From an uncultured virus (IMG/VR IMGVR_UViG_3300025120_000023) (lineage: Duplodnaviria; Heunggongvirae; Uroviricota; Caudoviricetes): DNA of 64,000 bases. Below, piece by piece: positions 1 to 64,000 of this stretch. The stretch lies in IMG/VR virus record IMGVR_UViG_3300025120_000023, one strand, 5' to 3'. The notes beneath the pieces are model-generated. The model ran no database searches. It was given only the letters and a program-made list of their open reading frames with translations, and was not told the DNA's origin. Numbering within the stretch: the first letter of the stretch is position 1; every line of letters begins with the position of its first letter. Both the position numbers and the translations under genes were made by a program.

Positions 1-170
1 TCGGTAATGTTTACTTTTGGATAAGATCCCTTTGCAAATAAGTCTACTCCAAACTCTTGGGAAAATTGTGGGAAATTTGTTTGGATGATTTTGTCGAACA
101 TGCTGTCAAAAGCGTCGACGAAGTTTGATCTGTGGTTGTGGAATACAACCGGAGTTAATCTAGTTTTCAT
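1..170 (-). CDS. Small heat-shock protein (Hsp20/IbpA family), N-terminal part; runs off the window
   Basis: Hand translation from ATG at 170: MKTRLTPVVFHNHRSNFVDAFDSMFDKIIQTNFPQFSQEFGVDLFAKGSYPKVNIT. F-rich N-terminal arm then SYPKVNI, the typical start of the alpha-crystallin domain. Not in the ORF track. Confidence 0.8.
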   Translation of the reverse strand, partial: MKTRLTPVVFHNHRSNFVDAFDSMFDKIIQTNFPQFSQEFGVDLFAKGSYPKVNIT

Positions 171-261
171 TTTAGATAATTTTTAGTTAAACAATTAAAT
201 TAAAACAACCCATCTTGTGGCGTTGCTCTGACTATAAATAGTATGCTGTTTATGAAAACAG

Positions 262-810
262 TTATTTTATTCTGATAGTTATATCATGAGGTGCTTCTTC
301 ATCACCACCAAAGTAAGGGTATAGGTAGTATCTCTTATAAGCCTCGGAGCACTTTCGATCTACTACAACTTCAATGCCATCCACACCCAAGATGTAAGAA
401 TCTTCTGTGAACGTAATTGTACAGTAGTACGATGTGTTTAGTTCTATTGTTGTGATTCGTTCAAAGCTGAATTTGCTATCCTCTCTCTTATACCACAAGA
501 TCTCGAGACTGTCATTTAGCCATCTCCAACCAAATCGTATTGAGTTTTTTGAATGAGATGTTCCGCAGTCACTTAAACCATACAGCTTATTTACATCGTA
601 TTGATTGGTAGGGTCGTTTGTTGTGTATTGTGCTGATTCGTCGAATATAGCCTCAAAGCTTAGATAGTTGCTTTTAGTTGTGCAGTATGCTGTGTTGGAT
701 CGATGACGACCTTCTTTAATTGTGAATACTCTATAGCCGTTGGAATCTATTTTTTTGCATGATATAACACATAACATTAAAACTATGAAACTGAGGTTTT
801 TTATATTCAC
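262..810 (-). CDS. Predicted lipoprotein with beta-rich (lectin/ConA-like?) domain
   Basis: Hydrophobic N-terminus ending VISC-KKID (lipobox followed by a charged stretch); aromatic beta-rich body ending YPYFGG. Confidence 0.55.
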   Translation of the reverse strand: MNIKNLSFIVLMLCVISCKKIDSNGYRVFTIKEGRHRSNTAYCTTKSNYLSFEAIFDESAQYTTNDPTNQYDVNKLYGLSDCGTSHSKNSIRFGWRWLNDSLEILWYKREDSKFSFERITTIELNTSYYCTITFTEDSYILGVDGIEVVVDRKCSEAYKRYYLYPYFGGDEEAPHDITIRIK

Positions 811-1322
811 CTTTTTTCTTTTTTATCCCAAGAATGGATTGGCCATCGCCATCCTACATTAAGGATGTGTATATATTCACCTCTTCCCCAATATCCAGTA
901 CCCATCTCTAAACAAAAAGTAAAGAATCCTAAGTCTTTCATTTTGATATGATACTGAGCATAAAGCATACCTGGATTAAGTCTTACACCTAGAGTGATAC
1001 TGGCATTTTCTATACCTCCATGATCGTAGTAAGATCCCATACCAAATTTTGCAGTCCATATGTCTGGAAAAGAAACTCCTGCTGACATATCAATTAAACT
1101 ATAACCACCAAAATCAAACACATAGCCCACGCCTAGTGATTGAAATGTTAGATTGTCAATCTCCCAACCCTCTGTACTAAAGGTAGGAATAATTGGTTTT
1201 CCGCCTGAAACACCAATGCCGGTGTTTGCTTCAACGTATATTTGATTGTCCGGACGAAATACTCTAGTTTGTCCAAGGAGGATTGTAGGGATTAGTAGTA
1301 GTGCAAGTAATAGATGTCTCAT
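807..1322 (-). CDS. Secreted/outer-membrane beta-barrel-like protein
   Basis: Signal peptide MRHLLLALLLIPTILLG-Q; alternating G/aromatic beta strands; C-terminal NVGWRW. Confidence 0.5.
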   Translation of the reverse strand: MRHLLLALLLIPTILLGQTRVFRPDNQIYVEANTGIGVSGGKPIIPTFSTEGWEIDNLTFQSLGVGYVFDFGGYSLIDMSAGVSFPDIWTAKFGMGSYYDHGGIENASITLGVRLNPGMLYAQYHIKMKDLGFFTFCLEMGTGYWGRGEYIHILNVGWRWPIHSWDKKEKR

Positions 1323-1412
1323 GTAGTAAGTTAGTTGTAATAATCATAGTCATTGTAGTTCTCTATAACTTGTTACAATAAATAGTCTATATGAAACACC
1401 TAACACCTATTA

Positions 1413-3659
1413 TTACACGTGACCTTCTGCGAAATCTGTTGCTATATTTGGTTCTGCAATTAATCCAGTCTCAATTGAAACAGTATTCTCCATACAATCC
1501 TTTGTAATCTCACAAGCTTTCTCTGCATGCTCTGCTGATGCGTTTACTACAAATTCATCATGTATCTGTAGCATTATATAAGCATCGATGTTATGCTTTT
1601 GAAACTCTTCATGAATTCTAATGGCAGATCTGTTCATGATTGAAGCTGCAAGAGATTGGATCTGGAAGTTCTTAGCATTGTTAAGGCCGTTCTTATATTC
1701 CATTCTCAACTGCTGAAGCTCTTTCTCGTTACCAGCCTTGCGTGCATTCTCTTTCATGCCTTTGAATACCCACGGCTTGATCAAATTGTCTTCAAATTTC
1801 TCATAAATGTACTTGACTTTATCAAGATGTCTAATTCTACCAGTCTTGTTTACAATCTTACCTACCGTGTTTGCACGAAGGTGGGTATCATTCATCCACT
1901 TTGCTAACTCTGGAAAACCATCTAAGTATCCGTTGATCATTTTCTGAGCTTCTTTGATGTGGATGTTAAGTTGTTTACCAATCTGCCATGCACCAGCTCC
2001 ATAAGGAATAGCTAGTGCAATCGACTTAGCTCTCTGTCTAAGGTCAGGTCTGAGTTTCTTGAGATAGTTATCATCTGATTTGATAGCAGACATACCTTCA
2101 AGCTTCCATGCTTGTATTGCTACTCTACTATATAGATCTTCACCATTCTTGAATACGTTGATTAGTCCTGGATCATTGCTCACACTTGCAAACACTCTTG
2201 GCTCCAAACTACTCTGGTCACATATGACTAAACGTCTATCGTCTTCTGACTTAACAAACTTACGGACAATGTTATTGTACTTCAATACGAGTGGACTAGC
2301 CTCACCAGGTTCTAGGATTCTAGGTAACTGTTGGCTGTCGGAGCTGAATCGTCCACTCGTAGTTCCATGTTGTTTCACATAGAAGTAGTACCTTCCATCC
2401 TCAGATCGTTCTGTGAATCGATCAATGTAGGAAGATTTGATCTTGTTAAGTTTGTTGTAATCTTTCATCTTAGCAGCCCACTCATAATCCTTAGATATAT
2501 GGTCAACCAAGCCTTCGTTGAATTGATTATTACCTTTACGTGTTTTGCTTAACGGCTTTATTCTGAGATAGTCAAAGCATAATTCACCAAGTTGTTTCTT
2601 ACTACTGATGTTAATGAGTCCACCTTCTTTCTCTTTTAAGAGATCCAGACTAACTCTCATGCTGTCCATAGGATCCAGATGTTCAGTATCACCATCTGCA
2701 AGAAACTGATCAACACCATCTTCATTCTTCATCATGCCTCTATTCTTGTAGTCTAAAAGCTTCTTAGCAAAGTTACCTCTTTTCTTTGGTGGAAAGGATT
2801 CGTGAGCTCTTTCTAAAGCCCATCTCTTAGCTTCTGGTAGTTTCATCAAAGCATCTACAACTTCTTTCTCAAGTCTCGTAATGTCTTTTGTAATCTGACT
2901 ATCCATATCATTGATCAAATCCATATCAAGCATAGATCCTTTCTCTTCCATCTGAATAGTTACTGTACGATATAGAGGCATCACCTCATCTGTAAAGAAG
3001 AAGTCCCATAGGTTTTCCTCTTTTAGTAGTGGCAGATAGTGAGTCATTACACGTAATGTAAGATCGGTATCAGCTGCAGCATATTCTCCAATGATCTGCA
3101 TGTCAGCTTTGTATAATTCGTAGTTAGTCTTGGTAGTCTGACCTCCATTGGCTTTTATAGATTCTTTCAATTTGATCTGCTCTTCGTTAGCTTCCTTCTC
3201 AGCATCTATACCTAACTCGTTCTGAAGCTCTATTGCAATATCCTTCAAACCAAATGGACCATCTTCTTTAAGAGTGTGACGTAGTAGCATAGTATCACAA
3301 TAAAGTGAATCACGCAAATCTATACCATAGCAGTTTAGAGTATAGCGAACATCAAAAGATGCATTATGCATTACTAACTTCTTACCGACAAGCAGCTTGA
3401 TTAGCTTAACAGCAATATCCTCACACCTCTTACCTTCGATAGTAAGATTATCAATAGTTTGTGTGTCGTTGTTCCAAATCTTAGTTGGAAAATAGTAACC
3501 TTCATTGAGGTTAGCAGAAACAGAGAAACCTATGATATCTCCTTGTCGAGGATTAACACTGGTTGTCTCAGTATCATATGCAATTATGTTTCCTTGTGTG
3601 ATGTAGTTGGCTAGCTCTACTACACCAGCTGCATCTGTGATTATTTTGTAACTCTTCAT
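1413..3659 (-). CDS. polA: DNA polymerase family A with 3'-5' exonuclease
   Basis: ExoI DTET, ExoII HNASFD, ExoIII YAAAD; TTSGRFSS; motif A DQSSLEPR; motif B RQRAKSIALAIPYG; NFQIQ; motif C QIHDE. Confidence 0.95.
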   Translation of the reverse strand: MKSYKIITDAAGVVELANYITQGNIIAYDTETTSVNPRQGDIIGFSVSANLNEGYYFPTKIWNNDTQTIDNLTIEGKRCEDIAVKLIKLLVGKKLVMHNASFDVRYTLNCYGIDLRDSLYCDTMLLRHTLKEDGPFGLKDIAIELQNELGIDAEKEANEEQIKLKESIKANGGQTTKTNYELYKADMQIIGEYAAADTDLTLRVMTHYLPLLKEENLWDFFFTDEVMPLYRTVTIQMEEKGSMLDMDLINDMDSQITKDITRLEKEVVDALMKLPEAKRWALERAHESFPPKKRGNFAKKLLDYKNRGMMKNEDGVDQFLADGDTEHLDPMDSMRVSLDLLKEKEGGLINISSKKQLGELCFDYLRIKPLSKTRKGNNQFNEGLVDHISKDYEWAAKMKDYNKLNKIKSSYIDRFTERSEDGRYYFYVKQHGTTSGRFSSDSQQLPRILEPGEASPLVLKYNNIVRKFVKSEDDRRLVICDQSSLEPRVFASVSNDPGLINVFKNGEDLYSRVAIQAWKLEGMSAIKSDDNYLKKLRPDLRQRAKSIALAIPYGAGAWQIGKQLNIHIKEAQKMINGYLDGFPELAKWMNDTHLRANTVGKIVNKTGRIRHLDKVKYIYEKFEDNLIKPWVFKGMKENARKAGNEKELQQLRMEYKNGLNNAKNFQIQSLAASIMNRSAIRIHEEFQKHNIDAYIMLQIHDEFVVNASAEHAEKACEITKDCMENTVSIETGLIAEPNIATDFAEGHV

Positions 3660-3691
3660 ACGCTTAATATACGTTTTTTATTTCGATTTTC

Positions 3692-3856
3692 CTAATCATC
3701 TTTGTTTTGGTTTGTATATAATTCCACTAAAGTTAGTGCAATGGCTAATAACACCACAGTCTCAAACCCAAGTTCACTTTTCATAAGGTGAAACCCTGCG
3801 AACACCATTAGAATATTTATTACTCTTACTATTATATCTATTATCCTATCACTCAT
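3692..3856 (-). CDS. Small membrane protein (54 aa)
   Basis: Hand translation MSDRIIDIIVRVINILMVFAGFHLMKSELGFETVVLLAIALTLVELYTNQNKDD; two hydrophobic segments; fills the gap between neighbours. Confidence 0.6.
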   Translation of the reverse strand: MSDRIIDIIVRVINILMVFAGFHLMKSELGFETVVLLAIALTLVELYTNQNKDD

Positions 3857-3866
3857 CTTCTTTTTG

Positions 3867-3971
3867 TTAGTTTAAAAAAATCATTAATAATGTGACAAAT
3901 ACAATTGCTAGTAGCAAGGCTTTAGGGTTTACATGTGCATTTTCAGGATCTCCAATTCTGTCATCAAACAT
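3867..3971 (-). CDS. Small membrane peptide (34 aa)
   Basis: Hand translation MFDDRIGDPENAHVNPKALLLAIVFVTLLMIFLN. Confidence 0.5.
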   Translation of the reverse strand: MFDDRIGDPENAHVNPKALLLAIVFVTLLMIFLN

Positions 3972-3979
3972 CTTATTCC

Positions 3980-4201
3980 TTATTTATCCATGAACCGAAG
4001 CTCCGTTTTATAAATGGTACTATCTTCTATTTTTTTGTCTATAGCTCTGACAGTTCTTCCTATGTCTATTAAGTCATTGGTTATATGATGTTGTCTTTTA
4101 TTAAGATCTTCCCAATGGTATTCTTGATCCCATTTTATAAGGACAAGAATAATAAGATTTATTAGTGATATTCCAGTTATTATTAATATTGCTGTAATCA
4201 T
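3980..4201 (-). CDS. Small membrane protein
   Basis: N-terminal hydrophobic helix; operon packing. Confidence 0.6.
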   Translation of the reverse strand: MITAILIITGISLINLIILVLIKWDQEYHWEDLNKRQHHITNDLIDIGRTVRAIDKKIEDSTIYKTELRFMDK

Positions 4202-4217
4202 TTTATTTGTTTTTGGT

Positions 4218-4427
4218 TTAATATAATTCTCCGTGTAATTTTTTTTCTAATTCTTTTGTGAGAAGCTCCTCTGTAAAATAAATTAAAAGTGCAATTCTAA
4301 ATCCGAAACGAAATGAATTTACAATACTGAAAGGTTCGTTGTATGTTTCATATATTAATCCTGGAAGGAAAACTATTGCGGTGATTTGTACTAATTTCAG
4401 TAAAATGTATTCTATTTTATTTTTCAT
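4218..4427 (-). CDS. Small membrane protein
   Basis: Two hydrophobic segments; operon packing. Confidence 0.55.
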   Translation of the reverse strand: MKNKIEYILLKLVQITAIVFLPGLIYETYNEPFSIVNSFRFGFRIALLIYFTEELLTKELEKKLHGELY

Positions 4428-4445
4428 TTCTTTTCGTTTACCATA

Positions 4446-4673
4446 TTACAAATTAAATTTATCTAACTCCATCTTAGCTCTTTGGAGTGCTAGGTTATAC
4501 TCATCAGATGATACCATCTTTGCTCCATAATAACCAGTCGTTACAATCTCACTATTATCAAACTTCTGTGCCATTAACGCTCTAGCATCTAGTTTATTAT
4601 CTGCTTTTACATAACCAAGTATATCTTCTGGTCTACCATAATCATCTGTACTATACACTTTATAAATCTCCAT
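4446..4673 (-). CDS. Hypothetical early protein
   Basis: ORF in early island, tight spacing. Confidence 0.65.
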   Translation of the reverse strand: MEIYKVYSTDDYGRPEDILGYVKADNKLDARALMAQKFDNSEIVTTGYYGAKMVSSDEYNLALQRAKMELDKFNL

Positions 4674-4678
4674 ATCTC

Positions 4679-5488
4679 TTATTTTTGGTAATCTGTAACG
4701 TAATCAACAATGTTTTCAACTCTTACTCGATCATAAGTGCAAGTGTGAGTCATACCTCTGAAGTCATTAGATGCTACTTCTATTGTGGCACTCTTACCGG
4801 AAGCAGATTTCTTTGTGATCTTGATGTGTGTAGGAGCCCAGATAGTTTTCTTGTAACCATATTCAAAAGTGTGAGCACCTTCTTTGATATCAACTCCAGT
4901 AGTTGTTAGTGTTTTGATCAAATTCTTTTGAGCTTTTTCTTCCTCTTCTTCTTTCAGTACTCGAATGTGCATCTCTAACTCATGAATCTCTTCTTGAAGA
5001 ATGTTATAAGTATTTTCGAAAAACATGAATGTATCAACCATTTTAGAAACCATCTCTTCTTTTGTGTCCTCTATACATTGAGCAACAAGACCGAAGAATG
5101 CAAGCTGTTTAAGATTGTCTCCGTTAGTAATCATATCTCCATTACCATAGCGACTGTGAATATTAAACTCAACTCCTAGCTCAAACTTACCTTCTTTTTT
5201 AGCTCTCCACTCAAGTAGGTTTTTAAATTTAACTTGATTCCAGTTGTTATTGTTGAAGGTAATTTCAAAAGGAATAAAAGGAGTCTCCGCCTTAGTATGG
5301 TAGGTTGTGTAACCTAACTCAGGTCTCACTGTAATATCATTGTCACCCATATTAAAGTAGACACCTTGTGGTTTGAAGAATTTCTCAATCATAGTTTCTT
5401 TAGCTACTCTCATAGCCTCCATATAAACTTTTGACTGCTTCTCTCTTAACTCGACGATTTGATTGTTAATTTTTTCGATTTTTTTCAT
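4679..5488 (-). CDS. Hypothetical early protein (coiled-coil segments)
   Basis: 269-aa ORF directly downstream of a repeated promoter. Confidence 0.75.
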   Translation of the reverse strand: MKKIEKINNQIVELREKQSKVYMEAMRVAKETMIEKFFKPQGVYFNMGDNDITVRPELGYTTYHTKAETPFIPFEITFNNNNWNQVKFKNLLEWRAKKEGKFELGVEFNIHSRYGNGDMITNGDNLKQLAFFGLVAQCIEDTKEEMVSKMVDTFMFFENTYNILQEEIHELEMHIRVLKEEEEEKAQKNLIKTLTTTGVDIKEGAHTFEYGYKKTIWAPTHIKITKKSASGKSATIEVASNDFRGMTHTCTYDRVRVENIVDYVTDYQK

Positions 5489-5489
5489 T

Positions 5490-5564
5490 TTGTGATTATT
5501 TGTTAGTATTAATTATCTTTCCCTTTACATAGTAAAGGTCAGGACTTTATTCCGTGTTTGCAAC
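5490..5564 (-). promoter_or_regulatory. Class 1 (putative early) promoter/leader repeat, copy a
   Basis: Sense GTTG-N18-CTGACCTTTACTATGTAAAG; near-identical to 46838-46909 and 47432-47487. Confidence 0.75.
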
Positions 5565-5570
5565 TTTTTT

Positions 5571-5942
5571 CTAATGTTTTTGAATTAAATTATCATAATG
5601 ATTAGCTACCCAACCATACTTTTCTATACTATCTTCATAGAATGAATCATCTCCATACATGAAATAAGCATCGGCTTGATCTAACCATCTCAATGCTGTC
5701 TCTTTATCAGCACCTAATGCCATAACATCTGCAATGGCTTTTTCCACAACTGCAGATTCTAATTCAGCTTCTCGCTCAGACTCTTCAAATAAATCATTAA
5801 CAAAATCTGTTAACTCTTGAAACGTGAAAGCTTCAAAGTTATAAGTACGAGGACGAAATCCATACACATCTTTGTATAGATCTGAGATCCACATTAAACA
5901 GTCGTTGAAGTCTTCTTGAGTTGTTATCTTGAAATTTTTCAT
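5571..5942 (-). CDS. Hypothetical early protein
   Basis: ISDLYKDVYGFRPR motif, acidic; has its own class 1 promoter. Confidence 0.75.
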   Translation of the reverse strand: MKNFKITTQEDFNDCLMWISDLYKDVYGFRPRTYNFEAFTFQELTDFVNDLFEESEREAELESAVVEKAIADVMALGADKETALRWLDQADAYFMYGDDSFYEDSIEKYGWVANHYDNLIQKH

Positions 5943-5956
5943 ATCTATCTCTTTTT

Positions 5957-5998
5957 CTTTACATTGTAAAGATCAGGACAAATATTCAATTATGCAAC
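5957..5998 (-). promoter_or_regulatory. Class 1 promoter repeat, copy b
   Basis: Sense GTTG-N18-CTGATCTTTACAATGTAAAG; matches 47920-47961. Confidence 0.75.
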
Positions 5999-6090
5999 GC
6001 TTTATAGGAAAAAAATTGAAAAAAAAATTTTACGTGGGATTATGATTTAGTGATGTTAAAGTTTAATCGCCTAGTTTTGCATTATCCAAA

Positions 6091-8061
6091 TTATTTTGTA
6101 GTATATGTAATAACATAAGTTGATTTTCCAGATGTAACAGTTAGTGTATTGTTGGTAAACTGTGCTGTGGTTGATAGAGTTTCTAGACCATTAGTTAATC
6201 TAAATGGTCCATTTGGAGATGTTTCTGCATCAGTTGCAGTAAGTGTAATGGTTGTTTTTGAAGCGTATTGTAAAGTTCTTGTTCCCAACTGAACCTTGTT
6301 AGTCATTGTTACAGTTTCTCCACCATTTTCCGTTAGTTGATATGTACCACTACTAGCTATGTGATGCGTATCAAAACTATTAATTTGAAATCTTCGAGCC
6401 GCATCTTTACTAGATATATTAGTCCATTGAGCTTCATTAGTAAAATCAGCAATATGTGCTGTTAATGTTTTCGAACCTCCCTGAGGAGTTATTGAATATT
6501 CATATCTACTTGTTGATGAATTATATGCTATTTCATAATTAGTACTTCCAAGCTTGCTACTCAGTGTAGCAGATGTAGATGTTTGATTTGCTGCTATTGA
6601 AGCTGTAAATGGTTGTATAGGTGCAGTTGCCCATTGTTTTCCATCATACTCTTGTAACGTATAACTACTTGCAGTTGGTAAATATTTTGCTTCGTCTTTT
6701 AATTCAGATGATAATACTTGGAATCCAGGATTAGCCAATGTTATTTCATACACTTTACCGGCTGATGCCGTAACTTGTGTTGCTATGATAGTTGGTGCTG
6801 CTTTTGGAAAAGTAGCTGCTACTGTTGGATTAAATGGTCCAGACTCATTGTTTAAGAATTGTCCTCTTCTTATTTCAGTTCCTACTACAAACATTTGACC
6901 TGGGGCTTCTTTAAATTCAAGCGTAACAACATCTTCACCTTTTTCTTGCATTGTGTAAGTCATTCCACCTAATTGAAAAAATTCACGAGAAGGTTTTTTA
7001 GATGTATTAGCATCTGTTTCATTTGCTTTGCCATCTTCTATTTGAGCTAAACTACTTTGTTGGGTTTCTATTAATTCAAATACAGGAACAAATCCAGCTG
7101 ATGCACCTTGTGCTAATCTATCTGCTTGTACAGCATAATCTTCTTTTACGCCTCTGTTAACTGCTTGGATTTGGGTCGTTAAGTAGTTAGCATTATATAA
7201 TTCAGATCTTGATAACTCACCTAATTGTTCACGTACACTGTTTAGTGATGATTTGATAGTTCGTCTAGCCGAGGTATCAAGACTACCAGTTGTTGTCCAA
7301 GCATTACCATCAGGAAGTTTAACTTTATCGAAAAGAGTTTCAGGATCAATTTCGGTTTTAGCTCCTCTTGTACTTTGTATTTGTCGAGCTATAGATTTAT
7401 ATCCTTCTACCTTTGCATTATTAGTTGTAAAGTTTGTAGAGTCTGCTCCTTTTACTGCACTACCTACCATCTCGGTAACACTCTCTAAATAGGTTGCTAT
7501 TGATTGAGCTGCTACTGCTGCTTGACTGTCAGCTAGTATGGATTCTGCTACGTAGTCTTTGTTGAGCATTACATCTTTATCTGCTACATCTAACTCTACT
7601 CCAAACAATGTGCTTGAGCTAACAAATAAAAGATCAATAGCTGTGTCAACAGTTAGGTTTGTATCTTCTTCTTTGAGGTGAAATGCTAATGTGGTTAATG
7701 GAGAAACTGTTGAGTATTCTGCAAAGCCTTTTAATTCACCAGTGAATGCTACTCCGGTAATTGCATCGGTTCCTCCAATCACTGTTATTTCTTCAGTTGG
7801 AATTCCAGGTAAGGTGAATCGACCAGCGTTGTCTGTTACAGCATTTCCGGTTCCTGGAGAAGATACGGTTGCTCCTGATAAGGGTCCATCAGATGCATTA
7901 CCACTAAATCCAACTCCTCCTGCAGCTCCGCCATACATGGCTTGGATTGCTTGAAGGTCAAGTAATTGTTTAGAGTTTTCTAAAAGGAATCTAGCCTTTT
8001 GTTCTCTAAGAGTTAGTTTTGTATTTTCTGGATTGCTTATAAATTGCTGCCATGTAATCAT
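6091..8061 (-). CDS. Putative virion surface/decoration protein, T/S/A-rich beta domains
   Basis: Late-type motif upstream; short helical N-terminus, Gly linker, then DGPLSGATV...TDNAGRF...VSPLTTL, resembling bacterial surface-protein domains. Confidence 0.5.
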   Translation of the reverse strand: MITWQQFISNPENTKLTLREQKARFLLENSKQLLDLQAIQAMYGGAAGGVGFSGNASDGPLSGATVSSPGTGNAVTDNAGRFTLPGIPTEEITVIGGTDAITGVAFTGELKGFAEYSTVSPLTTLAFHLKEEDTNLTVDTAIDLLFVSSSTLFGVELDVADKDVMLNKDYVAESILADSQAAVAAQSIATYLESVTEMVGSAVKGADSTNFTTNNAKVEGYKSIARQIQSTRGAKTEIDPETLFDKVKLPDGNAWTTTGSLDTSARRTIKSSLNSVREQLGELSRSELYNANYLTTQIQAVNRGVKEDYAVQADRLAQGASAGFVPVFELIETQQSSLAQIEDGKANETDANTSKKPSREFFQLGGMTYTMQEKGEDVVTLEFKEAPGQMFVVGTEIRRGQFLNNESGPFNPTVAATFPKAAPTIIATQVTASAGKVYEITLANPGFQVLSSELKDEAKYLPTASSYTLQEYDGKQWATAPIQPFTASIAANQTSTSATLSSKLGSTNYEIAYNSSTSRYEYSITPQGGSKTLTAHIADFTNEAQWTNISSKDAARRFQINSFDTHHIASSGTYQLTENGGETVTMTNKVQLGTRTLQYASKTTITLTATDAETSPNGPFRLTNGLETLSTTAQFTNNTLTVTSGKSTYVITYTTK

Positions 8062-8094
8062 ATGATCAAGTTCTTTCTTATAAATAGTCAGATG

Positions 8095-8172
8095 TTAATC
8101 TTCTTTGCCTAAATATTGTAAGCCAATAGCTAAAACAATAAGACATATAGCTGTTGGTATAAGTACATCCAT
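8095..8172 (-). CDS. 25-aa hydrophobic peptide
   Basis: MDVLIPTAICLIVLAIGLQYLGKED; ATG 4 nt downstream of a TATTTAT motif. Confidence 0.45.
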   Translation of the reverse strand: MDVLIPTAICLIVLAIGLQYLGKED

Positions 8173-8181
8173 GCATATAAA

Positions 8182-8214
8182 TAGAGCCTTATATTAGGAA
8201 AACATAAGGCTCTA
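8182..8214 (-). terminator. Hairpin ending the deazaguanine operon
   Basis: 11-bp inverted repeat TAGAGCCTTAT/ATAAGGCTCTA just after the stop at 8222. Confidence 0.65.
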
Positions 8215-8221
8215 GTTTGTG

Positions 8222-9034
8222 TTAAAGATCTGCTCGCAGCAGTTCTGGGATTCTGCATTGTAATCCTAAGAAAGCTATATTCTTTTCGATTAAGCTAAAG
8301 TCAATATCAGCAGGATTACTCAGATCAAACTCCTCCAAAAAGTTGTGAGGTGTTGGAGTTCTTGTCTCGTGATCCATACTAAAGTCTTGACCATGTACAG
8401 CTGCTAATACTGGATACACTGAATCTGTACTTCTCATCATCGCATGATCATAGTAAGCAAACTCAGTTGGATCTCCTTGGCCTAGACAATGAATAGGCTT
8501 CTTGAGTAAATCTTTCTTTTTGAGATAATCGTAACACGCATGACGTGCCTCTTTGATTCCTTGATCATCTTCAAAATCATCAAGCCATGCATTAGGTACT
8601 GCTATTTTTGATAAGCCAATTACCTTAACCCAATTCTTATCTATACCCCACTGATAAGCTTCAATCCAATCCTCTTTAGTTTGTCCTTGAGGACAGAAGA
8701 AGATATCGATATTGTCAGATAATCCTTCTGCATCCATTCTTGCTTTGAAGTTTGTTGCATTAGCAATTGTAGCTTGTTTGTCAAACAACACATCAGGTGC
8801 AATCACTTCATTTGGCATAAGCACTTTGCAGATACCAATCAACACATCTTCAGTAACTAATGCTCTTTCAGCTGCGCTATTGTCAAGTGTTATAAATTTA
8901 CCTTGCTCTTTTTGTTCGAGAATAAACTTTCTGTATTCTGGAAACTGTACCCATAAGTGTGCAAGAGCAAATATTCTATCTCCGAGCTTCATTGGCTCGA
9001 GGTTGCTTACAGGTGATATTACGTAATAATCCAT
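8222..9034 (-). CDS. TGT/DpdA-like TIM-barrel (7-deazaguanine transglycosylase family)
   Basis: Ordered TGT-like motifs LDNSA, APDV, PQG, IGLS, IHCLG, STDS; no Zn-binding CxCxxC; adjacent to folE. Confidence 0.75.
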   Translation of the reverse strand: MDYYVISPVSNLEPMKLGDRIFALAHLWVQFPEYRKFILEQKEQGKFITLDNSAAERALVTEDVLIGICKVLMPNEVIAPDVLFDKQATIANATNFKARMDAEGLSDNIDIFFCPQGQTKEDWIEAYQWGIDKNWVKVIGLSKIAVPNAWLDDFEDDQGIKEARHACYDYLKKKDLLKKPIHCLGQGDPTEFAYYDHAMMRSTDSVYPVLAAVHGQDFSMDHETRTPTPHNFLEEFDLSNPADIDFSLIEKNIAFLGLQCRIPELLRADL

Positions 9035-9035
9035 A

Positions 9036-9677
9036 TTATGTTCTACTTTGATCTATTAATTGAAAAAATTCTTGTCTTGTTCCTATCTCATTTGTCCAGA
9101 AGTATCCAGACATTTGTGATGTCTTCATTACTGAGTCTTGTTTGATACCTCTACACTTCACACAGTTGTGTTGTGATTCAACTACCACAGCTACACCTCT
9201 GTTTCCTACACATAACTTATCAACGTGATCGTGAATTTGCTTTGTTAAGCTTTCTTGTATGTTTGGTCTACGAGAATAAAAATCTACAATACGATTAAGC
9301 TTACTCAAACCAACTACTAGATCCTCCTTCTCTTTACCTGGTATGTAAGCTACATGAGCTACTCCTGAGAAAGTTAAGTTATGGTGTGCACACATACTCA
9401 TTACTGGAATACGTGTTTGGCATATTAATCCGGTGTAGCCTTCGTCGTTAGGGAATGCAGTTACTTCAGGTGCTGGATTGATGGATCCTGCAATAAGATC
9501 ATTAACCCATGCTTTCGCTACACGGTGAGGTGTACGATCGCTATGAGGATCAGCTTTCCAATCAAAACCTAACGCTTCTAAAAATCCACCATAATACTCA
9601 GCAGCCTTTTTTATCATCTGCTCCTTCTCTTCGTTTGTACGAGGAAGATTCCCGTTCGCTTTTTTAATTAATTTCAT
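9036..9677 (-). CDS. folE: GTP cyclohydrolase I
   Basis: TPHRVAK, SMCAHH, GLSKLNR, IQESLT, HNCVKCRG. Confidence 0.95.
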   Translation of the reverse strand: MKLIKKANGNLPRTNEEKEQMIKKAAEYYGGFLEALGFDWKADPHSDRTPHRVAKAWVNDLIAGSINPAPEVTAFPNDEGYTGLICQTRIPVMSMCAHHNLTFSGVAHVAYIPGKEKEDLVVGLSKLNRIVDFYSRRPNIQESLTKQIHDHVDKLCVGNRGVAVVVESQHNCVKCRGIKQDSVMKTSQMSGYFWTNEIGTRQEFFQLIDQSRT

Positions 9678-9680
9678 ATA

Positions 9681-10157
9681 TTAATTGTTGTTTATAATTT
9701 CTAATCGTTCTTCAAATATACTAAAAATCTTTTGACATTCCAACTCTATTGGTTTATTATCTGCAACCTCAAAAGATTCAGTATCTTTGATATCGTCACG
9801 ACGTTCATAACGCACTTTTCGTATGTGTTCGGATGTGTTTAACCATATTAGATGAGAGTCGGGATACCACTCAAGAATTTTATCTACGATTGTAGATTGT
9901 CTTATCCCATCTACAATAATAGGTCTTCTCTTAATGATACCTTTCTCCACACAAGTTGTTATAGCATCTAACACTCCAACAACCTCTTCCGCAATACGCT
10001 CATCTAAATGTAGTGAGTTTTGTAACTTTGTTCGATCCTCACTTTTTATCAAATCCTTAACAATGTTAGATACCGATATTCTGTAAGATGTTGATGCTTG
10101 AAACGAACTCTTCCCACTACATATACGTCCAAATAATAATATAACTTCTGCTTTCAT
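9681..10157 (-). CDS. P-loop nucleoside monophosphate kinase-like protein (start revised to 10157)
   Basis: ILLFGRICSGKS Walker A, IIVDGIR, lid R..RYERR; ATGA overlap with upstream stop. Confidence 0.75.
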   Translation of the reverse strand: MKAEVILLFGRICSGKSSFQASTSYRISVSNIVKDLIKSEDRTKLQNSLHLDERIAEEVVGVLDAITTCVEKGIIKRRPIIVDGIRQSTIVDKILEWYPDSHLIWLNTSEHIRKVRYERRDDIKDTESFEVADNKPIELECQKIFSIFEERLEIINNN

Positions 10158-10495
10158 ATCTCTACAATTCCAAAAAATTCTCCATCCTCTGACACAGTGC
10201 ATCGACAAAGACCAAAATAGTTTAACAAATCCTCCGCTATCATCTCACAGCTCATTCCTCCAAAGTTGCAACATCCATATGCTCCATCGTACCAAGTCTT
10301 AGCAATATATTTTTTAAGCTTATGTTTAAAATCTATAAACTCAATGTCTCTATCACCATGTGACACTTCTGCTCTACAACTTATCTGGAATGTGTGTCTG
10401 TGTAAATGTTTTAAATACTCAACATTTGGTAGTGGACAATCTTTCCACTGATGCAATCCTTCTACATCAACTCTTACCTCTATATATTTTTTCAT
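10154..10495 (-). CDS. QueD paralogue (T-fold), DpdL-like putative CDG decarboxylase
   Basis: LKHLHRHTF (LxxxHRHxF instead of QueD CxxxHGH), RDIEF, SCEMIA, VSEDGE. Confidence 0.7.
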   Translation of the reverse strand: MKKYIEVRVDVEGLHQWKDCPLPNVEYLKHLHRHTFQISCRAEVSHGDRDIEFIDFKHKLKKYIAKTWYDGAYGCCNFGGMSCEMIAEDLLNYFGLCRCTVSEDGEFFGIVEI

Positions 10496-10535
10496 AATTC
10501 TAATATACGGCTTTTATTGCAAAGATACAACTTTA

Positions 10536-10739
10536 TTAGTCTTCAATTAATTCTGGTTCTTCTTCGCTCTCTAAACACTTATCTCTTGCTAGATCCCAAT
10601 CGAAGTCAAACTCCCCCTCGTAATATGCTTCTAAAAAGCTTTCTTTATCTTTCTTGTAGTGAGCTAACTGTTCTTCAGTCAACTCCACCTCTTCCCATCT
10701 GTAGTCCGTATATGTGACTAGCTTTCGTAACTTTGCCAT
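10536..10739 (-). CDS. Small acidic hypothetical protein (start revised)
   Basis: ATG immediately after upstream stop; MAKLRKLV... Confidence 0.55.
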   Translation of the reverse strand: MAKLRKLVTYTDYRWEEVELTEEQLAHYKKDKESFLEAYYEGEFDFDWDLARDKCLESEEEPELIED

Positions 10740-10740
10740 A

Positions 10741-11223
10741 CTACTTTTTGTCTTTGTCTTTTTGCCATTGACCATCGTACAACTCTGCTTCTGCATTCTC
10801 CATCATAATGATCTGAGCTACTCTAGCACCTTTTTCTAAAACAATAGTTTCAGTAGCTATAAGCATACCACCCATCTCATCTACCTCAAATCCTGGATCG
10901 TAAACTCCTGATGTGATAACACCTCCTGATCTTAGAACAGAGGACCTATGCCTAATAAAAGCTGTGTGTTTGTCATCCAACTTACATCCTTGTTCAAAGG
11001 TGAGTGAATAGGTACCTGGTTCTAGTTGATATAGAAACTTACCATCATCATTAATGAATGGTGTAACTTCATCGTAATCAAATACAGTGGTTTTATCTTT
11101 CATAACCATACCACCATTTACTTTATTTATTGACTTTAAGGTTAAGTCATAACCAACTTGCGCTTTCTTTCCTTTGTCTTTTGTATCAAGCAAGGAAGCG
11201 ACTCCATCTGCATTTAGTAACAT
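10741..11223 (-). CDS. Trimeric dUTPase/dCTP-deaminase-fold protein
   Basis: GYDLT, RSSVLR, YDPGF, GARVAQ, YDGQWQ. Confidence 0.85.
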   Translation of the reverse strand: MLLNADGVASLLDTKDKGKKAQVGYDLTLKSINKVNGGMVMKDKTTVFDYDEVTPFINDDGKFLYQLEPGTYSLTFEQGCKLDDKHTAFIRHRSSVLRSGGVITSGVYDPGFEVDEMGGMLIATETIVLEKGARVAQIIMMENAEAELYDGQWQKDKDKK

Positions 11224-11232
11224 ATTTGTATC

Positions 11233-11391
11233 TTATTTGTTTTGTGTATTAATACTTCTTTTTAAAACTGCAGCAATTAATAACATTGCTCCTCCTATTA
11301 CCAACGCATGCATAAGAGTTGGTGATCCTTCATACTGACAACACTGCTCTCCGCATGCTCCCATAGTGTGTTTAATTAAATCTGTGTTCAT
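11233..11391 (-). CDS. Small Cys/His membrane peptide (52 aa)
   Basis: Hand translation MNTDLIKHTMGACGEQCCQYEGSPTLMHALVIGGAMLLIAAVLKRSINTQNK; follows a class 2 promoter. Confidence 0.55.
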   Translation of the reverse strand: MNTDLIKHTMGACGEQCCQYEGSPTLMHALVIGGAMLLIAAVLKRSINTQNK

Positions 11392-11431
11392 ATTATTTGG
11401 TTTTATTTGTATTAATATACGGTTTATTATT

Positions 11432-11566
11432 CTATTTTCCTAATTCTTTTATCTTTTCTTTAAGCTCATCAATCATTGCTTGAACCTCATCAGGCTCCAT
11501 TGTAATAGCACAGCATGTGCCAACGTGTTCTGATATCTCTTCTAGTAACTCTAAAGCTTCTTCCAT
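11432..11566 (-). CDS. Small helical protein (44 aa)
   Basis: Hand translation MEEALELLEEISEHVGTCCAITMEPDEVQAMIDELKEKIKELGK; start overlaps queE stop. Confidence 0.55.
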   Translation of the reverse strand: MEEALELLEEISEHVGTCCAITMEPDEVQAMIDELKEKIKELGK

Positions 11567-12423
11567 CACACTCCTCGTTCTGTATCGAATGCTATGATGT
11601 GATCTCTACCAGTCATATTGTATCCCTCTCTTTCGCACATTCTGAATACTTTGGGATACATTTCGATTAGTGTTACTCTCGTATCTCCGGCTGGCATCAT
11701 ATATGTCTTGTCTTTTGGAATATTCATCTCAACTCTGAAAGCTTCGATCTCCTCTAAGTTTTTATCTGTACCGTCCCATACTGGTTTGAAGTGATAGTCT
11801 GTGTGATAGTCTAAAGTCTTACGCATTGCGTCGTAATTCATTCTCAACTTGTTGTGTTGTTTTATCATACGCTCATCCGTTTCTTTACCAGATGGCGTCT
11901 TAGCGCCCAAAACGGGAACACTATTACTAAACTTAGGGCTAAGACTAATAAGCCCAATAGGATGATCAGTTGGTAAAAAGTGACTACCTTCAGTTTCAAT
12001 AGTGATAAGAATACCTCTTTCATTTGCAAAGTGTGTTAATTCGTTTACTAGAGCTGGATGCATTGTTGGTGATCCTCCAGTTAACATCATTTCTTTTACG
12101 TGAGGATTGTCGTCATAAATTTTAATAATGTCGTTGAAGTTGAATGTACCTTTCTCTGGATGAATACTTGTGTACCAAGAATCACACCATCCACCCTCAC
12201 CAAAGTAACATCTGTGAGTACATCCAGTTGTTCTTACTGCAATAGTAGGTCTTCCGAATCTACTACCTTCAGACTGAACACATCTGTAAACTTCCACTAT
12301 AGGTAGTACTTTATCGTAATTCTCAATACGTTTTAGTTGCTTTTCTTTTGTTGCTTGATAAGGTTTGTTCCTATCAAAATCGTAGTAATGCTTTGAGTGT
12401 TTTCTTGTGTCTTGCATGCTCAT
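11566..12423 (-). CDS. queE: 7-carboxy-7-deazaguanine synthase (radical SAM)
   Basis: VQSEG..GRP..AVRTTGC..RC...WCDS, LTGG, IETEG, SLSPK. Confidence 0.92.
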   Translation of the reverse strand: MSMQDTRKHSKHYYDFDRNKPYQATKEKQLKRIENYDKVLPIVEVYRCVQSEGSRFGRPTIAVRTTGCTHRCYFGEGGWCDSWYTSIHPEKGTFNFNDIIKIYDDNPHVKEMMLTGGSPTMHPALVNELTHFANERGILITIETEGSHFLPTDHPIGLISLSPKFSNSVPVLGAKTPSGKETDERMIKQHNKLRMNYDAMRKTLDYHTDYHFKPVWDGTDKNLEEIEAFRVEMNIPKDKTYMMPAGDTRVTLIEMYPKVFRMCEREGYNMTGRDHIIAFDTERGV

Positions 12424-12426
12424 AAA

Positions 12427-12672
12427 TTAAAATGGTAAGTCATCAACCTTTGGTTCTGGTCTCTTTGGTGTATCTGGCTTTGGTGCAGGAGGGTTAAAAT
12501 AGCTGTCTAAGAATTGTTTTGGATACATTAGTATCTTTCCTTCGTATGTAGGATTCTGTATTTCTTTGCTTTCAATGCGTACACCTTGCTTAAACGCTTC
12601 TTCTGCAACTTTCTTACCTAGCTCTGCTCCTGCAGCTCTGTTTAAGTAATCGTATAATGATAACATCTCCAT
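12427..12672 (-). CDS. Hypothetical protein
   Basis: SLYDYL..AAG..LG; ends DDLPF. Confidence 0.7.
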   Translation of the reverse strand: MEMLSLYDYLNRAAGAELGKKVAEEAFKQGVRIESKEIQNPTYEGKILMYPKQFLDSYFNPPAPKPDTPKRPEPKVDDLPF

Positions 12673-12738
12673 AACTAATCTTTTATGTATTCGTATACAA
12701 AATCTATATCACCAAACGTGGTTGTGTATGTCCAATAA

Positions 12739-13206
12739 CTATCCTTCATAGATTGCTGTATTTTTCTTGTTCTCAAAAAATTCCACTCTTGCGATACTCA
12801 CTCTGCCTTCTGTCTCTTCTTGTACAAACGCGTTTAGCTTTTTGTATATAAACTCAGCAAATCTCTCAGCGCCTACTGGACCATCCATTTCTCTTAATTG
12901 GATGATACCCTCATCATCTGCTTCTTGAAAATGAGTTAAGTATGGATCATCTTTTGCAATTACAACTGTATGATCAAACATATAATCCATCCACTCTTTA
13001 GGAGACATTCCATCAATCTTAGTATTGGATCTTTTCATTCCTCCAAAGTCCCATACCCAATTACGATGATCAAGATCACCCTCGAAGGTTACTTTAAACT
13101 CTATTGCATATCCATGTAAGAATCTGCAGTGTGTTGTTGTTGCTTGGTATTGACGAAATACTGTACTGAATCCGTCAAAGATTTTTGTTGATTGAAATTT
13201 AGGCAT
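12739..13206 (-). CDS. queD: 6-carboxy-5,6,7,8-tetrahydropterin synthase
   Basis: CRFLHGY, WVWDFG, FDHT, GAERFA. Confidence 0.9.
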   Translation of the reverse strand: MPKFQSTKIFDGFSTVFRQYQATTTHCRFLHGYAIEFKVTFEGDLDHRNWVWDFGGMKRSNTKIDGMSPKEWMDYMFDHTVVIAKDDPYLTHFQEADDEGIIQLREMDGPVGAERFAEFIYKKLNAFVQEETEGRVSIARVEFFENKKNTAIYEG

Positions 13207-13654
13207 ATTGTTCTTTTGTTTGTTTACTTATACTACTATACAAAGAATAAAACGATTTTGCACCTTTTGTGTCCTGATCAAACGCTTCGGATAAACACTT
13301 ATCCCAAACATCTATCTCAAAGTAATCTATTAATGCTAACTTGAAATCGAGCAAAATGTTTCCTTCTTCCCAGTTATAATCCTCCATCAGCTTATTATAT
13401 CGCTTTCGATACCTACGCTCGATGTCTAGGTATCTGTGATCTTGTTCTGGGTTTGTGCCTTTGTAGGATTCTACAAATGCTTTGAGCTCTCTGTCTCTTG
13501 TTTTAAACTCTTCCTCAGCTTGACGTTTGTAGTCAGACTCATCAAAGTCACCATGCTCGATCTGTTGTAAGATGAACGGTTTGAGTTTGTGAGCGTGTTT
13601 AGGATTTAGCTTCTTCTTTTTTGGATAACGTCTCCACCAATAAAATCTACTCAT
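13199..13654 (-). CDS. Hypothetical protein
   Basis: ORF overlapping both neighbours. Confidence 0.7.
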   Translation of the reverse strand: MSRFYWWRRYPKKKKLNPKHAHKLKPFILQQIEHGDFDESDYKRQAEEEFKTRDRELKAFVESYKGTNPEQDHRYLDIERRYRKRYNKLMEDYNWEEGNILLDFKLALIDYFEIDVWDKCLSEAFDQDTKGAKSFYSLYSSISKQTKEQYA

Positions 13655-13838
13655 ATTCTTCTATTATTTCAGCGTCTTGTATATGTTCACAGAAGTATAG
13701 TTTTCCCTCCTTGCGCAATACTAGATTGCACAGCAAATGTTCTTTCATTTCTACTGATGGAAAGTCGGGGTGATCAGTGAACTTTCGCTTCACTATATAT
13801 AGTTCCCCTTTATAGTTTATAACCTCTTTATTAAACAT
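13647..13838 (-). CDS. Hypothetical protein
   Basis: First gene after the class 2 promoter at 13844. Confidence 0.65.
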   Translation of the reverse strand: MFNKEVINYKGELYIVKRKFTDHPDFPSVEMKEHLLCNLVLRKEGKLYFCEHIQDAEIIEEYE

Positions 13839-13843
13839 ACCTA

Positions 13844-13873
13844 AATATACGGAATATTTATTAGTAATCCAAC
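13844..13873 (-). promoter_or_regulatory. Class 2 (putative early/middle) promoter; other copies at 3666, 10502, 11414, 21791, 24924, 26946
   Basis: Sense GTTG-N18-CGTATATT with identical spacing in all 7 copies, each upstream of DNA-metabolism genes. Confidence 0.75.
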
Positions 13874-13876
13874 TTA

Positions 13877-15241
13877 TTATTCTTCTTTAGATACCTCAGA
13901 CTCCTTTTGTGGTGCCGCTTTGTATTCTATACGTGGTAACAAGTTACTCGAAAGATTAAATACTTCAAAGCCACACTCCTGACTCCACAGATAATCAACT
14001 ATATCGTTTATGCTTCCTTTTGCGTATATATAATCTCCATTGCTTGGTGCATCTTTTTTTCCAGCGTCACACGCTATAAAGCCTACAAATTTACTCTTTA
14101 AGCCATTGTAGTACTTGATTAAGTTTCCAAGACCCCAATACCTATTAACTTCTAACGGATCTTTCCAGTTACATGTTATGTTTGATGGTGGTATCAAATT
14201 TGTAGCTTTCATCATGTCAACAACCAAAGCTTCAACCTCAGCTTCATTTCCATCTTCAGCAGCTTTAGCCAATGCAAAGGGAGCTGTTAATGATTTATCA
14301 TTGTACATTATTCTAGTACCCTCCTCCAACGCATCTTCTTGCACTTTTCCACCGCTAACAGTAATGCCAATTTCGTTCAATCTTTTAATAAAATCCTGAT
14401 TCGTAATGAGATTGACTCCTCCTGATGCTCCCAGCCTTGCACTCCATCCTTTAACTTCGAGTTCTCCAACTTTGTCAAGCTCTAAATCACCAGCTCCTTT
14501 TGGCTTTCTTATGTTTTGATACAATAAAGCCATCATAATCTCAGCCATTCCAACCCCTTTTACGCCCTCATCTTGTCCAGTATATTTAGACAATATATCG
14601 ACCAACTCGTCAGTCATTCCAGTTTCCGCAAGGTCTTTTTTGAAGTTACCATAGTGGGACTCTGGATTAAAATATTCTTGTTCACCCTTTCCTTTCTTAT
14701 CTAAATAAGAAATAAATTTACTATACACGGAAGATGGTAGAGCTTTTAACATTTCTTGGATTTCTAAGGATATCTTTTTTGGCATGTTGTAAACTACATT
14801 ACCTTTCTTATCTATTTTCTCTTTAAATCCAGTTAGTTTAAATGTCTTTTTGAGTGGATCATATAGAGTAAATGCTTGAAGGTCTTGATGTAATCTATAC
14901 AACTTTCCTTTAATATCATCTTCTATTTCTGGATCAAGAGAACCATCGTCCAACTGAACACTAAGTGCTTTAACTGCTTTTAATCTGTCCTTGAAAACTT
15001 TTTCAACATCAGCAGCGGTTATTGAGTCTTTGTCTACTTCATTAATCACACTATGCTTAATCACATCCGATACTGGAGTCTTGCTTTTTACAAAGCTAGG
15101 CATCTCATTGATACCATTCTCTTTAAGTATCTCATGTAACACTTTTAATTCACTTGGTTCAGTAAACTTGCCATCCTCCATTGTAGGATAACCTTTCTTG
15201 AGTCTATATGACCACTCTAGTAGTATGTCATTTATTTCCAT
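13877..15241 (-). CDS. Putative internal head protein with PD-(D/E)XK-like C-terminal domain
   Basis: N-terminal INE-type motifs; GMAE...GDL...ELEVKG. Confidence 0.5.
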   Translation of the reverse strand: MEINDILLEWSYRLKKGYPTMEDGKFTEPSELKVLHEILKENGINEMPSFVKSKTPVSDVIKHSVINEVDKDSITAADVEKVFKDRLKAVKALSVQLDDGSLDPEIEDDIKGKLYRLHQDLQAFTLYDPLKKTFKLTGFKEKIDKKGNVVYNMPKKISLEIQEMLKALPSSVYSKFISYLDKKGKGEQEYFNPESHYGNFKKDLAETGMTDELVDILSKYTGQDEGVKGVGMAEIMMALLYQNIRKPKGAGDLELDKVGELEVKGWSARLGASGGVNLITNQDFIKRLNEIGITVSGGKVQEDALEEGTRIMYNDKSLTAPFALAKAAEDGNEAEVEALVVDMMKATNLIPPSNITCNWKDPLEVNRYWGLGNLIKYYNGLKSKFVGFIACDAGKKDAPSNGDYIYAKGSINDIVDYLWSQECGFEVFNLSSNLLPRIEYKAAPQKESEVSKEE

Positions 15242-15245
15242 AACT
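15197..15245. repeat. Direct repeat B' (partner 16404-16452)
   Basis: 46/49 identical by manual alignment. Confidence 0.9.
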
Positions 15246-16389
15246 GTTTTTTAACTTTCGTTAGTTGTTCAAAGATTGATTCGTTAAGACTATTTTTATA
15301 CTCTGAGAAAAACTCTCCTAGATCGTCTGAATATTTTTTGTTGTTTATGATGTTAGAAACTATGTCATCCATGTCTAGGTCCATCGGATCTAAATTCATA
15401 CCATCACCATAGTCTGCAATAAGATCTTCTCGAGTAGCTCCTCCCATCTCTAAGGTGTCAACTAACCATTTTTCAAACTCTCCTTTTAAGGTTGCATCCT
15501 TTTTAAGCTCCTTTGCTGCTTGTTTTCCATCTATGCTTACTGATTTTTGTTTACCTTTTGGTGGAGTTTTGGCTAGGTGTTTAGCAAAATCATCACTCAT
15601 AGCTAACTCTACCCACGCATCAAAAACCGCTTCATACGCTTTTAATAGCTCTGCTGCTGCTTGGTCACCCTTTGCATCCATTAACTTTTTGAAGTCTGAT
15701 ACCCAACTCGTCTCATCGTCAAGCTTCCATGTTGAAGCCTCTGAACCTCCTTGTGAGTTTATTACATAAAGACATAAGAGATTGTAGTCGTCAATTCCGT
15801 ACTTGGCACTTTTCACATCTCCCTTGAGTGTTTCGACAGTCCATTCTAAGTCACGATTTAACTTCCTGTGGGACGGAACTTTTTTATTATAAACTTCTGA
15901 TGATGCATCGGCATAGTTGTACCAAGGTTGCTTAAAAGGATCCATCATGCCGGCACTTGTTCCTATCTCAGAGCGATTATCAAGACCCTTCAAACCTGGA
16001 CTACTGAAAGCTTGTGCTAATTGTTCTGCTGTTTTCCGGCCATACTGCTGAGAATTATATCGGCTCACCCAAGCATAAATAGCAGACCCTCCAGGAGGAG
16101 TGTACATAAAAAACGTATTATATGCTATGGCGTTTGCAAACTCATCCTTACTCACTGCCAACTCTCCAGAGATTTTAGAATTAGAAAGCTGGGATGCGGC
16201 TGCTTGCTTGAATGTCGATTCGTTCTTCTCAGCGTACTTTTTTATTATCTTTCTCAGATTGTCATTATCATAGTCATAAGGTTCGCCCAACTCTTCCATC
16301 CTCTCTACATAAGCTGAGTAATCAGTTGCTTCATTAAGCGGACTACGAAGTCCTGCGACTTCCATTAATCGTTTTCTATTCAGTTTCAT
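15232..16389 (-). CDS. Putative internal head protein
   Basis: MKLNRKRLMEVAGL..LNE leader shared with 16451..17047. Confidence 0.6.
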   Translation of the reverse strand: MKLNRKRLMEVAGLRSPLNEATDYSAYVERMEELGEPYDYDNDNLRKIIKKYAEKNESTFKQAAASQLSNSKISGELAVSKDEFANAIAYNTFFMYTPPGGSAIYAWVSRYNSQQYGRKTAEQLAQAFSSPGLKGLDNRSEIGTSAGMMDPFKQPWYNYADASSEVYNKKVPSHRKLNRDLEWTVETLKGDVKSAKYGIDDYNLLCLYVINSQGGSEASTWKLDDETSWVSDFKKLMDAKGDQAAAELLKAYEAVFDAWVELAMSDDFAKHLAKTPPKGKQKSVSIDGKQAAKELKKDATLKGEFEKWLVDTLEMGGATREDLIADYGDGMNLDPMDLDMDDIVSNIINNKKYSDDLGEFFSEYKNSLNESIFEQLTKVKKQLWK

Positions 16390-16403
16390 TTTTTTCTATT
16401 TGT
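16351..16403. repeat. Direct repeat A' (partner 17009-17061)
   Basis: 47/53 identical by manual alignment. Confidence 0.9.
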
Positions 16404-16448
16404 CTTGATTCTATATGACCACTCTAGTAATATGTCATTTATCTCCAT
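16386..16448 (-). pseudogene. 20-codon remnant copy of the 5' end of gene 13877..15241
   Basis: MEINDILLEWSYRIKTNRKK*; its TGA overlaps the ATG at 16389. Confidence 0.7.
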
Positions 16449-16450
16449 AA

Positions 16451-17047
16451 CTATCTTTTATAAATACCTTTTCTGTGTTGGAAGTTTTTACCTTTTTGTT
16501 TCCATGTAGAATACGTATGCGCATCCTTATCTCCCATATTAATTGCATACCTTCTCCACTCATTCTCCTCGGATGTCTCGCCCTCTTGGTCTTTTCGTCC
16601 TCGTGTGAGAGGTGCATCCCTTCGATACTGAGCATTGAAAGGCGCTTCTGGTGGTCGATCATATGTTTTCATGTACTCTGGGTGATTAGGATCTACACTT
16701 ATATAGGCTTTACCGGGTGGTAAACCTGCTTGCTTAACTTCTACTGCTTTAGTAGCTTTTTTTATATTCAACGATGGGTCTTTAATTTTTAGATAAGCAA
16801 TCAATTGATTAAACCACTGGTTCTCCTCCTCATCATTAGATGCCCAATCTTTAGCTTCTAAGCTCGCTATAACGTCAGCTGGTTGAGCTGATCCGTCTTC
16901 CATTGCTTTATCTGCTGCTTTTTCGTTAAACGCATCTGGATCAATGTCTAGTAGGTTCTCAATCACACCGTACCCTGCGTCTTTGTTTGCTGCTTCAGTT
17001 ACTGGCAATCCTGCCATCTCCATTAATCTTTTTCTAGTTAGTTTCAT
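16451..17047 (-). CDS. Putative internal head protein
   Basis: MKLTRKRLMEMAGLPVTE leader. Confidence 0.6.
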   Translation of the reverse strand: MKLTRKRLMEMAGLPVTEAANKDAGYGVIENLLDIDPDAFNEKAADKAMEDGSAQPADVIASLEAKDWASNDEEENQWFNQLIAYLKIKDPSLNIKKATKAVEVKQAGLPPGKAYISVDPNHPEYMKTYDRPPEAPFNAQYRRDAPLTRGRKDQEGETSEENEWRRYAINMGDKDAHTYSTWKQKGKNFQHRKGIYKR

Positions 17048-17357
17048 TTTTTTCTATTTGTGATGACTTAGGTGGCATCTTCTTTGGAGCTGGCTTTGAT
17101 TTTGCAGCTTCTTTTTTATTTTTGATCGTTTCCCAATCTGGAGTGTCATGTACTTCTTTAAACATTACCTTTTTAGGTGGAAACAATGCATTGTATGTTT
17201 CGTCGTTTACTTCAGCAGTTTGGTGTAATCCATTCTGCTTTTGAAATTCCAACACCTTTCTTTGTGTTGCTGTATCCCATACTCCGGTGATCATTGCACC
17301 GACTCTTTCTTGTATTTGTCTTACGACAGCTCCTGATGATCCTCTTCTTATTAACAT
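17034..17357 (-). CDS. Peptidoglycan-binding domain protein (start revised)
   Basis: LIRRGSSG..VRQIQ...TGVWD..T...V.EFQKQNGL...V...TYNAL matches the PG_binding_1 pattern; Lys/Pro tail, no catalytic domain. Confidence 0.8.
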   Translation of the reverse strand: MLIRRGSSGAVVRQIQERVGAMITGVWDTATQRKVLEFQKQNGLHQTAEVNDETYNALFPPKKVMFKEVHDTPDWETIKNKKEAAKSKPAPKKMPPKSSQIEKNETN

Positions 17358-17358
17358 A

Positions 17359-18135
17359 TTAGTAACTATTAAGTTGTTTATAGCCAAGTATTCTAGTTGG
17401 CTTCATTATTATTTCATTCCATAATTGTGTTGCATCACCACTACAATCTTCTAGTGAGGTGCACAAATTGTCTTGCTCCCCTGGATACGCTAATCGTTCC
17501 ATGCTTGCTGCTTTGTTGTTGTTGTCAGTTACGACACTCTTTACATCACTTCTAAATGCTGCAACTAGATCTCCTTCTAACTTCAATACCACATTGCTTG
17601 CTTTCTTGAAGAATGGCTTCCACTGCTTGGTAAAAGTACTCACATCATACGAATCACCTTCTTCAATACGTTGCTGAAGTCTTTGCATATTCTCTAATGT
17701 GGTAAATCTTTTTGTCACAACTTTATGTGTAGTAGATCCATATAGCGATTGTGTAAACTCTTCGTCTAACAGCACAAATGGCTCTATATCAAATCGCGAA
17801 TAAAAGTACGCAATTTTAATCTGGTCAATGTTTGGAAAGTAAGGAGAAAACTCTTTTCGTAATCCCCACACCTTATGGTTTACAAAGTCTTCAATAAAGT
17901 CAAGAACATTTTTACGAGTCACTTGTGGTGCAAATCTCTTAACCTCTATGTTAAGCTGAAAGCTAAACCACTTCGATACGAGCATTGCAAGTCTTGGATC
18001 ACTCTTAATCTGACCACCTCTTGTGTCTTGTCCTTTTTGTTGTAAGGCCAAAAACTCACGAGCAATATCTTCCCATTGCTGTATTGTTGCAAAGCAACTT
18101 TCGGGGTGCATATGTCCTTGTAATTGTAAAGCCAT
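17359..18135 (-). CDS. Hypothetical late protein, possible ADP-ribosyltransferase fold
   Basis: KRFT...VSTFT...WNEII spacing resembles the R-S-E triad; late motif 5 nt upstream. Confidence 0.4.
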   Translation of the reverse strand: MALQLQGHMHPESCFATIQQWEDIAREFLALQQKGQDTRGGQIKSDPRLAMLVSKWFSFQLNIEVKRFAPQVTRKNVLDFIEDFVNHKVWGLRKEFSPYFPNIDQIKIAYFYSRFDIEPFVLLDEEFTQSLYGSTTHKVVTKRFTTLENMQRLQQRIEEGDSYDVSTFTKQWKPFFKKASNVVLKLEGDLVAAFRSDVKSVVTDNNNKAASMERLAYPGEQDNLCTSLEDCSGDATQLWNEIIMKPTRILGYKQLNSY

Positions 18136-18140
18136 TTAAT

Positions 18141-18147
18141 ATAAATA
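18141..18147 (-). promoter_or_regulatory. Class 3 (putative late) promoter TATTTAT; 20 copies listed in findings
   Basis: Recurs directly upstream of structural genes, often right after a terminator. Confidence 0.75.
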
Positions 18148-18160
18148 GTTCTCAGATAAT

Positions 18161-18185
18161 AAAAAGCAGGCCTAAATGGCCTGCT
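18161..18185 (-). terminator. Rho-independent terminator
   Basis: AGCAGGCC/GGCCTGCT stem plus U-tract on minus strand. Confidence 0.85.
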
Positions 18186-18206
18186 CTTGTTGTTTTGGAA
18201 TTTTTG

Positions 18207-18362
18207 TTACGCTTTAAAGGCTAGCATGAATTCTCTTGCTCCAATACCAAATGCAATACCTGCATAAAGTATCTCTCCCTTAATCAACAACGCAGCACCA
18301 ACAGCTCCTGCAAGAGCAGCCTTGAACCACGATGAATTAACGATCGCTTTTACTTTTTCCAT
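18207..18362 (-). CDS. Small two-TM membrane protein (start revised)
   Basis: MEKVKAIVNSSWFKAALAGAVGAALLI...AGIAFGIG. Confidence 0.6.
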   Translation of the reverse strand: MEKVKAIVNSSWFKAALAGAVGAALLIKGEILYAGIAFGIGAREFMLAFKA

Positions 18363-18464
18363 TTTTCTGGGTTTTAGGCAGATTTTTTTGATCTGCACGG
18401 TTTATATTCTTCTTTGCTTTTGGTGTATGTTCTTTGACATATAAGTCGTATATCCAGTCTTTCA

Positions 18465-20321
18465 TCATTTTACTTCACATGCTCCGCCTGCGCAAGCAAT
18501 CTCTCCTTTTAGATCTGTTTCATCATCCGACTCTACAACTTGAGTTAAGTCTATATCTGTCAATACAGCCATCATCTCATTATACTTTTCTTCAGTAATA
18601 TCTTCAAAAGGTGCTTGAGTGTATGTTCCTCCATCATACGGAAGTACAGATAGGCCACTGTAGTGGTTTTTATTCTCCCACATCCATTCACCAGCTAATT
18701 CCCAATCCTCTTCTTTTAAAGAAACGGTAGCTGATACATTGTGTGCATTATTACCTCCTCTGTGTCCAGGCTTAATCCATTGCTGATGCACTTGTTTGAT
18801 TCTTTCTAATAACTGGAACGGTGATTCTGTTCTTAGGATTGCTCCTTCTGGCGCCTTTTGCGGTACTGAAATTACAGCTGTATCATGAGGTCTGAAGTAT
18901 TCATCTTCTACTAAAGCAGGACATGCTTTTACTAGATAGTTGTATATAGCTTCGTTCTTTCCAACTCTCATTCTTCTTACATAGAAGTCGTTGTGCCATG
19001 CGTGAATTCCTGAGGACGTTCCCAGTGTTAATGATGTTGTTCCTGCAGGCTTTACTGTTGTGCATCTTGCAGATTTTTTAATGTTGATCAACTCTGCTAC
19101 TCTTTGATTTTCTTCTTTAACAAGTTTTGCTGCGGATTTCATATCATATCCCAATACAGTACCAGATCCAATTCCTGTCATTGATACTCCTATCAAAGCA
19201 TCTTTCTCAGTTGTTCTTTGCCATATTGGTCGTAGGTAATGAAATTCTGTATATCCAGCTTGTAGTGTGCCAATGAGTGCTGCAGCTTTTACTCTTGCTT
19301 CAAAATCCTCTTGATCTACAATATTGGATACATTCACTTCACATAGGTTGCAGAATTGAAATGGTCTTAGTGCAATCTCACAACATGGATTAGTTCCCCA
19401 ATCCTTATCGTTAGATAGATAGATTCCAGGCTCACCTGCTCCACTAAGCTTTGTACGCTCCCAAAGATCCATAAACACATCCTTAGTAATCTTATGTCTC
19501 ATCAAGCATGCTGAGTTGTTTGCTCTACCTCTTTGAGGATTGGTTTCCCACCAGTTACCTGACTTACATCCCATCATAGCATTGTCGTCAGTGCTAAACA
19601 AGCTGATAAGAGCCGCTCTTCTAATACCACCTGCTAGTACCGCATCTGCAATATGACACACAATATCATGTACTTCAATTGGTTGTAATTGATCTCCATT
19701 TTGTTTTGCATCTAAGATACCTCTAACCTTTATCAAACACTCTTTCAATGGTTGAGGTCCTGGAGCCTTTCCTCCTGACGTTACTAGTCTTGCTCCTTTT
19801 GGTCTAATATCAGAGAAGTCAAACTGTAATGTTGATCCGCTATTAAAATAGTTTTTCATAAGAACCTTTACTGCATCTGCCCATCCTTCAATTGAATCTG
19901 CAATTACAAACCTTCTTTTTCTGTCTGGATTTGGTTTGTGTATTTCTGGTAGCTTTTCTATGTGGTGTTTTTGTACAGAGTATCCAACTCCGGTTCCTCC
20001 TAGTAATAGGAACATTGTTTCACCGAATGCCCTTACGTCATCGATTGGTAGATAGGCACAATTGTAAACTCGGTTAGGAGATATCTCAATTGGCTTTCCT
20101 GCAAACTGCATAGAACGCATTGATGGTAGAATTTTTTTGTCATAAACAAACTTATACGCTGCATCAATGTCCTTTGTGAGGTCTGGATACTTTTTTAAAT
20201 GCATTGCTTTGTTTCTGGTAACAAGCTCTTCCCACGTTTCACGTCTCTGCAACTCAGGAAGGTATTTGGCGTATTTTGTGAAGACAGTGATGTCACTCAA
20301 GATCTGATTAGATTTTGTCAT
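18465..20321 (-). CDS. nrdJ: Class II (adenosylcobalamin-dependent) ribonucleotide reductase
   Basis: YNC, GTGVG, GGIRRAA, TNPCCEI, TVKPAGT, C-terminal CAGGAC; no beta subunit adjacent. Confidence 0.9.
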   Translation of the reverse strand: MTKSNQILSDITVFTKYAKYLPELQRRETWEELVTRNKAMHLKKYPDLTKDIDAAYKFVYDKKILPSMRSMQFAGKPIEISPNRVYNCAYLPIDDVRAFGETMFLLLGGTGVGYSVQKHHIEKLPEIHKPNPDRKRRFVIADSIEGWADAVKVLMKNYFNSGSTLQFDFSDIRPKGARLVTSGGKAPGPQPLKECLIKVRGILDAKQNGDQLQPIEVHDIVCHIADAVLAGGIRRAALISLFSTDDNAMMGCKSGNWWETNPQRGRANNSACLMRHKITKDVFMDLWERTKLSGAGEPGIYLSNDKDWGTNPCCEIALRPFQFCNLCEVNVSNIVDQEDFEARVKAAALIGTLQAGYTEFHYLRPIWQRTTEKDALIGVSMTGIGSGTVLGYDMKSAAKLVKEENQRVAELINIKKSARCTTVKPAGTTSLTLGTSSGIHAWHNDFYVRRMRVGKNEAIYNYLVKACPALVEDEYFRPHDTAVISVPQKAPEGAILRTESPFQLLERIKQVHQQWIKPGHRGGNNAHNVSATVSLKEEDWELAGEWMWENKNHYSGLSVLPYDGGTYTQAPFEDITEEKYNEMMAVLTDIDLTQVVESDDETDLKGEIACAGGACEVK

Positions 20322-20412
20322 GGTGTAAATTGATTTTTATAAATAATTAATAGTAGTTTGTAATCGGCCGCTATGGCTATAAATAGGCGTTTTGTCCATT
20401 GAAATCGTCGTT

Positions 20413-21783
20413 TTAGTCGATTAATTTGTTTAATTCTTCAAATTTATTTGCCAAAGCATTTCTGATTACTGTATCGTCATTGTTCATAACTTTTTTAGTA
20501 GCCTGTCCTAGTATTGTGTTCTCTTCATATATCTCAATACCACACACTGCCATGTTCATCTTACTTGGGAAAGTCAACCCATCGGGTCCAAACCGATTCT
20601 TTATTATATGCCATCTTCCAGTTCCACTAATCTTATCAGCAGTCTTTCTTGATAATGATACAATAAAGTCAGCTACCATTACTTTAGTGTATGATTCAGC
20701 AATCTTATCTGCTTCTATCACTTCCATCTCAGCTGCACTTCTATTTGCTTGAGATGCTGTCCATAATGGTATCTTATGTAATCCAGCTAGCCCTCTCAAC
20801 TCTTCATAGATACCTCCAAGTACCTGATCGTGTCTAGCGTTCTTATTCGATCCTGCGTCTCTTAGTAGATCGGCATAATCCAGGAACACTATATCTGGAA
20901 CAGCTCCTTGTATTGCACACTTATCTAGGTGTGCTGCTATAGTATTTACAGTTGCAGTCTTAGTTGGATAGTATTTGATTATCAACTTACCCTTCAACTT
21001 TTCCATAGCAATCTCAACTTCTTCTTTATGATACTTCAAATCAGAAGTTGGGATGCCAGTGTAATAGCTGTCAAACCTTCCACCCACATAAGTGTCAGAA
21101 AGCTCTAATGTATAATACACAACATTCATTCCTTGCTTTGCACAATGCGCAGCTGCATTTACTAAAGCCATTGATTTACCAATACCTGCAGGTGCTACAA
21201 ATACTCCCATCTCACCTGGACCTAATCCACCATCGGTTATGTCATTAATGACTTCCCATGGAGTTGGTACAGTCTTTCTGCTATTCGCACTGAACCTTTC
21301 TTCTATGTGATCAATATACTCATGACCAATGTCTTTATCTGATCCAGCTTTCATAGCCTCATCTACTGTGCTTTTAATTGCATCATACTTGCCTTGTTGA
21401 AGAAGTTGAACAGACTCTAGTATTGCAGCTTTTAGTTTCTGATTCTTACAAAAGTCGATTGTCTTGTCTTTTATGTAATCTGAATCTAAAGCATCTATAT
21501 GTTTCATGACATCTTTTAGATTATCAATTACAGTAGTCTTTAGAACATCTTGTTCGATACTATCAATCTCAACTTTCATCACCTCTAATGTCGGTGTTGT
21601 TTTGTATTCGTTAAAATACTTTGCAATAGTCTTTGCAATCCATTGTGATGATTCTGAAGAGAAGTATGTTGGATCAAGTATGTCGTGTATCTGTTGTAGG
21701 TATATTCGATCCTTAATTAGGACCGCTAACAGCTTACTTTGAAAACCAGCTCCGTATAATTGAAAAGTATCTTGTGTTCCCAT
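20413..21783 (-). CDS. Replicative helicase (DnaB/T4 gp41-like)
   Basis: APAGIGKS, YTLE, FLDYAD, WTASQANR, KNRFG. Confidence 0.92.
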   Translation of the reverse strand: MGTQDTFQLYGAGFQSKLLAVLIKDRIYLQQIHDILDPTYFSSESSQWIAKTIAKYFNEYKTTPTLEVMKVEIDSIEQDVLKTTVIDNLKDVMKHIDALDSDYIKDKTIDFCKNQKLKAAILESVQLLQQGKYDAIKSTVDEAMKAGSDKDIGHEYIDHIEERFSANSRKTVPTPWEVINDITDGGLGPGEMGVFVAPAGIGKSMALVNAAAHCAKQGMNVVYYTLELSDTYVGGRFDSYYTGIPTSDLKYHKEEVEIAMEKLKGKLIIKYYPTKTATVNTIAAHLDKCAIQGAVPDIVFLDYADLLRDAGSNKNARHDQVLGGIYEELRGLAGLHKIPLWTASQANRSAAEMEVIEADKIAESYTKVMVADFIVSLSRKTADKISGTGRWHIIKNRFGPDGLTFPSKMNMAVCGIEIYEENTILGQATKKVMNNDDTVIRNALANKFEELNKLID

Positions 21784-21813
21784 GTGGATGAATATACGGT
21801 TTATTAATGTAAC

Positions 21814-22857
21814 TTACAACAAGTTTGTGTATTGATTTATTTTGGTGGTAACATCTCGTAACCACATTTCTGGATTACGTATAGCGTTTGTCATTCCATC
21901 TTCGATTAGTAGTCTGTGAAATGTCATCTTTGCTAAGCTACGTCCTTCAGCATCCATAGTATCATGTATGCGAAGTTGTGTAGTTGCGTTTAGTAGTGTT
22001 TCACCTAGCTGCATTATCTCATGATACAACTCTATATCTTTAACATTATTCTCCACAATGTTGTAGGCTTTAATTTTAGAGTCTTGCACCAGATCTTTAT
22101 TGTAGCTGAAGAATTCTTTGAGATTGATTACTTCTTGTTCGGCCATCCGTGGCCATCTCTTCAATATTGTCTTTAGCTTTAGGCCGGGAGCTCCTGGAAT
22201 ATTATCCGAGGAGTCCCCTTCCAAAGCTCGATACACTGCGAAGTTTTGAGGAATGACTCCATACTCACTATACACATCATCTTCATAATACAATTTCTTT
22301 TTCGTTGGGCTCCATACGTGTACGTTATTGGATACCAGTTGTAAGAAATCCTTATCGGATGACATAATAAATGAGTGGGAGTCTTTCGGTGTAAGTATGT
22401 TATTTGCGATGTAAGCAATTACATCATCAGCTTCTGCTCCATCTAAAGTTATTACGGTGATCGGTAAAGTCTCAAGATAGTCAATCAATCTAATTAATTG
22501 TTCTAGTTGATTATCTTCCTTGTCTACGGATTGTGCTCTGTTGAGCCTAATGCTGACTTTACGTGTTGCTTTATATTCTGGATACAGCTTTCTTCTAGCA
22601 GCTGATCCATTTTTACCATCAAACACGACAATGACCCGAGTAGGGCTCATCGTCTTGATAGCGTGACCCATACTAGATAAGAATCCTGAGATCCCACCGC
22701 AATGCTCACCATTAGCGTTTAGGGTGGGTGTTGCTGAGTAAGCTCGTATAAATGTGTTTAATCCGTCTATGATTAATACTCGGTCGTCTCTATGTTTAGA
22801 TTCTTCTGTCTCACGCAACTTTAATTGATTGAGCAATTTAGCATACTTATTTTTCAT
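21814..22857 (-). CDS. 5'-3' exonuclease / RNase H (FEN-like)
   Basis: IIDGLN, VFDG, YPEYK..R, EADD, SSDKDFLQL, GDSSDNIPG. Confidence 0.92.
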   Translation of the reverse strand: MKNKYAKLLNQLKLRETEESKHRDDRVLIIDGLNTFIRAYSATPTLNANGEHCGGISGFLSSMGHAIKTMSPTRVIVVFDGKNGSAARRKLYPEYKATRKVSIRLNRAQSVDKEDNQLEQLIRLIDYLETLPITVITLDGAEADDVIAYIANNILTPKDSHSFIMSSDKDFLQLVSNNVHVWSPTKKKLYYEDDVYSEYGVIPQNFAVYRALEGDSSDNIPGAPGLKLKTILKRWPRMAEQEVINLKEFFSYNKDLVQDSKIKAYNIVENNVKDIELYHEIMQLGETLLNATTQLRIHDTMDAEGRSLAKMTFHRLLIEDGMTNAIRNPEMWLRDVTTKINQYTNLL

Positions 22858-24014
22858 TCCTCGTCTTGGTTTAGTGGTGTATCAATTCCTTCCATATTAG
22901 AGGTGTCAATTGTCAACTCATCCGGATCAATTTCCGTCTGTGTTTTGTAATGCGATATACTATTCTGTTCAATAGCATTTTTGCAATACGCTCTAACCTC
23001 TGGTCTCTTGAGTATGTCTCTCCACTCTTTACTTTGGAATTTAACAACCTCTCCAGTATCCTCCATTATGAGGGTGTACCAAGATCCTCCCACTGTTATA
23101 ACTTTATACTTCTTGAGTGTGTCTAACCAACTAGCGTCATCATCTATTCCAGAATCAAAGTATATACTAAACTTCGCTTTCTTAAAAGGAGGTCCATATC
23201 TATTCTTTACGACTGTGGCTTGTGTGTTTACGCCAATTATATCTCCATCACTATCCTTGATCTTACCAACAGCTTGAAGTCTCACTCTACAGCTTGCATG
23301 GAATGGCAAAGCCTTTCCTCCACTTGTAGTGTATTTGTCTCCAAACATAGCGCCTAACTTTTCTCTCAACTGATTTGTAAACGCTAAGATTACTTTCTCT
23401 TTTCCAATAAGATTGGTTATCTTTCTTAACGCTTTCGACATAATAATAGCTTTGGATGTAGCCCATCCATCTTTATCATAGTCAGCATCTTGCTCTATCT
23501 TCGTGGTAGCTGCTGCTACTGAATCTACAACAATTGTAACAAGTCTGTCTTTACTAGTCTTACGAATATCAAGTATAAGATTCTCTATTGCTTCAAAGAT
23601 GTCTTCAATTGTATCCATTGGTAGGTAAAGCATGTTCTTGACATCAACACCAATTGCAGTAAGAAACTCTTCACTTAGTGCATTCTCAGTATCAATGTAA
23701 ACTGCTATACCACCTTTCTTCTGAGTATTAGCTAATAGGTGAGCTGCGATCAGAGATTTACCGGACGCTTCAAGCCCGGTAAATTCTGCGATTCTTCCTA
23801 CTGGTAATCCTCCGTTAGGTCGATTTGATATGGCAAGGTCTAGATCTGTTGATCCGGTTGACACCCAATCCGAAAGATCGGTTTGTGTTTTCTCTTCTCC
23901 TAGGAAGTGAACAGCTTTGAAGTCTTTAAACTTCTTATTTAGACTTGATGCCAACTCTTGAGCTAGCTCGTCCCTTCCCGCTATTTCATCGGGTGTAACT
24001 TTTGCTTTTGCCAT
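22854..24014 (-). CDS. recA: RecA/UvsX recombinase
   Basis: GLPVGRI.E..GLEASGKS, YIDTE, VVDSVA, NQLREK, GGKAL.F. Confidence 0.95.
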   Translation of the reverse strand: MAKAKVTPDEIAGRDELAQELASSLNKKFKDFKAVHFLGEEKTQTDLSDWVSTGSTDLDLAISNRPNGGLPVGRIAEFTGLEASGKSLIAAHLLANTQKKGGIAVYIDTENALSEEFLTAIGVDVKNMLYLPMDTIEDIFEAIENLILDIRKTSKDRLVTIVVDSVAAATTKIEQDADYDKDGWATSKAIIMSKALRKITNLIGKEKVILAFTNQLREKLGAMFGDKYTTSGGKALPFHASCRVRLQAVGKIKDSDGDIIGVNTQATVVKNRYGPPFKKAKFSIYFDSGIDDDASWLDTLKKYKVITVGGSWYTLIMEDTGEVVKFQSKEWRDILKRPEVRAYCKNAIEQNSISHYKTQTEIDPDELTIDTSNMEGIDTPLNQDEE

Positions 24015-24019
24015 AACTG

Positions 24020-24784
24020 TTATGAATTAAATAAATCTCCGAATGCTGTTGAGATGTCTTCTGTTGTGTTTGCCGTCTTAGCTCCAGTAATTGGTGCCTT
24101 CGTAGTAGTAGCTTCGCCACCTTCACCAGGCTTCAACCAATCCTCTAATGCAACTTTCATATCGTCATACGATAGCTCAGTAAACATCTTTGTTAATTCT
24201 GGTTGCTTGTTAACAATCATTTCTGCAACATTCTTATCTTCTGTTGCTGGTGTTGTGTTAGGCTTAACTCTAACATTGTAAGATGGATAGCCACCCTCCT
24301 TGTCTGGAGCGATGTGTTCGATTGTTACGTCACGACCGTTTGTTAAGTCAGTGATATCTCCATAATCTGGATCTGTGATTACTCCTAATAACTCAGAGTA
24401 TATCTTCTTACCAAAAGCATAGAACTTAACTCCTTCAGATTCTTGTCCTCTAACAATTACGGGAGTGTAACATCTGAACTTTGGTTCCATCTTTCTTCCC
24501 ATCTTCCAATCTTCTTTGTCTCCAGTGCTTTTAAGCTTCTCTGCAAATTCAAGTACAGGATCAGGTCTTCCAAATGAGCTCGGAGAGATCATTGTTTTCT
24601 TTCCTATATCGTAATGAAAATAAAGTTCTTGAAAAGGGTTTGATTTGTCGAACGAATAAGGTACTATTCTTACTTGTGATTTTCCGACTGGTGGTTTCCA
24701 GAATACATCTGAGTTTCTGCTTCCACCGCTTGTTGTTTGAAGCTCTTGCAGCTTCGCTTTAATTGCATCTAAATCTAGTGCCAT
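24020..24784 (-). CDS. Single-stranded DNA-binding protein (T4 gp32-like)
   Basis: FWKP...VRIVP, DYGDITD...GRD, acidic/Phe C-terminus; adjacent to recombinase. Confidence 0.8.
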   Translation of the reverse strand: MALDLDAIKAKLQELQTTSGGSRNSDVFWKPPVGKSQVRIVPYSFDKSNPFQELYFHYDIGKKTMISPSSFGRPDPVLEFAEKLKSTGDKEDWKMGRKMEPKFRCYTPVIVRGQESEGVKFYAFGKKIYSELLGVITDPDYGDITDLTNGRDVTIEHIAPDKEGGYPSYNVRVKPNTTPATEDKNVAEMIVNKQPELTKMFTELSYDDMKVALEDWLKPGEGGEATTTKAPITGAKTANTTEDISTAFGDLFNS

Positions 24785-24960
24785 TTTTTGTTTTGTTTTT
24801 ATTGGTTTATATTTATATTTAACTGTCCTATTAAGTATCGGGTATCTTGTTGAGCTATTTCTTTTTATTTCTTTGTACTATATTTATGCTCTTATTGTAC
24901 CGCTGACTTAATACATTAGACTAACTATACTGCTTTTCTACCGTATTTGCAACTTTTATT

Positions 24961-25335
24961 TCATTGTAAATGTTTTATTTCTACACTCCTAAAAGATCCA
25001 TCTCGATTAGTAAGTAGTAGGCGATTAGTAAATTGGGTCCAATCAACACGATATGTTTTATCTAACACACCATTGTTTTGCTCGCGTATTAATGCATTAA
25101 GGGCATTAATGCTATACAATGTTTCTGTATCTTTTTTGCGATTGATTGTAATTGTGTCTGACATTCTGCTTTGCGTATTGAATGTATTGTATATGCAAAC
25201 AACTGAAGAGTCTTCAGTATATTGATAGCATCTCATGTTTGAAACATTTTCAACTTGATAAGTTTTGTGAATGCGTGTAATGCAAGAGGGTAGCTCCGAC
25301 ACGGTCGTAAAGGTGCAAAGTAACTGAGATCTCAT
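24961..25335 (-). CDS. Hypothetical protein
   Basis: LLCTF...RKK.TETLYSINALN; co-transcribed from late motif at 25604. Confidence 0.7.
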   Translation of the reverse strand: MRSQLLCTFTTVSELPSCITRIHKTYQVENVSNMRCYQYTEDSSVVCIYNTFNTQSRMSDTITINRKKDTETLYSINALNALIREQNNGVLDKTYRVDWTQFTNRLLLTNRDGSFRSVEIKHLQ

Positions 25336-25338
25336 TTA

Positions 25339-25599
25339 TTATCCTGAAGTTTCGTCGGGCTTCTCAGATGCTGCTTTACCTTGTGCTGTTTTTAAGACTG
25401 CTATTTGGTCCTGCAGAGCTTTGATTTGCTCCTCTTTTGTTTTAATTCTTTGGTCCATCTCCTTCTTCTCTGCGTCAATCTCTCCTTGAGTCTTTTCTGC
25501 TAAAATTTTTTTTGAATACTTAATATTGTTTTGCTGGAAATAGCTCTCCAATCTACGGCGAACTTTCTCCTTCAATACCTTTCTCTTATGATCCTTCAT
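25339..25599 (-). CDS. Small coiled-coil protein, putative head-associated (start revised)
   Basis: ATG 4 nt after TATTTAT; LKE/LAE motifs. Confidence 0.6.
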   Translation of the reverse strand: MKDHKRKVLKEKVRRRLESYFQQNNIKYSKKILAEKTQGEIDAEKKEMDQRIKTKEEQIKALQDQIAVLKTAQGKAASEKPDETSG

Positions 25600-25613
25600 A
25601 CTTATAAATAGGA

Positions 25614-26939
25614 CTAAGTTGTGCAAAAATCTAAATTTGCGTAATTATTTCCTTGCTTTACTTTGATAGGAAATTTATACAAATCTATTGATGCTGGTAT
25701 GATTTTATTCATTAATAAATTCTTATGACGGTTGTGTACATCAAATAATACACTATCATATGTGTAGAGTATTGGTTTACCTTTGATTCCAGATTGTACA
25801 AAATGCTCAGCCATTGTACTTAACATCTCTACATTATATTCAGTCTCCATCATCTGAATGTAGTAGTTGAAAAAGGTGTAAGGAGTAACATCTTTGTAGT
25901 TTTCCCAATACATCACTCTGTGTGATATCGGACTCTCTACACGATAGTTTTCTCTCTTTTCCCACAGATCCTTTACAAAGGCATCTGTTTTTGCAAAGAA
26001 TGGTATATGTAAATAATCCTTACGTATTCCTCCATACAGTTGTCTGAATGTATCTTCTTTAGCTTTAGATATTTGATCTTGTGTAGGATTGTCTGTGTTG
26101 TGATAGTGCTTAGCTAAATGCTCGTAAACATTGTCTTCACCAAAATCGTAATCAATTAGTGTTGCAATAATTCTAGGATGGTATGAGTTAAAATCTAATT
26201 CTACTAAACACCCATCATCACCATACCTACTAACAAAGCATTCACGTGTCTCATCTTTAGGCAATGCTGCATAGTTTACTCCTCCAAAGCGATTACTAGG
26301 TCTTCCGGTAGTTGTGTAGTAGTTGTATTGCGTGTAGCATTTGTCACCAACTCGGCTAAAGGTTTTTCCAAATCGTTCTTTATACCTTTCCTTATCTACA
26401 CGTAATCCACTCGACTCAATCCAATTAAACACTCCTCGAAGTTTGTTTGCATAAAAATCATAACCGCTAGGAACATTAATATCTATGAATTGATTACATA
26501 TACGATCTACTCGCTCTTGTAGTTTGAGTAATGATATAAGTGAGTTTGTTTTCTTACATCCTGACATGCTACGATTATATCGTGTAACCATCACACCTGA
26601 TTCTTTTTCTAGCTTTTGTCTAGTTCTAAGATAGTGTATCATATCAAGGTCCATGAATGTTGGTTCTGATCCTAATTGAAACTCATAATTTTTAAAAAGA
26701 TGAATATCTGTACAGAATAGTAGGTTAGAAAACTTACTCAACAAGGATAGTGACATATTATAAACAGCCTCTGGATGATCTACTCCTACAATATAGGATG
26801 GACCTAAGTGGCCTTCTTTAATTGCTAATGCAATAATCTTATTCTGTGTAGAATGTACTCGATCGTCTTCTGGGATTGGCACTATGAATAGTGCTTTGTC
26901 TTGCAATTCTAGTAACTGCTGTTCGCTATCTATAACCAT
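25614..26939 (-). CDS. Divergent second family-A polymerase-fold protein
   Basis: TTTGRPSN, motif A DFNSYHPR, motif B AKEDTFRQLYG, NYYIQ, motif C YTYDS; no recognisable exonuclease motifs. Confidence 0.85.
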   Translation of the reverse strand: MVIDSEQQLLELQDKALFIVPIPEDDRVHSTQNKIIALAIKEGHLGPSYIVGVDHPEAVYNMSLSLLSKFSNLLFCTDIHLFKNYEFQLGSEPTFMDLDMIHYLRTRQKLEKESGVMVTRYNRSMSGCKKTNSLISLLKLQERVDRICNQFIDINVPSGYDFYANKLRGVFNWIESSGLRVDKERYKERFGKTFSRVGDKCYTQYNYYTTTGRPSNRFGGVNYAALPKDETRECFVSRYGDDGCLVELDFNSYHPRIIATLIDYDFGEDNVYEHLAKHYHNTDNPTQDQISKAKEDTFRQLYGGIRKDYLHIPFFAKTDAFVKDLWEKRENYRVESPISHRVMYWENYKDVTPYTFFNYYIQMMETEYNVEMLSTMAEHFVQSGIKGKPILYTYDSVLFDVHNRHKNLLMNKIIPASIDLYKFPIKVKQGNNYANLDFCTT

Positions 26940-26959
26940 AATGTAACTATACGCTTTTT

Positions 26960-27718
26960 TTATCTAGGAGGCAATGGTTCGGGTGGAATAATTTTACCAG
27001 ATTGCAAATCAAAAGTTCTTTTTAGGGTTGGTTTATTCCCACTTGTTAGCTTGTTGTTAGTTAATAATGCTTCTGGATTACCGAATTCTGTTTGAGCGGT
27101 AGGCACTGCAAATTGTATATAATTGCTAATAAGAGATGGCAAGTCGGCAACTGTTTGAGATGCTATGCTTACGCGTTCTTTGTTAGTTTTTTCTATAAAC
27201 TCAATGGTTCCAGTCAACTGCCACAACACATCTACATAATCGTAAATATTAGAATCAATTCCAAAATCACTACCAAACTTATCCCTTTGTGCTGAATCAA
27301 TCTCTACTGCAAAATTGCCTGACCCTCGTCGTTGTACAAAAAACCTTGTGTCAAACCCTAACTCATACATTCCATCAGAAGGTCTGACAAGGTATGTATA
27401 TGGTATAGGGTCTACGTGATCTTTAAGAGGTGTTACGAATTTGTGTAATCTATCATAAACAAAATTATCCATGTCGTCATAATATGGTAACAGTTGAATA
27501 CCGTTGTCTATACGTCCTTGTGGTTTAGTAGGACCAGTATATGTTTTTCCATCGTTACGTCTATGATACTCTCCTATATATTCTTCACCCATTCTTGTAG
27601 TAAACTCCCCACCTTTAGTGTACTTATAAGATTGCTCACTCCTTATAATCTGTCCAGGTGTAGGTCTATTAAATCCTTTTGATTTTTTTCTATTACGTTT
27701 ACTTCCTCTCTGTCCCAT
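26960..27718 (-). CDS. Hypothetical late (tail/baseplate region) protein
   Basis: Late motif 4 nt upstream; end of tail module. Confidence 0.65.
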   Translation of the reverse strand: MGQRGSKRNRKKSKGFNRPTPGQIIRSEQSYKYTKGGEFTTRMGEEYIGEYHRRNDGKTYTGPTKPQGRIDNGIQLLPYYDDMDNFVYDRLHKFVTPLKDHVDPIPYTYLVRPSDGMYELGFDTRFFVQRRGSGNFAVEIDSAQRDKFGSDFGIDSNIYDYVDVLWQLTGTIEFIEKTNKERVSIASQTVADLPSLISNYIQFAVPTAQTEFGNPEALLTNNKLTSGNKPTLKRTFDLQSGKIIPPEPLPPR

Positions 27719-27729
27719 GCTTATAAATA

Positions 27730-29739
27730 TTACTGAGCTATACCGGGTTTTGGTGAAGTACCAAATGGGTTAGTTCTACACACTGTTGATACTTTTGTTA
27801 CCCAATCATTTACCGATACTTCATGTTCTACTTTGGTCACTTGCCATCTAAATGCATCACGTACGCCTTTTGGTATTCTGTTAGCTGAAACCATTTGACC
27901 AAATTCAAATCCTCCAATACCATCTACTTCAAAACTAAAATCAAATGGTAGGGGAGTGCCGGCACACTTTTCTATATCAATGTCACCAACTACACCATCT
28001 ACCCAAGTCTGCAACGCTCCTACTGTTTGTGCATTTACTTCATCTGACATATCATCAAACAAGTCAGACTTGCTTGGTTCATCTGCTGCGTTGGAGCTGT
28101 CTTTACAACCTCCACAATCTGTTCCTAATGTACTCGGTTTTGGTTTAGCTTTGTTTACTGAGTCATTTGCTAAAAAAAGAGCATCGGCTGCAATGGGTTC
28201 ACATCCACCGTCGCCAAATTTGCTAGTTCTTGTTTTTTGACTATTACCAGCATAAAGCGCTTGTGTTTTCATAGCACCAGTCATTTTCATGTTTAATGCA
28301 AAACTTCTCAAGGATGAGTCACCTATTGTGCTTGGAAGTAGGAATGGTTGTTGAGATTTCATGGCTTGTCTTTCATCAAGTATTTGGATTACTGGTCCAT
28401 CTTTATCATTGCAAGCTTCTTGTGATGCAATTGTTACAAATGTCCATGGACTTCCAGACACTCTGTTTATTCCTCTCAACACATTATCTACTAAAGTTTT
28501 TAACTTTCCATCTCCTTCATATACAGATTTATATTCTTTCAAAAGGAATATTGTATTGCACATAATTTTAGATAAACGTACTTTACTACCTTCAACACAA
28601 TTTGGTATTCGATCTCCTCCCTCGTGATCAAAATCTAAATCACTTGTTACTGACAAATCTCCTCCTCCAAGAATACACACACGTGGATCAGCTGATAGTA
28701 ACCATAAAGGTTTAGGAAGTAGTATGTCGTTACAATCTATTCGACCAAGCGGATACTTTGAACCTTTACTTGGTATGGACATTGCATTTAGCATATCTAT
28801 AAACATTCCAAAACTCATCCAACTCTCTGTTGTTTCTTCTCCAAAAAATATACCATCCCACCAACTTCCGTCTTTTTCGCCTCCATCTTCCGTTCGCTCA
28901 ACACCCTCAAACTCATATGTAGAAACATAATGGTATTTCGTTGTCTTTGATTTGCTTCCAACTTTTCTCTTAATCCTTCGACCATGCGATTGACCATTCT
29001 CATATATATCAGCAAGAGCTGCATATACTGGACCAAAATCTTTTACTGTTTCTCCTTGATCTGTTTCTACTTCTCGAGGACATTGACAACTTGAATTGCT
29101 AACCTTACTGTCTGTGAATGGATCTGCTGCTGAAATGATCTCGATTTCACAATCCCAAAAGTTGTCTTTATTTAGGCTGTACTTGAAGTTACCTACAATT
29201 CCTTGAAACCCATCGTAGCTAGCGTATTGCTTTCGTCTTTGATTAATAGTGCAGGTGATTAGTTGAGCATCATCGCTTGGACTAATAAGTCGTGGAGGTG
29301 GTGGGTTGCCACCACAATCCTGACTCCATCCCCACTGCACTCTAACATCCATACCTGGAATAAAAAAGCATTTTTGAAGTTCGAGTAAATCATCATCAGT
29401 ATAGCATGCCATGTTAACGGTCGCCTTACGTGTTGTACCTAACGAACCTAAGGCTTTTACTGATAATCCAGTTAGTGTTGGGTGTGGTAGTTTTGTAGAT
29501 TTATTGTATGCTGAGAGTGATGGATTAGATCCAAATAGAGTTAATGCTTTTCCAGCTACATCTGGATCGTTACCTAATTCATTGTACTTCTCACTACATC
29601 CTCCTCCAGCACAACTCAGTACATGGATCCATGGAAAGCGTTTTGCTGTCCACTTCATTAATTTTGTACCGTCAGCCCGGTTTTGAAACTCCGTGTCAAC
29701 AGAGCCTGGTACTTGTCTTGCTCTAAATGGATCTGCCAT
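27730..29739 (-). CDS. Putative baseplate hub protein
   Basis: Synteny after LysM-like gene; C-terminal DGIGG..FGQ...WQVTKVEH...W.T pattern of hub proteins. Confidence 0.55.
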   Translation of the reverse strand: MADPFRARQVPGSVDTEFQNRADGTKLMKWTAKRFPWIHVLSCAGGGCSEKYNELGNDPDVAGKALTLFGSNPSLSAYNKSTKLPHPTLTGLSVKALGSLGTTRKATVNMACYTDDDLLELQKCFFIPGMDVRVQWGWSQDCGGNPPPPRLISPSDDAQLITCTINQRRKQYASYDGFQGIVGNFKYSLNKDNFWDCEIEIISAADPFTDSKVSNSSCQCPREVETDQGETVKDFGPVYAALADIYENGQSHGRRIKRKVGSKSKTTKYHYVSTYEFEGVERTEDGGEKDGSWWDGIFFGEETTESWMSFGMFIDMLNAMSIPSKGSKYPLGRIDCNDILLPKPLWLLSADPRVCILGGGDLSVTSDLDFDHEGGDRIPNCVEGSKVRLSKIMCNTIFLLKEYKSVYEGDGKLKTLVDNVLRGINRVSGSPWTFVTIASQEACNDKDGPVIQILDERQAMKSQQPFLLPSTIGDSSLRSFALNMKMTGAMKTQALYAGNSQKTRTSKFGDGGCEPIAADALFLANDSVNKAKPKPSTLGTDCGGCKDSSNAADEPSKSDLFDDMSDEVNAQTVGALQTWVDGVVGDIDIEKCAGTPLPFDFSFEVDGIGGFEFGQMVSANRIPKGVRDAFRWQVTKVEHEVSVNDWVTKVSTVCRTNPFGTSPKPGIAQ

Positions 29740-29742
29740 AAC

Positions 29743-30057
29743 TTATACTTCTTGTTTGTTTAAATCTTCATAATCTCTCAAAATTGGATCTAACTGACTT
29801 GGGATTCGTAGTTGTAATCCAATAGGTAGTTGTTGTGTTTTTTTAGACACTTTCTCATTAGCTTCTCCTATAATCCAGTAATAGTTTACATCGCCGTAGT
29901 ATTTTTCAGCTAATGCATACAGAGTATCTCCAACCGTTGTAATGACATACAAATCACTGTCGTGTCGTGCTATGGGTGGATACACAACCGATCTTACAAT
30001 TCTTGTATTGTATGAATCTTTTCTTTGCGGTATGTCTTGATATCTCTTATATGCCAT
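29743..30057 (-). CDS. LysM-like baseplate protein (P2 gpX/T4 gp53-like)
   Basis: GDTLYALAEKYYGD...YWIIGEAN...GLQLRIP. Confidence 0.8.
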   Translation of the reverse strand: MAYKRYQDIPQRKDSYNTRIVRSVVYPPIARHDSDLYVITTVGDTLYALAEKYYGDVNYYWIIGEANEKVSKKTQQLPIGLQLRIPSQLDPILRDYEDLNKQEV

Positions 30058-30061
30058 CTGT

Positions 30062-32179
30062 CTAATATGCTTTACCGAAGTAGTTTCCTTTCGCTCCGTT
30101 TAATAACTTGTCATTACTATCTGCCAACACTGCAGCATCAAAACTAACCTTTAACATGTGAGGCATTTGCTCATCAACATCAAACGTAGATTCAGCTGGA
30201 TCAAAATCCCACTTCATAGAAGAAAATGCACAATAAGCATCTATAAGATTTCCAATTTTTAATTTACATAAAGGTCCAGTAATATATCTGGAGCCACCAC
30301 TAAATCCACCTACTACAGTCATTCCTGCAAGAAGGTTTAGTTTTTTCATATTTATATCAATATCACCTTTACTAAACGAAGGTAGTAATACTGCAAATGA
30401 GACAGCCCTTGTAACTCCAGTAAATTGTTTTAATGTATCTTGTCTTCCAACATACTTAACATCATTCCAATTAGCAGTAATTCCATCCGAGAATGATGTT
30501 AGATAAGATTTTAATTTTAGAAACTTACCATCGTGTGTAAATTTAATGTCTACGAAATCTTTAAAGTTTCCTCTCTGAGCGCCTGGACTAACTCCTCCTA
30601 CTGCTTTAAGGTTTGATTTATAAGTTTGTTTTTGGCCAAACTCAATATCACCTTCTATTTTTTTCTGAAAAGCTTCTCCTGCTAAACTTCCATAAAAAAG
30701 TGAATCATAATATCCTAAACTCCCTACATATCCAGTATTGTTGAGAGATGGCAAGTCGCCAGGATTAGTATTTCTTAATATACCATTACCGGTTGGATTA
30801 CCATTGTTGTATTGATCTCCACCAACATCTCCAGTCTCTGAGGAAGATTCTAGATTTTTATCACCCGGTGTTGAGGTTGGGGGTACTACAATGGTCGATG
30901 TTTGTGATTGTTTATCACCCGTATAATACTCTACAAACTCTATAGGTGATGTACCGTGAAACTGAATTGGATCATTGACTGCCTTAGTACGATTTTCTAA
31001 AAATTGTTGTACGGCTAGTTCTGCAGTTCCGTGCTTTATTAGTGGGTTTTGTATAGCTTGTAAAGCGTCGGCATCAAATCGTGTTATTTCAATAGTTGCT
31101 GATCCATGTTTAATTTTTGGTGTTGCAAATGCAAGTAGTCTATCTGTTTGGTATGATAAAATATTAAGCGTAGGTACTGGTACGTTTTCTAAGGTTATTG
31201 TTTTAAACTCATCTCTCTGTAATACACTACCCTGAATCAAACCGTTTTCTTCAAACATTCCTTGTAGTATAGCTATGTTAAGGTCATTTGAAGGTTGATT
31301 CTCTTCTGCCGTGATTCCTTGTTCGTTGACTGGACTCCATATAGGTAGCTCAATTGAACCTTGATTTACAACTACAATAGGTGTTGTTGTTTGTGTAAAG
31401 GAGAGGTATTGATTGTTTGTTAAGAAAGTTCCTTGCAACTGTAACATGCTAGTATCCTCAATTCGATCTACTAGATTAGTTAGAGATTCAAATGAACCAT
31501 TATTAAAAATTGTTCCTTGACTAAGAAGTGTACTTCCTTCGCCAATCATTGTTGTTAGTGATGTATTAGGATCTTGTATTGCTAAAATAGCACCGGTACC
31601 AATTGGCTCTTGAGTTGTTGTTGTGTTTTGAGTAGCACCAATTGCTGCTGTTAATAATGGTGAAATTTGTAAGTATCCAGTATATAAATCTGATAAAAAA
31701 TATTGAGCTAGATGTGTTGTTTTTGCTCCATTAGGTTGTGCTAATCTATCTGCAAGACTGATGTTTGAAGCAAATTGTGTTCTTGATCTTGGCACATCAA
31801 AAGACTCTAATGACCTATATTTTATTGGTAACGGTATTGGTAGGTTTGCTTGCGGTGAGTCTAACAGTGTTTTTAATATTAGACTTTCTTTTTGTGGTAG
31901 CGGTGGTAATTTTTTTAATGAAGCTCCTTCCTTAGATGTATTTAGTTGTGACTTAGGTAAAACTATTTCATCACTATTCTTGTTTTGAGACGTTGGAATA
32001 GTATTAATTTCTGGAGATCCTTGTGGTTTGTTTTCTTTTGGAATAGTATTGACTTCAGGAGATCCTTGTGGATCTTTTTGTTTTGCAGTACTTTTAAAAT
32101 CCTTATCATAGATAGACCCCTTCAACTTATCTACTAAGCTGATTGTTTTAAAAGGCTGAATTGTTTTTCTTTCTTCCAT
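30062..32179 (-). CDS. Putative tail-tube initiator/baseplate protein with long low-complexity N-terminus
   Basis: C-terminal SFSD...ANW..VKYVGR...TR.VSF...P...LKIGNL; follows tape measure. Confidence 0.55.
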   Translation of the reverse strand: MEERKTIQPFKTISLVDKLKGSIYDKDFKSTAKQKDPQGSPEVNTIPKENKPQGSPEINTIPTSQNKNSDEIVLPKSQLNTSKEGASLKKLPPLPQKESLILKTLLDSPQANLPIPLPIKYRSLESFDVPRSRTQFASNISLADRLAQPNGAKTTHLAQYFLSDLYTGYLQISPLLTAAIGATQNTTTTQEPIGTGAILAIQDPNTSLTTMIGEGSTLLSQGTIFNNGSFESLTNLVDRIEDTSMLQLQGTFLTNNQYLSFTQTTTPIVVVNQGSIELPIWSPVNEQGITAEENQPSNDLNIAILQGMFEENGLIQGSVLQRDEFKTITLENVPVPTLNILSYQTDRLLAFATPKIKHGSATIEITRFDADALQAIQNPLIKHGTAELAVQQFLENRTKAVNDPIQFHGTSPIEFVEYYTGDKQSQTSTIVVPPTSTPGDKNLESSSETGDVGGDQYNNGNPTGNGILRNTNPGDLPSLNNTGYVGSLGYYDSLFYGSLAGEAFQKKIEGDIEFGQKQTYKSNLKAVGGVSPGAQRGNFKDFVDIKFTHDGKFLKLKSYLTSFSDGITANWNDVKYVGRQDTLKQFTGVTRAVSFAVLLPSFSKGDIDINMKKLNLLAGMTVVGGFSGGSRYITGPLCKLKIGNLIDAYCAFSSMKWDFDPAESTFDVDEQMPHMLKVSFDAAVLADSNDKLLNGAKGNYFGKAY

Positions 32180-32180
32180 A

Positions 32181-35090
32181 CTACGCTATTCCTGATGTCG
32201 ATACTGCTAACCCTATAACATCTCCCACCTTTTGACCATCCATATTTATTACACCTGGAGTTTGGAATGCTGCTTTTAAGCTTCTTATCTCTTCAATTAA
32301 TGTATCCATCTTACTGTCTTCAGCTGAAGAATCCACACTCGATCCTCCACCCAAGTCAAAGTTGATTGAGTTTCCTAATGCTATCAATATTGGAGCAACT
32401 AATGACAATGCTATGAGACCCATAATCGTTGGTAATGTAAATACTCCTGCTACTGCAAATGCTGCCAGTCCAGCAGCCATTCCGAATAAGGCTGTACCCA
32501 TCATTAACATGGCTGGAAGTAAAGCTACAATAGATGTAATAGACGTTGCTACTCCTACGAATGCTTGATCGATGGTTGGCATTATTCCAGCTATCAACTC
32601 TAATCCTACAGCTGCTAACATTACTCCTACTCCTAAAGCCATCATTCCTAAGCCCAATGCAACTAAGGCAGGTGCTCCAAATATTGCTGCTATTGCTAAT
32701 ATACCTAATGAAGCTGCAAACGCCAACATTCCAATTGCTGCTAATCCAAACGCTGGACCTAGTAGCATCAATCCTAATATAGCTTCTGGGGTTATGGCTG
32801 ATAGCATAGTTACAAATCCATCAGCTATTGCTTGTATAATTGGTGGGACTGCTCCTAATACTCCTATGATAATGTTTCCAAACGCCTCTACTAATGGTGT
32901 TAATAGTGATAGTGCAAATGTGAGTGGAATCAAAGCTACACCAAAAAGTGCGAGGACTGCTATTCCTTGTATCGCTCCTGCAGCTGATGCTCCCACTGCA
33001 GCTAATCCTTTTCCTAAACCACTTAAACCAATTCGTATTGCTGGTCCTGTCAATGCTATAAACGACAAGAATGGAATTGCTGCAATTGCTAATATGAAAG
33101 CAGGTCCTGCTAATGCAACTGCACCAATACCTTTAAATACTTTACTATTACCCATAGCTTTTAAACCTGCAGCTAATGATTTTAATCCTCCTCCACTTTT
33201 ACTAGAACCCTCTGCTGCTTTAGGTCCCAGATCTTTTGTTTTATCTAATCCTGGCACATCTGACTTAGGTTCACCACCTTTAAGGGCACCTTTCAAACCT
33301 CCAGTTAATGCTTTTTTGGCACTAGCAAGCATCTCTTTTCGCTTGCTCTTATCAAACAAAAACTCTTTTGCTTTTTGTGCCATTCGTAGTAGGTGACCTT
33401 TGAGGTCCATTGCCATCTTACTTTTTCCAGTCATAAGATCCCACGCTGCCTTTGCTTTTGCTACAACAAAATCTTTAGCGGCTATTGCGCCTGATTTTAT
33501 TTGAAGTAAGATTTTTTTAGCTATTGCTTTAACTTGTTTCAAGCTTTCGATACCAAACATTTTCATGCTATCCTTAACACCTTCCATTGTACCTGATAAT
33601 GTGCTAAATCCTTCTACTAGAGAAAATGCAGTTATACCAGTCTCTTTTAGCTTGTCAAATAAGCCTCCTGCACCTGCTGCTAACTCATCCATAGTAACAT
33701 CACCGGCTGCTAATGCTGCTTGTTGATCTTCTGTCAAGTCATTTAACTTGTCTTGGTTTTTAACCATCTTTTGCATCTCACCAACCGACACGCCATAAGA
33801 ATCTGCTAACGCTTGTCTTTGAATAGCATTCATCTTATTGAATTCTACTTCTCCTCCTACTTGATCCAACATTGCTTTCGTTGCTCCGGCTAAGTCACCC
33901 TCCAAAGCTAACTGTCTTGCTTTATCGAGATTAATTTCTCTACCCAACAACACACTTGCTTCCATTTGTTTTTCAATGGAGTTTTCAAAGTCAAGTAGAT
34001 TTTCAGTCATCTGGACTAATGGCCCCATCTCCATTCCAATTTTCTTAGCAGCAACAGCCATACTAGCCATATTCTTACCACCATCCTTACCATATTTAGC
34101 AATTGCTTCTTGGTTTTTGGACATGTCTTTTAACACCTCTCCTGGAGCTACGTGTGCAGCTTTTGCCATGTTAGCTGCAAATCGTGCTGTCTCATTAGCA
34201 GTCTCCATTGTAGCACCTGGCATCATACTTAGCTGAGCTGTTAGCTTTCCAGCCTCTTCGTTGCTAATACCAAATGATCTTGCTAACGATGCTGCTTCAA
34301 GTCTTGCATCTCGAGTGTGTCCTTCAAGAGTACCCATCTCTGCACGCATACCAGCCATCACTTCCATTGAGTCTTTGGCACTTGTTCCAGTTAATGAGAA
34401 CGAATCACTAATTGCTAATCCAGTTTCATGGAATGCTTGTGATACAGCCATTCCTTCATGACGAGCATGATCGAATAGAGCTGTCATATTCTTCATGCCT
34501 TTTTGGACTTGGTTTAAGAATATACCAGCTGCTACTCTTCCGTCTGTAAATATGTCTTTGAATACTCCTTGGTATCCAGTAATCTCTTTAAGCTTATCTC
34601 TTAATGCTTCTGCATGCTTTTCGTTTTCTGCCGCTAACTCTTCAGCTGCTTCTTGTTTAGCAGCTTGAGCTTCCATCTCTCTCGTCTGATCTATCATCGT
34701 CATATATTGACCTTTGATAGTATCAAGCTGTTCTTTAGTGGCTCCTAGGGCTTTGGCTTGAGCTACGACTCTCATCTGTTCTTGTCGCAGAGTCATTACC
34801 ATAATCGACTGTTGTGAGTTCATTGCCATCGACTGAGTCTTCATCTCTGCAGTTTGGGCTTTTTTTTCTCGTAAGATATCCTTTCCTAAATCGGCGGTAT
34901 TTGTAAGTATCTCTTCTAAGGTCGAAGACTCCTTAGCTGTATTTTTAAACTCGTTAGTCATAGATTTGGCAAAGTCAGCTCCCTTAGCGAAAACTTTCTC
35001 CATTTTTTCACTAACACTAGCAAGCGCTTGTGCAGCCTTTTGCAAATTTGCAGCTGCGTCTTTACCTATTTCTTTGTCTTCTTTAGCCAC
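32181..35090 (-). CDS. Tape measure protein
   Basis: 969 aa Ala/Met/Gln-rich helical protein with long hydrophobic region, between tube chaperone and baseplate genes. Confidence 0.85.
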   Translation of the reverse strand: MAKEDKEIGKDAAANLQKAAQALASVSEKMEKVFAKGADFAKSMTNEFKNTAKESSTLEEILTNTADLGKDILREKKAQTAEMKTQSMAMNSQQSIMVMTLRQEQMRVVAQAKALGATKEQLDTIKGQYMTMIDQTREMEAQAAKQEAAEELAAENEKHAEALRDKLKEITGYQGVFKDIFTDGRVAAGIFLNQVQKGMKNMTALFDHARHEGMAVSQAFHETGLAISDSFSLTGTSAKDSMEVMAGMRAEMGTLEGHTRDARLEAASLARSFGISNEEAGKLTAQLSMMPGATMETANETARFAANMAKAAHVAPGEVLKDMSKNQEAIAKYGKDGGKNMASMAVAAKKIGMEMGPLVQMTENLLDFENSIEKQMEASVLLGREINLDKARQLALEGDLAGATKAMLDQVGGEVEFNKMNAIQRQALADSYGVSVGEMQKMVKNQDKLNDLTEDQQAALAAGDVTMDELAAGAGGLFDKLKETGITAFSLVEGFSTLSGTMEGVKDSMKMFGIESLKQVKAIAKKILLQIKSGAIAAKDFVVAKAKAAWDLMTGKSKMAMDLKGHLLRMAQKAKEFLFDKSKRKEMLASAKKALTGGLKGALKGGEPKSDVPGLDKTKDLGPKAAEGSSKSGGGLKSLAAGLKAMGNSKVFKGIGAVALAGPAFILAIAAIPFLSFIALTGPAIRIGLSGLGKGLAAVGASAAGAIQGIAVLALFGVALIPLTFALSLLTPLVEAFGNIIIGVLGAVPPIIQAIADGFVTMLSAITPEAILGLMLLGPAFGLAAIGMLAFAASLGILAIAAIFGAPALVALGLGMMALGVGVMLAAVGLELIAGIMPTIDQAFVGVATSITSIVALLPAMLMMGTALFGMAAGLAAFAVAGVFTLPTIMGLIALSLVAPILIALGNSINFDLGGGSSVDSSAEDSKMDTLIEEIRSLKAAFQTPGVINMDGQKVGDVIGLAVSTSGIA

Positions 35091-35096
35091 AGACTA

Positions 35097-35441
35097 TTAT
35101 CTTCTTAAACCGTGTTTCTTGAGTATGTTGTTGAGCCTTGAACTGCTTACTTGATTTCGCAATACTTTAGCAAAACCTTTTGGATCTTTTGCTAACCACC
35201 CTTTAGCTGTACGTTGCCAGTTTGCATCTGACATCTTAAACTTCTTAGCAAGACCTTTGAAGTCTTTGTGTTTGAGTAAGAAATCGTATTGGTAGTCGGC
35301 TTTTCTATTAGTAGCCCATTTCATACCACCTGCAATCTTATCAATCACCCATCCAGTTAATCCACCTTCATCTAAGTGTTGTGGAGCTTGTTTTATGTAT
35401 TCTCGAATTTTTTCGCGTAGTTCTTTCTCTCTTGGATCCAT
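35097..35441 (-). CDS. Hypothetical late protein
   Basis: LRE.IRE...LDE leader; own late motif. Confidence 0.65.
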   Translation of the reverse strand: MDPREKELREKIREYIKQAPQHLDEGGLTGWVIDKIAGGMKWATNRKADYQYDFLLKHKDFKGLAKKFKMSDANWQRTAKGWLAKDPKGFAKVLRNQVSSSRLNNILKKHGLRR

Positions 35442-35474
35442 GTGTTTGCTTTCTTATAAATAGTTTGGAATAAT

Positions 35475-35502
35475 AAAAAAAGCCACCCTAACTAGGATGG
35501 CT
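35475..35502 (-). terminator. Rho-independent terminator
   Basis: Imperfect AAGCCATCCT/GGGTGGCTT stem plus U-tract. Confidence 0.7.
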
Positions 35503-35507
35503 TCCCA

Positions 35508-35732
35508 CTATCTTCGTGATTGGCTTTTGATTTTATCAACCTCAGCTTGCTCTGCCTTATTTTCTTTTTCCTTAATCTCAGCCAACTTACGGTAGTAGTA
35601 GCTTCGTATATGTACCGGCAATTGGTAGAGTTCTGTCCATGACCAGCCCATTTTTCCGTAGTACATAAGTTCGAAAAGCTGGTCGTATAGGCGGGCCTTA
35701 TAGCTAGACCCCAGGCCAAAAAAACCCGACAT
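35508..35732 (-). CDS. Tail assembly chaperone C-terminal extension (T4 gp51-like), probably reached by frameshift
   Basis: WSWTELYQLP..IR.YY motif; overlaps upstream gene at GGG TTT TTT TGG. Confidence 0.65.
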   Translation of the reverse strand: MSGFFGLGSSYKARLYDQLFELMYYGKMGWSWTELYQLPVHIRSYYYRKLAEIKEKENKAEQAEVDKIKSQSRR

Positions 35733-36588
35733 CAATCGGTAACTGCATGTTAGCCGATTCGTGACCACAATGCGGACACTCAAAGTATATTGTAGTGTCT
35801 ATGTCTGGAGTCACTACCTTTAGATGTTTTCTTAATGCTAATGAATCCCTCGACAACATATTATCTACAGACTGATTAATATAAGCTCTTTCTTCATTAC
35901 CATCAATAGCAACGATTACTTGCTTGAGTCTTGTTGTTAAATCTCTATCAATTCCCGATACTTTAGATCGTTTTTTGTTTGCCTTTGCTGCTGCTTCAAT
36001 AGCTTTTTCATCGCCATGTGTAAGCATCTTTAAAGTCAATTCGCTTTTTGAAGCTGGCAAGCTAAATTTGTGAGTTACTTCTCCTTCTGCAAAGATGTTC
36101 CAATCAATTTCTTTTTCTTGAAATTGCTGAAGATCTATAACATGTGTAGACTTTTCACCACAATCCGGACAAGTGATTTCAACTTCATAATCTTCTCCAT
36201 AGGCTAATATTCTAGCTGCAATAAAGATTGCGTTTTTGTCAACCGTAAGCAGGTCGTTGTAGTTGATCTTTGTTACAATAAGAGATTGTAACAACTTATC
36301 TATTACTACTCCTTGCTTAATTAAGTTTTGTGATGCTAGGATATCCTCCTCTTTAGCAGTCATGTATTTCATCTCAATCTGTCCTGATTTTAATGGATGA
36401 CCTTCTGGGTAGAATAAACCTCTACTTGGCAATGCAATTGTTTCTGTGGGTACGTTTACTGTTTCACCTTTTGTGAATTCAGACGGAGCGCCAGTATTAA
36501 CATGGTTACTCATAACCATCTCTTTTAACTCTTTATCGCTTAATTCAGGTTGATTCTTTGGATAATCGTCGTTTACAACTTTACTCAT
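35704..36588 (-). CDS. Tail/baseplate assembly chaperone (T4 gp26-like)
   Basis: LPSRG..Y, MTAKEEDIL, RILAYG, two CxxC, ends FFWP; directly after tail tube. Confidence 0.8.
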   Translation of the reverse strand: MSKVVNDDYPKNQPELSDKELKEMVMSNHVNTGAPSEFTKGETVNVPTETIALPSRGLFYPEGHPLKSGQIEMKYMTAKEEDILASQNLIKQGVVIDKLLQSLIVTKINYNDLLTVDKNAIFIAARILAYGEDYEVEITCPDCGEKSTHVIDLQQFQEKEIDWNIFAEGEVTHKFSLPASKSELTLKMLTHGDEKAIEAAAKANKKRSKVSGIDRDLTTRLKQVIVAIDGNEERAYINQSVDNMLSRDSLALRKHLKVVTPDIDTTIYFECPHCGHESANMQLPIDVGFFWPGV

Positions 36589-36638
36589 TTTATTTTAATT
36601 TAGTAACTAATGTCTTTACATATAAATAGGCACAAAAT

Positions 36639-36665
36639 AAAAAAAGCCAACTTTTTATAGTTGGC
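36639..36665 (-). terminator. Rho-independent terminator after tail tube
   Basis: GCCAACT/AGTTGGC stem plus U-tract. Confidence 0.85.
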
Positions 36666-36696
36666 CTCTTTTATGGTGTTGGGTAAGGGTATTATT

Positions 36697-37185
36697 TTAA
36701 AATTCTAATACTGCGTAGTCAATTCCTAGTGTAAGTGCAATCTCAACTGGAGTTTCAGTAGACCAATCCATGTCTCCAAATTGAGCTGTCTTAATATAAG
36801 CACCCCAAATTTTCCAATTCTCAATCTTATCACCTACTGGACCTAATACGAATATATCAAAGTTCTTTTTGTAAAAGTCAGCGTATCCATCTCTACCAGT
36901 TACTGATTCGTGTGATGTACGAACCCACTCCATCACTGCTTGTGCTCCTGAAGGAACAATTGAATCATACATAGTGATTGTGATGTCACCCCACTTACAT
37001 TTACCTTTCATCTTTCTGATGATGTTAATGTGATCTAGTACAACCTCCCCACATTCTAATTGAGGACGAGAGACTTTTTTACATAAGAAGGATGGAATAC
37101 CATCGATTTCTAAGATAAATCTATTCTGTACCTTGGGCTCATAATTGGTATAGAATATTTTGTCGTTTTCTATTAAGTTTGCCAT
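36697..37185 (-). CDS. Tail tube protein (T4 gp19-like)
   Basis: NRF, W..IT..MYD, V.EW, YKK, GA.I....FG.MDW; follows sheath. Confidence 0.9.
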   Translation of the reverse strand: MANLIENDKIFYTNYEPKVQNRFILEIDGIPSFLCKKVSRPQLECGEVVLDHINIIRKMKGKCKWGDITITMYDSIVPSGAQAVMEWVRTSHESVTGRDGYADFYKKNFDIFVLGPVGDKIENWKIWGAYIKTAQFGDMDWSTETPVEIALTLGIDYAVLEF

Positions 37186-37221
37186 AGTTGTTCTTTATTA
37201 TAAATAGTCTGTGTACTAATT

Positions 37222-39696
37222 TTATGCGTTATCAAATGTTGCTCCAGTTGGTAAAACATTGAAGTCAAGTACGATGAATTCTGCAGCCTTTGCTGGTTGA
37301 ATGAATATCTGACCTACCATTTGGTTTCTATCTATAACGTCTGGAGTATTGTTTGTTTCATCCATTACTACTCTGTAAGCAAATAATCCTTGTCTCGATT
37401 TTACTGTCTCTAAGTATGGAGTTACAATGTTTAAGAATCTCTGACGAGTTTCAGTTGTATTGTTCTCGAATACTAAGAATCTTGAAGAGCTTGCAATGAA
37501 TTTTTTCAATGCGATTAACAATCTTCTAACATTTACTCTATCAAGTGCACTTGGCTTAGCTTGTAGTGTTTTCTGACCCCATACACATACTCCTTGGTTA
37601 GGGAATGTTGCTATTGGATTAATTCTGTTATCATAAAGATCGTCTCTATCTGATTGTTGAAGTTTCTTTTCAATGTCTATTGCTTCACTAATTCCACCTC
37701 TATTCAATCCAGCTGGTGCAAACCACTCATATGCTACATTGTCAGAGTTAGCGTACACTCTTGGAAGTACTACTGATGGTGGAACCCACACTGGTTTGTT
37801 CTTGTCAGTGTCTAGGATCTTAACCCATGGCCAATAAACTCCAGCAAAGCTTGTGTCTATTGATCCGTTAGCTACTGCAGAGACTGCAGCTCCTATTGTG
37901 TTTCCTTGTACTACACAATCAAGTAGTGTAAAACAATCTCCTCTATCTTCTGCTACTTCAATCATCTTGTTAGTGATTGCTGAATGATCAGCTATAGTAG
38001 CTCCAGGTGCAACAATTAAGTTAACATCTAATTCGTCCGGATTGTTTACTGTGTTTAATGCTTTGATGTATGCTTTTGCTCCTTTTGCACTTGCAGATGA
38101 ACAATCCATTCCAAATAGGTTAGTGTTTAGTATGTCTGCTCCAGTCTTCTTTTCTAATGCTGGATCGTCTCCATCAAATCCACCTTGTAATCCTACTGTG
38201 AATTTTAAGAAGTTTGAGATGTCAACTCCAGCAAATGTTGATCCTGTGATGCTTGTGTTTGCGCTAATAGATGAGTTAGCATCTACTGCTGACGCACTTG
38301 CGTGAATCAAACAATCATCAAGGTTAAAGTCGTTATTTGGTAATTGAATTGCACCATTTGTTAACGGTTTAAGTAATTGGTTTGCATCATTTGTTGAAGC
38401 AAAATTGTGACCGTAGAATGCTTTTTTGTTGTATGCTGCGTTAATCTCTGTGTCTTGAGTGATAAATGATGCAGTTGGTACTGTTACAGCGACGGTGTTG
38501 AGTTTTGCGGTTATTGGTGATACGTAAGCATCATATCCAAATGGCTTAACATTTGCTGTAATAGCTTTGTTTTTAACATCATCAACTGGGTTTATGTAAA
38601 CATATTGTGATATGTTATCGTAATCTCCATTTATGGTTACAAGTCCAGCATCCGATACTGATTTATACTTATCTCCAATTCTTCGAGAAATAAAGTTTGG
38701 AGAATCTGGATCCAAGTTTAGATTAGCAAACGATTCCAATACTGATGGTCGTTTATCTGTATCACCGAACTCTCTTACTAATAGTGTAAATGAACCGTAA
38801 TCACTTGCTGGATTACCTCCAGGTAGTAGTGTGTTTATAATACTAACTTTTATAGAAGTGTTAGTGTCAGTTCCGTCTGCTATAGTTTTTACTTTGAAAA
38901 GATCCAACTTAGCTCCACCAATTGTTTGTGATGTAATGTATGGTGTACATGCTGGTTGTGGATCTCCTGCATCGGAGCTCGAATAATCTACTAAAGTGTC
39001 TATTGATGCAGTTGCAAAATATATTGCAGAACCAGTTGCGCCAGTTGAGGTTGCAGAAGCTGCATTAGCAACAGTTGTTGTGAATTGACTAACATCAGCT
39101 TTTAAGAAGTTATCAAAGTATTGAAATGTGTATGCTTTTTTAGCTCCTTGAGGAGACTCTCCAAGTACATTTTTAAGGCTACTTACATTGCTTGGGTTAG
39201 CAGATGCTGTGTATCCACCACTGATAAAGTCGATTCCAGATCCAGACAACATGAAGTTGAAAGAAGATGTAAGACTAACTGCTTGATCAGCTGTTGTTGG
39301 GAAGCTAGAAAGTGTGTAATCGTGGCCGGTTGATGCTCCGTCTGTTGTGTTTTTTGTTGGTAATAAAGTTCCTACTACTCTCAAACCCCAAGATCCGGAT
39401 GCAAGAATATGCAGACCATTTGCACCATATCCACCTTCCTGCATTACTCTAACGACAGTGACAGTCGAAGCTGCATTTAAGTAGCTCTTAACTGCATAAG
39501 GTACATAAGTGCTCTCACTTAATCCTCCAAACTTAGCAATAAATTCATCAAAATTTTCTACAATTGTAGGTACAAAGGCTGGGCCTTTTCTCGTAGGTCC
39601 TACAATAGCTGCTCCAATGGCAGCGATACCTGCGGGTAAAAAGGAAAGATCCTTTTCGTTTGTAAATACTCCTGGGCTAACAATTTTCTCGGCCAT
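37222..39696 (-). CDS. Tail sheath protein (T4 gp18-like)
   Basis: SPGVFTNEKDLS, YWPW, WFAPAGLNRG, INPI, WGQKT, RVNVRRL, FENN. Confidence 0.95.
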   Translation of the reverse strand: MAEKIVSPGVFTNEKDLSFLPAGIAAIGAAIVGPTRKGPAFVPTIVENFDEFIAKFGGLSESTYVPYAVKSYLNAASTVTVVRVMQEGGYGANGLHILASGSWGLRVVGTLLPTKNTTDGASTGHDYTLSSFPTTADQAVSLTSSFNFMLSGSGIDFISGGYTASANPSNVSSLKNVLGESPQGAKKAYTFQYFDNFLKADVSQFTTTVANAASATSTGATGSAIYFATASIDTLVDYSSSDAGDPQPACTPYITSQTIGGAKLDLFKVKTIADGTDTNTSIKVSIINTLLPGGNPASDYGSFTLLVREFGDTDKRPSVLESFANLNLDPDSPNFISRRIGDKYKSVSDAGLVTINGDYDNISQYVYINPVDDVKNKAITANVKPFGYDAYVSPITAKLNTVAVTVPTASFITQDTEINAAYNKKAFYGHNFASTNDANQLLKPLTNGAIQLPNNDFNLDDCLIHASASAVDANSSISANTSITGSTFAGVDISNFLKFTVGLQGGFDGDDPALEKKTGADILNTNLFGMDCSSASAKGAKAYIKALNTVNNPDELDVNLIVAPGATIADHSAITNKMIEVAEDRGDCFTLLDCVVQGNTIGAAVSAVANGSIDTSFAGVYWPWVKILDTDKNKPVWVPPSVVLPRVYANSDNVAYEWFAPAGLNRGGISEAIDIEKKLQQSDRDDLYDNRINPIATFPNQGVCVWGQKTLQAKPSALDRVNVRRLLIALKKFIASSSRFLVFENNTTETRQRFLNIVTPYLETVKSRQGLFAYRVVMDETNNTPDVIDRNQMVGQIFIQPAKAAEFIVLDFNVLPTGATFDNA

Positions 39697-39769
39697 AGTG
39701 ATATTATATTATAATTTTCTTGTTATTAATAAATATGTCAACTATAACCCAGAACCTAGTTTTTAGATG

Positions 39770-40030
39770 TTAATTTGGTGTAAATTCACCAGTAGTCATA
39801 TCTAAAGAACCTACTCCATATTTTTCATTCAAATCATCAGCCAATTTCTTTTCTCTCTTATTAATCTCTTGAATACCATTGGTGAGTGTTTCTTCTTGTT
39901 CGTTTAGCTTTTTTAAATACTCTTCGCTAGAGTTTTTTGCTAGCTTTAATTGAACAAACTGAACGCCTACTTGTGTGTATTCTTCTTGAATGGTCTTGAT
40001 GCTTTGCATCTCTTCATCTGTAATCTTCAT
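39770..40030 (-). CDS. Small coiled-coil protein
   Basis: Ends EKYG.G.LD..TGEF; own late motif. Confidence 0.7.
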   Translation of the reverse strand: MKITDEEMQSIKTIQEEYTQVGVQFVQLKLAKNSSEEYLKKLNEQEETLTNGIQEINKREKKLADDLNEKYGVGSLDMTTGEFTPN

Positions 40031-40071
40031 AACATTTTCCTTTATTATAAATATGTTGATTTTTTTGAAAG

Positions 40072-41523
40072 TTACAATTCTATAAGAGTTGTGTCATTAG
40101 GATTGATAAGAATATTACCTTTGTTGGTGGTGTATATTTTTTTAGATGTTCCACCGCCACTTGTAGCAGGCACTGTTACAGAAGTAGAAGTAACAAAACT
40201 ACTAGTTGTTAGGTGGTGTTGATTTTTAGACTGAATTTTGTAATTATAAGTACCATCTGGTAATTCTAGATCTGCAAATACCGTTGGAACGAAACTACCA
40301 AAAGAAGCAGTATTTGCAGCAGATGGTGAAGAGCCAGATAGAGTTGCTATGTGAGTATAACCACTTCCATCATCACGTTGTATATTATACATGATATCTT
40401 CGAGCCTATTATCTGATCCTGAGTTTTGAGCCCATGATAGAAATACGTTATTGGTTACAGCTGAAGCAGTAACGGCAGTAGGTAAGGGAGGTGTATCAAC
40501 TGAAACTAATTCATACATCCAGGCATGATAACTTAACAAGTTTACAGTGTTCCCATCTCCCTCTTCATTTAATACTATTCTTAAATATTGTGTTTTTATT
40601 GGAGTACAAAAATCTAAAGTATAATAAGTATGAGACACATGTTGCTGTGTATTCTCATGATCTACTGAAGCAACTAATGTCCAGTCATTGTAATTTCCGG
40701 TATCAGATTTCCATACTTGAAATGATCCTGGGTAGTAGGTAGCGTTACTGTATCCGGACATTAGCATAGATCTGAATAATTTTGGTTCATCACCAAAACT
40801 TAAATCTAAACTACCAATATCAGCATTTGCATACCAACCATAATTTTCTCTTTGAGGAGAAGTTAATTTAGTTAAACTGGTGTTACTTCCTCCCTCAAAA
40901 CTTCCGGTGACATTTGTTGTGCTTGGATCTAATAGATTAACATTCTTTATGTATTGGGAAGAATCCCATGCTGCGAACCCTGCTAATCCTCTATATCCAC
41001 TCCCTGCAGATCCAGTTACAATTAAAAGTCTATAGTATCTGTAATAATCGTTATTTACACATGTCGCATCAGTGTCGTGTTGAATATTACTACCTTTATC
41101 TAGTGCAACTAATCCTGTCCAATTAGTAGCATCGTTTGAGGCACTAATTTGATATCCTGTACCACAGAAATTATTATTTGATGCATCGGTAAATATAAAA
41201 CTATCTAAACTAGCTGTATAACCTATCCCATTGTCAAGATCAAAATTAAGACCAATTGGATCACCTACAGGGTTTGTATCTCCTAAATAAGCTTGTCCGG
41301 TGGTGGCATTCCATCTATAATGATTATCAAAAAACCCTAAGTCTTTAGCGTATTGTTTGCCGTTTAAAGTGCTTGAACCTTTTCTGACCCATTCAGGTCC
41401 ATAATTAGCAGTACTACTGAATTGAGGACCGGTTGCTGTAACCGAAGATGAATATATTGCATTTACCTGTTCATGTAAAGGCCAATGTGGAGTAGATTCA
41501 TGTTTGAATAATGCTATAGACAT
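40072..41523 (-). CDS. Putative virion appendage with discoidin-like and FN3-like beta domains
   Basis: ISASND..NW..L...YRYYRL and KSDTG...W....TQYLRI repeats; C-terminal LSW...YNI.R...D..L..GTYNY.I. Confidence 0.6.
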   Translation of the reverse strand: MSIALFKHESTPHWPLHEQVNAIYSSSVTATGPQFSSTANYGPEWVRKGSSTLNGKQYAKDLGFFDNHYRWNATTGQAYLGDTNPVGDPIGLNFDLDNGIGYTASLDSFIFTDASNNNFCGTGYQISASNDATNWTGLVALDKGSNIQHDTDATCVNNDYYRYYRLLIVTGSAGSGYRGLAGFAAWDSSQYIKNVNLLDPSTTNVTGSFEGGSNTSLTKLTSPQRENYGWYANADIGSLDLSFGDEPKLFRSMLMSGYSNATYYPGSFQVWKSDTGNYNDWTLVASVDHENTQQHVSHTYYTLDFCTPIKTQYLRIVLNEEGDGNTVNLLSYHAWMYELVSVDTPPLPTAVTASAVTNNVFLSWAQNSGSDNRLEDIMYNIQRDDGSGYTHIATLSGSSPSAANTASFGSFVPTVFADLELPDGTYNYKIQSKNQHHLTTSSFVTSTSVTVPATSGGGTSKKIYTTNKGNILINPNDTTLIEL

Positions 41524-41526
41524 ATG

Positions 41527-42786
41527 TTAACTTTGTGTTATTTGCGATATTACGCTTGCACTATAAGTGAGCGTGTATAGTTTGTTTATTCCATCTGATC
41601 CAGTAACTGACACACTTATTGGATTGCCGTCTTCAAAATTAGATGCTGAGTATATTATATTGGTTATTTGTTGTGTTGCACCAAAGCTTTGAGTTACTTG
41701 TGTAACACTACTACCGCTATAAACCATACTTGCTGTTGTGTAAAGAATACGCGTTGTTCCAGCAGTTTCTAATCCTGATGATTGTACTACTCCGCTTGTG
41801 CTTATGTTACCCGATGCTGATATATGGTAATCTGTTACTATCGATCCTGATTCGTGTTGTATTGTAAAATGGTCTTCCGCACTAGAATTATAGAATGTAA
41901 CAAACTTATCTGCAGATACTTTTACGAAGTTATCTCCATCAATAGCAATTTGGTTATCAACTCCTGAGATAAATTGATCTGACCCGTCCTGCGAACTATC
42001 AAAAGATATTTTGCCGGCGCCTGCTAGGAACACATTTTCAGCTAATATATTACCACTTGCACTTATATTACCTGAGGCTGTTATATGTCCTACAAAATTT
42101 GAGTCACCAGTTTGATTAAATGGTCCTATATTTGTTAATGTGTTACTACCAGATATTGTTAAAGATCCAGTTATTGTAGTGCTGCCTGATACCGTTAGTG
42201 ATCCAGTTATAGATTGATTGCCGCTAAAATTATTAGATCCAGATGTTGCAAATGATCCAGTTTGAGAATTTGTTGCAAATGATCCAGTTTGAGAATTATT
42301 TACAAATGATCCGGTTTGATTACTTGTAGTTACACCACTTCCATTAACCACAATACTACCTGATATAAATAAACTACCAGTATTGGTAAACGATCCAGTA
42401 TTGTTAAAAGGACCGGTATTGCTAAAAGAACCGGTATTGTTAAATGATCCTGAATATTGTATTGAAGATGTAGGGTTTGAAAAAGTAAAGGTTTCACCAA
42501 ACTTTACAACTGTAGGTGCAGGCCCACTAACAGTTAATGCTGATGCTGATATGCTTGGATTGCCAAATAAATTTGCAGCAATAGATGCTGTTTGTGCATA
42601 TGATGAAGAAATCTCGTGTGTAATTTCGTGAGATGCTGATACTGCAAACGAAGCTGTTTGGGCATAGGATGCAGATGTTGCTGTACCAGTTATTGTTCCG
42701 GTAATGTTACCAGCAAACGATCCACTAAACGATCCGCTTAGACTATATGATCCTGTTGCTAATTGTCCTGGATTAATTATTGGCAT
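41527..42786 (-). CDS. Fibre-like virion protein rich in TGS/SGS/SAS/TAS
   Basis: Periodic S/T/G repeats; position between tail terminator and sheath. Confidence 0.65.
   Translation of the reverse strand: MPIINPGQLATGSYSLSGSFSGSFAGNITGTITGTATSASYAQTASFAVSASHEITHEISSSYAQTASIAANLFGNPSISASALTVSGPAPTVVKFGETFTFSNPTSSIQYSGSFNNTGSFSNTGPFNNTGSFTNTGSLFISGSIVVNGSGVTTSNQTGSFVNNSQTGSFATNSQTGSFATSGSNNFSGNQSITGSLTVSGSTTITGSLTISGSNTLTNIGPFNQTGDSNFVGHITASGNISASGNILAENVFLAGAGKISFDSSQDGSDQFISGVDNQIAIDGDNFVKVSADKFVTFYNSSAEDHFTIQHESGSIVTDYHISASGNISTSGVVQSSGLETAGTTRILYTTASMVYSGSSVTQVTQSFGATQQITNIIYSASNFEDGNPISVSVTGSDGINKLYTLTYSASVISQITQS
42244..42319. repeat. 27-nt coding tandem repeat (2 perfect + 1 degenerate)
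   Basis: TGTTGCAAATGATCCAGTTTGAGAATT x2; encodes NSQTGSFAT. Confidence 0.9.
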
Positions 42787-42788
42787 AT

Positions 42789-43991
42789 CTACGTGTTAAA
42801 CTTTCCGGTTCCTACTACTTCATCAGTTGCAGCTATTGTGAATCCTAATTCAGAAGTGTTGAAGGTAACAGTACATGTGTTGTTTCCATTATCAACAAAG
42901 TTTGATATTGCTGCTGGTTCACAGTTTACGCCATTAACAAAGAATATAAAGTCGTTTTTGCTAGTTGCAGGTAATCCGCTTGGAGCTGTCAAGAAGCTAC
43001 CTGGGAATGTTGCTGTATCTGAAGTTTGGCTTGTAGCAAGTACACTTACGTTGGTTCCTAAGAATGCTAATGTTGCTGCTGGGATTTCGGTACTTATTGG
43101 TACTGGAGAAGACTCTGTCTGTACGCTGTCTGTTGTATCAATACTTGCTCCAACTCCTTCAGATTGTATTTCTGTAAATATAGAGCTATCTGCATCTACA
43201 GTAAGTTCTGTGTTGAGTTGTTGTACTGATCTAGTTTTGTCAGAAAGTTTTTTGCTTAGGTGTTTTACTAAAACATCCGGTACAATATATCCAAACAACG
43301 TTAATGAAAATGACGTTCTAATAACCCTATCTGCATCAGCCATCTGATCAGTAGTGTTTTGAAAATCGTCTATCTTTGTTCTAAACTTAAATCGTTCTGG
43401 TTCTCCCCAGTATGCACCTTCTGAATAGATTACAGATTCAACGATGCTGTTCATATGTTCTATAAAATCTGACCAAATTACTATTTCGTATGTTAAATCT
43501 ACGTATTCGGGAATTACAGTGTTGACAAAACTTCGTGCTGGTTTAAGGTTTGTGAGTGTGCTAAATTGATCGTATCTGTTTCTAGAATTATACTTTACTT
43601 CTTGAGCTTTGTATAGCTGTGGAAAGTTAGCATCTATCTTGTTTCCAAGATTTCTATTTTTTACAATGTTTGTTCTTCTGTATGAAATAATAGGTTTTAG
43701 TATCTTTCCTCCAACATCTCTGAGATATCCATCTTCTTGTATTTGCTTCCACTTTTCTCCGCCACCGTAGACGACTGGTACTTCTGCCACTCGTCCAAAA
43801 TCATCTACACGAGGCTTAATGGTGTTATCAAAGTACCACTTTATACAATAATCTAAATCATACAAGCCTATCTGAAGATCCTTAATCTTATCATCATCTC
43901 TACGTGTATCGTTAGAGCGTCCAAATGCTTTATTCTCAACGCCTTTAGATAATTCGTATTGTGATGTAGGTAGGTTTTTTTTTGTATACAT
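42789..43991 (-). CDS. Tail terminator/completion protein (T4 gp15-like) with C-terminal extension
   Basis: VPVVYG..EKW, P.ISY.R, P.YVDLTYE; synteny. Confidence 0.7.
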   Translation of the reverse strand: MYTKKNLPTSQYELSKGVENKAFGRSNDTRRDDDKIKDLQIGLYDLDYCIKWYFDNTIKPRVDDFGRVAEVPVVYGGGEKWKQIQEDGYLRDVGGKILKPIISYRRTNIVKNRNLGNKIDANFPQLYKAQEVKYNSRNRYDQFSTLTNLKPARSFVNTVIPEYVDLTYEIVIWSDFIEHMNSIVESVIYSEGAYWGEPERFKFRTKIDDFQNTTDQMADADRVIRTSFSLTLFGYIVPDVLVKHLSKKLSDKTRSVQQLNTELTVDADSSIFTEIQSEGVGASIDTTDSVQTESSPVPISTEIPAATLAFLGTNVSVLATSQTSDTATFPGSFLTAPSGLPATSKNDFIFFVNGVNCEPAAISNFVDNGNNTCTVTFNTSELGFTIAATDEVVGTGKFNT

Positions 43992-44494
43992 TATAATCTT
44001 GCTTTAGCGATTTGTAATCTTTGTTGGTTTGTTTGGTGTGTAACAGCTAAGATTGAAATACTTCTACCAAAATCGGTGCCAACACTCTTTGGATGGTTTT
44101 TATCTTTACCTAAAATAAACTGACCTTCGTTGATATCATCCACTTCAAAGTATTTGTTTCTGTATTCTATAATATCACCTAACTCCATTACTAGGTTCAT
44201 AGGCGTTAAATCATCTCGCAAGAATGCAAAAGTTACTGGTCTGTTAAAATCCAAAAACTGGTCATCTTGTATTGGGCTATCTGGTTCATATGTTACTAAG
44301 CTGTTTAGTCTAACTGGACGATGCCATGTTTTTTGAGCTGAAGCTTCTCCATACAAGTTAGCAGTGTCTTTGGACTTTGTGTCAGGTAGGTATGGTTTAT
44401 AGAAATCTACTTGCTGCTCAATTACGTCGTTGAGTAGTTCTCGGTTAATTCCGACTAACATATCGATATCTCTCTGTCTTCCAAATAAAGCCAT
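43991..44494 (-). CDS. Head completion protein (T4 gp14-like)
   Basis: ELGDII.Y...YFEV; between neck and tail terminator. Confidence 0.65.
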   Translation of the reverse strand: MALFGRQRDIDMLVGINRELLNDVIEQQVDFYKPYLPDTKSKDTANLYGEASAQKTWHRPVRLNSLVTYEPDSPIQDDQFLDFNRPVTFAFLRDDLTPMNLVMELGDIIEYRNKYFEVDDINEGQFILGKDKNHPKSVGTDFGRSISILAVTHQTNQQRLQIAKARL

Positions 44495-44495
44495 A

Positions 44496-45677
44496 TTATT
44501 TTATGTAAATGTGATTTGGAACCTTTGCCAATGTAGTTGACATTGCTGTAGCAATTGTTGCTTCTGCTTGCATCGAAGTCTCACGACCCATTGCTAATAG
44601 TATTTCTTTTAAATCTGTTATAAGTTGTGTTTTTCTTTCCGTTCCTTGTGATATTAAATCAGCTCCATTAAGTGTTGTTTCAGATCCTGGAATTGGTACA
44701 GTTGTATATTTTCCTCTAACCAATCCCAAAGTAGTCAAAGAAGAGCCTAAAGTATACTCATATATCCATTGAACCCCTACATCTCTTATATCGCCAAATC
44801 GTATTCGATTGTAAGGTACATTTGCTAGATCACTAACCGACCCTGTAGGCTCTTTTAGCGGATTGTTTCTATCTTCAACTAAGACATAATCAAAAAACAA
44901 TGTATATGTTGATTCTGGAATTGGGAATATTTTAAGTTTGTTGTTTTGTATTTCAAATGAATATCCGGATTTTCTAATTTGATCATTCATCTCAATTGCT
45001 TGCATTCGCAATAAATCGGCATATATAGGCATCACTAAAAAAGATACAGCTGGTGAGTATGACCCCCAACCAAAGCCATCTAACATAGTTTGCGATCCAG
45101 CTCCGGTATCAGTTTGTGGATCAAAGTATCTTGTGATTGCTGGAGGTGGATTATGAAAGACTCTCTTGATTTCTATTTTTTTTCCAGACTCACTCACATC
45201 TGCATACAGTGCATTTAGATCATAACTCTGTGATGCTGCTGTAACCTCTATATGTCCACGCTTCCAATCTACATCACCACCTGATCCAATCTCTGAACCA
45301 TAAGTTTTAGCCATTGCAATTGTACGTCCGAGGTTAGGTGTTACAGTTCTGCTGCTAGCATTAGATGCTGTTGATGTGCCTTGTAGAGTTAGTATGTAAT
45401 CTTTAGCATTATACATATTAACCATTGAGCTAAACTTTGTTATAGATTCTTCAAAGGCTGCAAAGAAGTTAAGGTCTTGAAGTTCAACATCCATAATAGG
45501 ATATCCAAGACTCTTAGCACAGTAATCTGCTACACCATCTGCTTGTGTTTTAAATGTTGGATCGTTATCGTAGAAACCAAAGGGAGTTGGTTTTGGTCCT
45601 ACTGATGGACTGTCATAATAAGATGCTGAGACTGTTGTAAACGAGCTCGATCCGGGCCATATTGGTACACTACTCAT
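44496..45677 (-). CDS. Neck protein (T4 gp13-like)
   Basis: LGYPIMDVEL, WIYEY, LG.VRGKY...P.PG....LNG. Confidence 0.85.
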   Translation of the reverse strand: MSSVPIWPGSSSFTTVSASYYDSPSVGPKPTPFGFYDNDPTFKTQADGVADYCAKSLGYPIMDVELQDLNFFAAFEESITKFSSMVNMYNAKDYILTLQGTSTASNASSRTVTPNLGRTIAMAKTYGSEIGSGGDVDWKRGHIEVTAASQSYDLNALYADVSESGKKIEIKRVFHNPPPAITRYFDPQTDTGAGSQTMLDGFGWGSYSPAVSFLVMPIYADLLRMQAIEMNDQIRKSGYSFEIQNNKLKIFPIPESTYTLFFDYVLVEDRNNPLKEPTGSVSDLANVPYNRIRFGDIRDVGVQWIYEYTLGSSLTTLGLVRGKYTTVPIPGSETTLNGADLISQGTERKTQLITDLKEILLAMGRETSMQAEATIATAMSTTLAKVPNHIYIK

Positions 45678-45727
45678 AAGTTACTAGCTTTTACCTATAA
45701 ATAGTTACGAATTTGGTTTGAGGTATG

Positions 45728-46426
45728 TTAACTGCGGAAGTTTTTATAGACGTCAATAATCGAGTCTACAATTCCATGTCTATGGCTTTTTAGTAGTTGT
45801 ATCACATTAAAGCTTTTAATATTAACAAGGTGTTTACACATAAAGTCAAATCCTGAGGTTTTCTTTTCTCGAAGATCAATTTGAGCATTATCTCCACAAA
45901 AGATCACTTTACTTCCTGAGCATATTCTCGTTAGTATTAACTCAGTTTGTGTGTCTGTAAGGTTTTGTGATTCATCTGCAACTACTAAGCAATTAGTAAA
46001 ATTACGACCTCGCATAAAGTTTACTGGAAGTATTTCAATCTTTCCATCTTCTACACACTTTTCGATTGCTTCTTTTTTATACAGTCTATACATGTTTTCG
46101 TAAACTGGTGCTGTAAAGGGTGCTAATTTTTGATTGATGTCTCCTGGAAGAAATCCTATATCAGGACCTGCGCCTACGGGTGGTCTTGTTATAATGACCT
46201 TCTCTACTTCTTTTCTAAACAAAAGATCTAAAGCTACGTTGGCAGCTAATAACGACTTTCCAGATCCTGCTCTACCTTTAAGTACAGTCACGGTGTTGTT
46301 AAAAATGCTATCCTTAGCTAGTTTTTGCTCTTCGTTTAGTTGGATGTTGAACTTGATTGGGTTCTTTGGTTTACGCTTTGCTTTAAAAGTCTCTTGTGCT
46401 TCGTTTGTGCGATTATAATCTGTCAT
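45728..46426 (-). CDS. phoH: PhoH-family ATPase
   Basis: GRAGSGKS, GFLPGD, FMRGR, DESQN, TRI...SK..FCGD..Q.D, HRH. Confidence 0.95.
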   Translation of the reverse strand: MTDYNRTNEAQETFKAKRKPKNPIKFNIQLNEEQKLAKDSIFNNTVTVLKGRAGSGKSLLAANVALDLLFRKEVEKVIITRPPVGAGPDIGFLPGDINQKLAPFTAPVYENMYRLYKKEAIEKCVEDGKIEILPVNFMRGRNFTNCLVVADESQNLTDTQTELILTRICSGSKVIFCGDNAQIDLREKKTSGFDFMCKHLVNIKSFNVIQLLKSHRHGIVDSIIDVYKNFRS

Positions 46427-46466
46427 GGTGTAACATTGTTGTTTTATATAAATAGTTGTGGGATAT

Positions 46467-46489
46467 AAAAAAACCCTCCGAAGAGGGTT
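46467..46489 (-). terminator. Rho-independent terminator closing early island
   Basis: AACCCTC-TTCG-GAGGGTT plus U-tract. Confidence 0.9.
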
Positions 46490-46509
46490 ATCTTATAAAG
46501 AATGGGTGT

Positions 46510-46836
46510 TTACTTCATTTCGATCATTTGTAATGGAACATTCCAACCTTGATCAAATCGACCAGCTCCTTCTGCTTTTACAACTCCACGAGTCTTGTTG
46601 ATCTTGGTTAAGATAAGATCGTGTCTGTAGCTTAGTTTTGGATGGTTAACATTACACGGAGAGCCTTCTACTAACTCTTGTTTAACTTCTGCAATTTTAG
46701 ATGCTTTTCGAGTTTTTAAGATTCCAACAACATACTTGTTGATTCTCCTCAATTCTTCTGACGACATTGCTTGTAATGCCTTTCTTGTTTCGTAGTCGTT
46801 AATGTCGACTGTTTTGTTACTGATATTCTTGTTCAT
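46510..46836 (-). CDS. Hypothetical early protein (SH3-like C-terminus?)
   Basis: Own class 1 promoter. Confidence 0.7.
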   Translation of the reverse strand: MNKNISNKTVDINDYETRKALQAMSSEELRRINKYVVGILKTRKASKIAEVKQELVEGSPCNVNHPKLSYRHDLILTKINKTRGVVKAEGAGRFDQGWNVPLQMIEMK

Positions 46837-46837
46837 A

Positions 46838-46909
46838 TTGTGATTATTTGTTATTAATTATCTTTCTCTTTACATAGTAAAGATCAGGACTTTATTCCAG
46901 GATTGCAAC
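46838..46909 (-). promoter_or_regulatory. Class 1 promoter/leader repeat, copy c
   Basis: Near-identical to 5490-5564. Confidence 0.75.
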
Positions 46910-46912
46910 TTT

Positions 46913-47146
46913 TTATGGAAAAACATTCTGATTTTTCAATGTATGAAAATACTCACGAAGCTTAGCAAGTCTTCTAGTAGCTGAGATATACTCCCATTCG
47001 TACTTATCCATGTTATACTCCATACATTCATCTCTCATGAAACCTTGGATGTTCTCTGCTGCACCTCTGGTAGTAGTACCCCACTCTTTTTCTATGTAAT
47101 CTCTAACTCTATTAAATAGATGGTATATTCTATCTTCTTGTGTCAT
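46913..47146 (-). CDS. Hypothetical early protein
   Basis: Island ORF, tight spacing. Confidence 0.65.
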   Translation of the reverse strand: MTQEDRIYHLFNRVRDYIEKEWGTTTRGAAENIQGFMRDECMEYNMDKYEWEYISATRRLAKLREYFHTLKNQNVFP

Positions 47147-47151
47147 ATCTC

Positions 47152-47421
47152 TTATCTTAAAGTTTGATTCTTTCTTGCGTATCTCTTAGCTCTCATATAA
47201 GCCTCTCTAGTCTCATAAGTAAAGTAATTACGACCTATGTCTGTAAACTCTCTACAATCATGCTTGGCCCAATATCTTTGATAGAATTCTGGACCGTTAC
47301 CATAATCACGATATTCCACCATCTCATCAAAGTGGATCTTCCCACCCGATAAGCCTTTGTATTCGATAGTCTCTCGACCTTTCATCTCTTTTGTGATTGT
47401 GTATTTTGGTTTGTTTTGCAT
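47152..47421 (-). CDS. Hypothetical early protein
   Basis: Own class 1 promoter. Confidence 0.65.
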   Translation of the reverse strand: MQNKPKYTITKEMKGRETIEYKGLSGGKIHFDEMVEYRDYGNGPEFYQRYWAKHDCREFTDIGRNYFTYETREAYMRAKRYARKNQTLR

Positions 47422-47431
47422 ATCTTTTGTT

Positions 47432-47487
47432 TTAATTATCTTTCCCTTTACATAGTAAAGGTCAGGACTTTATTTCGTAATTGCAAC
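47432..47487 (-). promoter_or_regulatory. Class 1 promoter repeat, copy d
   Basis: GTTG-N18-CTGACCTTTACTATGTAAAG. Confidence 0.75.
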
Positions 47488-47492
47488 CTTTT

Positions 47493-47684
47493 TTACGAAA
47501 ATTTCCATAATTTTTTTTCTAATTGGTTAACTAATCCGATTGCGTCTTGAAATGCAAATCGAGCTGAGTCACTGTTTCGATTAGCTTTTGAGTGTTTACG
47601 TTTTTTTTCCATAAACTGTTTTGCAAGCTCTAACTGTTTGAGCAATGCTCGATGTTGGTTTCCTAATTCTGCGTGGTGGTTCAT
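47493..47684 (-). CDS. Hypothetical early protein
   Basis: ATGA overlap with upstream gene. Confidence 0.6.
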   Translation of the reverse strand: MNHHAELGNQHRALLKQLELAKQFMEKKRKHSKANRNSDSARFAFQDAIGLVNQLEKKLWKFS

Positions 47685-47905
47685 CTTTCTAATATTACAA
47701 AGGTTCCAAAATGTTTATCAAATACTTGAATAAGATTTTCATAATCTCCTTCCATCATTTCTAATGCAATCTCATCTACCTGAAACTCATCTAATCCTAT
47801 TTTTCTAGCCAATCTTTTTGCAGTTGCTATTAAGGAGAATGCATTACCATCCGGTCCGGTTAGATCAATTATAATTTCTTTTTGTTCTTGTTTCTTTCTA
47901 ATCAT
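47681..47905 (-). CDS. Hypothetical early protein
   Basis: IDLTGPDGNAF...M..GDYENL motif. Confidence 0.75.
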   Translation of the reverse strand: MIRKKQEQKEIIIDLTGPDGNAFSLIATAKRLARKIGLDEFQVDEIALEMMEGDYENLIQVFDKHFGTFVILER

Positions 47906-47919
47906 ATCTTTTTCTCTTT

Positions 47920-47961
47920 CTTTACATTGTAAAGATCAGAACAAATATCCGTTTTTGCAAC
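47920..47961 (-). promoter_or_regulatory. Class 1 promoter repeat, copy e
   Basis: GTTG-N18-CTGATCTTTACAATGTAAAG. Confidence 0.75.
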
Positions 47962-47980
47962 AGTTTGCCTAATTATTTTC

Positions 47981-48008
47981 AAAAAAAAAGCCCCTCCGGA
48001 GAGGGGCT
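47981..48008 (-). terminator. Rho-independent terminator after major capsid gene
   Basis: AGCCCCTC/GAGGGGCT stem plus U9. Confidence 0.9.
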
Positions 48009-48031
48009 AATTAATTATGCGGTTATGCTTC

Positions 48032-49663
48032 TTACAGCACGTTTAGATCTGCAACGTTAATCTTACCGTAGAATTCTGGTCTAGTAACAAGTTTTGCATA
48101 TCTTGTCATTACACCTCTTCTTGGAGTAAAATTCTTTGGATCGTAAACAAGAGGAGTAAGCATTAATGGCACGTATGGTGCGTATACTGCTCCAGTCTCT
48201 AAGAACTGGCTTCCTCTGAATCCCATCAAGATGGTATTCTCTTGCATGTAAGGGTTTTTGTAAACATCATAAGCGTTATTAATAGCACCTACTTGTCTTA
48301 CACCCATTGCATATTTCATCTTGCCTGTTCCGTCAGTCGCAGCATATCCAGGAATTGACTCAAGGATAGTTGAGATTTTTGGAGAACAAACTAAGAAGTT
48401 AGCTCCACCTCTCAGAGTCTTAGCATGGATCTCGTTAGATACTTTCTGTACTTTAGTACCTAAAGTAGCAAACCAAGTACCTTGGATATATGCTTGACCA
48501 CTAAATTGTGATGCCTCGAATAGATTAGTAGCAGAGTTAAACTCTTGACCTACTTTAGCAGACCAGAAGTCTGTAGAAGCAGCTGATGAAATCAACATGT
48601 CTAAGATCTCTAAGTCAATCTCCATAGAGACATACTCAGATAACATAGAAGTCAACTCACCTTCAGCATCTACTGAATGGTATGCGTTAAGGTCTTGAGC
48701 GAACTCAGGAGTCCAGCTTGCTTTCAACTTACGAGTCTTAGCAGTTACCGGAATACTTCTCATTTGCAATTCAATGCTTGGGATATTCAAGTCTGTATCC
48801 AAGTCTCTGTTTGTAGCAGATACTGGTTTAGCCTCGAAGTCACCTCTATCATCATTCGTAGGTTGTACTGAGAATGAAATTGCTGCACGGAAAGGACTAA
48901 GTGTCACATGTGTAGCTGGTGCTAATGATTCAGATGCTACAACGAATTGTACGTTTCCACCAACGATTTGAGTAAACTTTTCAATGACGTCTAACTCAAC
49001 TGAACCAGATAGTAGTTGGAATGATCTAACTGCTTCTTTGTCTAATCCAGTTCCGTTAGAAGAGGAAAGAGATGCAGTAGGAACAATTACTGTATGGTAA
49101 TTAGCAATTGATGCTGTAAAATCACCATCGTAAAGTACAGTGTCAACACCTACAGATCCAGTGTGGATTGTATGTCCAGTTGTTGCAATTTGGTTGTTAA
49201 TTGAATATCCAAATCGACCTGCTCCGTAAAGTCCATCAGATGGATCAGCAGTAGTGTCAGTGACACCTTGTAGTGTACCAGTTTGGTTTTTCTCCGTTGG
49301 AGCGAATCCAAATGGATTTTTATCGTTAGCGTATTTGAAATCTAGGTAGAATACTAGTCCTGATGGTAAGTTCATTGGTTGAACGCTGACAAATTCCTTT
49401 GCTGCGATCTCCGCATAAACTCTCCTGATCAAAGGAAGAGCTACTCCTGTCCACTGCTCATATCCGGCACCTGCAGTACCAGCTGTTGTAGCAGACCCCT
49501 CTTTCAAAAGCTGTTTTGCTTGGTTCTCTAAAAGAACAGACACTGTTGCCTCTTCTTGTTTGTCACCAAGTCCTTCTAATAGGCCCGTTCTGGACCATTT
49601 GGAGATTAAAGCCTTATTTTCGTGGCTTCTGTTTGTTTCTCCCATTCCTTCAAATAAATTCAT
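48032..49663 (-). CDS. Major capsid protein (T4 gp23-like)
   Basis: LLENQ, VQPMNLPSGLVF, AKTRKLKA.WT.E.AQDL.A.H..DAE.EL, YAPYVPL, P..GVMTRY. Confidence 0.97.
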   Translation of the reverse strand: MNLFEGMGETNRSHENKALISKWSRTGLLEGLGDKQEEATVSVLLENQAKQLLKEGSATTAGTAGAGYEQWTGVALPLIRRVYAEIAAKEFVSVQPMNLPSGLVFYLDFKYANDKNPFGFAPTEKNQTGTLQGVTDTTADPSDGLYGAGRFGYSINNQIATTGHTIHTGSVGVDTVLYDGDFTASIANYHTVIVPTASLSSSNGTGLDKEAVRSFQLLSGSVELDVIEKFTQIVGGNVQFVVASESLAPATHVTLSPFRAAISFSVQPTNDDRGDFEAKPVSATNRDLDTDLNIPSIELQMRSIPVTAKTRKLKASWTPEFAQDLNAYHSVDAEGELTSMLSEYVSMEIDLEILDMLISSAASTDFWSAKVGQEFNSATNLFEASQFSGQAYIQGTWFATLGTKVQKVSNEIHAKTLRGGANFLVCSPKISTILESIPGYAATDGTGKMKYAMGVRQVGAINNAYDVYKNPYMQENTILMGFRGSQFLETGAVYAPYVPLMLTPLVYDPKNFTPRRGVMTRYAKLVTRPEFYGKINVADLNVL

Positions 49664-49691
49664 AGTTTGAATAATTTTTGCTTTTTTTAGG

Positions 49692-50741
49692 TTACTTGTT
49701 GTAGTTAATTAATTCTGTAAAACGGTTATAAACTCCGTTACTGTCAGCAATCACTTTTTTCGTTCCTTTTGAACGAGATGATGCGATACCTTCAGTTAGG
49801 TTTTTTGCTTTTCTTTTAGGAGCAGCTTTTCTGACAGGTCTTGCAGTCATTGATTCGGCTAATGTAGCATACACTAATTTAGCTTCTCTAACTGTTTTAA
49901 CTCTGTCAAAAGTTTCGATGATTTTTATTTTCTTAGTCTCAGTCAATTCACCTTTCTTGAATAGCTTGTTTACATAAAGTAATTTAGCGTTAAGTAGATT
50001 CACTTCGTTTAACTTAGAACGTAAGAATTTGATAACATTGTAAGCTTCTTCCAACTCATCTTCATCCTTTTCTTCATCCATGGATTCTTTATCATCTTCT
50101 TCCTCTTCTCTAAGAGCTTTAATGATTTCTTCTAGGTCGATATCTTCATCGTCACCTTCTTCCATGTCCTCTTTTTCAGAATGATCTTCTTCTTTGTAAA
50201 GACCTTTCTTCATTTTTTCTTTAGACGACATTTTTTCATCCATTTCTTCTTTGTCAGAATGATCGCCTTCTTCCATTTCATCGGTTTCAGCGTGAGCTTC
50301 TTCTTCCATATCTTCTTCAGAATAATCTCCTTCAGCCATTTCATCTTCTTCTCCTTCTAACTCTCTTAGAATCTCTTCTAACTCGTCATCAGTCATTTCA
50401 GCTTCTTCGGCTTCAGCAGATGCTTCTTCTTCAGATCCTTCATCAGAAACTTCTGGTTCTGCCTCAACTTCAACTTCTACTTCATCCTCTACTTCAGGTT
50501 CTCCACCTTCGCCTTCGGATTGCATTTCGTCTTCGTCGTGAGACATCTCCATTGTCATTTCTTCTTCATCTTCCATCTCCTCCATTGGCTCTTCCTCTTC
50601 CATCTCTTCTTTAATTTTATGAGACAGCATAGATTGCAGCTTAGGAGCAAAGGCTTCTTCTAAAGCAAGTTTTGCGTTTGCTAATGCAGTTTCGCGAACA
50701 GCTTTTGCGTCTGCGATTGCATCTTTTAATAATTTGTTCAT
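49692..50741 (-). CDS. Prohead scaffold/core protein
   Basis: Highly acidic, coiled-coil, immediately upstream of MCP. Confidence 0.8.
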   Translation of the reverse strand: MNKLLKDAIADAKAVRETALANAKLALEEAFAPKLQSMLSHKIKEEMEEEEPMEEMEDEEEMTMEMSHDEDEMQSEGEGGEPEVEDEVEVEVEAEPEVSDEGSEEEASAEAEEAEMTDDELEEILRELEGEEDEMAEGDYSEEDMEEEAHAETDEMEEGDHSDKEEMDEKMSSKEKMKKGLYKEEDHSEKEDMEEGDDEDIDLEEIIKALREEEEDDKESMDEEKDEDELEEAYNVIKFLRSKLNEVNLLNAKLLYVNKLFKKGELTETKKIKIIETFDRVKTVREAKLVYATLAESMTARPVRKAAPKRKAKNLTEGIASSRSKGTKKVIADSNGVYNRFTELINYNK

Positions 50742-50877
50742 GATATATGTTTTATGAACGTCCTACAACTATTGGAGTTGCAATTTGAATAATTTATTTA
50801 GGACGCCATATCAGGATAGCGTATTTAACCATATATAGTATGGTCAAAACTCAAAACGTGTTTTAGTGTTGTATTAT

Positions 50878-51711
50878 TTACGCCATTGCTGGGGCTGGTG
50901 CATCTCCACCAGCTTGCAGTTTTGCCTTGAGCTCTTTATTGTCTGCTATTGCTTTTTTTATGTACTTAAATAATTCCTTTCCAAGCACTACAAGCTCAAA
51001 CCCTTTACCAATCATTGAAGTTATTGATATTATAATACCAAACACACTTGCTCCTGCAAGAGGAAAGTGCGAAACTCCAAGTGCAAATAAAGCTACTACA
51101 CCGATAAACTTTACGCTATAAGCTCCTATCTTTTGAGCATTAGGTCCACCACCCATTTGCCCTATGATCCACTCAATAGCTTGTCCAATTTTTTTCATTA
51201 CCCAGCCGGCAAGGCCTTTAATGCTGGCATCGAATTTTCCTAGTTTTGTTTTGACTATCTTTGGATCCATCTTTTTCCCCGTTATCTTTTCAATAGCCGC
51301 ACAGATAGCTTCGATAAATGCCATGTTTCCTAGAACAAGTGATACGACTGTAAGGATGGAATCCAAAAGTCCTCCACCGCTTTCATTTACTGACTGACGT
51401 CTTTCATCAACTGTAGGTAATTCTTTTTCAACATCGGATGCTTTAACTTTTGAGATATCACCACCCTTTTCAAGGGCAGCCATCATCATTGCTGCTTGCA
51501 CCTCTTCGTCATCCATATCCTCCCCATCCTTTTCTACCTCTTTAGACACTTTTAAGATGCCTTGATCGATACCTGATGGTATTCCAGCCTCCTTAAGCAT
51601 TTTAGATGACGATTTCATAGCTACTGTAATTTCAGCTATCATCTTATTGAATTTACGCTCTCGCAAAATTCTGTATGTTATTTCAGATAAACTTAATGTT
51701 GGCTTATTCAT
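50878..51711 (-). CDS. Putative internal head protein with hydrophobic helices
   Basis: LSE/LRE/LKE/VNE motifs, then hydrophobic segments. Confidence 0.55.
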   Translation of the reverse strand: MNKPTLSLSEITYRILRERKFNKMIAEITVAMKSSSKMLKEAGIPSGIDQGILKVSKEVEKDGEDMDDEEVQAAMMMAALEKGGDISKVKASDVEKELPTVDERRQSVNESGGGLLDSILTVVSLVLGNMAFIEAICAAIEKITGKKMDPKIVKTKLGKFDASIKGLAGWVMKKIGQAIEWIIGQMGGGPNAQKIGAYSVKFIGVVALFALGVSHFPLAGASVFGIIISITSMIGKGFELVVLGKELFKYIKKAIADNKELKAKLQAGGDAPAPAMA

Positions 51712-52079
51712 TTCTTTTTGTTTTCAGTAAGGTCACTAAAATTTACTTGAATTGTGTATCCATCAACATCTACTTCTAAACCTTTTTTTGTTATTGCTTT
51801 TACTTCACCCTCTCCAGCTCTCCAATCAGTATTGGTGTTATATTTTTTGACTGCAGATGGATCGAAGAACACTTTTAATGCTTTTTCACCACTACCCTTT
51901 TTGTCGTCTTTTTTTTCTTCTTCACCTTTGTCACCGCCTTCTTCACCTTTGTCACCACCAGCATCTCCACCACCCTCTTTTTCAGCAGCAGCAGCGAATG
52001 GATTCTCAAGCAACCTATACTCAAGCATTAACTCACCTAATATATCAACAAGTGTGTTTTTGTTAGTGACCAACTTCAT
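51708..52079 (-). CDS. Hypothetical head-region protein
   Basis: Overlapping operon ORF; LLE and LTE motifs. Confidence 0.65.
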   Translation of the reverse strand: MKLVTNKNTLVDILGELMLEYRLLENPFAAAAEKEGGGDAGGDKGEEGGDKGEEEKKDDKKGSGEKALKVFFDPSAVKKYNTNTDWRAGEGEVKAITKKGLEVDVDGYTIQVNFSDLTENKKK

Positions 52080-52446
52080 AGTAGCGAGATAGATTGTTAC
52101 CCATTTCTTCGTACAAAGACTCTAAGCGTTGCTGTAGTTTAGATACTTCAGCTACTGTTTTAGTGAATTCTTTATTGTTGTTGTTAAGCTCTTTCATGTT
52201 TCTCTTCACGGTCACTTCATCAAACCACTCTTCGGTTTCTTGTAAAGCAACGCGTTCTGCTTTTTCTACAATTTCAGAGATTCTGTTAGCAGCTTCTTTT
52301 AATCCTTTGCTACGATAGATTGCTTCTTCAAAGTTTCCGTACTCTTTAATTTCTTCAAGCACTTGAGCTTTTTCATTAAGCTTCATTTTTGAGGCGCCGG
52401 CATTATCCATTGCTTCGCTAAGTTGTTTTAGTATATTTGTCTTCAT
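52063..52446 (-). CDS. Head-region coiled-coil protein
   Basis: Follows protease. Confidence 0.7.
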   Translation of the reverse strand: MKTNILKQLSEAMDNAGASKMKLNEKAQVLEEIKEYGNFEEAIYRSKGLKEAANRISEIVEKAERVALQETEEWFDEVTVKRNMKELNNNNKEFTKTVAEVSKLQQRLESLYEEMGNNLSRYYEVGH

Positions 52447-53060
52447 TACATTACTGATATTATCTCACTTATTAGTGAATGGATTCTAGTGTGTTTGTTG
52501 TTGTTATTTGAATTGGTGTTTTCGTTTAAAGATGAATTCATAAAAGCACCTTGTGTAGATGGATTACTGACCAAATCCCAACATACGATTTCAAAGTCGT
52601 CTTGTACTTCTACCTTTCCCTCTCCTAACTCCTTAACAGATCCCATTCCTCTTGAGCTGATGCCTAATCTGATTCCAGATTTCATTAACTCCTTTGCAAT
52701 GTTTCCTGAGGGTGTAGATAATATCTCAATCTTTCCCATTAAGTCAGTCCCTTGCCACCACAAATCAAGTACATTGTGAGACACGTTTGATAGGTTTACC
52801 ACTTGAGAATCTGGATGATCTAATTCGCCTAACGCTCTACGCTCCTTTACAAAAGTGTTTTTGTAAGTTTCACATTCTTTTTTCAAAATAGGTAAAGGAT
52901 AGCTCCTTCCATTTTGGTTAAAGTTTTCATCATCGCCAGTACTGGCTCTCTGCATAATTCCTGACACGATTAGCTTTCCATTGTTTTTGTTCATGGATTC
53001 GTTGATCTGTGTAGGTGTTACTTGGATTGATCCTATATAATCTACTAATACTCTTTTCAT
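52446..53060 (-). CDS. Prohead protease (T4 gp21-like)
   Basis: NQNGR.Y, ALGELDHP, VSH, TPSG.I, GISSRG.GS, D.VSNPS..GA. Confidence 0.95.
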   Translation of the reverse strand: MKRVLVDYIGSIQVTPTQINESMNKNNGKLIVSGIMQRASTGDDENFNQNGRSYPLPILKKECETYKNTFVKERRALGELDHPDSQVVNLSNVSHNVLDLWWQGTDLMGKIEILSTPSGNIAKELMKSGIRLGISSRGMGSVKELGEGKVEVQDDFEIVCWDLVSNPSTQGAFMNSSLNENTNSNNNNKHTRIHSLISEIISVM

Positions 53061-53812
53061 GATATCATGTGTTTTTGTATGTTAGCAATGACTTCTTCAG
53101 GATTATCGATGTTTCCTAATGGTATTTCTTCACTGTAATCTTGGTACGTTAAGTTTCCTTTATCCCAATCAATAGCGACTGGTTCTCCGTTAAGCATAAC
53201 GTCAAATTCGAAATGATCAGCACCTATAGGGTTGTGGTCTATGTCGGTAGATCGTATAGCGTCAAACTGCGGATCACCAACACTATTAAGTAGTGATAGT
53301 AGATCTCCTTGAGCTTGCTGTGCAGTCGCTTCTGTTAAGTTATATAGTTGGTTAGCTTTTTCAGATAATACCGATATGCGTTGATGCATTTTAGCTAAAG
53401 CTTCGTTTGTACGTTTCCAATGGATATTGTTATCCATCTTAGATTCATTTTTTAACTTAATGCTGTGTTGAAGCATTCTTGCTAACTCTCTAATATTCTT
53501 GTTTACTTCTAAGATGTTTGCGTTTACCTTTTGTACTGTCGATCGTGATTCGTCTCGTTTAAAAGCTTTATATGATACTTCGTTTAATTTTACCGAATAT
53601 TTAGGATTCCGTTTTTTTGGTCCTTTGATTGAGTATGCATATTCTGGATCAGTTAAATCAACCGATTGTGTTCCGTCATCATCCTCATCGCCAGTAAACG
53701 CGTTTGGTGTATCGTAGGAGCCAACATTTGCTGTTGTGTTTTCTTTCATCTGAGCAGCCTGCTCTTTGATGTACTTCTTTAACTCTTCCTTTTCTTCTAA
53801 GCTCAATCCCAT
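53057..53812 (-). CDS. Head-region protein
   Basis: Between portal and protease; YDTPNAF; LNE/LTE motifs. Confidence 0.7.
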   Translation of the reverse strand: MGLSLEEKEELKKYIKEQAAQMKENTTANVGSYDTPNAFTGDEDDDGTQSVDLTDPEYAYSIKGPKKRNPKYSVKLNEVSYKAFKRDESRSTVQKVNANILEVNKNIRELARMLQHSIKLKNESKMDNNIHWKRTNEALAKMHQRISVLSEKANQLYNLTEATAQQAQGDLLSLLNSVGDPQFDAIRSTDIDHNPIGADHFEFDVMLNGEPVAIDWDKGNLTYQDYSEEIPLGNIDNPEEVIANIQKHMIS

Positions 53813-53813
53813 G

Positions 53814-54644
53814 TTATAGTTCTTTAAGAAGTTCGTGATACAACAATAATGAATGAACGTGATCTTCTTTAACGCGTTTTATTCTTTTGTTGTTGTCGAG
53901 TAGCGACATTACCTCTGTCAGTTTAATAGATATAACTTGGTCTTTAACTTTTGAAAGTTTTTTTGATAATTGAGATTGCAGGTTAATGCTTTCTTTTATT
54001 ACAAAGTCGCGAAGATTAGTTGTGTTGCTGATATTGTTTATATACTCTCGTAAAACTATCTGCTGGCTTTCGGATAATTTAGCATACTTAGTGTTAAACT
54101 TTTCTAACATTAATTTGTATGCTAACACTCTGACTTCTTCATCTTCCTTAAGAAATTCAACTTTCTTTGCTACCGGTCTTTCAGTTGTTTTGGTTATGTG
54201 TTCTGTAATAGCAACTCTACTTCTAACTACGTCAGCAGCTTGTGCTATTGATGCACCTTCAAATACTCTGTAAACAGAAGCGTATATTTTGTAGTTGCTT
54301 ATTGTTGACTTAAAAAAATCTTTTAGATCGTACTTGTTTTTGATCTCTTTGATTAAGTTGTATTTTGAATCATTAAGAGATTTTTCGTTTAGCTTTCTGC
54401 GCATCTTAATTGTCGTGTTCAGAAGCATAGTAGCTTTTTGAGGCTCTTTAAACTGTTCGTTTAGCAGTGTTTGATATAATACCAATTCCTTCGCTAAAGC
54501 TGTTTTTGCTGCGAAATATTCCTTTATTATCTTGAGTGCGGGAGAGTTTTTTACGCCAGTCATTGTGTCTGCTGTAATTTGTCTCGTTAGCAACTCAAAA
54601 AGAATTCCGGTGTTCTTTATCTTCGAGTGTGTCGACTTCTTCAT
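53814..54644 (-). CDS. Head-region helical protein
   Basis: HSKIKNTGILFELL; directly downstream of portal with own late motif. Confidence 0.75.
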   Translation of the reverse strand: MKKSTHSKIKNTGILFELLTRQITADTMTGVKNSPALKIIKEYFAAKTALAKELVLYQTLLNEQFKEPQKATMLLNTTIKMRRKLNEKSLNDSKYNLIKEIKNKYDLKDFFKSTISNYKIYASVYRVFEGASIAQAADVVRSRVAITEHITKTTERPVAKKVEFLKEDEEVRVLAYKLMLEKFNTKYAKLSESQQIVLREYINNISNTTNLRDFVIKESINLQSQLSKKLSKVKDQVISIKLTEVMSLLDNNKRIKRVKEDHVHSLLLYHELLKEL

Positions 54645-54688
54645 ATAATGTAATTACCTAATAATAAATATGGCGGTTTTTTTTATTA

Positions 54689-56530
54689 CTACTCATCTAA
54701 CAGGTTTTCTTCGTTGAGAAGACCAGGTTTTTTCTTATCTTTACTGTATGTGCTTTGTAATGCAGCAGCTTTGTTAAGATTGTCTTTTAATCCTTTGTAA
54801 TTGCCAAGGTTTTGTGCTTCATACATTACACGACCTGCAGATTTGTTTTGTTTGTGACCTGCTGGATCCCACCCTAATGGATGTGTGTGTTTGCCAAATG
54901 TGCCAGGTTCTTTAGGTCTTCCTGCTCCAGGCCATCCACCCTCAGGTACTTCTTTTTCATCATATCCTTTTGGCACTCCCTCATCTCCTTTATACAAGCT
55001 GGCTATGTCGTGTGGTGTACCAAATGACTGACCACTCTCTTTTGGATCATTACCTTCAGTCTTGATCTGTTCTAATCGGAAGAATTCTTTTGAATCAGCT
55101 GCAATACGATCTTGCTCTTCCATCCACTGTTCTGGTTGCATGTTGAATAAGTGTTCGTAACACCAAAATCTACTGAATAGTTTCTTTTCAACTAGATCTC
55201 CTGCTAACGTAGATTTAGATGTCCACAACTCTAACTTTTCTCTTTCGTAATACGTAGACGGTGGTGTTAGTTTTAATGAAAAATCGACAATCTCTTCATC
55301 AGTAAATCCTTGAGAATATAAGTGTACAATTGCAATCTTAGTAAGCTCGCTTACAATAATTTTTTGTACTCTTTCAATTGTTCTTGCAAATCTGAAATCT
55401 TGTGATGCTAATGAGGCTTTTCCAGTAGTATCTTCTAAATATCCTAAATATGCTTTTGGAATTTTTAACGCACCTAACATTCTATTCTGCAAATACTCAA
55501 TGTCAGGAATTGAATCCATTTGTAGTCCAGGAGTGGTTTCAATCATTGTTCCGCTTTCTGCACCACGAACTGGTAAGTAGAAGTCTTCAAGAATATTTTG
55601 CATGTTGTACTTGAGGTTGTAATCTCCCGTACTCTCATCTATAAATGGAACCTTTTTCATTTTGTTAATCATACCTTCCATAAAAGCGTCAACTTCGTTT
55701 GGTGGTATGTTACCAATATCTATTTTAAAAATTCGTTTGTCTGGAGCTCTCATGATACGATGAATTAACATTGCATCTTCCATTAGTGTGAGTTGTTTCC
55801 ATACCTTTCTTGCTGGCTCTAATAAAGATCTACCGTATGGTAAAAAGTTAGTATCATTTAATAATCTAAAGTGAGCAATCTCATAATTATCATATTCTTC
55901 GGTTGAGTTACGATGTATTGTAGTTGTAGCAATCCCTGACATCATGTCTCTTTTAAAAGTGACTTTGTTTGGATTTTGTGGATCCATACCCTCTTCTCGT
56001 ACCATCTCATAAGCTGAGATTGGTTCCACGTTTGTGATTCCATACTTCTCGGTGATGTTTAGGTGTAGGTAAAAATCACCATATTTCAACGTACTACGTA
56101 CCCATGGCCATAAATTAAATTCAACATTAAGAATGTCGTAAAATAGATTGTGAAGTACTTTGTGAATCTTATCATTGTTTGTCATGATAGTAAGTGTATC
56201 TTCAAATTCATCTTTAGCGGTACACTCGTCTGAATAAATATCTAATGCTGAAGATATGATACTATCAGAGTCCATTGCTTCATAATCTTTGAATAACTCA
56301 ATTCTAGTAGCTTGTAATATTTCACCTTGATTGTATGCGGTAGTAATACCAGTTCCATACATTCGATTGAATCGATCAATACGACTATTATTCTGTAAGT
56401 TTCCTACAGATTGAAGATTGTCGGTGTCAACCACTTTAAGTTGTTTTCCACCAACATTACGAATAATTACATCAGTACTAAATAATTTTCGTAGTCTGCC
56501 AAATAAGTTAGGTTTTTTCTCTTCTGCCAT
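54689..56530 (-). CDS. Portal protein (T4 gp20-like)
   Basis: YGDF, L.LMEDA.LIHRI.RAP..RIF.ID.GN, EDFYLP.RG, ALKIP. Confidence 0.95.
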   Translation of the reverse strand: MAEEKKPNLFGRLRKLFSTDVIIRNVGGKQLKVVDTDNLQSVGNLQNNSRIDRFNRMYGTGITTAYNQGEILQATRIELFKDYEAMDSDSIISSALDIYSDECTAKDEFEDTLTIMTNNDKIHKVLHNLFYDILNVEFNLWPWVRSTLKYGDFYLHLNITEKYGITNVEPISAYEMVREEGMDPQNPNKVTFKRDMMSGIATTTIHRNSTEEYDNYEIAHFRLLNDTNFLPYGRSLLEPARKVWKQLTLMEDAMLIHRIMRAPDKRIFKIDIGNIPPNEVDAFMEGMINKMKKVPFIDESTGDYNLKYNMQNILEDFYLPVRGAESGTMIETTPGLQMDSIPDIEYLQNRMLGALKIPKAYLGYLEDTTGKASLASQDFRFARTIERVQKIIVSELTKIAIVHLYSQGFTDEEIVDFSLKLTPPSTYYEREKLELWTSKSTLAGDLVEKKLFSRFWCYEHLFNMQPEQWMEEQDRIAADSKEFFRLEQIKTEGNDPKESGQSFGTPHDIASLYKGDEGVPKGYDEKEVPEGGWPGAGRPKEPGTFGKHTHPLGWDPAGHKQNKSAGRVMYEAQNLGNYKGLKDNLNKAAALQSTYSKDKKKPGLLNEENLLDE

Positions 56531-56554
56531 TCTTGTTTATTTTATATAAATAGG

Positions 56555-58117
56555 CTACAATAACCAATTTAAGTCTTCGTCTTTGCCTTTTACATCCATT
56601 TTCCATGAATCAGTTTTGTGAGATGTTCTATACACTGCGGTTGATTTTGCATGATCTAAAGCTCTCTTTGTTAGCTCGATTCCTGCTTGACGTAGCTTTA
56701 ATGCTGTGTCTCTTACCCACAATGCCATACACCAACTCATTACCAAATCATCATTGTATCCTAATTGTGCTTCAGGTCTTGCGTTTCTCCATATGAAAAC
56801 GCCAAGTTCATCAAGAAGCCTTCTACTCCTTATTATACAACTTTTTTCCCTCATATACAACTCCATCTTGGAAATAATTAATGGTCGTACTTTTGAAGAC
56901 ATTGTAAAGCCAGCTACCTGATCTTTGGTACGTTGTACATCTGTTGCTCGAGCTAGATATCTATCTGAATCTAATCCTATATCTTTTGGTGTGTAATATA
57001 GGTTTTTATATGAACGATCAATTACTTGTTGTATAGTTGCCCATCCTATATTTGCATTTTCAATAACAAGCAGTGCATCATTATACTCTGTAGCAATAGA
57101 CACCAGCATGTTGCCATAATCCTTTGTTGTTACTTGCCCTTTATATTCAGCTACTTGTGTTGCCTCTTCTAAATCAAACACGTGGAATGCTGAGTAATCT
57201 GTTCCATCTCCACGAGCAACATCAGCTACTACCACATAATCCTTTGTATAATTTGGGATCTCCCACACATGTAAATTACTATCAAATCCTCGTTTTTCAA
57301 TTGGATCTTGCATGTAGGTTTGTCTGTAGAAGTTTAACATGTCTGGATGTACAACAGTATTACCTGATGTACTGAAATCGCAATCACACTCTTGTGCAGC
57401 TAGCCTAGCTCCTAACTCATCATCTTGCCTATCTCTCCACTCCTGATCTCTTTCTGGATGTACTTGCCATGGAAGTCTTTTGGTAAAAAATTGATTCTCT
57501 CCTTCTTCTGATTTCATCCATATCTTATGAAAGAAGTTACCGGTACCGTTTGGTGTACTTAATATAACGCCTCTACCTCCAGTTGCTAAGGTTTGTTGTA
57601 GGGATGCCCACAACTCTTCTGCATTATCAACGAATGCTGCCTCATCAATTATTACTAATGATAATGCTTCTGAACGTCCTGATGTTCCTGAGCTGGCAAC
57701 AGCTTTGATTTGTGATCCGTTTGTTAATCGTAGTGACAGTTTATTTTTTTCTGTTGTCTTTAATCGCAGCCAACTTGGTAAGTTTTCAAACATTACACTA
57801 ACCTTTGTTACAAGGTTTTTAGATGTGTTTTGGTCAATTGCAACAACAAGAATGTTTTTATCGCTATGAAATAACATTGTCCACAAAGAGTATCCTGCAG
57901 ATAATGTTGATATTCCTAGCTGACGTGACTTGAGTATGATAACCCTGTCATTGTCTTGCATGTCATTGGTAAGCTCTTCTTGGTAGGGATACAACTTAAA
58001 TGGTATCTTTCCTTTTGATGGATGCTGGATTAGACAGTATTTTTTCATAAAGTATACTGGATCCTTAGCACATTTTACGTACTCAGTCCTTATTAGCTTT
58101 TTTAAATCTACACTCAT
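56555..58117 (-). CDS. Terminase large subunit (T4 gp17-like)
   Basis: LYPYQ, KSRQLG, IIDEAAF, STPNG, ADVARGDG.DYS, IEN, DDLVMS. Confidence 0.95.
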   Translation of the reverse strand: MSVDLKKLIRTEYVKCAKDPVYFMKKYCLIQHPSKGKIPFKLYPYQEELTNDMQDNDRVIILKSRQLGISTLSAGYSLWTMLFHSDKNILVVAIDQNTSKNLVTKVSVMFENLPSWLRLKTTEKNKLSLRLTNGSQIKAVASSGTSGRSEALSLVIIDEAAFVDNAEELWASLQQTLATGGRGVILSTPNGTGNFFHKIWMKSEEGENQFFTKRLPWQVHPERDQEWRDRQDDELGARLAAQECDCDFSTSGNTVVHPDMLNFYRQTYMQDPIEKRGFDSNLHVWEIPNYTKDYVVVADVARGDGTDYSAFHVFDLEEATQVAEYKGQVTTKDYGNMLVSIATEYNDALLVIENANIGWATIQQVIDRSYKNLYYTPKDIGLDSDRYLARATDVQRTKDQVAGFTMSSKVRPLIISKMELYMREKSCIIRSRRLLDELGVFIWRNARPEAQLGYNDDLVMSWCMALWVRDTALKLRQAGIELTKRALDHAKSTAVYRTSHKTDSWKMDVKGKDEDLNWLL

Positions 58118-58540
58118 CTATTTTATAAATAGTACTAGAATAGTTGTTAAAATTGCTGCTCCACAACCTGCTCCTAACCAACGCTGATTGCGTTTAAGTT
58201 TTTCATTTTGTCTTTGCAAATCTTCTAGTCCAGTAACATATATGTTGATTTGTTGAGATTGAGCATTAACCTGCTTTCTGCATAATATTGATTTTTCTGT
58301 GCTATGTTGTATTAGACTATCCTGCTTTGCTATTTTTTCATTAGCTAGCTCTAAAAGCAAGTAAGTGTAGTCAAACATTTCAACACACTGATCATACTTA
58401 ATTAGATCTTCTGCTATTTGTTGTGCTGTACTGTATGGTAAAACTACGACAGAATCTTCGTTATTTTGGGTATCGGTCTGCGAAAAACTGGTCAAGGTCA
58501 GTGACAGTAAAACGCTCAATATCATTAAGCTCTTCTTCAT
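58118..58540 (-). CDS. Signal-peptide + coiled-coil + C-terminal TM protein, spanin-like (start revised)
   Basis: MKKSLMILSVLLSLTLTSFS-Q; C-terminal WLGAGCGAAILTTILVLFIK; 80-nt overlap with upstream gene. Confidence 0.55.
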   Translation of the reverse strand: MKKSLMILSVLLSLTLTSFSQTDTQNNEDSVVVLPYSTAQQIAEDLIKYDQCVEMFDYTYLLLELANEKIAKQDSLIQHSTEKSILCRKQVNAQSQQINIYVTGLEDLQRQNEKLKRNQRWLGAGCGAAILTTILVLFIK

Positions 58541-58817
58541 GTTGTTTTTGTATTTGTATGATTTGAGTTTCAGTAGCATTTATCTCCACGTCAAGTAAAG
58601 ATATGTCTTGCTGGAAGCTTGTTATTAGGCTATCTTTTTCAAATTGTTGATATTCTAAAACAGAAATTGCATTTGAAAGACTGTCTACAAGTTGCTGATT
58701 TTCTTTTGTTAATCCGGTGTTGCTTGTAGGTTGCGGTTTGACAAAATACCATACGGCAAATACCACAACGACTGTGTATAGTGCCAGGAAGATAAGGTGG
58801 AATCTATTTAGAGTCAT
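58461..58817 (-). CDS. N-anchored membrane coiled-coil protein, i-spanin-like
   Basis: N-terminal TM helix plus coiled coil. Confidence 0.55.
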   Translation of the reverse strand: MTLNRFHLIFLALYTVVVVFAVWYFVKPQPTSNTGLTKENQQLVDSLSNAISVLEYQQFEKDSLITSFQQDISLLDVEINATETQIIQIQKQHEEELNDIERFTVTDLDQFFADRYPK

Positions 58818-58831
58818 AACTTGTTTTATTT

Positions 58832-59860
58832 CTACTCGCCTTTGGCTTTGTAGTTTTTGTCAACGTAGTTGAAGAATTCTTTCTTCTTCTTATCACTCAA
58901 ACCTTTTGGTGATTTTACGCCAAACTTGTCCATTGCCGATTTGAAAAACTTTTGGTATTCGGTATCTTCTTTTAATCGGTTTACGATTGATTCTGTTTTT
59001 GTGTTCATGTCGTTTTCTTTAAGATTTTTCAAAAGTCTGTCGTCTAAAAAGTCAATTTTATCCGCCATCTGTCCTACTAATCCATATACTTTACTCCAGA
59101 TTTCTTCTGGTACTTTTGGTGGTTTGTTTGCTCCTAAAATTCTATCAAGCTCATTAACATGTTTATATACTTGATCGTAAAATGTTTTGTATTTTGGATC
59201 TATTGCTTCGTTCATAGTGCCTCCTAGATGATTCATTATTTCTTTTTTAAATTCTTCTAATTCTTGATCGTTAAGATTTCTATATACTTTTTCTCGTAAA
59301 TTTTTAATGAGTTTAGATGCTTCGGTTAAACCTTTACCCTCGTTGAGAGACTCACTAATTCTCTTTCCCAACATTCCTAATCTGTCTAAGTCTTTTAAAT
59401 CTTTTATATACTCATCCGTTGCTGCAAGAATCACTCCCATCTTATCCTTTTGATTTTCGCCACTATAAAAGTTAAGCTCAGTCACTCTTGGATTGAATTT
59501 TTCTCCTCCTGGCTTATCCTTGAAGTTAGAGTTGTAATATTGAGTTTGATGTACTGCGAATGTTTGTCCAGAAGTTTCCGTAAATGTGTGATATTGAACA
59601 TGTACAAACATTGGAGCATATTGTCCCATTCTTTTTTTGATAGGACTTGCATCAGAAGCTTTCAAATTCGCTTCAGCTTTTGACATGCTCTTTACAGCGT
59701 TTGGAAAATATTTTGTAATAAACTCCATATCTTCGCTGTCAGGCTTCTTCTGCATAGCATCTGCTATGACCTTTGCTCCGGAGAAGTCATCGTCTGTATA
59801 TTCTTTTAGAGGTGTCATTGCTTTGACTGTGCTTTCTATTAGTTTGTCCAGTTTTTTCAT
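58832..59860 (-). CDS. Putative internal head/core polyprotein
   Basis: Segments separated by LKE/LNE/LTE/MNE. Confidence 0.6.
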   Translation of the reverse strand: MKKLDKLIESTVKAMTPLKEYTDDDFSGAKVIADAMQKKPDSEDMEFITKYFPNAVKSMSKAEANLKASDASPIKKRMGQYAPMFVHVQYHTFTETSGQTFAVHQTQYYNSNFKDKPGGEKFNPRVTELNFYSGENQKDKMGVILAATDEYIKDLKDLDRLGMLGKRISESLNEGKGLTEASKLIKNLREKVYRNLNDQELEEFKKEIMNHLGGTMNEAIDPKYKTFYDQVYKHVNELDRILGANKPPKVPEEIWSKVYGLVGQMADKIDFLDDRLLKNLKENDMNTKTESIVNRLKEDTEYQKFFKSAMDKFGVKSPKGLSDKKKKEFFNYVDKNYKAKGE

Positions 59861-60261
59861 CGTAAGCTGTCTTCTTTTATTCTTTGTAGGATTGTTAGCT
59901 TGTCCTGGTTTCCGTAACCAAAACTCTCTAACATGTCAACCACTATTGCAATTATGTCAGTTTGATCCACTTCAGCAGTGGCGTCTTTGAGTTTCTTAAT
60001 ATAAAGATCAGTAAGATTTTGTAGTTCCTCATCAAGACCTGGCTCTTCCTCTTCTTCCGGCTCTTCGGTCGGTTCCTCAGTCGGTTCCTCAGTCGGTTCT
60101 TCAGGTTTAGCATCCGGCTCATCAGAAACGTCAGCTGCTGCTTCTTCCTCTTCCTCTTCGGGTGGTGCACCGCCTGCTCCTTCCATAAGAGCTTTGTGCA
60201 ATTCTCGTTTTACGAGCTCTCTAATTAAGGCTTGTTGTAGTTGTTTTTTTGTACGCTTCAT
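59857..60261 (-). CDS. Acidic putative head protein (EEPT repeats)
   Basis: LIRE...LME leader; 12-nt repeats at 60068-60103. Confidence 0.65.
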   Translation of the reverse strand: MKRTKKQLQQALIRELVKRELHKALMEGAGGAPPEEEEEEAAADVSDEPDAKPEEPTEEPTEEPTEEPEEEEEPGLDEELQNLTDLYIKKLKDATAEVDQTDIIAIVVDMLESFGYGNQDKLTILQRIKEDSLR

Positions 60262-60665
60262 TTAATTACGTTTTTAAATTTAACATCATCTCCTGAGAAG
60301 TTCTTTTTGTCTTCTGAGTCGAACATTATGCCTTCAAGAGTGGCGTGTCCATCTTTTTCTTTTCGCTTAATCTTACAGATTGTTGCATCTAGCTTTTCTA
60401 ATCCATTAAGAACATACACTAATCCAAACATGCACTGCTTCTTAGAACATTTAGCAACAATATATGCTTTAGATACTACCAAGCTCATATCTCCAAAATT
60501 GGTAAGATCGGCTGTGTATATTTTTACATCATCCTTTACACCAACATAATCAAATAGTACGTCGTATCCGTCACTAAGTTCGCCAAACTTACGAACATAA
60601 TCTAACCACTCTGTTCCGTCGTTTTCATTAATTTGTTGTAAGGGCATTAAATCTCTAAGCTTCAT
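60258..60665 (-). CDS. Putative internal head protein
   Basis: MKLRDLM...INE leader. Confidence 0.6.
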   Translation of the reverse strand: MKLRDLMPLQQINENDGTEWLDYVRKFGELSDGYDVLFDYVGVKDDVKIYTADLTNFGDMSLVVSKAYIVAKCSKKQCMFGLVYVLNGLEKLDATICKIKRKEKDGHATLEGIMFDSEDKKNFSGDDVKFKNVIK

Positions 60666-60668
60666 ATT

Positions 60669-61559
60669 TTATTTTTTAATTCCAGCTCTATGTTGGAATG
60701 TTTCTTTTAAGTGTGATTCTACATCTTTACTGTAGGGTGGAAGAACATCTGCTGTTCCTTTTTCTAAATATTTTACAACCGCATTCACCTTTTCTGCATC
60801 AATAACCGGCATATCCTTTCTTTCTGGAGCACCTTGCATTTTTTGTTTTACAAGTTTTCCGGCATTGTCTGCCATAATAGCCATTCCTTTTTCCGAATCT
60901 CCATCAGCTCCTGGAACCTTTCCTAATGCTACTTTTACTTCTTCCGATGACAGATGAGGCCATTGTTTTAAACCTTGTTCTGTACCATCTTTCAAAGCAT
61001 ACTTAATTGCATTTTGTACTTTATCTCCAGTAAAGTTTGCTACGTCACCTTTTCCTTTGTTTCCTACATCAATACCCAACTTACCCTTCGTCATTGCGTT
61101 GAGTGCTGTTATAAGTTGTTGGCCTGGTAAGTCTAACTTTGTTATAGCTACTTTAGCTCCTGGATAAAGAAGAGTTGCTGCTGCCCATCTATGGTGTCCA
61201 TCCATAATAAAATCGTCATTAGAAACTATAGCTTCCATATTTGCTAAGTCAGGAGCGCCGTTTTTTGCCTTTGCTTCTTTAAAGTCATTAAACGCATATC
61301 CTAAAGCAAATGCTACTGCTTTTGAAACAATTACTTCCTTTTGTGCAGGCTTGAGCTGGCTTACTGGGACTGCATCTGGACCACCATTAATAATATCATC
61401 CTCTTTGTCGCCATCCTCTAATCCACCTCCAACTGCATCTCCTGCTAGATCTTTATCCATCTTACTTAGCCCAACTGCTTTTGGATTGTTGAATACATCC
61501 GCTTCAGATAAAATATCTTTACGCATGTTATTGATAGTATTGCCTAACGACTTCTTCAT
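60669..61559 (-). CDS. ParB/sulfiredoxin-like domain protein (start revised)
   Basis: LKPAQ...IVS.D.FIMDGHHRWAA; ATG 4 nt after TATTTAT. Confidence 0.75.
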   Translation of the reverse strand: MKKSLGNTINNMRKDILSEADVFNNPKAVGLSKMDKDLAGDAVGGGLEDGDKEDDIINGGPDAVPVSQLKPAQKEVIVSKAVAFALGYAFNDFKEAKAKNGAPDLANMEAIVSNDDFIMDGHHRWAAATLLYPGAKVAITKLDLPGQQLITALNAMTKGKLGIDVGNKGKGDVANFTGDKVQNAIKYALKDGTEQGLKQWPHLSSEEVKVALGKVPGADGDSEKGMAIMADNAGKLVKQKMQGAPERKDMPVIDAEKVNAVVKYLEKGTADVLPPYSKDVESHLKETFQHRAGIKK

Positions 61560-61570
61560 ACTTATAAATA

Positions 61571-62044
61571 TTACCATTTTCTGCAAGACCAATATCTTGC
61601 TTTAGTTTTTGGTCCTGGATTATCACAATTATGTCTTGCTCTGAACGATTTACGTCTTGCGGGATTACTCTTTTTTATCTTCATTCCTTTTTGACCAAAA
61701 TTTACTTTTTTTGCTTTTATAGTACCGTCTGCATTCTTTTTTCCAGAATTTACATGTACTTTAAATTTCTTAACATCGCCACGCATTATTTTGTTAAGCT
61801 TAACAGTACGTCCATTATACTTAGCTTCTTGAAATAATACTGGTTCTGAGTGTTCTATTATTTCAAGTCTCAAACCTTCATTTCGGTAAACAACGGATTC
61901 TTTGGCATTAATCTTCTTGCCAGCTTTGACTGCAGCCTTATACGCTTTAGAGCCTTTAGGAGATGATTTTCCTCCTCTAGCTTTTTTAGCTCTAATGTTA
62001 GCCCACAATCCTTTATTCTCCTTTAGGTTGTTCTTTTTGTTCAT
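61571..62044 (-). CDS. Very basic protein, putative head-associated
   Basis: GLWANIRAK; KVNFG...RRKSFRARHNC...ARYWSC..W. Confidence 0.7.
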   Translation of the reverse strand: MNKKNNLKENKGLWANIRAKKARGGKSSPKGSKAYKAAVKAGKKINAKESVVYRNEGLRLEIIEHSEPVLFQEAKYNGRTVKLNKIMRGDVKKFKVHVNSGKKNADGTIKAKKVNFGQKGMKIKKSNPARRKSFRARHNCDNPGPKTKARYWSCRKW

Positions 62045-62546
62045 TAATTTTATCCTTTAACTCACCGACAACACCTTCTAACTTTTCGATTTCTTTATCT
62101 ATCATGTCGCTAATTAGTGCGTTGTCTGGGTTAGCCCATTTTTCAATTTTTCCTTTTTCTGAAACATGTGTGTTCTCAGCTGAGCTTTCTTTAAACTCTT
62201 GCAAGCCGGCTTTAACATCTCTCAAATACGATTTAGCATTTTCATACTTTTTCATCGCATTAAATTCTTTTTTTAACCCTTTTGCTCTCAACTTATGTTG
62301 TTCATCAACAACACAATTAAAACACTTTCGATCAGTTTTCCAAAATTTGGCATCTAATCGATTGTTCATCTTCTTACCACAACATGGACATGCTAACGGG
62401 ACTAAAAAGTCTTTTCTAGCTTTATCCATTCTTGTAACTGTTTTTTTTATGCCGTTTTTGATTGTCCACGTTTTACCGCTTTCCTCCCAAACATCACCCT
62501 CATGACGCTCGACATATTTGTTTCTCGTAACCTTAATTTTTTTCAT
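62013..62546 (-). CDS. Zn-finger protein
   Basis: CPCC...CFNC. Confidence 0.7.
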   Translation of the reverse strand: MKKIKVTRNKYVERHEGDVWEESGKTWTIKNGIKKTVTRMDKARKDFLVPLACPCCGKKMNNRLDAKFWKTDRKCFNCVVDEQHKLRAKGLKKEFNAMKKYENAKSYLRDVKAGLQEFKESSAENTHVSEKGKIEKWANPDNALISDMIDKEIEKLEGVVGELKDKINEQKEQPKGE

Positions 62547-62845
62547 TATCGTGCTTTTACATTAAATTTTTCTAACACCGCCTCTACTCTCTTGTCAAAC
62601 TTTCTCAAAGCTCTACGTAGTTCTAATTTCATAGCTTCTGCAAGTTTCTTTTCTTCGTCCTTATTAGCTACTGTTCTGTAAAACTCTTTACCACCGACTG
62701 ACGACATTGTTACGTCAAATGAGAATTCTGGTTTTCCATCCTCTCCTACTTCAGTGAACTGTGGGTCGTAGTGTAACGTCATATTTGTGTTTGGTGACGT
62801 TGCGATTGCTTCTTTCTTTTCGCTTAAAAGTTTTTTTAATTCCAT
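62546..62845 (-). CDS. Hypothetical protein
   Basis: MELKKLLSE leader. Confidence 0.65.
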   Translation of the reverse strand: MELKKLLSEKKEAIATSPNTNMTLHYDPQFTEVGEDGKPEFSFDVTMSSVGGKEFYRTVANKDEEKKLAEAMKLELRRALRKFDKRVEAVLEKFNVKAR

Positions 62846-64000
62846 TATCTTCCGAATTTTATGTATCCTATAATTTGATTGACTGGTGCAAAGGCTCCAG
62901 TTAATTTGTATAATTTTCCTTTGTGTTTAAACACTATACCTTCTGATGGTACTATTGCATCGAATCCTCCAATCTTATCCAAGCGTTTAAGTTGTGCTTT
63001 GAGAAATCTCAAAGGTGCATCATCGTCTTGAAGTTTATCATTGTTTGCTTTTGCCTTTAATTGTTCGATAGAGCTTGCCAACTCTCTTTTCATTTTTGAA
63101 ATAGAATCGTTAGGGTTGATTGCTACTAATCCTTCTAAACTTTTCAATACAAAAACTCCTAATTTTAGAAAGATGTCTTCTACCGGTTCGACAGCTATCT
63201 TTTTTTGATCTCTAACACCACTTCCCTTATCCATAGTAGTAAACCACTCTAAGAATTCTGGATTGTCTATTGATTTTTTTAACTCTCGTAGATTTGGTTG
63301 TTTTTGACCAAAAGCCCATCTGTTAATGATATTCTGCAATACGTCGTCAGGCACTGCGTATTTGTAGGTTTTAGCATTATTTTTTATAAAAGCAGACCAA
63401 AAATTTTGAAAGTATAATCCTAACTTACTTTCCTTAGTTAGCTGGTACTTGCCTCTAACATTACCAAGATCTTTAAGTAGTTCTTGCTTTTGTTTTTCGT
63501 AATCTTTAGTTTGTTTAAGATCCACTAAGTCAGTGGCTCTTATTTCATACGTATCTTGTTTAGAAGCTTCTACTCGATCTAAGGCTTGTTGTATTTTAGT
63601 AGGTGCTTCACTATCACTTCCTATGACGTTTCCATTCTCATCATACTCCTGCACGTTGTGCATTCTTAGTTGAGTTACTCCGTAAGCAGCTACATTTTCA
63701 CTGGAAGGATGTAAGAGTTCCATGTTTATAAACTTGGTACCGTTTCCAAAAAACTCTTCTTTTTCGGTTGGATTAAGTTTGGATATCGCATCCGTCATAT
63801 CTTGCATTGCATCAAGAAATGCATTACGAACATTATCTGGTAAGTGCTGCATTGACTTTTCCATATCATTCTTAGTCATTGCTTTTTCAGCTGCATTCTT
63901 CAGTTGTCCTTTGTTTCTTGCTGAAAGCACTTTGCCGTCTTTATATGTTACCATAAGATTCTGTCCATCTAACTTCTCTTGAGCATACTCCACTTTTCCG
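62845..64000 (-). CDS. Covalent nucleotidyltransferase (ligase-fold) domain protein, 5' end beyond window
   Basis: EKLDG (motif I), NMEL, EGIVF (motif IV), YKLTG (motif V); frame open to window edge. Confidence 0.6.
   Translation of the reverse strand, partial: GKVEYAQEKLDGQNLMVTYKDGKVLSARNKGQLKNAAEKAMTKNDMEKSMQHLPDNVRNAFLDAMQDMTDAISKLNPTEKEEFFGNGTKFINMELLHPSSENVAAYGVTQLRMHNVQEYDENGNVIGSDSEAPTKIQQALDRVEASKQDTYEIRATDLVDLKQTKDYEKQKQELLKDLGNVRGKYQLTKESKLGLYFQNFWSAFIKNNAKTYKYAVPDDVLQNIINRWAFGQKQPNLRELKKSIDNPEFLEWFTTMDKGSGVRDQKKIAVEPVEDIFLKLGVFVLKSLEGLVAINPNDSISKMKRELASSIEQLKAKANNDKLQDDDAPLRFLKAQLKRLDKIGGFDAIVPSEGIVFKHKGKLYKLTGAFAPVNQIIGYIKFGR

Follow-up and report, generated by a model that had tools for sequence, protein, structure and literature searches.

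divPolA1 of an Uncultured Phage, a Constrained and Probably Catalytic PolA-Fold Protein with a Missing Thumb and a Rebuilt Nucleotide Pocket

Results

A Second PolA-Fold Gene ahead of the Replication Block

The DNA analysed here (the window) is a stretch of 64,000 nucleotides from an uncultured marine caudoviricete, IMG/VR record IMGVR_UViG_3300025120_000023 (G000), a phage record of 165,609 bp that is 98% complete and has T4-like head and tail genes. On its minus strand, the window encodes a canonical family A DNA polymerase and, separately, a 441-residue protein with PolA-type motifs, P0001 (Table 1). The order of the genes around P0001, with the polymerase ahead of SSB, RecA, exonuclease, and DnaB, matches that of phage immuto.

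Table 1. Features of the divPolA1 locus and of related genes in the window (window coordinates; Klenow numbering for equivalents unless stated).
Position	Strand	Feature	Basis or remark
1413..3659	-	Canonical family A DNA polymerase, 748 aa	Exonuclease motifs and equivalents of E710, R754, and H881
20413..24784	-	gp32-like SSB, RecA/UvsX, 5'-3' exonuclease, and DnaB block	
24961..25335	-	Conserved 124-aa protein, N-terminal half ferredoxin/ACT-like	Candidate partner
25339..25599	-	Small variable gene	ORF caller start 25626; ATG 25599 after TATTTAT
25604..25610	-	TATTTAT late-type motif directly past the divPolA1 stop	Taken to drive the downstream genes
25614..26939	-	divPolA1 gene P0001, 441 aa	ORF, fold, dN/dS
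25740..25766	-	Motif C YTYDSVLFD	D395 = D882, Y394 = H881, S396 = E883
25833..25868	-	Helix Q NYYIQMMETEYN	N358 = N845, Q362 = Q849; E365 (25845-25847) at Klenow A852 / T7 RNAP D787
26031..26072	-	Motif B	I290 at R754 position; K294, F298, Y302 kept (homologue alignment)
26172..26195	-	Motif A DFNSYHPR	D249 = D705; H254 (26178-26180) at E710 steric gate (profile alignments)
26301..26303	-	R213 of TGR motif	Klenow R668, T7 RNAP R425; 137/137
26340..26462	-	Thumb stub, residues 160-200	E175-R213 span
26472..26939	-	Exonuclease-fold N-terminal domain, ~residues 1-156, without exo I DxE	H29, H55, E/D57, D97 conserved
26946..26974	-	sigma70-like site TTGCCT-17-TATAGT	Ends 6 nt before ATG (near-leaderless)

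P0001 Belongs to the Published Family divPolA1

By sequence comparison, P0001 is assigned to the published family divPolA1, and the gene itself is not new. It aligns over its full length (residues 2-432) with the prototype, QQO91680 of Flavobacterium phage vB_FspM_immuto (Yutin et al. 2024, Virol J 21:200, PMC11348598), at 28% identity (E 2e-49). The accessible text of that paper describes divPolA1 in 14 phages of 155-190 kb as a second PolA beside a regular family A, B, or C polymerase, with an intact palm, a truncated thumb, a dead exonuclease, and a gene placed ahead of the replication genes; it concludes that DNA polymerase activity has most likely been retained. The present phage, with its genome of 165,609 bp and its regular PolA at 1413-3659, conforms to that description. 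The histidine at the steric gate, the loss of R754, E365, the co-occurrence with DnaG, and sugar selection are undiscussed in the accessible results and discussion text of the paper. Literature matches to the name divPolA1 and to the accessions CAB4155247 and QDP51333 were confined to Yutin et al. and its preprint, and a literature search with most subscription papers outside its reach found no biochemical study of the family. What is new here is the sorting of the pocket changes against control polymerases, the parallel between E365 and D787, the DnaG counts, and the promoter layout.

The family is large: matching proteins number 4536 when clustered at 90% and 916 when clustered at 50%. The conservation sample was drawn from the best 120 of the 4536 and the best 150 of the 916 matches, so that the counts given below represent the nearer part of the family. 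After removal of 14 of 151 sequences for length, the homologue alignment comprised 137 full-length sequences at 27-46% identity. A pooled set of 399 unique sequences was partly gathered with motif-bearing patterns and so is not independent of the 137. Cellular genomes yielded three matches, every one on a MAG contig of 13-20 kb, which are probably binned phage DNA.

The Fold Is That of Pol I, with Most of the Thumb Missing

The AlphaFold model of P0001 (pLDDT 93.5, pTM 0.90) superimposes as a whole chain on Pol I-type enzymes with Z scores of 22-23 over about 400-419 residues (rmsd 3.7-5.5). The match to the E. coli Pol I Klenow fragment reaches Z 22.5 (419 residues aligned, rmsd 3.7), compared with Z 10.2 over 263 residues (rmsd 4.2) for T7 RNA polymerase, and Foldseek agrees with this ranking. 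A Pfam search left P0001 unrecognised, and a profile built from the 137 homologues retrieves Klenow at E 4e-12 (hhalign probability 97%).

The span from E175 to R213 counts 38 residues in P0001 (family median 38, range 23-44, n=395), as against 127 in E. coli Pol I (E541-R668) and 199 in the canonical PolA that the phage encodes. Most of the thumb, about 90 residues, is therefore missing. Judged from these alignments, the loss of the thumb is the largest change in P0001, and it had escaped the original prediction.

The N-terminal domain resembles an exonuclease fold (ExnV1; Z 8.9, 169 residues aligned, rmsd 3.3). That no proofreading motifs would be visible was borne out: Pfam reports no exonuclease domain in P0001, the same search finding one in the canonical PolA, and a conserved DxE on the first strand of the fold, the exo I motif that was looked for, is absent from the 137 homologues. 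Within the dead domain, residues 25-57 (window 26769-26867, minus strand) nevertheless include H29 in 96%, H55 in 95%, and E/D57 in 99% of sequences, with D or N at position 25; from conservation, the H29/H55/E/D57 cluster is possibly a rebuilt metal or ligand site. As a separate observation, the 935-residue protein P0171, found on a single contig, appears by eye to have divPolA1 fused behind an N-terminal region with polymerase-like motifs; it was the one such case in a search for fusions among 4840 candidate longer proteins.

Catalytic Residues Are Kept under Strong Constraint

Profile alignments to Klenow place H254 on E710, I290 on R754, Y394 on H881, and S396 on E883. The equivalents of R668, D705, K758, F762, Y766, N845, Q849, and D882 are kept, as are the template-side residues R213, N222, N358, and Q362, and alanines align with the primer-contact positions Q677 and N678. 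All of the PolA-fold motifs originally read from the 441-residue frame are present (TGR, DFNSYHPR, K294/F298/Y302-G, N358..Q362, and Y394-D395-S396), and the stated contrast with the canonical PolA at 1413-3659, whose motifs A and C read DQSSLEPR and HDE, is confirmed.

R213, D249, K294, E365, Y394, and D395 are invariant in the 137 homologues, while H254, Y302, and Q362 are each kept in 136 and F298 in 130. The alignment of homologues that had been proposed as a check thus upholds both catalytic aspartates (137/137); for the histidine and the YDS motif it upholds His (136/137), Tyr, and Asp (137/137 each) but not Ser, which is found in 113/137. Arginine occupies the R754 position in five homologues and is lost in 132, the family having Tyr or Ile there, in line with the loss that had been noted in motif B. 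In the pooled set, gathered in part by motif patterns, H254 is found in 396/397 and E365 in 398/398 sequences. Values of dN/dS lie between 0.116 and 0.125 (five unsaturated pairs; six more distant pairs were saturated) and are alike in both domains, which, with D249 and D395 kept throughout, agrees with the earlier view of a retained enzyme. Taken together, sequence conservation and selection indicate that divPolA1 is probably a strongly constrained, catalytic PolA-fold enzyme.

Control Polymerases Separate Real Pocket Changes from Common Variation

The pocket was compared with 11 canonical family A DNA polymerases and with eight full-length phage RNA polymerases, namely T7 and seven others that are 26-34% identical to it; one more sequence was truncated and therefore dropped. 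E710, R754, and H881 are each present in 11/11 of the DNA polymerases and all replaced in divPolA1, so that their loss must be considered real. In terms of the features that define canonical family A enzymes, divPolA1 lacks the steric-gate Glu, the RxxxK of motif B, and the His-Asp of motif C. The RNA polymerases carry Gly (7/8) or Ser (1/8) at the gate, R627 and H811 (8/8), and Met at the position of F762 (8/8), and divPolA1 shares none of these traits.

A different result was obtained three residues past Q849. Here the DNA polymerases have Ala, Gly, or Ser (11/11) and divPolA1 has Glu, E365, in 137/137 sequences; the RNA polymerases have Asp (D787) three residues past H784 in 8/8, a match to E365 that rests on a register in which we take T7 RNAP H784 to be Klenow Q849. 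On this alignment, the invariant acid is one RNA-polymerase-like feature of divPolA1. According to the accessible text of PMC10520511, the Bst equivalents of Q849, R668, and E710 form one electrostatic cluster, and we infer that enzymes without E710 shift the pocket acid to helix Q. Such a shift would explain E365 as a structural compensation, so that the residue alone is no proof of RNA synthesis.

Two further candidates were rejected. Serine follows the motif C Asp in 6/8 RNA polymerase controls, but HDS is also carried by 4/11 control DNA polymerases, and the motif thus loses the value as an RNA polymerase hint that the original prediction had given it. Similarly, the change of H734 to Tyr is not special, Tyr being found in 5/11 control DNA polymerases.

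In family B, family Y, and reverse transcriptase enzymes, an aromatic residue serves as the gate. In AEP-family enzymes, a histidine contacts the 2'-OH and favours NTPs (PolDom), and PrimPol gains NTP use through Y100H (PMC6362072, accessible text). By analogy, the histidine gate of divPolA1 can be read both ways: its bulk sets it apart from the Gly of RNA polymerases, and yet histidine favours NTPs in the AEP family, which has a different fold. The accessible text passages of a 19-cluster PolA classification (PMC10201439) mention no group with a His gate.

A Primase and, in Most Records, a Regular Polymerase Are Present

The original prediction had found no primase in the window. This is correct for the window, which has no DnaG, but not for the genome, which encodes one at G000:121608-122531 (zinc ribbon, EGAFD, LDPD; phrog_47 at E 3e-38). 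DnaG is likewise present in 7/7 related records (5/5 IMG/VR contigs longer than 116 kb and 2/2 cultured phage records; 8/8 with G000), and the argument from a missing primase to divPolA1 as the primase fails. A regular polymerase accompanies divPolA1 in 6/8 records, as PolA in G000, immuto, G002, and G004 and as PolB in G003 and G006. None was found in G001 (71% complete) and G005 (67% complete), and every complete genome examined (G000, G003, immuto 2-6A) has one. The proposed check for a constant canonical partner thus gave an ordinary replicase in six of eight records; with PolB as the partner in some relatives, the term "two-PolA replisome" is not supported. Among the genes scanned, neither a sliding clamp nor a clamp loader was noticed.

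The position of divPolA1 ahead of SSB, RecA, exonuclease, and DnaB is fixed. Where the flanking sequence reaches at least 4 kb (84 loci), the gene for the 124-residue protein lies downstream in 83 and SSB in 82. The model of this protein (pLDDT 94.9) gives a best Z of 7.2 (rmsd 2.3, 62 residues aligned) over residues 1-64, to ferredoxin/ACT-like structures, with no Foldseek match at E 0.001 and Atlas hits below 0.9. Its conserved stretches are QLLCTF, HRKKxTNTLY, NNGVLD, and a W, and the label WYL_2 of the Yutin supplement map may apply to it. Specific co-evolution with divPolA1 was rejected, the Spearman coefficient of 0.71 comparing with 0.70 for SSB in a test that is weakened by shared kin distances. 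In many relatives (L037, L042, L045, L050, and others), one or two variable genes of 200-750 aa intervene between divPolA1 and the 124-residue protein; they lie behind TATTTAT and share an N-terminal start of the type I..EW.YRLP.GY, which is also that of window 13877-15241.

Several other regions were noted. Window 8222-13206 (minus strand) contains folE, queD, and queE, with a phrog_20335 gene where immuto has dpdA and no queC seen within this interval; the cluster suggests, from gene content, 7-deazaguanine DNA modification. A link to divPolA1 was rejected: phrog_20335 occurs in 2/5 related contigs and is not in the complete one, so that the family does not track this gene. At G000:118420-122958 (L001:5421-9959, minus strand), far from the replication block, a fused Mre11/Rad50-like protein (1063 aa) and a T7 endonuclease I-type resolvase accompany DnaG. 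About ten genes at G000:8609-14438 (minus strand) share a MIKLKDIL-like N-terminal peptide, possibly a virion-targeting signal, and some 22 kb at G000:21142-43624 (minus strand) have N-termini like those of sugar-nucleotide and glycosyltransferase enzymes, two of the genes having been scanned.

A Sigma70-Like Site Precedes and a Late-Type Motif Follows the Gene

Single sigma70-like sites occur at chance level in the region (15 observed, 12.3 expected). The strict pattern, however, is found in 83/106 unique upstream regions of homologues versus 2.5% in shuffles, which bears out the promoter predicted ahead of divPolA1. In G000, a related -10 motif stands ahead of canonical PolA, DnaB, and DnaG among nine genes. 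The description of divPolA1 as heading the replication block is correct for gene order only: TATTTAT follows its stop, and the SSB gene has a sigma70-like site of its own (24924-24952).

TATTTAT lies at most 70 nt past the divPolA1 stop in 79/117 unique loci, against a background of 66/2249 windows, and it also precedes 29/185 minus-strand ORFs, many of them structural. As the promoter of divPolA1 itself it was rejected, with none in the 70 nt upstream and 2/106 among the homologue upstream regions. Metatranscriptome contigs from four runs (three samples, two studies) span parts of the divPolA1 gene, which demonstrates neither transcription nor its level. Two of these contigs (X1, X5), both belonging to one study, stop at 25586, some 20 nt downstream of TATTTAT, a weak hint of a transcript start near there.

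A 244-residue protein at G000:151816-152550 (L002:5817-6551, minus strand) is scored as sigma70 region 2-like by a language model (0.98), and PF04542 is found on 21% of the members of its cluster; a PDB profile search, Pfam, and PHROGs gave no sigma match. A homologue is present in 4/5 long contigs. The T4 late promoter TATAAATA is read by the host RNA polymerase with a phage sigma, and we take the phage motif TATTTATA to resemble it. The 244-residue protein is a simpler candidate for the reader of TATTTAT, as a putative late sigma for TATTTATA.

Discussion

A Tentative Role as an Accessory Polymerase

Based on these data, a model, which we favour at slightly less than even chances, would have divPolA1 act as an accessory polymerase, distributive and without proofreading, that serves short gaps and recombination intermediates and is probably relaxed in its choice of sugar. 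Fold, conserved residues, selection, and gene context are observed, whereas activity, low processivity, substrate, and sugar tolerance are deduced from them. The protein would be expressed early, from the promoter class that it shares with replicase, helicase, and primase. Two metals held by D249 and D395 would, together with K294, lengthen a 3' end by one nucleotide or a few on a DNA template; the invariant metal ligands, the general-acid Lys, and the template-side residues point to such template-directed addition. Without a thumb, the duplex would not be gripped and would be released after short tracts, and the joint absence of thumb and proofreading points to synthesis that is short and distributive. 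The enzyme would most likely fill in short gaps and prolong or restart 3' ends arising from SSB, RecA, and 5'-3' exonuclease in recombination-dependent replication and repair, substrates that are suggested by its fixed neighbours SSB, RecA, 5'-3' exonuclease, and helicase. Bulk synthesis would be left to PolA, PolB, or PolC and Okazaki primers to DnaG, as the presence of a replicase and DnaG makes either task unneeded for divPolA1. Within the pocket, the floor acid would have been relocated, with E710 of motif A giving way to His and E365 of helix Q taking over, and selection of the sugar is probably relaxed. It is important to note what this model explains less well: E710, R754, and H881, kept in all 11 controls, are all replaced; the full invariance of H254, E365, and Y394 implies a specific chemistry beyond the needs of a relaxed repair enzyme; and the replicase with the 5'-3' exonuclease could fill gaps without divPolA1.

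Alternatively, divPolA1 may be a repriming or origin-priming enzyme that makes short RNA or mixed chains de novo beside DnaG, with single-stranded DNA bound by the 124-residue neighbour or SSB, a possibility that we regard as the main rival, doubtful as it is. It would account for the loss of E710 to a histidine in 136/137 homologues, for an invariant E365 where T7 RNAP has D787 (Asp in 8/8 RNA polymerases; Ala, Gly, or Ser in 11/11 DNA polymerases), for alanine at the Q677 and N678 positions, and for the missing thumb. There are precedents, as far as the accessible texts go, in the sugar-selecting His that favours NTPs in PolDom and PrimPol Y100H (PMC6362072; another fold family) and in CCPol-MP, a PolA core able to prime with a small partner (PMC7581432); the 124-residue gene is present in 83/84 loci, and PrimPol likewise works beside the eukaryotic primase. 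Yet DnaG is found in 8/8 records, divPolA1 matches no RNA polymerase trait among the Gly/Ser gate, R627/H811, and Met at F762, the equation of E365 with D787 depends on the register (H784 = Q849) assumed above, and the 124-residue protein has best matches of ferredoxin/ACT type rather than of OB-fold type and follows the polymerase no more closely than SSB (0.71 versus 0.70). In its boldest form, equally tentative and with chances well below even, this would be an independent switch of family A to RNA or mixed synthesis: an enzyme of 440 residues, thumbless, with an acid at the RNA polymerase position (E365 = D787) and a His gate that takes the 2'-OH, which in thousands of abundant aquatic phages would lay down short primers de novo at origins and stalled forks beside DnaG, aided by its 124-residue neighbour.

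It seems unlikely that divPolA1 serves as core replicase or leading-strand polymerase, with the 124-residue protein, SSB, or helicase replacing the thumb and the "regular" polymerase as the accessory. The constancy of divPolA1 at the replication block would fit, the regular polymerase belonging now to family A, now to B or C, and lying in variable surroundings (PMC11348598, accessible text); a replicase of 155-190 kb genomes with neither proofreading nor thumb would not, and the canonical PolA is intact, has its exonuclease motifs and the same early promoter class, and a regular polymerase is found in every complete genome examined (G000, G003, immuto 2-6A). Similarly improbable is a specialised nucleotidyltransferase with a non-standard substrate or reaction, which would use a modified dNTP or a diphosphate, remove blocked ends by pyrophosphorolysis, or add tails without a template. 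In its favour, 132/137 homologues lack R754, which binds the triphosphate, the primer-contact H881 is always Tyr, and the source genome has folE, queD, and queE; against this, the template-side residues R213, N222, N358, and Q362 are kept, and phrog_20335, the neighbour of folE, is present in 2/5 related contigs and not in the complete one.

Two readings are very unlikely. As a minimal single-subunit RNA polymerase for the TATTTAT (late) genes, divPolA1 would have in its favour the E365/D787 parallel with the motif C Ser, the early expression expected of a late-gene polymerase, and TATTTAT behind its gene in 79/117 loci. However, it has 441 residues as compared with 799-883 in the eight full-length RNA polymerases, its N-terminus has an exonuclease fold and no promoter-binding domain, and its structural match to RNA polymerases is lower (T7 RNAP Z 10.2); the genome moreover offers a sigma70-region-2-like protein as a lead, and TATTTATA is like the T4 late promoter TATAAATA. 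The original suggestion that divPolA1 transcribes these genes thus has half the size of T7 RNAP, the lack of a promoter-binding domain, and a sigma-like gene against it. No more credible is a role without catalysis, as a DNA-binding scaffold or as a decoy for polymerase-sensing defences of the host: the loss of three substrate-binding residues, of the thumb, and of the exonuclease site would fit, but the metal-binding Asp pair and the general-acid Lys are kept in 137/137, which would not be expected of a scaffold.

More generally, divPolA1 is a large family in which residues kept in 11/11 family A DNA polymerase controls are replaced by others that hardly vary. Should the enzyme accept ribonucleotides or prime de novo, it would represent a natural link between Pol I and the T7-type RNA polymerases and provide a scaffold of very small size for synthesis with sugar-modified nucleotides; if it is a dNTP gap filler, histidine can act as a family A steric gate. 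Since the cultured phage immuto carries divPolA1, either outcome is directly testable.

Comparison with Known Polymerases and Primases

With E. coli Pol I Klenow and phage PolA enzymes, divPolA1 shares the fold and the equivalents of the catalytic residues; it differs in the absence of about 90 thumb residues and of the exo I DxE and, relative to Klenow, in the substitutions of E710 by His, R754 by Ile or Tyr, A852 by Glu, and H881 by Tyr. A thumbless second PolA of about 430 residues is also known as divPolA2 (AUR84708; PMC11348598, accessible text). Its motif A, DFKAFE, has Glu at the gate and its motif C reads FDE by eye, and kinship with divPolA1 was rejected, there being no detectable profile match.

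A reduced PolA core, a small adjacent gene, and a link to a helicase are found in the CCPol-MP/PolA-SSB primases (PMC7581432; bioRxiv 10.1101/2022.12.02.518924) and in TV-Pol (PMC2579912), as described in the accessible texts. CCPol, however, has retained both E710 and F762, and its priming uses dNTPs only (PMC7581432, accessible text), whereas divPolA1 keeps the Phe and has His in place of the Glu; the partner MP is, in the same text, a predicted OB fold, whereas the neighbour of divPolA1 has ferredoxin/ACT-like best matches. TV-Pols (PMC2579912) keep RxxxK and a thumb, and divPolA1 neither. Membership of divPolA1 in the CCPol-MP group was rejected on the retained E710 and dNTP priming of CCPol, and membership in the TV-Pol group on the retained RxxxK. 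In addition, CCPol-MP and TV-Pol elements, as far as their accessible descriptions go, use the polymerase instead of a primase, in contrast to divPolA1 phages, which keep DnaG.

From T7-type RNA polymerases, divPolA1 is set apart by a gate of His rather than Gly, by the loss of the R627 and H811 equivalents, by Phe in place of the RNA polymerase Met, by half the length, and by the absence of a promoter-binding domain. What the two have in common is a gate without Glu, an acid three residues past Q849/H784, and a Ser after the motif C Asp, as in 6/8 of the RNA polymerases.
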